The notes under the pieces: generated by a model
Told to the model about the DNA's origin: nothing
Seen by the model: the letters and a program-made list of their open reading frames with translations, nothing else
The model's database searches: none
Shown: piece by piece, positions 1 through 64,000 of the stretch
Layout: each line of letters opens with the position of its first letter
Position numbering within the stretch: position 1 is the first letter of the stretch
NCBI RefSeq assembly: GCF_018977255.1
Contig: NW_024704742.1
Location: forward strand, 138,076,001 to 138,140,000
Source: Callorhinchus milii
Lineage: Eukaryota
DNA length: 64,000 nt
Direction of reading: 5' to 3'
Translations under genes and position numbers: made by a program

Positions 1-1900
1 TTGGAGTTGCGGTTGGTGCTGGGGATGGTTCTGTGTTTGGGGTTGGCGGCAGGTGTTGGAGTTGGGGTTGAGTTTGAGGTTGGTGTTGCGTTTGGGGCTG
101 GGGTTGGGGATGGGTTTTGGGCCGGTTCTATGGTTTGGGTTGGGGTTGCGGTTGAGGTTGTGGCTGGGTTTGGGGTTGGAGTTGAGGTTGGTATTTGGGC
201 TGGGGTTGGGGCTGGCATTGGGTTCAGGTTGGTATTTGGAGCTGGGTTTGGGGCCAGGCTGGTGTTTGAGCTGGGCCTGGGGTTTTGGTTGGTGCTGGGG
301 GTGTGGCTGGGTTTAAGGTTGGGGTTGGGGTTGAGCCTGGGGTTGGAATTCAGGTTGGTATTTAGGGCTGAGGTTGTGTCTGGTGTTGGGGTTGGAATTG
401 GTGCTGTGGTTGGGGTTGACGTTGGTATTTGGGGCTGGAGTTGGGGTAGGGACTGGGACTGGTTTTGGGGTTGGAGCTGGGGTTGGTATTGGGGTTGGTG
501 TAGGGGCTGGTATTAGGGTTGGGGTTGGTGCTGGGTTTGGGGCTGGTTTTGGGATTGGGGTTGAGGTTGGTATTTGGAGCTGGGGTTGGGGTTGGGGCTG
601 AGGTTGGTATTCGGGGTTGGGTTTGGAGTTGAGGCTGGGGATTGTAGTTGAGGTGGGGGGGGTTGGGTTGATGTTGGGGATGTATTTGAGGCTAGGGCTG
701 CGCCTGGGTTGGTGCTGATGCTGGAGATGGGGTTGGAGCTGATGTTGGGGTTGGTGTTGTGGTTGGGGCTGGGGTTGGGGTTGGGGTTGAGGTTGGGGCT
801 AGGACTGGGGTTGTGGTTTGGGTTGGGTTTGGGGTTGGATCTGGTGTAGCGGTTGATATTGGTATTTGGGTTTGTGGTTGGGGCTGGTGATGGGTTTGGG
901 GCTGGGGTTGAGTTCGGGGGCTGTGGTTGGGGCTCAGGTTTCAGGCCGTGGTAGGTGTTGGGGCTGAGGTTGGGGTTGAGTTTGAGGTTGGGGCTAGGGC
1001 TGGGGTTGTGGTTTGGGTTGGGTTTGGGATTCGGTTTTGGGTTGGGGTTGCAGTTGATTTGGGTATTTGGGTTTGGAGCCTGGATTGTTGCTGGGGTTGG
1101 GGTTGGATTTGGGATTGAGGTTGCGGTTGTGGTTTGGGCTGGGGTTGAGGCTGGTGTTGGAGCTGGGATTTGGGATGGCGTTGGGGCTGGGGTTGGGATT
1201 GAGGTTGGTGTATGGGTTTGCGGCTGGGGTTGGGGCTGGGGTTAGGGCCCGGGTTGAGGCTTGCGTTGAGGCTGGGATTGGAGCTGGGATTGGGGTCGGG
1301 GGCTGTGATTGGGGCTTAGGTTTGAGGCTGCGGCAGGTGTTGGGGCTGGGGTTGGGGTTGAGTTTGAGGTTGGGCTTGTGGCTGGGGTTGGGTTTGAGGC
1401 CAGGGCTGGTGTTTGGGGATTGGGTTGAGGCTGGGGTTGAGATTGAGGTTGGGATTTGGGGCTGGGGGTAGGGCTAGTGTTGGGGTTGGGGCTGAATTTG
1501 GAGTTGGGTTTGGGGTTGATATTTAGGGTTGGGGCTGGGGTTGGGCTGGGGTTTGTATTTGGGGTTGGGTTTGGGGTTAGAGTTGAGGCTGGGGATTGTG
1601 GTTGAGGTTGGGGTTTGGGTTATGGTTGGGGTTGAGTTTGAGGCTGGGGCTGCACCTGGGTTGGTGTTGGTGCTGGGGATGGGGATGGAGCTGGGGAGGG
1701 ACTAGCGTTATGGTTGAGGCTGGGGTTGGGTTTGGGGTTGGGCTGGGGGTTGGGTTGAGGCTGGGGATTGAGGTTCATGATGGGGTTTGGGGCTGGGCTG
1801 TGGGTTGGGTTGAGGCTGGGAGTTGGGGTTGAGGCTGGGGGTTGGGGCTGCGCTGTGGGTTGGGTTGAGGCTGAGGTTGGGGCTTGGGAGTGCGAATGGT
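1..1900. repeat. Degenerate GGGGTT/GGGGCT/GAGGTT hexamer satellite
   Basis: 6-bp periodicity; source of the spurious G/V/L/W ORFs. Confidence 0.92.
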
Positions 1901-2060
1901 GCTGGTGCTGGAGAAAGGCTTCAATATTGGAGACACCATCCTCCAAGAAGACATTAAACTGAGGTGGTGTCTGTACCTGTTGAGGTGGGCATAGAGTTGC
2001 CACCCCCGAGGCCACTGATGGACAAAACCCCCTTTCCGAGCGAGACAGCTGAGACGTGAT

Positions 2061-2256
2061 CTTTAGGCTAAGGTCAAGTGTAGTTACTGTTCACATCAAT
2101 TAGTCCTTGAGCTAAAGCAATGCTGGACTTCATCTCCTCTTGAGATTGGCTTGTGTTGGTTGCCTCGATCCAATCTCACCCATAACTGCGCATTATGGGA
2201 AAGATTGAGCTCCTGACCACCCTCTGTTGGCTGGGATCGGTATTGCAGCACTTCCC
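2061..2256 (+). pseudogene. U2 snRNA-derived sequence (degenerate and remodelled)
   Basis: 2061-2100 CTTTAGGCTAAGGTCAAGTGTAGTTACTGTTCACATCAAT matches the recalled vertebrate U2 5' region at 33/40 positions. 2239-2255 GGTATTGCAGCACTTCC matches U2 stem-loop IV at 15/17. No Sm site is visible. Confidence 0.7.
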
Positions 2257-2399
2257 ATCTGAAGTTTCACAACTGGCCCCAAGGTGACGTTTGGCAACGG
2301 AATGTCGGAATCGAGCCACCGCTCTGTGTGACAGTCTCCAGTCTGGTTCCTGAGCCACGTGGGTCCACAGTATTCCAGGGCACTCACTGCTGATGACTA

Positions 2400-3370
2400 G
2401 GCCGGAGCCCGATGAGCAGAGGGAGCGAACAGGATGGTAGAGGGTTAGGAGGTCGGAGAGCTGGTGGGTAGCAAGACCATGGAGGGCTTTGAAGGTGAGG
2501 ATCAGGATATTGAACTGTATCCTTTGTGTGATGGGACGCCAGTGGAATTGGGCAAGGATGGGGGTGATTAGGGTTACAGATCCTAGTGCGGGAGAGGACA
2601 CGGGCAGCAGAGTTCTGGATGACCTGCAGCCAGTGGAGGGAGGAGTTGGGGAGGCCGCCAAGCAGTGAGTTTGCACAATCAAGTCTTGATGTAATAGAGG
2701 AATCCTTTCTAGGAATCACAGTGTTGTTAAAGTTAGCATTGTTTTGACTTGCTGTGGTTTCTGTGGACAAAACCGCTGTGATTGCCTGTAATTAATCTTA
2801 CACTTTGTCCAACTGAACATCCAGGGGGAGGGGGAGGGAAGGCAGACAGGTGGGAGGGAGACCAAAGGCATGGCCAAAGAGAAGGGTCTTGAGACCAGCC
2901 TTGAAGGCAAGTGAGGAAGCGAGGCGAAGGGACCGTGGGATGGAGTTGCAGAGTGTGGGGGCAGAGAGGCTGAAAGCCCGGCCACCGATGGTTGGGCGGG
3001 AGACATGGAGCAGCCGGAGCCCGATAAACGGAGGGAGTGGGCAGGTTGGTAGGGAGTCAGCAGGTCAGAGAGGTAGGAGGGGGCGAGGCCATGGATGGCC
3101 TTAAAGGTGAGGACGAGGATCGTGAATTCAATCCTCTGGGGGATGGGGAGCCAGTGGAGTCGGGCGAGGGGGGGAGTGATGGGGTCACGGAGTCTGGTGC
3201 CCGAGAGCACACGAGCTGCAGAGTTCTGGATGATCTGTAGATTGTGAAGGGAAGAGGTGGGAAGGCCGATGAGGAGGGAGTTCCCCTAATCGAGCCTTGA
3301 GGTGACGAATGCGTGGGTGAGGGTTTGGGCAGCCGAGGGCTGAGGCCGTGGCGGAGTCTGGCAATGCTGC
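2400..3370 (-). mobile_element. Two L2 3' fragments
   Basis: SRLD..NSLL.GLP, IQNSAARVL and LHWLPI..RI.F.IL motifs. Confidence 0.85.
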
Positions 3371-3494
3371 TCAACTGATAAAATCATTGTAATATTAGGC
3401 CTGATTCCCCCTCCCACTCCCTCCTGCTCACTCTGCGTCAAACAACCCTCCCCCTGCCCCTGCCCCTGCTCGCTCCGCACCTAATCCTCCTCCC

Positions 3495-3708
3495 TGTGTG
3501 TGCATGTATGTGAGTATGTGTGTATATGTATGTGAGTATATGTATGTGTGTCTGTATGTGTATGTGTGTCTGTATGTGTGTGTGTGTGTATGTGTGTATA
3601 TGTATGTGTGTATATGTATGTATATATGTGTGTCTGTATGTGTGTGTGTCTGTGTGTGTGTGTGTATGTGTGTGTGTATGTATATGTATGGATATATGTG
3701 TGTCTGTA

Positions 3709-3742
<34 letters not shown>

Positions 3743-4012
3743 TATATATGTGTCTGTATGTGTGTCTGTGTGTATGTGTGTGTGTGTGTATATATGTATG
3801 TATATATGTGTGTCTGTATGTGTGTGTATGTATGTGCGTGTGTGTGTATGTATGTATGTATGTATATATATGTGTGTCTGTATGTGTGTGTGTGTGTGTG
3901 TATATGTATGTATATATGTGTGTCTGTAGGTGTGTGTGTATGTGTGTGTGTGTGCGTGTGTGTGTATATGTATGTATATATATGTGTCTGTATGTGTGTG
4001 TGTGTGTGTATG
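3495..4012. repeat. (TG)n/(TATG)n compound microsatellite
   Basis: Direct reading. Confidence 0.92.
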
Positions 4013-4593
4013 CGTGCTCCCTGGCGTGTGCTCTGATTTGATGGAACACAGTCTGACTCAGCTTCCATGAAATGTTTACGCAGCCTCAGCTTTTGGCCCT
4101 GATCTCAGTGTTGGCTCCGAGGGTATCTGGGTTACATAACCGGAAGCCAGTGTCATTGCAATCCTCAGCCCCACCTCCCAGCCCACCATCAGCTAAACCC
4201 CCCACCCTCCACCCCCCACCCCCACCCCACCACCAGCCCTCAGCCCAAGACAAGCTTTCATATTATCTTAGTTCTGAACATCTCACATTGTTTCATAGGT
4301 CTTTACTGTTAGGTGTAGGGAGCGTCTGCTCTCAGCCGCCTGCACTCTCGCCTCAAGATTTGGGTTTGAGCCACACCCATCCCCCCACCATCCCCCCCCA
4401 CCACACACTCCCCTCGCTTTCAGGATATAGAGCTGTGTAGCGCAGTCCTGGGGGGGGAGAGAGAGAGAGAGAGCGTTGCATTCAGAGATGCCGTCCTCCG
4501 GATGAGACGAACCCTGAGAAGTGCTTTCAGACCTGGAAGGCGCTGGGTCAGATGTCAGGGTTATCATTAATTTTATCATCTTCAATCTCATGT

Positions 4594-4954
4594 GGAGTCC
4601 TATACTACAGTGTTTAGAGCCCTCACCTTGCAAGCCAGAGGACCTGGGTTCGATTCCCGGGCAGGACGAAACCTTAGACAAGTTTCCTTACTCCACACAC
4701 CTCTGTTTTCGCAGCAGTGAGTAGGAACCCGGTTGTCAGTCGATTGGCGGATCGCTTTCTGGGGGTAATTAATAATCCCTCCAAAAAAAGTTGCTCACTC
4801 AATCCACGACTGTTTGCGGGGACACTGCTGGGCCAATTGCCTGCCGCGTTTTGCGCACAAAATACAATTCACTCCACATTATATTCTGTGAAGCCCTTTG
4901 AGACGCCTGAAATGTGTGATAAGGCGCCATATCAAATACAGGATTATTATTATT
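4594..4954 (+). mobile_element. tRNA(Ala)-headed SINE (SINE-A), full length
   Basis: A and B boxes (GGTTCGATTCC), conserved body, L2-like tail, (TTA)n. Confidence 0.85.
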
Positions 4955-5009
4955 AAATCTCAGCCTCTGGCGACGGAGTCTCCAACAGTGAAACCGTTGA
5001 TCAGGATTT

Positions 5010-5400
5010 ACATAAGAACATAAGAATTAGGAGCAGGAGTAGGGCATTCAGCCCCTCGAGCCTGTGCCCCGCAATTCAGTAAGATCATGGCTGATCTTCT
5101 CACCTCACTCTAATTACCCGCCCTCTCCCCATATCCCCTAATCCCTCTATTTTTTAAAAATCTATCTGTCTCAGCCTTGAAGATGTTCAAGGACTGACAT
5201 CTACAGTCTTCTGGGGGAGTGAATTCCATAAATTCATTACCCTCTGAGTGAAGAAATGTTTCCTCAACTCTGTTCTAAAAGGCTGTCCCTTAATTTTCAG
5301 ACTGTGACCCCGGGTTATAGATTCTCCTCCCGGGGAAACAGACCCTCAGTGTCTACTTTATCAGCTCTTTAAGAATCTTATATGTTTCAATAAGATCTAA
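5010..5400 (-). mobile_element. CR1 3' end
   Basis: CATAAGAACATAAGAATTAGGAGCAGGAGTAGG terminus and CR1-like 3' region. Confidence 0.75.
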
Positions 5401-5479
5401 AGATTTTCAATAAGATTTACTGCTTTGATTTATCCTTTGGCAGTTTTCCCTGAAGCATCCCTTAACCTATGATGTGGGA

Positions 5480-5630
5480 GGGGGTGGGCGGGGGATGGGG
5501 GACAGTGACTAAGTCCACGGGTGGGTTACAGAAACTGAGTCACTGACAGACAGTGTGTGGCTGTGGGTGACGTTGGCTGATGTCAGTGGAAAGTTGAGGG
5601 CGGTGAGTTTGAAACTTGCTGCATAAATAC
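5480..5630 (+). promoter_or_regulatory. Putative promoter of the CCL27-like gene
   Basis: TATA-like CATAAATA at 5622-5629, about 135 nt upstream of the ATG; AP-1 TGAGTCA at 5536-5542; GGGCGG boxes near 5486 and 5598. Confidence 0.5.
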
Positions 5631-5650
5631 AGCTGAGCTCAGGGCAGCTT

Positions 5651-5739
5651 CACACTCAGCTCATCACAGCTCAGCTCATCACAGCTCAGCTCCTCACATC
5701 TCAGCTCCTCACAGCTCAGCTCATCACAGCTCAGCTCCT
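5651..5739 (+). repeat. 15-bp tandem repeat in the CCL27-like 5' UTR
   Basis: About 6 copies of CACAGCTCAGCTC(A/C)T between the TATA-like box and the ATG. Confidence 0.85.
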
Positions 5740-5760
5740 CAGTCACAGACAGCCAACAGC

Positions 5761-5824
5761 ATGGACACCAAGATCATCCTCCTTCTCCTGGTCACAGCCC
5801 TCGCTGCTCTCCACACCACACAAG
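5761..5824 (+). CDS. CCL27: CCL27-like exon 1 (signal peptide)
   Basis: ATG in context agcATGg; encodes MDTKIILLLLVTALAALHTTQ; donor CAAG|GTGAGT. Confidence 0.88.
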
Positions 5825-5972
5825 GTGAGTGTCTGCTGCCTCCTGCCTCCCACACCAACCTCACTCCGTTTCTCTTCTCAATCTCTGCCGTCAAGTGGAC
5901 TTGGGTTTGAGCCCCAGATCGGGGTATCTGAGCTCACAGTCCAGGCTGCCGCTCCAGCGCAGGGCTGGGGGG

Positions 5973-6003
<31 letters not shown>

Positions 6004-7072
6004 TACTTTGTCAAAGGCTCCATCCTTCGGATGAGATATTAAACAGAGCTCCCCCCCACCTCTTTGTACGTTCAAGCCCAATGCACACTCTGGGGTCCCC
6101 CAAAGCCTTGGCTCTCACCAACCTGCGCCTAATACTCTCCGGAATTAGGTAAGCAGGAGCCCTCCCTCCAGGGAGAGAGCGCACATTCCATCCCAACTAT
6201 CTATCTCTGGCATTTCCAGGTGTAGGAGGGATGGACGGAAATCTCAGCTGTGTTTGGAGACTCTTAAGCAAAGCTGATGGGTTTCCCCGTGTGTCAGACA
6301 CCCGACTGGGCAAAAAATAATTCAGTTGGTCATTAAAGGGAATGGTTGCCTGTTATCTGGTGAGCGCTGTACATCCAGGAGAGAGAGAGAAATAAAAAGT
6401 GTTGTTCGAGAGAAAGAGAGAGAGAATAATGGTGTGTGTTTTTACAGGGTTTCCAGCATTCCCACCTATCTCATGTTGCACCCGGGTGGTTAATTACTTC
6501 ACCAAACACCTGGGGAAACGGGTCACGAAAGTGGAGATTCAGAAAACTAATCACTGCACGATCAAGGCCGTTGTGTAAGTTTTACTCACAGAAATTTATT
6601 ATTGATAACAATAATAAACCTTGCATTTGATATAGCACCTTACCACACAGTTGCGATGTCTCAACGCGCTTCACACAATATACTCTAAAGTGTTGTGACT
6701 GTGTATTTTGTGGGCGAAACGTGGCGGCCCAACTGCCCACAGCAGTGTCCCACAAACAGTCGTCATAATAATAATAATCCTTGTGCCTTATATAGCGCAT
6801 TATCACGTCTTTGTGAAGTCTCAAAGCCCTTAACAGAATATACTGTGAAGTGTGACTGTATAACGCGGGTGATACGTGTGTGCGTGTGTTTATGGGGTGG
6901 TGAGCAATGAGTGACTGCGGGTTGGTTATTATGGGATGGCGGGGGTGTCTGGTTGCTAATGGGCTGTGTTTTGATGTCCGTTAGGCTTCACACAAGCAAA
7001 CGTAAGCTTTGCGTAGATCCCAATAACAAGGCTCTGAAAAAGTGGCTGAAGGCGAGAAAGATCCCCATGTGA
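5761..7072 (+). CDS. CCL27: CC chemokine, CCL27/CCL28-like, spliced model join(5761..5824,6448..6574,6985..7072), 92 aa
   Basis: Manual splicing with GT-AG introns in phases 1 and 2 gives MDTKIILLLLVTALAALHTTQGFPAFPPISCCTRVVNYFTKHLGKRVTKVEIQKTNHCTIKAVVLHTSKRKLCVDPNNKALKKWLKARKIPM. It has a signal peptide, a CC motif, C3, C4 and the 'CVDP...W' helix. 'PP..CCT', 'V.KVEIQ' and 'VLH' resemble CCL27/28. Linkage to PHF24 and a CCL19-like gene favours CCL27, but the symbol is less certain than the family. Confidence 0.88.
6085..6320 (+). mobile_element. Family X 3'-terminal copy in CCL27-like intron 1
   Basis: Same core motif; ends GTCAGACACCCGACTGGGCAAAAAATAA. Confidence 0.7.
6448..6574 (+). CDS. 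CCL27: CCL27-like exon 2 (CC motif)
   Basis: Acceptor tttttacag|; encodes FPAFPPISCCTRVV...NHCTIKAV; donor |GTAAGT. Confidence 0.9.
6985..7072 (+). CDS. CCL27: CCL27-like exon 3
   Basis: Acceptor ccgttag|; encodes LHTSKRKLCVDPNNKALKKWLKARKIPM*. Confidence 0.9.
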
Positions 7073-7463
7073 GGGTGTGCGAGCGACGACCAGGACGAGG
7101 GGAGGGGAAGGGGAGACCCCGGATGGAAGTGAACCCCAACTACGGAAAGCTCACATGTGCCACTTGCTCCGAGGCCTTCAGTCATCCAGACACACAGGCC
7201 TCTCGCCTACACCTGTCCCGAGCACCTGTACATGTGTGCAATGCAATATTTATCACCGTTGTTGGTCAGAAGTCGAGAAAGTTCCCCAGGCGACCGATGG
7301 CCAAGAGGAGTAGAAGGGAAGGGGAGACCCCGGACAGGAACTGAAGCCCAACCATGGAAAGCCCACATGTGCCACTTGCTCCGAGGCCTTCAGTCTTCCA
7401 GACACACAGGCCTCTCACCGACACCTGCCCCGAGCACCAACTGAGCACAGTGACTTGCTCAGT

Positions 7464-7469
7464 AATAAA
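7464..7469 (+). terminator. Polyadenylation signal of the CCL27-like gene
   Basis: AATAAA about 390 nt after the stop, followed by T-rich sequence. Confidence 0.65.
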
Positions 7470-8229
7470 TAACTTATTTTTATAAATATTTGTACCTGAG
7501 TTTCATTCAATCATCTTCTCTGTGTCTCTTCCTCCCTCTCCATCTCTCCCTCTCTCTCCATTTCTCCCCCCTCTCCAAAGCTCCCCCTCCATCTATCCTA
7601 TCCCTCCCCATCTCTCCCCCTCTATCTGCATTTCTGCCCTCCCTCTCTATTTCTCCCTCCCTTTCCATCTCTCCCCCTTGCTCCAATCTCACCCTCCCTC
7701 TCCGTCTCACCCCATCTCTCCTCTCCCTTTCCATCTCTCTATCTCCATCTTTCCCCTCCCTTTGGGTTGGGCCTGGGGCTGGGGCTGGGATTGAGGTCAG
7801 GGTTTGGGGTAAGGGTTGGGGCTGTGTTTGGGGTTGGTGTTCGGGCTTGGGTTGCGGTTCGGATTGGGGCTGCGATTGGATTTGGGGCTGGGGTTGGGGT
7901 AGGCTTGGGATTCGGGTTGTGGTTGGGGCTGGGGGTCGGGTTTGGGGTTGAGATGGCATCGCGAGCCAGCGAGCGGCAGGGCCTCGAAAGCCCTGGTAAA
8001 CCAAGCAGGACTCACGGAAGGTAAGTCAGGCAGTGGCGGGGAGTCACAGGGCTTGTCTACCGCACGTAGAAGAAGATCTCCCTGCAATCCTTTGCTGCTG
8101 CCCTGGAGTCCTTTGATCTCCTTTCCCTCTGGCCCACCTCTCTTCTCCACAGCATCCCCTCCACCACACCCGATGTCCTTGCCCCCTTCAACTCCCGAAC
8201 TGCCTCCTATTTCCGATCCTCACTCTGGT

Positions 8230-9002
8230 TCACCAGCCACCTCCGCTCACTCAAGGGCCAGGTGTGGGCTGCCAAACGCACTTGGCTCAAATCTGGCCTA
8301 ACGGTCCACCGCCACATCTGGCTGGACCTCATCAAGAACTACCACTCCACTCTCGCCTCAGCCAAATCAGCCTTCTATTCCAGGTTAATCCTGGAGGCGA
8401 AAGGCAATCCCAGGCTCCTGTTCTCCACCACTAACCGGCTCCACTGCCCTCTGCCACACGCCTGGCAGATACTTTCCTCTGATTCTCACTGCGAGAAAAT
8501 GCTGGACTTCCTTGAGTCCAAAATTGAAGGAATCCACTCAGCTGCCACTGCCCTCCCAACTTCCAACCCCTCCCTACCCCCAACCCACACAATTACCCAT
8601 CCGACAATTACCCATCCTTCCTTCCACACCTTTGAACCTGTAACCCCCTCCTCTGTCTTCAACACGGTAAACTCCATGGTAAAGTCCACCACCGCTCTTT
8701 TGACCCCATCCCTAACCCTCCCCTTAAATCCCAGCTTCACTTCCTTGCCCCACTACTCGCCGACATCATTAATCTCTCCCTGTCATCTGGCACTGTTCCT
8801 TCCCCCTCAAAGCAGCCACTATCACCCCCACCTTGAAGAAACCTTCCCTCGATCCATCACAGCTATCCAGCTACCGGCCCATATCAAATTTCCCCTTCCT
8901 ATCCAAGGTCCTTGAGAGAGCTGTTGCCTCCCAGCTTTGTTCTTTCATTTCCTCTCACTGCCTCCATGAACCCCTCCAATCAGGTTTCCGTGCTGCCCAC
9001 AG
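8230..9002 (+). mobile_element. L2 LINE ORF2 fragment
   Basis: Paralogous to 11150-11880 (AKGNPRLLFS..., SGFRAAH); ends at a G/T satellite. Confidence 0.85.
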
Positions 9003-10575
9003 TTGTTGAGGTTGGGGTTGAAGTTAGGACTGGTGTTGGGTTAGGGCTAGTGTTGGGATTGGGATTGAGGTTGAGATTGGGGCTGGGTTTGAGGTTGGAG
9101 TTGGGGCTGGGGTTGGGGCTCAGGTTGGGATTGTGGTTGGGGCTGGGGCTGAGGTTGGGGTTGGGGTTTGGGGCTGGGTTTGGGTTTGGGGTTGGGGTCG
9201 ATGCTGGGGTTGGAGCTGGAGTTGGTGCTGGGGTTAGGTGGTTGTGGTTGTTGGTTGGGGGTGGGGGTTATTGCTGAGATTGAAGTTGGGCTTTGGGGCT
9301 GGGCTGGTGTTGGGGTTTGGGATGGGGTTTGGGGTTTGCGGCAGGGGTTGGGGTTTGGAGCTGGTGTTGGGGTTGGGGATGGGGTTCGGGCTGGGGTTGA
9401 GGTTGGGCCAAGGATTTGGGTTGGGTTTGGGGTTAAGGTTGAGGTTGGGGTTGGAGTTGGGGTTGAGGTTGGGGCAGGGGTTAAGTGTTGAGGCTGGGGA
9501 TGGGGCTGGGGTTGGGGTTTTGGTTGGGGCTGGGGTTGGGTTTGAGATTGGGGTTGGGTTGGGGCTGGGATTGGGGTTGGGTTTGAGGTTGGGGTTGAGG
9601 ATTGAGGCTGGGGTTGGATTTGAGGTTGGGGTTGAGGATTGGGGCTGGGGTTCTGGCTTGGATTGGGGTAGGGTTCGGGCTGGGTTTGGGGGTTGAGGCT
9701 GGTGTTAGGCTTGAGGCTGGTTTTGGGGTTGCAGTTGGGTTTGGCGTTGGGGCTGGGGTTGGGTTTGGGGCTGGGGTTGGGTTTGGAGCTGGGGTTGGGT
9801 TTGGGGCTGGGGCTGGGTTTTGGGCTGGGTTTTGGGCTGGGTTTGTGGTTGGGACTGGGGTTGAGATTGGGGTTTGGGGTTGCGGCTGGGGTTGAGATTG
9901 GGGTTTGGGGTTGCGGCTGGGGTTGAAGTTGGGTTTTTTGTTGGTGCTGGTGTTGGGGTTTGGGTTTTGGCGGTTGTGGTTAGGGGTTAGGGTTGGGGTT
10001 TGTTGCTGAGGTTGAAATTGGGCTTTGGGGCTGGGGCTGGTGTAGAGGTTGGGGTTTGGGTTGGGGTTGGGGCTGGGGTTGGTGTTGGGGTTTGGGGTTT
10101 GAGACTGAGGTTCGGGTTGAGATTAGTGTTGGTGTTGGAGTTTGGAGTTTGCAGCAGAGGTTGGGGTTTGGAGCTGGGGCTGGGGTTAGGGTTTGGGGCT
10201 GAGGCTGGTGTTGGTGCTGGGGTTGGGGTTTGGTGCTGGGGTTGGTGTTGGGGTTTGGGGCTGTAGTTGGTGTTTGGGGTGGGGTGGTGTTGGTGTTGGT
10301 TTTTTTGGCTGGGGTTGGGTTTGAGGTTGGTGTTGGGTTTGGGGTTGGGGTTTGGAGCTGGGGCTGTGGCTGTAGCTGGAGTTTGTGGCTGGGATTGGGG
10401 TTGAGTTTGGGTTGGGGCTGGGGTTTGTTGCTGGGGTTTGGGTTGGGGTTGGGGCTGGAGTTGGGGTTTGTGGCAGAGTTGGGGTTTGTGGCTGAGTTGG
10501 GGTTGAGGTTGGTGTTGGGGTTTGGGGTTGGGGTTTGGAGCTGGGGTTTGGTTTGGATTGGGGCTGGAGTTGGAC
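9003..10575. repeat. Degenerate GGGGYT hexamer satellite
   Basis: Same type as 1-1900; smaller blocks at 7765-7950, 24515-24990 and 59660-60020 (last two inverted). Confidence 0.92.
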
Positions 10576-10589
10576 CCTTTATCACCCTT

Positions 10590-12640
10590 CCAACCTTTCC
10601 CTCAAAATTCTCCTTATCTACCACCCCCCAAGCCCTCCCCCACCTTCATCCCCGACATCTTCCCTCTCCCTTCGCTCTGAACCCCTCCTCAACCCTGGCG
10701 ATGTCAACCTTCACTTCATCCCCTCCTGCTCTACCTCAGCTGACTTTTCCTCCCTTATCTCTCCCTCCACATACACTCCACCACCCATTTCCGCGGTCAC
10801 CCCCTCGACCTGGAGATCTCTCGGGTCCTCACCCTCTCATCGACAAAGCCATTTCGGACCATCACTTCATCTCCCTCAACTTCTTAATCCCTCTCCCCGC
10901 CACCACCCAACCCACCTCCATCTCCTTCCGCTCCTGGAAAAAAATCTCCCCCCCTCCCTCTCGGCTGCCTTGGAGTCATTGGAATTCCTTCCCCTCTGGA
11001 CTTCCTTCCATAATGACCTATCCTCCTCGATCACTCTTCTCCACAGCTCCCTCTCTTCTACTCTTGATTCCCTCACTCCCCTCTCTTCCCGAACTGTCTC
11101 CTCCTCATACAAATCACCCTGATACACCATCCACCTCCGCTCCCTTAAAGCCCAGGCGTGTTATGCTGAGCGCACTTGGCTTAAATCAAACCTAACTGTC
11201 CATCGGCAGATCTGGCTGGACCATGTCAAATCCTACCGCTCCACCCTCGCCTCCGCTAAATCATCGTTCTTCTCCAAGACAATCTTGGAGGCTAAGGACA
11301 ACCCCAGGCTCCTCTTCTCCATCAGGAACCGGCTCTCCGCCCACCCTCTCACACCCCACCCATCCTCACCTCCAATGTCAACGGCGAGGCGATGCTGGAC
11401 TTCCTTGAATCCAAAGTCGAGGGGATCCGCTCAGCTGCCTCTGCCACTGCATCTGCTACACCCTCCCCATCTCTCCCTCTCACCCCGGCCCCTACCCATC
11501 CCTCCCTCCACACCTTTGAACCTGTCGCCTCCTCTCTCATCACCACCTTAACCCGCATGAACCCCACCACCTGCTCCCTCAACCCCATCCCTATCCCCCT
11601 CCTTACCTCCCAGCTCCATCTCCTTGTCCCTCTACTCACTGACATCGTAAACCTCTCCCTATCGTCTGGTACTGTTCCCACCCCATTAAAAACCGCCGTC
11701 ATCACTCCTATCGTTAAAAAACTTCCTGGCCCCTTCTCTATTCCCAAACTACCATCCCACTCTAACCTCCCCTTCCTCTCCAAGGTCCTGGAACGAGTTG
11801 TTGCTTCTCAGCTTCGCTCTTTCCTCTCCCGTCACTCCCTTCTCAAACCCCTCCAATCGGGTTTCCGTGCCGCCCACAGCACAGAAACAGCACTGGTCAA
11901 AGTAACAAATGACATTCTGTCCATCTGCGCCCAGGGCTCCCTCTGCCTCCTCGTCCTCCTTGACCTCTCTGCTGCTTTCGACACCATCGACCACCCTATC
12001 CTCAACCACCGCCTCTCCTCTCACCTCAACCTCCACAACGCTGTCCTTGACTGGTTCAGATCGTACCTCTCACACTGCCTGTACTTCATCTCCTCAAACA
12101 TTTTCTCCTCTAGCCCCGGACTGTCTCGTGCAGTGTTCCCAGGGCTCTGTCCTTGGTCCCCTCCTCTTCAATATCTATGTGCTCCCTCTTGGTGACATCA
12201 TCCACAGACATGGGGTCAACTTCCACATATGTGCGGATGACACCCAACTCTCCCTCTCTGCCTCCACCCTTGACTCCAAGACCCACTGCTGTCCTGACAG
12301 AATGTCTGTCAGACATCAAGTCCTGGATGAGAGCGAACTTCCTTCAGTTGAACGTCAACAAGACCGAGGCTCTCCTGATTGGCTTCCGTCAGCACCTCCT
12401 CACCTCAGGCGCTGACAACATCACCATCCCTGGGGCTCACTCCCCCTCACTGAGCAGTCCCGAACCTTGGGCTCTTGTTTGACCCTCAACTATCCTTTCT
12501 ACCGCACATCTGCACCACAACCCGCTCTGCCTTCCCCACCTCCGCAACGTCCCCCGGCTCCACCACTGTCTCACGCCGCAGGCCCCCGAGACCCTCACAC
12601 ACGCTTTCATTATATCAAGGCTCAATTATGCAAACTCCCT
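10590..12640 (+). mobile_element. L2-clade LINE ORF2 (endonuclease remnant plus RT), frameshifted
   Basis: [75 protein letters not shown]. Confidence 0.92.
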
Positions 12641-13099
12641 GCTATATCATGTACAAAAGTTACTGTACAAATTCAAGATCGTGTGCTAACGCTAAAGAGA
12701 TTAAGCTAATGATAGGTCTCGTGGTTCAGTCTTGCCCATCACACAGCGTAACTTGCTGGAAATCCCTTTCCTTAGGAACCCATTCAGGGACTCTTTGTTG
12801 GTTTTAAGTACTGTATGAGATTGAATTCAGATGAACCTGAGCAGCGATCAGATAAAATGAGAATTAGTCAACTACGTATGTATTTGAAAGGGAAGAATGT
12901 GGTGCGTGGGGGTCTGAAATGTGCAGTGGAATAAGGGCTGGAATATAGGATGCAATGAGGGGAATGGGGGTGGAATGGATGCAATGGGGGGAATGTGGGA
13001 TGGAGTAGGGGCTGGAGTGAAGGCTGGAACAGGCGAAATGTGGGGTGGAATGGGGATGGGGGAGCGGGTGGGAAAGAAAGCTTCACAACACTCTTGGAG

Positions 13100-13443
13100 T
13101 TAATAATAATAATAATAATAATAATCCTTGCATTTGATATAGTGCTTTTCACGTCGGGAGGACGTCCCAAAGCGCTTCACAGAACACACTGTAAAGTGAA
13201 TTGACTGTATATTTGTGGGCGAACGCGGCAGCCAATTGCGCACAGCAATTGAGTCGAGTCAATTGCTCGTGGATTTTTTTTTGAGGGAATATTACCCCCG
13301 GAAAGTGATCCACCAATCGAACTGACAACCAGGTTCCTACTTACTGTTGGGTAAACAGAGGGTTGTGGGGTAAGGAAACTTGTTTAAGATTTGCCGGGAA
13401 TCAAGCCCAGGTGAGCACTCTAACCAATACACTACTGGACTCC
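13100..13443 (-). mobile_element. SINE-A
   Basis: Reverse-complement copy with (TAA)n. Confidence 0.82.
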
Positions 13444-14029
13444 ACATATGAATACGTAGTTGCCTTGTTTTCCTTGGTCAGAAGCAGATGAGTAGCGCCC
13501 CTGGACCTTACAAGGGTGGGGGGGGGGGGGGTGGAAACAATTCAGGAGACGATATCGGAGAAAGAAGTGCACAAGAAGTAAAATTCTTCCCTGAGGCTTT
13601 CATAAAGTTTCCCCTTTGCTTTATCTTTAATGCTTAATGGGATGTTTGCAGCAGGAGTGAGGCGTTGCTGATTAATCTTTTTTTCATCTTAAAGCTCTGC
13701 TCTCAAGCGTTTTCCTAAGAAAACAAGTCCATTCTTGTTCATTTAGACGTGTTTCCTTTGCTATGGGACAAACGCAATGAGTTGGGTGAACTGTGCGCTA
13801 TTGTTATTATTATTGTCATGAACGCCACAGTATCCACTTCACCGGGTACGCTTTCGGAGCGCTTAACGGCGATGGAGCCTGATGCCGAACTGGGCAAAGA
13901 GGGTGGTGACCATAGGTACAGTCAAACTGCGATCTGCAGACCAGCAAGGAGGAGGCAAGGCAGATGGATTGAGGCAGAGGTCCGCACCTGAGCTGGTGGT
14001 TGTGATCAGGAGCGGTAGAGGGCGGGGAG

Positions 14030-15030
14030 GAAAGGGGCGGGAGGGTGACCGAAAGCACGGGCGCAGGGGAGGATCTTGAGATGGGTTTTGAAGGAGGAAA
14101 TGGAGGGGGCGAGGAGGAGGGACTATGGATGGAATTCCAGAGGGTGAGGGCACAGAGGCTGAAGGCCCACCCACTAATAGTGGGGCAGACAACTTGGGGG
14201 GATGTGAAGCAGGCCAGAGCCCGCTGAACAGAGGGAACGAGCAGGATGGTAGGGGGTTGGGAGGTGACAGAGGTCGGGGGGAGCAAGACAATGGAGGGCT
14301 TTGAAGGTGAGGACCAGGATCTTGAACTGTACCCTCAGTGTGATGGGAAGCCAGTGGAGTCGGGCGAGGATGGTGGTGATAGGGTCACGGAGCCCCTTGC
14401 GGGAGAGGACATGGGCTGCAGAGTTCTGTATGATCTGCAACCTGTGGAGGGAGGAGTTGGGGAGGCCGACAAGCAAAGAGTTTGCGTAGTCGAGCCTGGA
14501 TGTAATGAAGTTATGTATGAGAGTCTCGGGGGCCTGCGATGTGAGGCAATGGCAGAGCCGGGCAATATTGCGGAGGTGGGGGAAGGCAGAACGGGTCTTG
14601 ACACAGATGTGGTGGTTGAAGGACAGTTGAAAGTTGAACAGGATGCTACAGGTGTAGTGAGCATCCATGAAGGGAGATGCTGTCAGCACCCAAGGTGTGG
14701 AAGCGCTGATGGGAGCCAACCAGGAGGAGCTCGGTCCTGTTGACATTCAACTCCAGGAAGATTACTTTCATCCAGGACTTGATGTCTGACAGGCAGTCTG
14801 CGAGGACATCAGTGGTCTGGGAATTGAGAGTGGAGGCAGAGAGAATGGAGTTAGGTGTCATCCACAAAGTGGAGACAGTGGGAGAGGTAGGATTGGGGAC
14901 AGGCCAGGGCAGATACGTGAAGGTTGCCATGAGAGGAGAGGCGGTGGGGGCGAATAGAATGGTCGACAGTGTCGGAGGCAGCAGAGAGGTCGAGGAGGAC
15001 AAGGCACAAAGAGAGCCTTGGTCGCAGATG
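14030..15030 (-). mobile_element. L2 RT to 3' fragment
   Basis: [46 protein letters not shown]. Confidence 0.88.
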
Positions 15031-15519
15031 GAGAAAAGAGAAGGGAGTTCCTCTCTCTCCCGGTGTCCTAGCCGACAATTCCCCAGATAAAGTTGGTCTC
15101 TCACTCCCTGGCTCTTTGGGTTAGTTGCTGCGTGTAAACTGACTGCTGTCCGTCTTCACCCACAAGCACACAGTAACTAACACCAGGCTCCCGGCCACTG
15201 CCGGCCAGTGCACTGTTGGGCGAGGCTCTGGCGCCACCGGGTGGTTGACTGTCAAGCTTCAGGTTTGATCAGGAACAATCTTCATTCACGTCAAACACAA
15301 CAACAACAACAGATTGCGGTCGCACAGGGCCTCTCTCATCGCTCCTTCACTTCATGGCGGTTTGCGGGATGTTGCTGGGCTCAGGTTGGTTGGAGGCCGG
15401 AGCCCGCTGAGCGGAGGGAGCGGACGGGCAGTGACCGTGCGTTTTATCGTTGGACGCAGCAACCAATTTGCGCACAGCAACGTCCCGCTCACAGCCGTGG
15501 AGTGAATGACTGATGTTAT

Positions 15520-15810
15520 CTGGGGGATTGTCAGCCAGGACACCGGGAGAGAGAGAGAAACTCCCTTCTCTTTTTCCGATAGTGTCACAGGATCCTTAAC
15601 GTCCACCTGAACAGAGCACAGACGAGGAGTGAGGTTTAACATCTCACCTGAAGGACGGCGTCTCTGACAATGCCTCTTTCTCTCTCTCTCTCTCTCTCTC
15701 CCTCTTCCCCCCAGCACTGGGCTGGAGCATCAGCCTGGACTGTGAGCTCAGAGACCCCGACATGATGGAGGGAGGGGCTTGAACCCACAACCTCCTGAGT
15801 CGGGGAGATG
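15520..15810 (-). mobile_element. SINE-B
   Basis: Reverse-complement head and core. Confidence 0.72.
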
Positions 15811-16477
15811 GAGAGATCATTGGGGAGGGAGAGGGAGAGGGTGAAGGGAGAGGGTGTTTTGGGCAGTGACTGGGACACCCAGAACCCCATCGCAGTGCCG
15901 AAGAGTCTCCAAACCAGACTGAGAGTGTTCGCAAATCCACACGTCCTCATCAAGCTCTTGGATGTCCTTTCCGGAATGTTCCACAGCGCCAATATCCAAC
16001 CTGCAGCGGAACCAACGAACACGACGTCTTTGTGTGTTGGATTAACTGAATTAATACAGAACTCCGCTGCCCAGACTCTCACCCGCACAAAGCTCCCGTC
16101 CCCCACTCCATCCCCCCACTCCCCCACCCACTGCCTCCACTCGACTGGCTCCGGTCTCCTGTCCGTCCCTCAACCCCCTCCACTCCATCTGTGGCCGTGC
16201 CTCCAGCCACTACTCCCTAAAACTCTGGAACTCTCTCCCTCAATCCCTCCGCCTCACCCCCTCCCTCCCCACCTTCAAATCACACCTAAAGGCCTTCCTT
16301 TTTGATGGCACTGACGGTCACCTCCCCCCTCCCTCTCCCCCTGGCTCGGGGTCCGACTCCGGGACACTAGCCCGTGTGAAAGGCGCAGTATAAATGCAAG
16401 TTGTCGTTGTTCGCTGTCGCAGTGTATGTTGTGTATATGGCGCGTTTCACGTCGGCTCAACAGCAACCAACAACAAC

Positions 16478-16790
16478 AATAATAATCCCTCCATTTCATA
16501 CAGCGCCTTATCACGTCTTCGAGACGTCTCGAAGCGCTTCACAGAATACACTGTGAAGTGAATTGACGTGTACTTTGTGGGCGAAACGCGGCAGCCAATC
16601 GCGCACAGCAGCGTCCCCACAAACAGCCGTGGATTGAGCGACCAATTTATTATTATTTTATTTATTATTCATTTTTTTTGAGCGATTGTTACCCCCGGAA
16701 AGTGATCCACCAATTGACTGTAACAACTGGGTTGGTTCCTGCTCACTGCCGGGGTAAAGAGGCGTGCGGAGTAAGGAAACTTGCCCAACG
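16478..16790 (-). mobile_element. SINE-A, head missing
   Basis: Body and tail match. Confidence 0.8.
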
Positions 16791-17394
16791 TTTCGTGAAT
16801 TGCATTTACCCAGCGCCTTTCGTGTCGGGAGAACGTCCCAAGGCGCTGGGGACAGCGAAGGGCTTGGACCTGGGCTACGGGCTGGGCTGAGGTCAAGAGG
16901 GGAGGTGGAGAAGGGAAGGTGATCGAAAGCGCGGTCCAAGAGGAGGGTCTTGAGACGTGGCTTGAAGGAGGCGAGGGAGGGAGGGAGGGAGGGAGGTGAA
17001 GGGACTGTGGGATGGAGTTCCAGTGGGTGGGGGCAGAGAGGCTGAAGCCCCAACCGCCGATGGTGGGGCGGGCGGGGGACGTGGAGCAGGCCTGAGCTCG
17101 CCGAGCGGAGGTTGCGGACAGGTTGACATGGGGTTCGCTGGTCACGGAGGTAGTGGGGGGGCTTTAGAGGTGAGGACCAGGATAAGGGGGACAGCAGTGA
17201 CAGAGACCCGAACACACAGTGAGTTTAATGCGGCTTTTAACCCCTTCACGGCCGCCGTGCAGGGCTGGGCGCAATGACCCATGACAACAGGCACCTCGAT
17301 TGCCACGGTGACCCGTCACACCGATGGTGACAGAGCCTGTGGCTTCACCGTAAGGCAGGACAGTCAGAGTGGGAATGGCCAAAGATTTGCTTGC

Positions 17395-17755
17395 ACACAC
17401 ATACAAACGCACGCACACGCACACACACACACACAGGCACACACACACGTACGCACAGATTCATACAATTACACACAGACACACATGCGCACACACACAA
17501 GCGCACACACAGACATACATACACATGCGCGCACACACAAGTGCACACACCCGTGTGGACACACACACACACATGCATACATTCACAAGCGCACACATAC
17601 ACACACGCGTGCGTGCGCACAAACAAATGCACACGGACATACACATGCCCACACACACACACAAATCACATGGGCGCACACACATACACACACATGCGGG
17701 CACACAACTGCGTGCACACACAAACATGGACACACACACAGATGCATACACAAAC
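17395..17755. repeat. (CA)n-derived repeat
   Basis: Direct reading. Confidence 0.88.
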
Positions 17756-18362
17756 AAGTTTCGTCTCCAGGCCCAACCCGGAAAGCGGCTTTTCCTGAGG
17801 TTTTTTTGATGGCTGGGTGACTGTTTTACGCTGACTGTTAGGTCAAGGCGGGGGATATAAACCTCCCCCCCACCCCCACTGCCCCGTGCCCAGCTTGCTA
17901 AGCCTCGAGGGGAGATACTATCGTAGGTCGGGTCTGGGATTCGGGGCTAGTTCAGGTCTGACGCCTCCTCTGTGAGTACCAGCTTGTTCCCGTGCATTAT
18001 CGGCAAATCCCATGATAATAATAATAATTACCCTTGCATTTGAGACGTCTCAAAGCGCTTCGCAGCATACACTGTAAAGTGCAGTGACTGTGTGCTTGGC
18101 GGGCAAAACGCGGAGACAATTGCGCAGAGCGGCGTCCCACAAACAGCCGTGGATTGAGTGACCCAAATTATTATTAAAGATTATTGTCATCTCAATACTG
18201 TGCAGAGATTGTTAAATACTGTATAACAGGAGCCGGGGAATGTACAGGATTATAGGACGGTCATTTGTGAATTATTCTTTTCGTTCGAAGTGCAATGCGG
18301 AGCAACGCTCTGGAAGATTCTCAGTCCGTCTGTCTCCGCACAGGAAATGACAGATGTCTCCC

Positions 18363-31558
<13,196 letters not shown>

Positions 31559-32094
31559 GATGGTGGTGTCCTCACGAGGCTCCCTCACACACTCTGAGCC
31601 TCGTCACTCTCACAGCATCGCAGCTCACACGCAACCAGCCTAAGCCACTCACTGCACCGAAGCCACAGCCCAGTGTACGTCTGTCCTGAGAACAGAGAAC
31701 AGCGGTTATATCATCTCCTCCTCCATTGCTCTGCTCTGCGTGAAATAATCACTCAATCCACGACTGTTGGTGGGACACTGCTGTGTGCAAGTGGCTGCCG
31801 CGTTTCGCCCACAAAATACACAGTCACTACACTGTACAGCATGTTCTGCGAAGCGCTTTGAGACGTCTCAAAGACGTGATAAGGCGCTGCATCAAATGCA
31901 AGGATTATTATAATATGTTCCACAGTTTACCGCTCTCTCACTGAAGTAGTTTCCACAGATTTGTTCTGAATTTACCCCCCCACCCCCCCACCCCCCACTT
32001 CAGTCGTAAGCTGTATCCTCTGGTTTTACTGTTCAGTTCAAGATAAAACAGCTTAAGGATGGGAGTGGGAAGGGATTTGATTTATTGGGATTGT

Positions 32095-32510
32095 CTATCC
32101 TCGTCCTCAACTTCAAAGCCCTCCATGGCCTCGCTCGTTCCGAACCCTGTATCAACCTGTCCGCTCCCTCCACTCCGCAGGTTCCCGCCTGCTCCACTTC
32201 CCCTGCCCAGCCCGCCACCACCACCCCCACCATCGACTGTCGGACCTCCAGCCTCTCTGCCCCCACCGTTTGGAACTCCATCCCACAGTCCCTTCACCTC
32301 AATCCCTCCCTCGCCTCCTTCAAGGCCCATCTCAAAACTCTCCTCTTCGACCGCGCCTTCGGTCACTACCTCCTATCCCCACCCTCCCCGCCCTCCACCC
32401 CTCCTGATCCTGACCCCCAGCTCGGGTCCATATTCCTAACTGTCCAGCGCCTCGGGACGTCCTCTTGATGTGAAAGTGCTGTGTAAATGTAATGTGTTGT
32501 TGTTTGTTGC
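32095..32510 (+). mobile_element. L2 3' end with (TTG)n tail
   Basis: FKALHGLA..., tail CTGTCCAGCGCCTCGGGACGTCC...GTGAAAG. Confidence 0.8.
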
Positions 32511-32514
32511 TTAT

Positions 32515-32765
32515 AATGGATGGGAATGGGATGGTTTATTGTGTGTACAGTGGGTGGGAATGGGAATGGTTTATTGGGAGAGTGTACAGTGGGTGGGAAT
32601 GGGAATGGGATGGTTTATGGGGAGCGTGTACAGTGGGTGGGAATGGGATGGTTTAGTGGGAGAGTGTACAGTGGGTGGGAATGGGATGGTTTATTGGGAG
32701 AGTATACAGTGGGTGGGAATGGGATGGTTTATTGGGAGAGTGTACAGTGGGTGGGAATGGGAAGG
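32515..32765. repeat. ~38-bp minisatellite GTGTACAGTGGGTGGGAATGGGATGGTTTATTGGGAGA
   Basis: About 6 copies. Confidence 0.88.
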
Positions 32766-32887
32766 GGTTGCTTTGGTTCGGATTATCTACAACAGGAAAG
32801 TTGCAATTATTGTCCAGTGTAGTGACTATTTTTTCACAGTTAAACCCTTTGACAGACAGGTTTTGCACACAACCATGAAGTGAAGTG

Positions 32888-33223
32888 GAGTTCTGCAGCT
32901 GAGTGGTTAGAGCACTCGCCTCGCAGGCGGGAGGGACTGGGTCTGATTCCTGGGCAGAGCAAAAACTTAGGACAAGTTTCGTTACTCTACACACCTCAGT
33001 TTCCCTCGCAGTTGTTCCTGTCCATTAACGGATCGTTTTTAGGGGGTAATAATCCCATTAAAAAAAAGTCACTCAAGCCACGACTGTTTGTGGGACGCTG
33101 CTGTGCACAATTGGCTACTGTTTCGCCCCCGAAATATAGAGTCAATCCACTTTTACAGCGAAGCGCTTTGAGACGTCTCAACTACGTAATAAGGGGCTAT
33201 ATCAAATGCAAGGATTATTATTA
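32888..33223 (+). mobile_element. SINE-A
   Basis: Head, body and tail. Confidence 0.8.
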
Positions 33224-33683
33224 ATATTAAATTATTATCTACACCGCCTGGTTAATGTGGAGGGATATCAGTCAGGACAACTCCATTCTCTTCCCCAGCA
33301 GTGACGTGGGATCTTTAGTGTCCACCTCCACCTGAACAGCGCACAGACGGGGGTGAGGTTTAACGTCTCATCTGAAGGACAGCGTCTCTGACAACGTGTC
33401 GCTCTCTCTCTCTCTCTCTTTCTCTCGCTCTCTCTCTCCCGCCAGCGAGCTCAGCTCCTGCTACATTTGCCTGCAAAATTCACCGAATCTGCAGATGACA
33501 GTAATTGCCTGTGTAAGTCTTTGGAGACGTTTTGACATTGTAAGTGCTGGATGGAATGTGAGAATTAATGTTATTACGTAATTTGAAACAGCGGGAGCCA
33601 AGCTGAAGAAAGAGAGTTTAAGTGACTGCAAAGTGACTGCATGTGATATGGCTGAACTTGCTCTTGTGTTAAGTAATTAACTA

Positions 33684-34029
33684 TGATAATAATAATAATC
33701 CTTGCATTTGATATGGCGCCTCATCACATCTTCGAGACGTCTCAAAGGGCTTCGCAGGATAAACTGTAAAGTAACTTGACTGTATTTCGTGGGCAAAGGC
33801 AGCGTCCCACAAACAGCCGTAGACTGAGTGACAAAATTATTGCTTTAATGTTTTTTGAAGGGATTATTACCCAGGAAAAGTGATGCGCCAATCGACTAAC
33901 AACCAGGTTCCTACTTATTGCTAGAGAAACAGAGGCGTGTGGAGTAAGGAAACTTGCCCAACGTTTCACCCTGTCCGGGAATCAAACCTGGGTCCTCTTT
34001 GCTTGCGAGGCCACTGAGCTACAGGACTC
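33684..34029 (-). mobile_element. SINE-A
   Basis: Head, body and tail. Confidence 0.8.
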
Positions 34030-34184
34030 TACAGAAATGGTTCTGAAGCACCACTAAACTACCCCCAGGACGAGGGAGGGGGTTGCGGAGGTTGCGGTGA
34101 GGGGGTTGGGATGGAATGAGGGGAGGTCAAGCTGGAATTCCATCCCCCACACCGCCCCCCCCCACCGCATCAGACAAACCCTTG

Positions 34185-34275
34185 TCAGCCCGGCTCAGTG
34201 GCTCACACTCTCGCCTCCGAGTCAGGAGTTTTGTGGGTTCAAGCCCACTTTGGGGTCTCTGAGCTCAGCACTGGG

Positions 34276-34307
<32 letters not shown>

Positions 34308-34418
34308 CATTGTCAGAGACGCCATCCTTCTAGTGAGTCATTAAACCTCACTCCCCGTCTGTGCTCTGTTCAGGTGGACGTTAAAGATCCTGTGACACTA
34401 TCGGGAAAAGAAAAGGGA

Positions 34419-34458
<40 letters not shown>

Positions 34459-34490
34459 GTCCGGGCTGACATTAAGCCCAGATAAAAATC
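34185..34490 (+). mobile_element. Second SINE family (SINE-B, Deu-domain / SacSINE1-like)
   Basis: tRNA-like head (GGCTCAGTGG...GGGTTCAAGCCC), (GA)n, core GCCGTCCTTCAGATGAGACGTTAAACC...GTTAAAGATCC. Other copies near 5900, 15520, 23480, 33260, 37440, 43400, 46085, 56770 and 63560. Confidence 0.75.
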
Positions 34491-35499
34491 TCACTAACTT
34501 GACGGCTGTTTCGTGGGGCGTTGCACAAAACACACAGTCACTGCGGCTCGCAGTAAAACCACGTGAAGCATTTTTGAGACGCGATGAGGCGCTATATTAA
34601 GATTATCACTAATAATAATAACAAAATGTTCAGCTTCTTCTTAGTAAAATGACTATCTATAGGGAAGGGGGGGAGTGGCATCTGGAATTAAATTTTAACA
34701 GCGAGATATGACGTAATAAATAATAATCCTTGGATTTGATATGGCGCCTTATCACATCTTCGAGACGTCTGAAAGCGCTTCACAGAATATACTGTGCAGT
34801 GGAGTGACTGTCTATTTTGCGGCAGCCAATCGCGCACAGCAGTGTCCCACAAACAGTCGTGGATTGAGTGACCACATTTTTTTTGAAGGGATTATTATAA
34901 GATGTGACTGAAGTCCTCTCCTCCCCCACCACCACCGCCCGCCCCCACCCAAAAAAAAGACTAAACCCCCCCTTTAATTGATCACTTGCCTATCCTTGAT
35001 GTACCTGTCAGTCTAACACTTGGGGTTTGAGCCCCATTCAGGGGAGGGGAGGGTGGGGGGAGATAAAGAAACCCATCACTGTGTGTTGGGAGAACTTGTC
35101 AGTCCGGTGAACAGTCGAAGACGCCGTTTCTCGCCCAAGGCACAGTCTCTCCAGAGAAACTGGATTAAAAAAAAAGCCCCCACCCCTTCCTCAATCCCCC
35201 AAACCCCCCCACATCTACCCCAAAACCCTACCCCTTCCAACCCCTCAGTCTGATGCCCTGACCCCTGCCCCAAAATACATATATCTCCATCCCACTCACC
35301 AATTTACAGATGTCTCTGTTTCCCCTCCTCCCTTTCCCCCCCACTCCCCCTCTCCTGCTCACTCTCTTACCAGATCCCTCTCCCCCCCCCACACCCCACC
35401 TCATTGCCCCATTTAACCCTTTCCTCCCCACCCCCATTCCACCTGCAAACATCAGCCACAGAGCGTGAGATTGACCATCAATCGTCTCTTGTCAAATTC

Positions 35500-36330
35500 A
35501 CTCACTCTCTCTCTCTCTCTGTTTCTCTCCATCTCTTTCTCTCTCACTCTCTTTCTTCCCCTCTCTCTCTGTGTCTCTCTCTCACTGTGTTTCTGTCTCT
35601 TTCTGTCCATTTATCTCTCTCTCTCTGTGTGTCTCTCTCTCTTTCTCTCTCTGTCTGTCTGTCTCTCGCTTTCTCTGTCCATGTCTCTCCCTCTCTGTGT
35701 GTGTCTCTCTGTCTCTCTCTGTCTCTCTCTCTCTGTCTGTGTGTCTCTCTCTCTCCCTCTGTCTCTCTGTCTGTCTGTGTGTCTCTCTGTCTCCCTCTCT
35801 GTCTCTCTCTGTGTCTGTGTGTCTCTCTGTCTCCCTCTCTGTCTCTATCTCTCTGTCTGTGTGTCTCTGTCTCCCTCTCTGTCTGTGTGTCTCTCTGTCT
35901 GTGTGTCTCTCTGTCTCCCTCTCTGTCTGTGTCTCTCTGTCTCTCTCTGTGTCTGTGTGTCTCTCTGTCTCCCTCTCTGTCTGTGTGTCTCTCTGTCTCC
36001 CTCTCTGTCTGTGTGTGTGTGTGTCTCTCTGTACCCCCCACCCCACCCCACTCTCTCTGTCTGTCTCCCAGTTTGTGAGTGTCACTCTCTCTGTGTGTGT
36101 ATCTCTCTCTCTCTGTCTGTGTGTCTCTCTCTCTGTCTGTGTGTGTGTGTGTCACTCTCTCTGTCTGTGTGTGTCTCTCTCTCTCTATCTTTATCCCTTA
36201 GTCTGTGTGTGTGTCTGTCTCTCTCTCTCTCTCTCTCTCTATCTTTATCTCTTAGTCTGTGTGTGTGTATGTCTCCCTGTGTCTGTCTGTCTGTCTGTCT
36301 GTCTGTGTGTGTGTCTCTGTCTATCTCTAA
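35500..36330. repeat. (CT)n/(GT)n/(CTGT)n compound microsatellite
   Basis: Direct reading. Confidence 0.9.
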
Positions 36331-36370
36331 CACTCCCCAAATCATCACACACACAAAAAAAACACCTTAC

Positions 36371-36440
36371 CTGTGGGAATTTCCTTCTGTCAAGGTTGCA
36401 GTCTTGGGAAGGCAGGATTTTTCCTGATTTTCCAGACACT
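36371..36440 (-). other. PHF24: Candidate non-coding 5' exon of PHF24
   Basis: Consensus donor CAG|GTAAG on - at 36371/36370 in an island of unique sequence; it would join the acceptor at 31686. The 5' boundary is unknown. Confidence 0.4.
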
Positions 36441-36659
36441 CTCTCTCTCTCTCTCTCCCTCTCCCTCTCTCTCCCTGTATTTCCCTGGAACCCAGAGGTC
36501 TGGTTGGGAAGAGTGAGGATGGAGTCAGTCAATAGGGACCGCCTTAGCTTTAGCTCAGTCTGTGAAGCATTGACACATCACACAGTACATTCACACGAAT
36601 CTCTCTGTGTCTCTCACTCACTCACTCACTCACTCATTCATTCATTCACTCTCTCCCTC

Positions 36660-36690
<31 letters not shown>

Positions 36691-37014
36691 CCCCCTTGAT
36701 CTTCCTAAGTGTCAACACAGTCAAGATCCTTCTAATTGCTGCACCAAACCATACAGTACAGAGGGGAGGGAGAGAGAGAGAGAGAGAGCAGTTACCTCCT
36801 CTCTCTATTGGTTGCATACAAAGACCCCCACGTCCCTCCCCACCCCTCCCCACTCTCTCTCCCACTCTCTCTCTCTCTCTCTCCCCCCCTTCCCCACCCT
36901 TTTGCAAAATTACAGTAAGAAGAATCCTTGCGATTGATCTCCCTTCGCTGTGCGCGCTTCCCTGGATTTTATCGTCACGCGTAGTGACTGTTTTGTGGCC
37001 AAAGAAGGTCCTAG

Positions 37015-37390
37015 TGGTCCCGTAGCTCGGTGGTTAGAGCCCTCCTCACCTCGCAAGCGAGAGGACCTGGGTTCGATTCCCGGGCAGGGCGAAAGGCAAG
37101 TTTCCTTACTCCGCACGCCTCTGTTTACCAGCAGCGATTAGGAACCCGGTTGTCAGTCGGTTGGCGGATCGCTTTCCCGGGGGTAATGGTCCCTTACAAA
37201 AAAAATGTGGTCACTCAGTCCGCGGCTGTTTGTGGGACGTCGCTGCGCGCAATCGGCTGCCGCGTTTGACCCACAAAATGAACAGTCATCATCTCCAAAT
37301 CCACTTTACAGTATATCCTGTGAAGGGCTTTGAGACGTCTCAATGACGTGATAAGGCCCCATATCAAATGCGAGGCTTGTTATTATTATT
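37015..37390 (+). mobile_element. SINE-A, full length
   Basis: GTAGCTCGGTGGTTAGAGC...GGTTCGATTCCC. Confidence 0.85.
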
Positions 37391-37752
37391 TAGACGGTCC
37401 AAGAAATTTGCGCAACGCAAGTGAGTGAGCGAGCGATTAATGTGTGGGATTGCTGGCCAGGACGCTGGGAGGGAGAGAGAGAACTCCCTCCACGCTTCTC
37501 AACAGCCCAGCGGGATCTTTAGAGGACGTCTGACCAGGGCACGGACGGGGGGTGAGGTTTAACGTCTTATCTGAAGGACGGTGTCTCTGAGCTCTTAAAC
37601 AACAATGACAAACCATGTTTACGCCGTTCCCTTCGCGTCGAGAGGATGTCCCAACGCGCTGGACAGTCAGGGATTGGGATCTGAGCTGGGGGTTAACACA
37701 AGAATGGTGGAGATCACTGGGGGCAGGGAGCGAGGAGCCAAAGGCAACATCC

Positions 37753-38295
37753 CCACCATCATCATCATCCTCACCATCATCACCATCATCATCCTCACCA
37801 TCAACATTATTATCACCATCTTCACCATCCTCACCATCACCACCATCATCACCATCATCACCATCATCCTCACCATCAACATTATCATCACCATCCTCAC
37901 CATCATCACCATCATCACCATCATCACCATCATCATCCTCACCATCAACATTATCATCACCATCCTCACCATCCTCACCATCCTCACCATCCTCACCATC
38001 ATCACCATCATCACCATCATCCTCACCATCAACATTATCATCACCATCTTCACCATCCTCACCATCATTACCATCATCACCATCATCACCATCATCACCA
38101 TCATCCTCACCATCAACATTATCATCACCATCCTCACCATCCTCACCATCAGCACCATTATCACCATCCTCACCATCATTACCATCATCACCATCATCAC
38201 CATCATCACCATCATCCTCACCATCAACATTATCATCACCATCCTCACCATCCTCACCATCATCACCATTATCACCATCATCACCATCACCCCAC
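37753..38295. repeat. (CAT/CAC)n trinucleotide-based repeat with higher-order structure
   Basis: Marker CATCAACATTAT recurs 6 times. Confidence 0.92.
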
Positions 38296-38696
38296 CATTA
38301 CCCACCCTCACCAGACTCACTTGCTCCCTGTCTTTCCTTCCTCCAATGGATCAATATCAAGATCCTGATCCTGACTCCCACCCCCACCCCATCACTCCCA
38401 GCTCCGACTGACTTTCCCACCCAGTCCCTCTTCCAGACTTCATCCCGGGTCTGTCAATATGTGGCTCAGTCTCTCACACTCATCTTCTGGGGTCAAGAGG
38501 ATGTGGTTTGGGGGGATGTAACTGCCTCACATTGGATACAGTGCCTGTCACAGGATTTACTGTAAAGTTTAGTGACTGTATATTTTGGGCCCTCTGGTCT
38601 CTTTGATGATACAACCCCCCACGCGTCCCGCCCCCACCCCCCCCAGCGCTGCATTGGAGCATCAGCTTAGACTGTTTGATTCCAAGTCCCGATATG

Positions 38697-39019
38697 GGAG
38701 TCCTGTAGCTCAGTGGTTAGAGCACTCGCTTTGCAAGTGAGAGACCTGAGTTCAATTCCAGGCAGAGGGCCAAACCTCGGGCAAGTTTCCTTACTCCACA
38801 CAGAGCCTAATAATAATTCCTCCAAAACCAAAAACAATAATAAATTGGTCATTTTCAATCTACGACTGTTTGTGGGACATTGCTGTGCGCAATTGGCTGC
38901 CGCGTTCGCCCACAAATATACAGTCAATTCACTTTACAGTATATTCTGTGAAGCGCTTTGGGACGTCCTCCCGACGTGAAAAGCGCTATATCAAAATGCA
39001 AGGATTATTATTATTATTA
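38697..39019 (+). mobile_element. SINE-A young subfamily, nested in a Deu-type SINE
   Basis: Near-identical to 58143-58468; flanked by TATG(GG) repeats. Confidence 0.85.
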
Positions 39020-39857
39020 TGGGGGCTTGAACCCACAACCTCCTTACTCAGAGGCAAGAGCGCTCCTGACTGCGCCAGACAGTCACCACATGTGAATGCA
39101 ATCACCTTGTGAAGCTCTCCGAGGCCGGTAAGTGTTACATAAGAAGCAGCAGCTCGTGAGTGGAGCAGATTTCTTACTCAGAGAGGAATCAATTTCCTCC
39201 GCTCCCATTTCAGTACATTATTTGGCCATTTCCTCTCTGTCAGCAGAGTTGCCGGAGTGATTTAGAGAAAAGTCTGATTTCAGGCTCGCAAAGTGCGGAG
39301 ATAATGGGAATGTACAGCATCAATTTCGCCTTTTCAGTCACTTAAAATTCCTTCAGTTCCAGCAGAAAAACGATCCTTTGGCAGACGCTAATTCCCTGTC
39401 ATTTAATGCTGTTTTCCATCTCACAAAGAGGATATGTGTTTTCTTACACAGCCGGTGATTAAAGGCATTCTCTGGGGCAGGAGGTTGGGGGTACGAGGCT
39501 GACAATCCCCCAGATAGAAACTGTCTCTCGCTCCACAACTGTTTGCGGGACTTTGTCATGTGCAAATTGGCTGCCTCTTGTTCGCCTGCCGAATGCACAG
39601 TCACTACACTTTACAGTGAATCTTGTTGTGCACTTGTGTAGAGGTGGATTGAGGGGCGAGGATTTTAACGATAATAATAATACTTGCATTTGATATAGCG
39701 CCTTATCATAGAATCGATTGCACAATTGGCTGCTGTGTTTCGCCCACAAATATACAGTCAATTCACTTTACAGTATAGTCTGTGAAGCGTTTTGAGACGT
39801 CTCGAAGACGTGATAAGGCGCTACATCAGAAGCAAGGATTATTATCATTATTATTAT

Positions 39858-40480
39858 CATAGAATCATAGAATTATACAGCGCAGAAGGACGCCATTCAG
39901 CCCATTGTGTCTGTGTCAGCATAATGTTGAAAACTTCTATTAAGTCTCGTCTTAACCCTCTCTGCTCCCAGGAGACTAATCCTCGCTGCTCTGCCTCTCC
40001 TGATCACTGAAGGCCCTCATTCCTGGTACCATTCTGGTCAATCTGGGACCCAGAACTGAACCCAGTCTCTCGCTGAGGCCTAACCAGTGTTTTATATAAA
40101 TGTTCATCATAACTTCCTGACTTGTGTATTCTATGCCCTATTTATAAAGCCTCGTGTCTCGAATGCTCTTTAACAGCTGTATCTACCTGTCCGGCCACCT
40201 TCAAAGAGTTACTTATATGAACCCCCGGGTCTCTCTGTCCCTTCACCCCCTTTAAGATTTTACCATCAGTTTATATTGCCTGTCCTCATTTTTGCATCAC
40301 TTTGCTTTCCTCCACATTAAACTTCATCTGCCCCGTGTCGGCCCATGTTACCAGTCCGTCTATGTCCTCTTGCAGTCTGTTACTATCCTCCTCACTGTTC
40401 ACTACTTTTCCAGCTTAGTATCATCTATAAACTTGGAAATTGTACTCCCTACACCCAAGTCCAGGTCATTTATAGAGATC
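39858..40480 (-). mobile_element. CR1 3' fragment
   Basis: Paralogous to 51720-52620; (ATTCTATG)n-type tail. Confidence 0.8.
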
Positions 40481-41624
40481 AACATATATAGTCATTATTA
40501 TCATGTCTTCGAGACGTCTCAAAGTGCTTCACAGAATATACGGTAAAATGTAGTGACTGTGTGTTTTGTGGGTGATACGTGGCAGCCAATGCACACAGCA
40601 ATTTTTGATCACGACTGAGGACCTTCCTCTTAGACCTTTTCGTACCTACAGTTCCCTCCTCCCCAGCTCGGTGTCGTGCTCTGCCACTGTTAAGCACTCC
40701 AATGATGGTCGTTACATAAATGTATTGAGTGAGTAACGCCCAACTCAAGAATTAACAGCTTGTTTGTGGGGTGAGCAACAGAGGTGGCAGAGGCCAGGGC
40801 AATGGGGACTCGTTTAAGAAACAACTTGATATTGTGCTGGGAGGATGGTCGGGGGTGGTGGGAGGTGGGGAGGAGAGGGGAACTAGTGAGGAAGAGATCG
40901 AACAGGACAAAGGTTTAACCAAACCTTGTGTTAACTCTCCCTTTCGCAGTGTCTCTCACTGTGAGCGTCTGTCTCAGTGTTTCGCAGCGCACTCCAATAC
41001 ACTCAGACGGCAATGTATGAAGTACGGGATGTGACTAATTCCCTCGAGAAGAATTTCATTTGAAACATAATCTTTCGTGGGAATAACCTGATTTTCGCTT
41101 ACAGAACTCTCTCCTCACTGAGCAATGCTTCGCTCACAAAACACACTGTCAATCCATTTTACATTATATCCTGTGAAGCTCTTAGAGCTGTCTCAACAAC
41201 GTGATAAAGCTCTATGTCAAATGCAAGGATTATTATTAATAATAATACTGTGAGATGGTCGGAGACATCCCACAATGTGATGAGACGCTGTATGAAATGC
41301 AGGATTATTATTATTTTATCCTGATTATTATTATGATGATGTCATTATTATTCTGTTCCAGCTCCTGTTAGCTACAAGAACTAATTATCACTGTTTTTCA
41401 ATAAAATATTATTTACTAAAGTTCAGGCTATTTTGGACCGATTACAAATTCTTATAAATTCTTCTCATTTTCACCTGCTGCCGTTTCACAACCACTTCTG
41501 CGTGCGTAGCGTGGGCTTTGTGTGTGCGCGTGTGTGTAAGTGAGTGTGTATGAGTGAGTGAGTGTGTGTGAGTGAGTGTGTGTGTGTGTGAGTGAATGAG
41601 TGTGTGAGTAGGTGTGAATTCATA

Positions 41625-42520
41625 TTTGGTCAGGGTTAGACACAGAGTAAAGCTCCCTCTACACTGTGCGTCCGTCCACACTCCCAGGTCAGGGTTAGAT
41701 ACACAGTGCTGTGTGTGTGCTGTGTGGGGGGTGGGGGGGGTCTGTGTGTGTGTGCTGTGGGGGGGGGGCTGTGTGTGTGTGTGCTGTGTGGGTGGGGGCT
41801 GTGTGTGTGTGTGTGCTGTGGGGGGGGCTGTGTGTGTGTGCTGTGGGGGTGGGGGCTGTGTGTGTGTGTGTGCTGTGGGGGTGGGGGTTGTGTGTGTGCT
41901 GTGGGGGGTGGGGGCTGTGTGTGTGTGTGTGTGTGCTGTGGGGGTGGGGGCTGTGTGTGTGCTGTGGGTGGGGGCTGTGTGTGTGCTGTGGGTGGGGGCT
42001 GTGTGTGTGTGTGTGTGTGCTGTGGGGTGGGGGCTGTGTGTGCTGTGGGGTGGGGGCTGTGTGTGTGGTACAGAGACAGGGTCAGCAGTCAGTGCTGTTC
42101 AGCTGTAATTACCGCTGTGGTTCAGACCGGATGTTCGCCGCTCACTCACTAATTGATGTTTAATTAGCTGCAAAAGCAGCGATTTAGTTTCTAACTTTTC
42201 ATCACAACAAATTGTGCGAACGCTGTGTCAGAATTAACACAGGAGAAAGCTCCTCTACACTGTGCGCCCACACTCCCCGGTCAGGGTTACAGACACAGTA
42301 ACGCACAGTCACTACACTGTGTGTCCACACTCCCAGGTCAGGGTTAGAGACACAGTAACACTCCCTCTACACTGTGTGTCCACACTCCCAGGTCAGGGTT
42401 AGAGACACAGTAAAGCTCTACACTGTGTGTCCACACTCCCAGGTCAGGGTTACAGACACAGTAACGCACAGTCACTACACTGTGTGTCCACACTCCCAGG
42501 TCCGGGTTAGAGACACTGTA
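41625..42520. repeat. Composite repeat: ~50-56-bp CACACTCCCAGGTCAGGGTTAGA minisatellite, GT/G satellite and ~190-bp core; inverted copy of 27085-27900
   Basis: 42065-42330 is the reverse complement of about 27170-27433. Confidence 0.88.
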
Positions 42521-44787
42521 AAGTGAACAAGCTCACCTGCGGTTGTTACCTGCAAGTATTCAATAACAGCTTTAAAATGGGAATTGGATAGATACTTAAA
42601 CAGGAAAAAAAAATGTGCAGGGCTCTGGGGTAAGAGCGGGGCAGTTGGGGTAAGAGCGGGGGAGTGAGACTGGTTGGCAGCCCTTTCAAAGAGCTGGCAC
42701 AGGCACGATGGGCCGAATGGCCTCCTTCTGAGCTGTGGGATCGTATGATTCTGTGAAAACTGAAAGGCGTGTGCTCTGTGTGTGGGAGCCGTGCTGAAGC
42801 TGTGCTGTGCTGTGGACGGGCTGGGAGGCTGAGGGCAGTCAGGCCATTAGCTGTGGCTGGGAACCCGCGGTGAGGAGAGAGAGGCTGCAGAATCCACTCA
42901 TGGCCAACGAGCTTTTAAAAGTGTTTAAAAGCCTAAAGTGCAACGATTGCCTCCCCCACCAGCTCCCGAGCCATCCCTCACACCCGCCTTACAGCCCTGT
43001 GTCTGACGCGCACACAAACCCGTCACCGTGATCAGCCGGGTGTCTGACACACACGGTGGGTGCGTGTGGGGAGGGGAGGGGTTCGACTGGGGGGGGCGGG
43101 GTGGGGAGTGTGGACTGTGGCTGTGCCAGAACATTCGGGAATAGTGCGGCGTTGAAGACGGTATCTCTTTTTGGATGAAGCACTTGATGTGCGGAGAGGG
43201 AGAGAGGCCGGAGGTTACAGAGATTCAGTGTTGATCTCCCCCACCCACCCTCCCTGCCCCCCCACCCCCTCCTGATCGCAAACCCCCAGCTCGGGTCCAA
43301 ATCCCTGACTGTCCAGCACCTTGGGACATCCCCCTGACATGAAAGGCTCCGTGCAAATGTCATTTTGTATTGACTTGTGAGCAATCTCATAGGTGCCAGG
43401 CTCCGTCCAGCCTTCAGATGAGACATTAAACCTCACTCCCCCTCTATGCCCTGTTCAGGTGAACGTTAAAGATCCCACGACGCTGTCGGGGAAAGAGAAG
43501 GGAGTTTCTCTCTCTTTCTCTCTCTCCGTTTCTCTCGCTCTCTCTCTCTCTCCCAGTGTCTTGGCTGACAATCCTCCAGATAAAATCGCTCACTTACTTC
43601 ACGGCTGTTTGCGGGGACAGACAGCTGAGCGCATCCTGGCTGCCGTGTTGGCTTACAAAACACACAGTCACTACACTATACATGAAATCCTCTGACGCAC
43701 TTTGAGACGGCTTCCGACGTGAAAGACACTTTGTCAGATGTAAGGATTAAAGAATTATTTTTACTTAATTCACAAAAGCAGCCTGATTCAGAGGGTCAGT
43801 GTGGCTGGAGACTCGGGGAGAGAGAGAGAGGGGAAGATGGGGGAGAGAGGAGGGGGATGGAGAGAGTGGGAGAGAGGGAGAGAGAGAGAGAGAGGGGTGG
43901 GGAGAGAGAGAGCGGGAGAAGGGGAAGAAGGAGAGCGAAAGGAAGATGGGAAGAGAGAGGGGGAGAGAGAGGGAAAGGGAGAAAGATGGACAGGGCGAGA
44001 GAGAGAGAGAGAGATGGAGAGAGGGGAGGAGGGGGAGCGAGAGGGGGAGAGAGACAGAGAGGGCGAGAGCGAAGGTGGGGGTGAGATGGAGAGGGGGAGA
44101 AAGAGAGGGAGAGAGAGAGAGAGAGAGAGAGATGGAGAAGGAGTGGGGGAAGGGACAGACGTCAGTCCGCTGTGCAGAGGAAGCATCAAGGCCAATGTGT
44201 GGAGCTGAGAGATGTCGGCTCTGTGTGTGGTGAACAACAGCCTATTGTATAATTCATGGTGACTTTGATCACAAGTGGACAATGAGCACAGGAAGCTGTG
44301 CTCGGCCTGGGGTGGGTGGGGCGGAGAGGGGGGAGTTGAGGGGAACGTTATATCACCTCGAAGACGTCTCAGGTAATTGCACACAGTTTGCCCAACAACA
44401 TCATCAACAACATGACATTTACACGGAGCCTTTCACGTCGGGAGGACGTCCCAAGGCGCTGGACAGTCAGGGATTTGGACCCGAGCTGGGGGTTGGGTTG
44501 AAGGAGGGGTGGAGGGCGGAGAGGGTGGGGGGCGGGTAGGAGGGTGACCGAAGGCTCGGTCGAAGAGATGGGTCTCGAGATGGTCCTTGAAGGAGGCGAG
44601 GGAGGGAGGGAGGGAGCGAGGCAAAGTGACTGTGGGGGTGGGGGCAGAGAGGCTGAAGGCCAGACAGCCGATGGTGGTGGTGGTGGTGGTGTTGTTGTAA
44701 GACCATCAGGGAGAGAAGCTGTGAGTCTCGCGCTCAAACACACCAGCTGTAGCAATCCTCGCTGTTTAATAGAGATGGAGAGGGTTT

Positions 44788-45530
44788 GGCTGTGTGCGTG
44801 TGCGTGTGTGTGTGTGGGCGGCTGTGTGCGTGTGTGTGTGCGTGGGCGGCTGTGTGTGTGTGTGTGTGGGCGGCTGTGTGCGTGTGTGGTCGGACCACTG
44901 TGTGCGCGTGTGTGTGGCTGTGTGCATGTATGTGTGTGTGTGGGTGGCTGTGTGCGTGCATGTGTGTGTGTGTGGGCGGCTGTGTGCATGTATGTGTGTG
45001 TGTGTGGGTGGCTGTGTGCGTATGTGTGTGTGTGTGGGCGGCTGTATGCGTGTGTGTGTGTGTGGGCGGCTGTGTGCGTATGTGTGTGTGTGTGGGCGGC
45101 TGTATGCGTGTGTGTGTGTGTGGGCGGCTGTGTGCGTATGTGTGTGTGTGTGTGGGCGGCTGTGTGCGTATGTGTGTGTGTGTGGGCGGCTGTGTGCGTG
45201 TGGCTATGTGCATGTGTGTGTGTGTGTGTGGTCGACTGTGTGCGTGTGTGTGTGTGTGTGGGCGGCTGTGCGTGTGTGTGGGCGGCTGTGCGTGTGCGTG
45301 CGCGCGTGTGTGTGGACGGCTGTGTGCGCGCGCGCGTGTGTGTGTGGGCGACTGTGCGCGCGTGTGTATGTGTGGGGGCAGATGTGTGCGCGCGCGTGTG
45401 TGTGCGCGGCTGTGTGCGCGCGTGTGTGTGTGGGCGGCTGTGTGCGTGTGCATGTGTGTGTGTGGGCGGCTGTGTGCGTGTGCACGTGTGTGTGTGTGGG
45501 CGGCTGTGCGTGTGCGTGTGTGTCTGTGTG
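44788..45530. repeat. GGGCGGCT(GT)n minisatellite
   Basis: Direct reading. Confidence 0.9.
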
Positions 45531-45719
45531 AGCAGCATTGTTCCCTCACAGCTCTCTTGCAAACCGTCTCCTTTTGTGGCTCTTCATTGACAATCAAACG
45601 GCCTTGGAGTGTTCTACGTTGGGGACTCTGAGCTCACAGTCCAGGTTCGCGCTCCTGCACAGCGCCGGGGGGGGGGGGGTAGGGGGTGTGGGGGGGGGAG
45701 AGAGAGCTACGCATTGTGC

Positions 45720-46085
45720 GGTCCCGTAGTTCAGTGGTTAGAGCGCTTGACTCATAGCGAGAGGACCCGGGTTCAATTCCCGGACAGGGCAAAACATTGG
45801 GCAAGTTTCCTTACCCCCACACGCCTCGTTCACCAGCAGTCAGTGGGAACCCGGTTGTTAGTTGATCGATGGATCACTTTTCCGGGGGTAATAATCACCT
45901 TACAATAAGTGATAATAATAATTTGGTCCCTCAATCCACCGTTGTTCGTGGGGACGTCGCTGGGCGCAATTGGCTGCCAGGTTTTCGCCCACAAAACACA
46001 CACTTTACAGTATATTCTGTGAAGCGCTTTGAGACGTCTCGAAGACGTGATAAGGCGCGGTATCAAATGCGAGGATTATTATTAC
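45720..46085 (+). mobile_element. SINE-A
   Basis: Head, body and tail. Confidence 0.82.
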
Positions 46086-46825
46086 TGTCGGAGGCGCCGT
46101 CGTTCAGATGAGACGTTAAACCTCACTCCCCGTCTGCGCCCTTTTCAGGTGGACGTTAAAGATCCCGCGGCGCTGTCGGGAAAAGAGAAGGGAGTCTCTC
46201 TCTCTCTCTCTCTCTTTCTCTCTTTCTCTCGCTCTCCGCTGGTGTCCTGAACGACAACAGCGCAGTGTAAATGGAGCTTGTTAAATTTAACACCCTCAAA
46301 CTTCCTGATTCGATGTGACAAATCTGGGCCAACAGTTGCGAGGCTGCGTTTCTGCCTGAGTGAAACGCCGCGAGCTCCGCGCGACAACGCTGGCAGGTCA
46401 CAGCTCGACCAGCAGCACAGCAGGGGGAGCTTGATCGTCATAATTCACAGTCACTACACATTGCAGCAAACATGGCGCCTGTGCTGGGTGCTCGCTTCCC
46501 CCGCTGGAGCTCTCTACTCCAACCCCGTTGGATCGCTCACCGAGCGAGGGAGCACAGACCCGATGGGGGGGGGAGAGCTCGGGGAGTGGGATTAGCGTAG
46601 AAAAAATGCTCCCACTTCCCTATTGCTGATGTTTGAACTTGAGAACTGCTGTAAAAATACATGTTCTTTGTTCTCCTGGCTGTCCTGTTGAATTATTTAG
46701 TCCGTCTGCGTTGACTTTCATCTCTCTCATCTCTCTGTGACTGCCTGACTGACGCCAATCCTTACTCTTTACTGAAACCATAGGCTTTCAGGGCCGTTGA
46801 AGACACAGGCGCACGTTATCTGACA

Positions 46826-47170
46826 ATCATAATGATCCTTGCATTTGACACAGCGCCTGGTCACGTCGTCGAGACGTCTCAAAGCGCCTCGCAGAACACA
46901 CGGTCAAGTGAACTGACTCGATTTCGTGGGTGAAAGGCGGCAGCCAATTGCGCACGGCTGCGTCGCCGCAAACAGTCGTGGATTGAGCGATCAAATTTTT
47001 GTGGTGGGGATCATTACCCGCAGAAAGTGATCCTCCATTCTACTGACAACCGGGTTCCGACTGACGGCTGATAAACAGAGGCGTGCGGAGTGAGGAAACT
47101 TGTCTAATGTCTCGCCCTGATCCGTTTTGAACTCAGGTCCTCTCGCTTGCGAGGCGAGCGTGCTGAACAC
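46826..47170 (-). mobile_element. SINE-A
   Basis: Head, body and tail. Confidence 0.8.
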
Positions 47171-48489
47171 TGTTCTATGCCCCCACACTCGCCCCAATAC
47201 CCCGATAAACCAGGACCACAAGATCTTTTCATCCTAGAATTGACAAGAAATCTCTCCTCCAGCTCATTGCCTTCGACACTGCCTGATAATTGGTTTCACT
47301 TGCCATCAGGCCTCAGTCAAGTGCTTTTCATGTTGAACACTGTCAAAGGCTATGTTAATAGAGTAACTCCAGATCTCACTGAAATTATAATACTGTAATA
47401 ATAATTCCCACCTTTGATGCAGTGCCTTTTCATGTCAGCGAGGCGTCTCGAAAGCTTTTCACAGGGTTTTACTATAAAGTGTAGTGACTGTGGGTGTGTC
47501 AGCGAACGCAGCAGCCAATTCACGCACAGCGACGTCCCCACAAACAGCCGTGAAGCGCATGAGTGATTGCACCTGAGGTATTGTCGGCCAAGACACCGGG
47601 AGAGAGAGAGGAGGGAGAGAGAGAGGGAGCGCTACCACTGAGCCAGGTAGCATTTGATACAGCGCCTTATCACATCTTCGAGACGCCTCAAAGCGCTTCA
47701 CAGGATACACTGTAAAGTGTAGTGACTGTGTATTATGAAACGCAGTGAATATTTGGCGTTGTTGGCTGTTGTGAACTGTGACGCTGTGAACACCTGCTAA
47801 TCTCACTCACTTCACCGCTGTTTGTGGGACATCGCTGCGCTCAAGTTCGCTGCTGCGCTCATCCACAAAACACACAGTCACTGCACTTTCCGATTCCCGG
47901 GCAGTGCAAAACCTTAGGCGAGTCTCCTTACTCCACACGCCTCTGTTATCCCAGCAGTAAGTGGGAATTCGGTTGTTTGTCGATTGGCGGATCAATTTCT
48001 TGATAATCCCTTTAAAAAAATGTGTTCATCAATCCACGACTGTTTGTGGGACACTACTGTGAGCAATCGGCTGCTGCATTTTGCCGACAGAACGCACAGT
48101 CAATCCATGTTGCAGTATATACCGGGCAGGTTCACACCGGAGAAGAGAAGGTTGAGGGCGATATGATTACGGTCTTTAAGCTTCTGAAGGAATAGACAGT
48201 TCAGACCATGACGAGCTGTTTTATGTTGTACTGAACAGTGGAACGAGTGGACACGGCCTACGACTGAAAGGGGGTAAATTCTGAACAATTCTGTGGAAAG
48301 ACCACTTCAGTGAGAGAGCGGTAAACTAATGGAACCGGTTCCCCAGGGAGACAGGCGGCGGAAGCAGAAAATGTCATTTGTTTGAAGAACAAATGAGATA
48401 GATTTCTGCAAGAAAATAATATCTGGGGATACAGTATATGGTTTGGGACACGACATGTCAGGATGGAGGAAAGCGAACCAGAACTTGTC

Positions 48490-49620
48490 TGTTTCGATTC
48501 CGATCTCTCCCACCGTCTCAACTTTGTTGTCTCTAACGGTTTCTCCTCCAGCCCCCGCACTGTCACGTCTGGCGTCCCCCAGGGCTCTGTCCTTGTCTCC
48601 TCTTTAATATCTACATTCTCCCCCTCGGTGACATCATCCGCAGACATGGGGTCAACTTCCACATGTATGTGGATGACACCCAACTCTACCTTTCTGCCCC
48701 CACCCTCAACTCCAGGACCACTGCTGTCCTGACAGACTGTCTGTCGGACATCAAGTCCTGGATGAGGGCAAACTTCCTACAGTTGAATGTGAACAAGACT
48801 GAGGCCCTGTTTGGCCCTCAGCACCTCAGGCTCCGGCACCATCACCCTCCATGGTTGCACACTTCAACTCACCGCCAGTCAGGAACCTCAGTGTCTTGTT
48901 CGAGCCTCAACTGTCTTTTCTCCCCCACATTCAAGCCATGACCCGCTCTGCCTTCCCTCACCTCCGTAACATCGCCCGACTCCACCACTCCCTCACCCCT
49001 CAGGCACTGAAACTCTTGTTCATGCCTTCATCACCTCCAGGCTCGACTATGCAAACGCTCTGATTGTTGGCCTTCCCAACTCTTCCCTCCACAGACTGCA
49101 GATAATCCAGAACTCTGCAGCCCGTGTCCTCTCCCGAACCAAACCCCATGACCCCATCTTCCCCACTCTCGCCCGACTCCATTGGCTCCTTATCCTTCAG
49201 AGGATCCAGTTCAAGATCCTGGTCCTCACGTACAAAGCCCTCAATGGCCTCGCCCCACCCTACCTCTGCGACCTCCTAACCCCATACCAACCCGCCCGCT
49301 CCCTCCACTCATCCGGCTCTGGCTGCTCCATGTCCTCCTCCCCACTCGCCCCACCATTGGCGGGAGAGCCTTCAGCCACTCTGCCCCCAACCTCTGAAAT
49401 TCCACCCCCAGTCACTCCACCTCGCCCCCTCCTTAGCCTCCTTCAAGTCCCTCCTCAAAACTCTCCTCTTCGACCATATCATCGGCCACCCCCTTCCCCT
49501 CCCCTCCCTTCTCCCCCCTGACCCCAGCTCAGGTCTGAAATGTTGTACACTGCCCAGAGCCTTGGGACGTCCTCTCGACATGAAAGGCGCTATACAAATG
49601 TAATCTTGTTGTTGTTGTTG
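48490..49620 (+). mobile_element. 5'-truncated L2 with intact 3' tail
   Basis: [23 protein letters not shown], tail and (TTG)n. Confidence 0.9.
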
Positions 49621-50024
49621 CAGATGAACCTTGGTCTTATTTCGCCAACAATTACTTATGTTCTTTGTATCCTGTGAAGCACTTTGAAACATCTCAAAGA
49701 CATGCTGAGGAGCTGTATCAAATGTAAGGATTATTATTATTACCCCCCCCAGCCCAGCCCCAGTGCCAAGCCAAGACACATAACACTCCTTGGGACGTCC
49801 TCCCGACATGAAAGGCTCTGTGTAAACATAAGGAGGAGTTAAATTGTGGAATGTCTGAAGGGAATTCTGACCCCGTTTAGTGGGATTAGTGGTGAGTCGA
49901 AGAAGTATTGACGACAGAATGATGGTGGATCTATAATCCGGAGACAGTGTGAATCCACAGGGAGCTTATCTGCGTCATTCACACACTCACTGGCTCTCAG
50001 CCCAGCATTAGCCTCATAACATGT

Positions 50025-51250
50025 TTTTTTGGGCCAGCCGGGTGTCTGGCACATGTGGAAACCCATCACCATGTTTAAGCGTAGGCTGAGATTTCAATGA
50101 ATCCCACCTACACTTATGAAATCCCAGCGATAGATTTGAGACGGTTCTTACACCCCTGTGGGTACACCCACGATATGGCTCACTTCCCCGCACAGAGTGT
50201 ACTGTTTGGCCTCTGATGAATGCAAGTCCCTATCACAAGGCTTAATTTGATTGAGTTCTTCCACATCAACAGGTGCCACCAACTACTGCTAATAAATTAA
50301 AGCAAATTGGGAAGTTTAAGTCAATCAGAGGTTTATTTTTGAACCCCTCTGTGACCTCGGCTGAACCTGTTTGTGCATTCCCTCCTTTGATTTATACAGA
50401 GAGCTCGAGAAAGCACGGTCAAGTAAACACAACGGAATTTTATTGTAGATTCAATGAAATCCACAACCCTCAGCGTTGAATCTCAAACAACACAATAAAT
50501 ATCAACAAACACAACTGTGAGATGACAAACATTACCTTTGCGTGTACCTTTGTTGTCATTGGGTAGAAAAATAGCGACCCTGAGCACATGGCGTCCGTTC
50601 TTTTATGGGCATTGAGCCCCTCCCCAAATTAGGGCAATTCCCCCAATGGTAATTGTAATAACACCAATTACTTCCAATCCCTCATATTGGAATGGTAAGT
50701 TACCGCCAAATTATTGCAATCAACGATAAATTCAGTCTTGATGGCACATTAAGCATCAAAAACAATGTTAAATACATAAAAAATGTATTTAAATGTATTT
50801 CCCCGAGATTCCCCGAGCACAATCAGTCATTTTTTTATCAAACACACGAACTTTACAGAACATAATTTAAACAACGGAAAGGCATAGAAAACAAAGGGGT
50901 GACCATGACAGATTGTTGGAATGGAATGCACACTCTCTCCCTCGAGAGAGGCCTCCTGTTTACCTAATTCCGGAGAGTATTAAGCACAGGTTGGTGAGAG
51001 CCAAGGCCTGGGGGGACCCCAGACTGTGTGTTGGGGTAACTGTTGGAGTCTAACCCGCTAAACCACATAGCCTGCCATTGAGATCACTGTCTGACCAGCT
51101 TTCCCGCTGCTTGTCCAGCGAGGACCACCCTCCCCATTAGTTAGGGCTTTGGCTGTAGGGTTAACAGGAGCTGAGGGGGAGGATTCCCGGCCCCCTGGTT
51201 GCCCTTCCAGCTCCTGCCGCTGAGCCGGGCCGGGCTGTGCTGCCATCAGC
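50025..51250 (-). mobile_element. Family X 3' UTR copy, interrupted by the solo LTR
   Basis: Shares CCTTGGCTCTCACCAACCTG..TAATACTCTCCGGAATTAGGTAA and the terminal CAGACACCCGGCTGGCC(A)n with other copies. Confidence 0.7.
50137..50910 (-). mobile_element. Solo LTR, 774 bp
   Basis: TG...CA termini; GATT duplicated at 50133-50136 and 50911-50914. It splits a host repeat whose empty site reads GATAGATTGTTGGAATG in the copy near 31040. TATA-like and AATAAA motifs lie in U3-R-U5 order on -. Confidence 0.82.
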
Positions 51251-51404
51251 AATGTCCTTGGGCAAAACAGACTCAAACTAACTCTCAAATTACATCCTGG
51301 GAGAACATTTGGCCCATCTCTCTGCTCAGTCCCCTGTACTCTGCCTCTCCTTTCGCACCCTTTAATATTTTTCTTTTCAAATATTTCTTCATTTTTCTTC
51401 TGCG

Positions 51405-51680
51405 TCAGCCCCGGCTCAGTCACTCACACTCTCACCTCCGAGTCAGGGCTTTGTGGGTTTGAGACCCTCAATGTTTCCAGGCTGACGCTCCAGCGCTGCG
51501 CTGGGGGGAGCGAGAGAGAGAGAGACACATTGTCAGAGGCGCCGTCCTTCAGATGAGACGTTAAACCTCACTCCCCGTCTGCGCCTGTTCAGGCGGACGT
51601 TAAAGATCCCGCTGCGCTGTGGGGAAAAGCAAAGGGAGTTTCTCTCTCGGTGTCCTGGACAACAATCCCCAGATACAATC
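51405..51680 (+). mobile_element. SINE-B
   Basis: Head and core as at 34185. Confidence 0.75.
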
Positions 51681-51714
51681 ACGGATAAGACTGCAGCAAA
51701 TGCGAAGGTTATTA

Positions 51715-53128
51715 ATCAGAGAATCATACAATTATACAGTACAGGAGGAGGCCATTCGGTCCATCGTGTCTCTGTCGGCTCTTTGAAAAGAGCTTCCAAA
51801 TCAACCCCACTCCCCCGCTCTCTCCCCATAGCCCTGATCAACCCCACTCCCCCGCTCTCTCCCCATAGCCCTGATCAACCCCACTCCCCCACTCTCTCCC
51901 CATAGCACTGCAAACTTGTCCTCCCCAAATAATTATCTACTTCTCTCTTAAAAGTTGTTATGGAATCGGCTTCCCTCAGCCTTTCAGGCAATGCATTCCA
52001 GATCCCAACAACTCGCTGTGTGAAAATATTTCTCCTCAAATCCCCTCTGTTTGTTTTAACAACTATTTTAAACCGGTGCCCTCGGGTTCCCGACCCACCG
52101 CCAGTGGGAATAGTCTCTCCTGTTCACTCTATCGAATCTCCTTATAACTTTGAAAACTTCTATTAAGTCTCCTCTTAACCCTCTCTGCTTCCAGGAGAAT
52201 AATCCCAGCGTCTCCGGCCTCTCCTGATCACTGAAGTCCCTCATTCCTGGTACCAATCTGGTCAATCTCCTTCTCACTCTCTCCAATGCCTTGACATCCT
52301 TCCTAAAGTGTGGGGCCCAGAACTGAACCCAGTCTTTCGTTGAGGCCCCACCAGTGTTTTATATAAAGGTTCATCATAACTTCCTGACTTGTGTATTCTA
52401 TGCCCCTATTTATAAAGCCTAATATCCCGGATGCTCAACAGCTGTATCTACCTGTCCGGCCACCTTCAAAGATTTACTATATGACCCCCAGGTCTCTCTG
52501 TTCCTTCACCCCCTTTAAGATTGTACCATCAGCTTATATTGCCTCTCTTTACTTTCCCAGCTCAGTATCATCTGCAAACGTGGGAATTGTCCTCCCTCTC
52601 CCCAAGCCCAGGTCATTTATATAGATCACAAACAGCAGTGGCCCCAATACTGGCCCCCGGGGGACACCACTGCACACTTCCCTCCAGTCAGAGAAACAAC
52701 CGTTCCCCACACTCTCTGCTCTCTGTCTCCAGTTCTGTATCCGCTGCCACTGTCCCTTTAATACCGGGGCTTCGATTCTGTTTACAAGTCTCTTATGAGG
52801 CACTTTATCAAAAACCTTTTGAAAATCCATATAAACGACATCAGCTGCTCTCCCTTCATCCGCCCTCTCCGTTACTGCATCAAAAAACTATCAGGTTTGT
52901 TAGACATGATTTGCCTTTAACAAACCCGTGTTGCCTGTCCTTTATTAACACATATTTTTCTAAGTGAAAATTTATTTTGTCCCGGATTGTAGTCTCTAGA
53001 AGTTTCTGCCCGACTGACGTGAGGCTGACTGTCCTGTTGTTCCCGGGTTTATCCTTCTGCCCCTTTGTGTACACGGGAGTAATATTAGTAACCCTCCAGT
53101 CCTCTGCCACCACCGCAGTGTCCAAGTG
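51715..53128 (-). mobile_element. CR1 LINE RT plus 3' UTR, degenerate
   Basis: WRVTNITPVY..G....PGN.R.VSLTSV, QHGFVKGKSCLTNL, DFQKVFDKVPH, SGVPRGPVLGPLLFVIYINDL, FADDT, LRGDLIEVFK. Confidence 0.92.
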
Positions 53129-53224
53129 ATGATGGAAAGATTGTCCCCGGAGACAACTTTTTATTATTATTGATTCTTCTTCATCTATAACTTATAATCA
53201 CACGTTCCACATTGTAATAACCCT

Positions 53225-53495
53225 GTGAGTGAGTGGGTGCTTTTGTGTGTGTGTGAGAGTGTGTGTGCGTGAATGTGTGCGTGTGTATGTTTGAATGTGA
53301 GTGAGTGTGTGTGTGTGCGTGTGTGAGTGTGTGTGTGCGTAAATGTGTGCGTGTGTAGGTTTGAATGTGAGTGAGTGTGTGTGTGTGCGTGTGTGAGTGT
53401 GTGTGTGCGTAAATGTGTGCGTGTGTAGGTTTGAATGTGAGTGAGTGAGTGAGTGAGTGATTGAGTGAGTGAGTGAGTGTGTGTATGTGAGTGTG
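53225..53495. repeat. GT/GAGT repeat with ~68-bp period
   Basis: TTTGAATGTGAGTGAG recurs 3 times. Confidence 0.82.
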
Positions 53496-53744
53496 ACGGG
53501 GAGAGAGCAGGGAATGGGGTTACAGTCGAGAGTTTTAATGTGCCCATCCTTGGACTGCAAACGTTCACCAAAATGGAACACAGTTACTACACGTTAAGTA
53601 AGTCCTGTGAAGCACTTTGAGAGGTACATGCTGTTACTCTGGTCTTCCTGAAGGGGGCGCTGCCACACGACATTTTAAATGAGACACTAACAAGTTAACA
53701 CCGCTGCCTGGTGGACAGATTGTGACACTGCAACTCACACAGGC

Positions 53745-53786
<42 letters not shown>

Positions 53787-54084
53787 CCTTGCATTTGATA
53801 TAGCGCTTTTCACGTCTTCTCGACGTCTCAAAACGCTTCACAGAATATACTGTAAAGTGAATTGACTGTATATTTGTGGGCGAACGCGGCAGCCAATTGC
53901 ACACAGCAGCGTCCCCACAAACTGCCGTGGATTGAAGTGACCGATTTATTATTATTTTTTTTTGGAGGGATTATTACCCCCGGAAAGTGATCTGCCAATC
54001 GACTGGTAACCGGGTTCCTACTGACTGCTGGTAACCAGAGAATCAATCTGACATTTGATCCAACATCGGCAGGACATCTCAAAG

Positions 54085-55505
54085 TGCTTGGTGACATCCT
54101 CCGCAGACATGGGGTCAATTTCCACGTGTGTGCGGATGACACCCAACTCTCCCTCTCTGCCCCACCCCATGGACTCCAGGACCCACTGCTGTCCTGTCAG
54201 AATGTCTGTCAGACGTCAGGTCCAGGATGAGTGCCAACCTTTTCAGTTGAACGTCAATACCCTGATTGGCTCCTGTCAGCGCCCCCTCACCTCAGGCCCT
54301 GACAGCATCACCATCCCTGGGGCTCACTCCCCCTCACTGCGCCAGTCCCGAACCTTGGGGTCTGGTTTGACCCTCAACTATCCTTTCTACCACCACATCT
54401 GCCCCATGACCCGCTCTGCCTCCTCCACCCCCGCAACATGGCCCGACTCCCCCACTGTCTCACACCTCAGGCCCCCGAGACCCTCACACACGCCTTCATA
54501 CAGCAACAACAACAACAAGAAGACGTCCCAAGGACAGAGTACAGCATTTCAGACTTTTTCAGCAGAGAGCGACATAATTCCTTCTCGAATTTGTGGTTCA
54601 ATCCCTCAGTCCTCAGTCTTGACGTAATGCCTGTGGCTAAATAAACCTCAGTTGTGCTCCTGCTCTTGATTGTGATCATCTGAAAATAGTCTATCAGTAC
54701 CTTTTTGAAGCAGAGCTGTAACACTCCCCTCTAGAAAACAAATATTAATTTTTTAAAATAATTATATGATTGAACAAATACTGAGTAGTAAATCTATGGA
54801 ACAACAACAACAATAACACAACAACGACAACACAACGACAACGATGACAACAACAGCAACAAAATTACATTGATAGAGCGCTTTTCATGTCGGGAGGACG
54901 TCCCAAAGCGCTTTAATATCGAGGCTCACTGTGCAAACTTCTTGCTTGTCGGCCTCCCCAACTCCTCCCTCCACAAGTGGCAGATCATCCAGAACTCTGC
55001 AGCCCGTGTCCTCTCCCCCACCAAACTCCGTGACCCCATCTCCCCCACTCTCGCCCGACTCCACCGGCTTCCCATCACACAGAGGATACAGTTCAAGATC
55101 CTGGTCCTCACCTTCAAGGTCCTCCATAGTCTTGCTCCCCACTGCCTCTGCGACCTCCTAACCCCCCACCATCCTGCTCACTCCCTCCGCTCAGCGGGCT
55201 CCGGCCTGCTTCACGTCCCCCGCCTCGCTCGCCCCACTATTGGTGGGCAGGTCTTCCCCTACTCTGCCTCCACCCTCTCGAAGTCCATCCTGCAGTCCCT
55301 CTGCCTCGCCCCCTCCCTTGCCTCCTTCAAGACCCATCAGAAGATCCTCCTCTTTGACCGTGCTTTTGATCTCCCTGCTTCCCCCACCCCTGCCCTCCAC
55401 CGTCCCCGACCCCAACCCTCAGCTCGGGTCCGAAAGTGCCTGTCCTGCGCCTTGGGACGTCCTCCCGACATGAAAGGCGCTTTACACGTGGAATTTTGTT
55501 GTTGT
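54085..55505 (+). mobile_element. 5'-truncated L2 interrupted at about 54500-54920
   Basis: 54085-54500 matches 12190-12610; ORF 54870-55508 carries L2 C-terminal motifs and the tail. Confidence 0.82.
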
Positions 55506-57139
55506 TAAATAATAATAATAATCCTTGCATTTGATATTGCGCTTTTCACATCTTCTCGACATCTCAAAGCGCTTCGCAGAATGGACTGTGAAGTGAATTG
55601 ACTGTATACTTGTGGGCGTATATTTGTTGTTGCTTCACAGGACTCGCCGTAAAGTGTAGTGACTGTGCTTTGTGGGCAAACACAGCAGCCAATCGCAAGA
55701 GTGTACTGCAAATAGCCATCAAGTGAATGATCAATAGGGGGAGTGTAGGAGACGGGAATAGAGGGGTGTGGGAGGGGGTTGGGAAGGGGAGGTATGGGGG
55801 GTGTTGTGGGGTGGTGGGTGTGGGTGGGAATGGTGGCCGTGGGGGGACTCCAGCCAGTGCAAGGCACTGATATTGTTTGTGACTGGTTTAGTTTAGTTTA
55901 GTTTCTCTTCCTGCCTGTGACGAGGCAGGGAGAAGGGAGGGGTGGGTGGGTGGGGGGGGGGGGGGTGCGAGTTGGGGAATTTCCATCTCCATCAGGGGAA
56001 TTTGTGTGGTTGACCTTGAACTGTGACCATTCCATTGACACATCAAACTATCCGGCTGAACACGAGCCGGGAGTCGGGGGCCGGGGGCTGAGTTAGGGGT
56101 GCGCTGGGGGTTTGAGGCTGGAGGTTGGGGGACGTTGGGGACTGCGTGAGGTAAAGGCAACCACAAGTTGTCAAGGAAGCCCAACATTTACTGATAAGAA
56201 AATCTCTCACTGTTTAATTGACTGAAACTCTCTCCTTGTACAGTCACTGCTAACCGCTCACTGGTATTTGTGTGCAAACATATCGCCTCCAGCAATCTCC
56301 CAACCCCCCCCCACCACCCCCACCCCCACCCCCACCACCCACCGACACAGCAATCTATATGCAGGAATTGTCAGCCACGACTCCGAGTGAGAGAGAGAGA
56401 GAGAGAGAAACTCCCTTCGCTTTCAAAGCCCTCCGCAGCCTGGCCCCTCCCTACCTCTGCGACCGGCTAACCCCATATCAACCTGTCCGCCACCCCACCC
56501 CTCTCTGCCCCCACTCTTCGGACCTCCATCCCATAGTCCCTTCCCCCTCGCTCCCTCCCTGGCCTCCTTCAACGCCCGTCTCAAGACCCTCCTCCTCAAC
56601 CGGGCCTTCGGTCGCCCTCCTACCCCCCCACCACCCTCCCTGCCCTCCACCCCTCCTGACCCCAACCCCCAGCTCGGGTCCAAACCCCTGACTGTCCAGC
56701 GCCTTGGGACGTCCTCCCGACGTGAAAGCCGCCGTGTAAATGTCATGCGTTGCGGTTGTTTGTTGTTACTCTCTTTTCCCGACAGCCAGAGCCGCGGGAC
56801 CTTTAACGTCCACCTGAACCGGGCACAGACGGGGAGTGAGGTTTGACGTCTCATCCGAAGGACGGCGTCTCTGATAACGCAGCTCGCTCTCCCCAGCGCT
56901 GGGTTGCGCTGTGCTGGACTGTGAGCCCTCACTGCGGGCACTCATTCATCTATAAAGATTGTGAAATAATCCCTCGGATTAGCGGAGGTCCACGCAGGGT
57001 TTTGTGGTTTGTGATTAGATCGGAATCTTCGATGAGATCTCGCTCTGTCGTTCACTCGGAGTCCCAAAGGCTTTTACAGTCTCCACAGAAGCCGAGTCAC
57101 AGCCAACACTCTCCACGTTGTAGTTTAGTGGTCAGAGCG

Positions 57140-57477
57140 AGCGAGAGGGCCTGGGTTCGATTCCCGGGCAGCGCGAAACATTGGGCAAGTTTCCTTCTTC
57201 CGCACGCCTCTGTGTACCTCGCAGCAAGTGAGGTTGTTAGTTGATTGGCGGATCACTTTCCCTGAGGTGATAATCTCTTTAAAAATTTAATACAATAATA
57301 ATAATGCGGTCACTTAATCCACGGCTGTTTGTGGGGACGCTGCTGTGCGCAATTGGCTGCCGCGTTTCGCCCACAAAATATACAGTCACTACACTTTACA
57401 GTACATTCTGTGAAGCGCTTTGAGATGTCCCGAAGATATGATAAGGCGCTGTATCAGGCGAGGATTATTATTATTAT
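57140..57477 (+). mobile_element. SINE-A
   Basis: B box, body and tail. Confidence 0.8.
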
Positions 57478-57479
57478 CA

Positions 57480-58505
57480 GGACAAATTATGTAAAGGTCC
57501 TCCCAGCGCACTGAAGACAGAGGCCTGACAGAGAGCTGAGGAAGCTCGGAGGCTTGTGATGACGGCTGCTGGAAGGTGTTATGGAAGTCTGAGTTAGTGA
57601 CACACGTGTTCGTATGTCAGCACCTGGAATCCACCCTGACTGGCCTGCGGAGAGGTCAGCAGCTGCTGCTTAAACTCCGCACCTCCAACTGGTGGACCCA
57701 TCGCTCAATGGGAAGGGCTGTGTGTCTGAGCTGTGGACAGGAAGATGGTGGCAGTGCTCTCATGCATTTCGTGCAGAGCTGTGTTGCCCACCAGGAAGCT
57801 TAAGGGGAGTTCCTGGTATCTACCATCCACCAAGCGAGGGCTCAAACCCACGAGCAACCAATGACAATTCTCCCTGGGGAGAGGGAGGTAATCGGGGGGT
57901 CTCCTCGGAGCTGAACTGGCCCCAAGGTGACATGTCTGGTAACGGAATAGAGCCCACCCTCTGTGACGGTCTCTAGACCCGGTTCCTGAGCCAGGAGGGT
58001 CCACAGTATCCGTGGGGTCTCACTACTGATGACAGCACAGCCTGGCCTGGCCTCATCGGCAGGACCTGGAAGGGCCGACCAGTCACTGGGGAATCCTCCC
58101 CCTCAGTTCCTGTCAACCCTGCAGCCAAAGCCCTAACAGATAATAATAATAATAATAATAATCCTCGCATTTGATATAGAGCTTTTCACGTCGGGAGGAC
58201 GTCCCAAAGCGCTTCACAGAACACACTGTAAAGTGAATTGACTGTATATTTGTGGGCTAACGCGGCAGCCAATGGCTCACAGCAATGTCCCACAAACAGT
58301 TATAGAGTGAAAATGACCAATTTATTATTGTTTTGGGTTTTGGAGGGAATATTATTAGGCTCTGTGTGGAGTAAGGAAACTTGTCCAAGGTTTCGCCCTC
58401 TGCCTGGAATTGAACTCAGGTCTCTCACTTGCAAAGCGAGTGCTCTAACCACTGAGCTACAGGACTCCACAGATAGGGTGGTCCTCGCTGGACAAGAAGC
58501 GGGAA
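57480..58505 (+). mobile_element. 3' end of an unclassified non-LTR retrotransposon (family X): ORF tail with CCHC zinc knuckle plus long 3' UTR
   Basis: ORF 57576-57803 KLRTSN...CLSCGQEDGGSALMHFVQSC resembles the C-terminal CCHC knuckle of LINE ORF2. The downstream sequence recurs in several other copies in the window. Confidence 0.6.
58143..58468 (-). mobile_element. SINE-A young subfamily with 7-bp TSD, nested in family X
   Basis: ACAGATA at 58136-58142 and 58469-58475. Confidence 0.88.
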
Positions 58506-58798
58506 ACCTAGAAACATAGGAACAGGAGGAGGCCATTCAACCTCTCAAGCCTGTTCCGCCATTTTTAGAAGATCATGGCTGATCTGTACCTCAACTTCAT
58601 TTCCCCGCCTTTGCCCCGTATCCCTTCATACCTTTGCCTAAGTTTTGCACTGCCCGGGAATTGAACCTGGGTCCTCTTGCTTGTGTACAGGGGTCCAATG
58701 TTCTGGGGCCCGTCGTTGTGATAACCTGACACCCGACCCTGCCCGGCGGGAACACAGACACACGTGCAAACATTCTTGGCCGACAGTAAGAAAATAGA

Positions 58799-58804
58799 TT
58801 TATT
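58799..58804 (-). terminator. Candidate polyA signal of the CCL19-like gene
   Basis: AATAAA on - (TTTATT on +), with ATTAAA about 15 nt upstream, at the edge of unique sequence. Confidence 0.45.
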
Positions 58805-58999
58805 TCGGATCAGGTTTAATGCACATTTCAAGATCCGCGAAGCACAGAGTCTGAGGGACTGTGTCGGTGAGTGTAGGCGATGGCATTAACACTGCACAGG
58901 AACGCGGACATCAACCATTTGCTTCTGTGTAAAGCCCTTCGCGCAGGGCAGCAGCTCAGAGCGATTAACAGTGGCGGAGGCTGCGGGAAAGGAGGGCAG

Positions 59000-59380
59000 C
59001 ACTCACTCTCTCTCACTCACTCGCAAACTCTCACTCAGCCTCTCACTCCATCACTCCATCACTCTCTCACTCACTCACAAACTCTCACTCAGTCTCTCAC
59101 TCAAGCCCTCCCTCACTCTCTTACTCCCTCACTCACTCTCACTCACACACTCTACTCACTCCCTCACTCTCTCACTCACTCACACTCTCACTCACTCTCT
59201 TACTCACACACTCACTCACACTCTCACTCAATCGTCTACTCACTCATTCTTTTGCTCACTCTCTCACTCAGTCGCTCAGTCTCTCACTTAATCACTTAAT
59301 CCTTCACTCACTCACCTACTCACTCACTCACTCACTCCCACTCTCACACCCTTTCTTATACTCACTCACCCATTCACTCA
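59000..59380. repeat. (TCAC)n-derived repeat
   Basis: Direct reading. Confidence 0.85.
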
Positions 59381-59605
59381 GAGTAGGTTCTGGTGTGTGT
59401 GTGTGCGTGTGTGTGGGAGACGATGGGGGTGTGTGGATGGGTGGGGTTGAGGATAGGGGTATGGGTGGGGGTGGGAGAGGAAGGCGCTGACTGTGATTGC
59501 AATAAAAGGAAGTGATACAAAACAGGGAGCAGACGGTGAGGCTGGGGGTGGGGGTGGGGATGGGGAGCAATGTCTCTCCCTGTACCAGCCGCCAGCCGCT
59601 CAGCT

Positions 59606-60893
59606 CTACCTGGGAGTAAAAAGGTAGAGGGCCAGAGATCAGCGAGTCAGAGTACGTCACCCTCAAACCCAGCTCCAACCTCCAACCCCAACCCCAGCCC
59701 CACCCTCACCCAAAGCCTCAAACCCCAGCCCCAACCACAGCCCCAAACCCCAGTCACCAGCTCCAATCCCATCCCCAGGCCCAACCCAACCCCATCCCCA
59801 GCCCCCAGCCCCAACTACCAACCCCAAACCCAATCCCTTCCCTAGCCCCAACCCCAGCCTCAACCTCGACCCCCAGCTCCAACCCCAAACCCAACCCCCA
59901 GCCTCAACACCCAGCCCACAGCCCCCAACCCTCAACACCAAACCCTCCCCCACCCCCAGCCAAAACTCCAGCCCCATCCCCCAACCCTAACCCAGCCCCA
60001 ACCCCCAAACCCAGCCACCAACAGGATAACAGTCCCTCTACACTGTCCGTGCACACTCCCAGATCAGGGTTAGAGAAGGAGTGAGTTATTACCATGATGA
60101 GGCCTTTGCGTTCTGGTCTATCATGTGGATGAGTTCCCTGACCCAGTACTTGTAAGGAGGGGCGCACAGGCGCCTGGATCTGACTGTGATGAAACTAAAA
60201 AGTGAGAAAGAAACATTTGTCAAACACAGCACAGCTCCCCCTCCCCACATCACACTAACCCTGGCCACAGTTACACTCCCACCACAACAACAATCTGCAT
60301 TTATATGGCATCCTTCACGTGAGGTAGCGCCCCGGAACGCTTGACAGTGGCGGAGTCTGACCCCAAACCAGGGAGAGAGGGAGTTGGGAGGTGACCAGAA
60401 GCCCGATCAAAAAGGAAGGTCGAAGAGGAGGGTCTAGAAACAGGCCTTGAAGGAGGTCAGAGAGCGAGCGAGGCAAAGGGAATGTGGGGTGGACTTCCAA
60501 AGGGTCGGGATAGAGAGGCTGAAGGCCCGACCGCCGATGGTGGGATGGGATAGGCAGGCAGAGGACGTGGAGCAGGCCGGAGCCTGGTGAGCCGAGGGAG
60601 CGGACAGATTGATATGGGGATAACAGGTCACAGAGGCAGCAAGGAACACGAGGCCATGGAGGGCTTTGAAGGTGAGGACGAGGATTTTTAACTCTATTCT
60701 CTGGGGGATAGGGAGCCAATGGAGCCGGACGAGGGTGGGGGCGATAGGGTCACGGAGCTTACTCACACCACAGCACGGATCCGGCAGCCGTCCGCGGGTT
60801 CCTGCCGCAGGTAGTTTGCCACAATCCTTCCCGGGATTCTCTTCCTGCTGACGGACAGGCAGCAGTCCATAATTCCACCATTCTCGGTGTAGG
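59606..60893 (-). CDS. CCL19: CC chemokine, CCL19(/CCL21)-like, 5'-partial, complement(join(59606..59609,60093..60194,60767..60893))
   Basis: Splices to (x)YTENGGIMDCCLSVSRKRIPGRIVANYLRQEPADGCRIRAVVFITVRSRRLCAPPYKYWVRELIHMIDQNAKASSW*. DCCLSV, IPG.IV, DGCR..AVVF and LCAPP...WV are CCL19-type motifs, and there is no long CCL21-type tail. No signal-peptide exon was found in 60894-64000. Confidence 0.88.
60093..60194 (-). CDS. CCL19: CCL19-like exon 3
   Basis: ctttttag|FITVRSRRLCAPPYKYWVRELIHMIDQNAKASS, then TG|GTAATA (or read-through TGG TAA). Confidence 0.9.
60290..60760 (-). mobile_element. L2 3' fragment filling CCL19-like intron 2
   Basis: LRDPIAPTLVRLHWLPIPQRIELKIL, followed by the tail. 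Confidence 0.82.
60767..60893 (-). CDS. CCL19: CCL19-like exon 2
   Basis: ctacacag|...MDCCLSVSRKRIPG...DGCRIRAV|GTGAGT; 127 nt, phases 1 and 2; absent from the ORF track. Confidence 0.9.
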
Positions 60894-61034
60894 CTGTGTA
60901 GAGAGCAAGCAAATCAATCAGCGCGCCGTCTGCCATCACACAGCACAGTCACTACACCTCGCAGTCACTACACCTCACAGTTACTAAGCCTCACAGTCAC
61001 TGCACTTCACTCTTCCCCTCTTAAAAAATAATCC

Positions 61035-61356
61035 TTCTAGATGTCTCAAAGCGCTTCACAGGATATATTGTAAAGTGTAGTGACCGTATATTTTGTGGAC
61101 GAAACGCAACAGCCAATTGCGCACAGCACCGTCCCACAAACAGTCATGGATTGAGCGACCAATTTTTTTTCAAGGAATTATTACCCCGTAGAAAAGCGAT
61201 CCACCAATCAACTAACAACCAGGTTCCTACCTACTGCCGCTAAACAGAGGCGTGCGGAGTAGGGAAACTTGCTCAGTGTTTCGCCCTGGCCAGGAATCGA
61301 ACCTGGGACCTCTCGCTTGCGAGGCGAATGCTCTAACCAATGGTCTACAGGACTCC
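61035..61356 (-). mobile_element. SINE-A
   Basis: Head and body. Confidence 0.8.
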
Positions 61357-61389
61357 AACCACAGGATTGAGGTGATGGGGTAGGGAGTT

Positions 61390-61960
61390 TAGTATGGGTG
61401 ATAGGGAGCTAGTGGAGCCTGATGAGAGCTGGCGTGATGGGAGTACAGAGTTTAGTGAGGGTGAGTTTCCGGGCAGTCGAGTTTGGGATCAGTTGGATTT
61501 TGTAGATAGTGGAGCTGGGGAGACGGGTGAGCAGGATTGGGGGGTAGTTGAGGTGGGAGGTGACGAAAGGGTGGATGAGGGTTTCGGTGGGTTGGGTGTG
61601 AGGTACAGACGGAGGCGGGCAATGTGACGGAGGTGGAGGAAAGTGAACCTGGTCAGGGACCGGACGTGGGGAAGGGAGGACAGCTGGGGGTCGAAGCTGA
61701 CACCTAGATTACGAACAGTTTCGATAAGTCTTAAGGAAAGGCCAGGGAGGTTGAGGAGGTCAGAGCCGCAGGAGAGAAAATGTTGATGGGAGCCAAGGAG
61801 TATGGCTTCCTTCTTGTCGACATACAACTGCAGAAAGTTTGTGTTCATCCAGGGCTTGACGTCTGACAGACAAGCTGACAGGACATCAGCAAACCTGCAG
61901 TCGCAGCTGGAGGAGAAGTAGATTTGGGTGTCAACCGCATACATGTGGAAGTTGATCCCA
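61390..61960 (-). mobile_element. Older L2 RT fragment
   Basis: FHMYAVDTQIY, VRNLGVSFD. Confidence 0.8.
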
Positions 61961-62059
61961 ATCAAACAATAAACCAATAATTATCTGAATAATAATCATC
62001 ACCGTTGCATTTGATATCATGCCTTATCACGTCATGCAAACGTCTCAAAGCGCTTTACA

Positions 62060-63170
62060 ACGAACCATAGAGATTTGCGGCATTTTATTTAAGAAATCCA
62101 TTCTGCCCATTGTACCTGTGCTGCTCTTTTAAGAGCAAACCTTTCAGTCCTATTTCCCCACACGTCTCACTGACTCTTTTGAAGGTATCTGTCTAGTTCC
62201 CCCTTGAAACGAATATAGATTCTGCTTCAACCACTGCTCCCAGCAGTTCATGCCATATCCTGACCGCTCTCTGTGTGTGAAACAATCTCTCCCAACCTCC
62301 CCATTTGCTCGGTTATTCATTTGAAGGGAGATTCTCTCTCCTGGTGTCCCAGTTGACAATCCCCCGAATAAAATTGGTCTCTTGTTTCAAGGCTGTTTGT
62401 GGGACTCTACTGTGTGCAATTGTGCTGCCGCGATCACCCACAAAATACACAGTCACTCCACCTCACAATAAATCCTATCAAACGTCTTGAGAAGTCCTTC
62501 CGATGTGATAAGGCACTGTATCAAATGCAAGGATTATTATTATTATGATGCCCTCCAATGACTGACTCATCGACCTGTGGGAATAATGTCTCCCTGTTAC
62601 CTCTATCAAAAAAGCCTTGTCGTTTCAAGACCTCGATCAGGTCACCCCTAAATCTGCTTTGTTCCAGCAGAAAAACTCCCAGTTCCTCCCGTCTCCGCTC
62701 AGAGGCCAAACCCCTCATCCCGGAATCATCCTATTAAATCTCCTCTACACCCTTTCTATCAGCTTGATGTCTTTCCTAAAGTGACGTTGCAATACTGGAC
62801 ACAATCTCCTAACTGAGGTCTGACTAATAATTTATACAAGTTTACCTCCTTGCTGTATATTTTGTGCTCTGGGACGTCCTCCCGACGTGAAAAGTGCTAT
62901 ACAAATGTAATTTTGTTGTTGTTGATGTATTCTATCCCTCTGTTGCTCTTTTGACTGCTGTTTTCTTTCCCACCTGTAAGGATTTATGTCCATTAACCCC
63001 CAAGTCCCTCTGCTGTTCCGTCTCCTTTTAATATTTTACCCCAACATAGACTCCTTATTCTTCCTCCCAAAATGTCGAACCTCACATTTGCCCGCATTAG
63101 ATTGTATTTGCCTTCTCTCTGCCCAATCAATTAATCTGTCTATGTCTCCCTGAAGGTGCTTACAATCTTC
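62060..63170 (-). mobile_element. CR1 3' fragments interrupted by SINE pieces
   Basis: LEQSRFRGDLIEVLK; paralogous to 52100-52560. Confidence 0.7.
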
Positions 63171-63184
63171 TGCGCTGTTATATA

Positions 63185-63465
63185 ATCATAATCCTTGCAC
63201 TTAATAGCGCCTTATCACCTTGTTGAGAGTGCTTTGCAGAATATACTGTAAAGTGAATTGGCTGTGTATTTTGTGGGTGAAACGCAGCAGTCAATTGGAC
63301 ACAGCAGTGTTTTTTTTGAAGGGATTATTACCCCTGGATCAGCCAATAAATTAACAACCGGGTTCCTACTTACTGCTAGATAAGCAAAGGCGTGTGGAGT
63401 GAGGAAACTTGCCCAAGGTTTCGTCCTGCCCTGGAATTGAATCCTGGAGTGCTCTAACCACTACA
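63185..63465 (-). mobile_element. SINE-A, degenerate
   Basis: Body and tail. Confidence 0.72.
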
Positions 63466-64000
63466 ATAAGGAACACCACCTATTGCCTTTGGCACTCAGC
63501 TATCTCTTCACCTTCGGTATATCTGGCTTTGAGGCCAGGACTCCATGAGTAAGAAACTCACTTCACTTTTCCCTACAGCATTGCGGGATCTTTAAAGTCC
63601 AACTGACCAGGGCACAGACTCAGTTGAACGTCTCATCTGAAGAACGGCGTGTCTGACAATCCAGCGCTCTAATTCCCCCCCAGCAAAGTGGGGCTCGAAG
63701 TCACAACTGGGTACTGGATAAGCAGTAAAACCCCACGTCAGAGACTCTGAGCTCACAGTCCTGGCTGGAGCTATTTGAAAAGAGAAGGAAGTTTCTCTCG
63801 CTCTCTCTCTCTTCCCCCAGTGTCCAGGCCAACAACCCCCGGATGCAATCCCTCACTCACTTCACGGCTGTTTGTGGGATGTCGCTGTGCATAAAACAGC
63901 TGCCGTGTTTGCCGACAAAAATACAGACAGTACACAGTCGTGGCACAATTCCTGCTCCCAGACACAGTACAAAGACGAGAGTTAAAACGAGACAATTCCA

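What the first reader, a model, noticed from the sequence alone, without database searches (positions are those of the whole stretch)
2061..2398. U2 snRNA-derived structured head joined to a LINE 3' UTR: candidate snRNA-headed SINE or chimeric retrocopy
Seen: 2061-2100 matches the U2 5' and branch-point-pairing region (33/40 against the recalled vertebrate U2), and 2239-2255 matches U2 loop IV, now closed by a different stem (GGGA...TCCC). The U2 middle, including the Sm site, is replaced by two perfect hairpins: TGAGATTGG/CCAATCTCA (2141-2178) and CCCATAA/TTATGGG (2179-2199). Immediately downstream, 2272-2398 (ACTGGCCCCAAGGTGAC...GGTTCCTGAGCC...GGGTCCACAGTAT...CTGATGAC) is homologous to 57915-58035, the 3' UTR of the family X LINE. 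Established: U1/U2-headed SINEs (SINEU) are known from crocodilians, and U2-targeting LINEs (Keno, Utopia) exist. Inference: this is an independent U2-derived non-autonomous element mobilised by family X. Perfect new stems argue for selection on RNA structure rather than simple decay.
Basis: partly seen in the sequence, partly recalled or inferred. Interest (0 to 1): 0.8.

Follow-up and report, generated by a model that had tools for sequence, protein, structure and literature searches.

The report
U2-headed SINE; LINE tail accidental
This is a broken copy of an old, many-copy jumping element that starts with the front of the U2 splicing RNA and likely kept a folded RNA shape while it spread, whereas the LINE tail beside it was joined on by a later local DNA duplication and is not part of the element.

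Summary
The U2-like head is real, but the proposed head-plus-LINE-tail element is not. Window 2061-2262 is the 5' part of a dispersed ~535-nt family (145 distinct places seen). It starts with U2 nt 1-54 (51/54 identical), has a ~125-nt folded middle, a U2 loop-IV-like hairpin, its own body and a poly(A) end. Copies show target-site duplications (12 of 42, against 2.1% by chance), 5' truncations and a 5' inversion. None of 27 other loci carries the 'family X' tail. Window 2271-2825 is a 94-100% duplicate of a segment 9.3 kb upstream that has no U2 head, so the junction is a DNA rearrangement. Seven subfamily consensuses fold to one topology, and changes between them spare base pairs; double compensations are not enriched. 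No LINE sharing the tail was found. A Tx1 partner and transcription from a U2 gene are inferred. It is SINEU-like; the papers found report SINEU only from crocodilians. Repbase/Dfam could not be checked. The scan noted what appears to be this family before in this genome (e1-9053214, e1-9283909) and similar ones in other genomes.

The parts
2061..2101 (+). U2-derived head (U2 nt 14-54); the first 13 nt of the family head are missing in this copy
   Evidence: 33/40 to the genome's own U2; BLAST 14-54 at 83%
2102..2232 (+). Non-U2 middle domain of the family: predicted closing stem plus three-way junction; carries a deletion of about 15-17 nt shared with the fragment 0.9 kb before the window
2141..2178 (+). 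Hairpin 1 of the middle domain
   Evidence: arms in sequence; predicted in 7 of 7 subfamily consensuses
2179..2199 (+). Hairpin 2 of the middle domain
   Evidence: arms in sequence; predicted in 7 of 7 subfamily consensuses, shorter in G7
2233..2261 (+). U2 loop-IV-like hairpin (ATTGCAG in a 13-nt loop, non-U2 stem); one stem mismatch in this copy
   Evidence: 12/12 to U2 157-168 in the family consensus, E 0.012; ATTGCAG in 6 of 7 group consensuses
2263..2270 (.). Rearrangement breakpoint, about 8 nt that belong clearly to neither side
   Evidence: family match ends at 2262-2267, duplicated segment starts at 2271
2271..2398 (+). Internal piece of the abundant repeat X, not part of the U2-headed element; 100% identical to a copy 9.27 kb upstream
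2399..2825 (.). Rest of the duplicated segment, beginning with an unrelated repeat that interrupts X in both copies
   Evidence: 94.4% over 555 nt to window -6997..-6466; many window copies of 2399-2695
57480..58137 (+). Separate copy of repeat X: ORF-end-like segment, then the start of its 3' region, interrupted by a tRNA SINE at 58138

Best explanation
Window 2061-2262 is a truncated copy of an old ~535-nt poly(A)-tailed retroposon family that begins with U2 snRNA nt 1-54, was likely copied by an L1/Tx1-type enzyme and was probably transcribed from master copies lying inside U2 genes; the adjacent X sequence was joined by a local DNA duplication. Shown: many dispersed copies with one architecture, starts clustered at U2 +1, poly(A), target-site duplications of about 10-19 nt, 5' truncation, one 5' inversion, a ladder of subfamilies, and the duplication breakpoint. 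Predicted: a fold conserved across subfamilies, with a hairpin that keeps the ATTGCAG loop motif (the U2B''-binding motif, recalled). Inferred (about 0.7): a Keno-like Tx1 supplied the enzymes. Inferred (about 0.45): the founder inserted at the Keno site of a U2 gene (nt 38/39) with a ~16-nt duplication, which would put the head's end at nt 54 and let the U2 promoter start the RNA at +1.
For: Family: 40 of 40 scored candidates match the head and 40 of 40 the 3' part; 145 distinct places on 25 contigs. 58 of 99 copies or pieces start within the first 14 consensus positions, 41 within 6 (many were found with head queries). U2 origin: 51/54; 10 of 10 copies hit Rfam U2, 5 above the gathering score. 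Retrotransposition marks: target-site duplications in 12 of 42 copies against 37 of 1722 mismatched pairs; inversion in L052. Junction: 0 of 27 other loci have the X tail. The upstream duplicate keeps X's own upstream sequence and the same interrupting repeat. A fragment at -920..-670 shares the window copy's deletion and runs on into the normal family body. Fold: 7 of 7 group consensuses give the same topology. Pairs broken between groups: 30 of 236 against 39.5-46.5 expected (P 0.025-0.001) and 18 of 210 against 37.9-44.5 (P<0.001). Keno link: a copy of a dispersed Tx1 family ends at U2 nt 38/39 and is followed by the rest of U2 and its 3' flank (L116/L246). Keno's 3' flank is the same as Utopia's, which starts at nt 39 (PMC4640811, passages). 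In L142 one copy appears nested at about nt 39 of another copy's head. L007, L023, L114 and, more weakly, L136 directly follow that Tx1 family's 3' end. Age: the family, and the L016 insertion with its flank, are present in contigs of coded organisms B and C.
Against: No LINE sharing the 3' tail among 30 zf-RVT loci. 24 of 24 U2 genes in the stretches examined are intact, and 0 of 75 downstream flanks begin with U2 nt 39 onward. None of 99 upstream flanks resembles the U2 gene's upstream region (best score 22, against 59 for a U2 variant gene). So no master copy in a U2 gene was seen, and the nested case is single and decayed. Double compensatory changes are not enriched (4 and 5, against 2.7-3.4 expected, P 0.13-0.43). 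RNAalifold on 40 raw copies gave no structure, and the window copy alone has z -1.16. Group consensuses rest on 4-12 copies each. 30 of 42 copies showed no clear target-site duplication, and the test was lenient.
Confidence: 0.8

Rival explanations
1. Same family, but founded by a template switch (U2 1-54 fused to another RNA during reverse transcription), with masters transcribed from unrelated upstream promoters rather than from a U2 gene.
For: Template switching is the origin proposed for SINEU (PMC4494074, Discussion). A tailless U2 1-61 copy exists here (L113), and earlier notes report 51- and 54-nt U2 fragments (e1-7791182, e1-9568164; unchecked). No copy was found in a U2 gene.
Against: Starts cluster at U2 +1 across all subfamilies, without shared 5' extensions. 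An unrelated promoter would not be expected to give that repeatedly (inference).
Confidence: 0.35
2. The source was a variant, functional U2-like small RNA gene with an extended structured body, and the copies are its processed pseudogenes.
For: Conserved fold and loop motif. An Sm-site-like AATTTG plus terminal hairpin resembles U1's 3' end (P 0.0015-0.02 in 5 of 6 consensuses, post hoc and not independent).
Against: No intact or promoter-bearing copy was found. The younger subfamilies changed the branch-point-adjacent U2 sequence. Copies are poly(A)-tailed and form a ladder of subfamilies. Whole-length U1 similarity is not significant.
Confidence: 0.12
3. One reading: a U2-headed element with the family X 3' UTR as its tail, mobilised by X, or a one-off template-switch chimera of the two.
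For: Head and X piece are adjacent, and X has a poly(A)-like end.
Against: 0 of 27 other loci share the junction. The X piece is internal and is identical to an upstream copy without the head, including the same later insertion. The sister fragment at -920 keeps the normal body.
Confidence: 0.03

Closest known systems
SINEU-1/-2/-3 of crocodilians (Kojima 2015, PMC4494074; parts 1-4 of 5 of the text read, i.e. the main text; figures and supplements not seen)
   Same: U2-derived head, poly(A) tail, 5' truncation, occasional ~10-nt or longer target-site duplications, oligo-T in the head, no LINE found that shares the 3' end (as for SINEU-1), tandem copies, Tx1 as the likely partner.
   Different: Different lineage: the paper says no SINEU was detected outside crocodilians. 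About 535 nt against under 500. A single U2 1-54 head with no sign of repeated U1/U2 additions. A non-U2 folded middle and a re-stemmed loop-IV-like hairpin instead of SINEU-3's plain internal deletion. No shared flanking target was seen apart from a few Tx1 3' ends.
Keno (Tx1 clade) and Utopia, U2-gene-targeting LINEs (PMC4640811, passages; PMC4494074)
   Same: A Tx1 copy here ends at the same U2 position (nt 38/39), and the family head ends 16 nt past it.
   Different: The family is non-coding and dispersed; no copy was found in the present U2 genes.
U6/U2-LINE chimeric retrocopies and tailless snRNA pseudogenes (as summarised in PMC4494074)
   Same: An snRNA 5' part joined to other sequence.
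   Different: Those are one-off events. Here one junction (U2 nt 54 to the body) is shared by the whole family, and the head-X junction is a DNA rearrangement.

Membership tests
SINEU (snRNA-headed SINEs) | 5' head derived from U1 or U2 snRNA | tested here: met
   51/54 to own U2; Rfam U2 in 10 of 10 copies; the window copy itself has no Rfam hit
SINEU (snRNA-headed SINEs) | Many copies with one shared structure, not independent chimeras | tested here: met
   145 places; shared junction and body
SINEU (snRNA-headed SINEs) | 3' poly(A), target-site duplications, 5' truncation | tested here: met
SINEU (snRNA-headed SINEs) | Short and non-coding (under 500 bp in crocodilians) | tested here: inconclusive
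   529-536 nt in 5 full-length group consensuses, 487 in the youngest; coding capacity not tested separately
SINEU (snRNA-headed SINEs) | Mobilised by Tx1, shown by shared target preference | tested here: inconclusive
   L1/Tx1-type marks, Keno-site Tx1 copy, one nested copy; no shared tail or dominant target
SINEU-1/-2/-3 families proper | Sequence homology to the crocodilian bodies | not testable with these tools
   no Repbase/Dfam library held
Non-autonomous partner of family X | 3' tail shared with X across copies | tested here: not met
   0 of 27 other loci; breakpoint explained by duplication
Functional U2 snRNA | Complete U2 with Sm site and stems II-IV, and an upstream promoter | tested here: not met
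   no Rfam hit for the window copy; middle not homologous to U2; no U2-like upstream region

The most novel reading that the evidence does not exclude
A long-lived snRNA-mimic retroposon of cartilaginous fishes: founded inside a U2 gene at the Keno site, transcribed from the U2 promoter, and selected over many subfamilies to keep a folded core, a U2B''-type loop and perhaps an Sm-site/terminal-hairpin end, so that its RNA is handled like an snRNP before a Tx1 enzyme copies it.
Probability: 0.2. Interest if true: 0.78.

Novelty: new member of a known kind. Interest (0 to 1): 0.48.

Why it matters
snRNA-headed SINEs were described only from crocodilians in the papers found, and how they are transcribed is stated there as an open question (PMC4494074). 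An independent, old family in a cartilaginous-fish-type genome shows that the kind arose more than once. A head ending 16 nt past the Keno site, plus a fold kept across subfamilies, gives two testable ideas: promoter borrowing from U2 genes, and RNA structure or snRNP-protein binding as a requirement for spread. The specific arrangement that was flagged (head plus X tail) is an ordinary local rearrangement.

Tried and rejected
Rfam U2 on the window copy: no hit at E<=1 or E<=10. X as tail or partner: rejected. Partner LINE by shared tail: none among 30 of the 43 zf-RVT matches. Family copies in U2 genes: none in 24 genes examined; a DNA search with a U2 3' fragment gave 29 places, and the two new ones were U2 fragments with no family copy beside them. 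L115 as a second Keno-site insertion: dropped, because no Tx1 lies beside it (agrees with e1-9090197). Body as a remodelled U1: local and long-gap alignments not significant; only the 3'-end resemblance remains. Body derived from the U2 gene's downstream flank: not significant. RNAalifold on raw copies: no structure. The first pair-breaking test used a wrongly cut G3 domain and counted both directions together; it was replaced. Pfam on two X peptides: no family above cut-off, so X's clade rests on a recalled RT-like motif only. Expression: no RNA holder listed and no RNA run was laid, so expression is untested. Literature: 8 searches found no U2-headed SINE outside crocodilians. PMC5499810, on holocephalan SINEs, has 0 occurrences of snRNA or SINEU (passages). 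Subscription papers, Repbase Reports and Dfam were not searchable.

Full report
Observation. 2061-2100 matches nt 14-53 of this genome's own U2 genes at 33/40, and both hairpins are present (U2 genes). 2271-2397 matches 57914-58033 at 99/130. The window copy is too decayed for the Rfam U2 model.

The head belongs to a family. Searching the own genome with 2030-2271 returned 40 matches from 40 scored candidates (of 111), most at 70-82% identity. Aligned with their flanks, the better copies start at U2 nt 1. They leave U2 after nt 54, pass through the same middle and the loop-IV-like motif, and continue into a further ~300 nt that end in a hairpin and poly(A). A consensus from 20 copies is 535 nt. 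Its first 54 nt match U2 at 51/54, and positions 208-219 match U2 157-168. Of 20 lower-scoring Rfam U2 places fetched, 16 are family copies, one is a U2 variant gene, one a tailless U2 fragment and two are U2 3' parts. Ten of 10 chosen copies hit the U2 model, 5 above the gathering score. Five searches together list 145 distinct places on 25 contigs. Only 3 of 40 overlap between the head and tail searches, so several hundred copies is a rough guess.

It moved by retrotransposition. Twelve of 42 copies with intact 3' ends show a duplication of 9 or more matching nt, against 37 of 1722 mismatched pairs; four split or inverted loci were left out. The clearest are 12-18 nt, and several begin A-rich. 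L118 adds one of about 19 nt, seen by eye. Many copies are 5' truncated, and L052 has an inverted 5' part; from established knowledge this fits an L1/Tx1-type enzyme. Of 99 copies or pieces, 58 start within the first 14 positions, with a bias from head-based queries. A tree of 54 of 79 long hits, after removing duplicates, is a ladder. I cut it by eye into 7 groups (50 copies), whose members are 76-94% identical to their own consensus. Contigs from coded organisms B and C cover the whole element and also the L016 insertion with its flank, so the family predates that split. The animal is taken to be a cartilaginous fish from its Deu-like tRNA SINEs (motif recalled) and from earlier notes.

The LINE tail is not part of it. 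Of loci L001-L030, only the window locus and its two near-identical duplicates on C836 carry the X sequence; 27 do not. X is very abundant (3545 candidates). In 11 of 11 other loci it follows an ORF-end-like segment, but 2272-2398 is an internal piece, with about 450 nt of X still to come. Window 2271-2825 is a copy of a segment at -6997..-6466: 94.4% over 555 nt, and 100% over the first 128. There X keeps its own upstream sequence, has no U2 head, and is cut by the same later repeat. A fragment at -920..-670 shares the window copy's deletion in the middle domain and runs on into the normal family body. The ancestral insertion here was therefore an ordinary family copy, later broken by local duplication.

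Structure. The z-scores are -2.4, -1.6, -3.7, -3.1, -2.5 and -0.7 for six groups; G3 was folded without a z. Substitutions between groups break fewer pairs than random placement: 30 of 236 against 39.5-46.5, and 18 of 210 against 37.9-44.5 in the reverse direction. Double compensations are not enriched. RNAalifold on 40 decayed copies found nothing, and the window copy alone is unremarkable. ATTGCAG is kept in 6 of 7 consensuses. Selection on the fold is thus moderately supported, at the level of the master lineage and not of this copy.

Mechanism. No LINE with the same tail was found among 30 zf-RVT loci, as for SINEU-1. A dispersed Tx1 family is the best candidate. One copy ends exactly at U2 nt 38/39, the Keno site. 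Three to four SINE copies directly follow its 3' end, which may only reflect a liking for A-rich sites. In L142 one family copy seems to sit at about nt 39 of another. The head ends 16 nt past the Keno site, within the family's range of duplication lengths. I infer a founder inserted in a U2 gene and transcribed from the U2 start. I took this idea from earlier notes on other genomes and tested it here with mixed results: 24 of 24 U2 genes examined are intact, 0 of 75 downstream flanks begin with U2 39 onward, and none of 99 upstream flanks resembles the U2 upstream region. The T4 run in the head argues against Pol III, as noted for SINEU. A U1 origin of the body was not supported, apart from a post hoc resemblance of the 3' end.

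Comparison and novelty. It works like SINEU and meets the testable class features; homology to the crocodilian families could not be tested. Papers seen: PMC4494074 (main text); PMC4640811, PMC5381603, PMC5499810 and PMC5786205 (passages); the rest as search listings only. No supplements were read; SINEU alignments there could bear on the comparison. Eight searches found no such element outside crocodilians, but Repbase and Dfam were not available. The scan noted what appears to be the same family twice in this genome. Verdict: new member of a known kind, interest 0.48; the flagged junction itself is ordinary.

Noticed in passing
L116 / L246:6023-7679 on the minus strand (G000:C22, about 8.80 Mb): A 5'-truncated copy of a dispersed Tx1 family ends at U2 nt 38/39 and is followed by the rest of U2 and 77 nt of its 3' flank; the sequence before it looks by eye like the U2 upstream region. 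A Keno-type footprint.
   Followed up: partly
L182, L183, L186-L188, L205: Young Tx1-like elements (L186 and L194 have open frames over 1150 aa) of at least three types end before the same ~200-nt downstream sequence, which suggests a shared specific target.
   Followed up: no
window 57480-58522 and L100-L111: Repeat X looks like a ~1-kb internally deleted LINE: an RT-like motif (recalled) close to a CxxC-containing ORF end, then a ~630-nt 3' region; thousands of candidates, no Pfam family above cut-off.
   Followed up: partly
window 1-1900 and G000:C1 up to 12 kb before the window; G000:C836: A degenerate GGGGTT-like simple repeat and a mosaic of local duplications with a period of about 9 kb; contig C836 holds two more near-identical copies of the head-X junction.
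   Followed up: partly
L134:1486-2437, L124, L142: Head-to-tail pairs of the family (L134, L124) and one apparently nested pair (L142).
   Followed up: partly
L007, L011, L013, L017, L019 and the window copy: Several copies of the younger groups start at U2 nt 13-16 rather than 1, possibly a shortened subfamily or a favoured truncation at stem-loop I.
   Followed up: no
G000:C4 21.33-21.45 Mb, C1093, C388, L112: Two U2 gene types, 91% alike (17 and 7 copies), and a divergent U2 gene with a U2-like upstream region.
   Followed up: no
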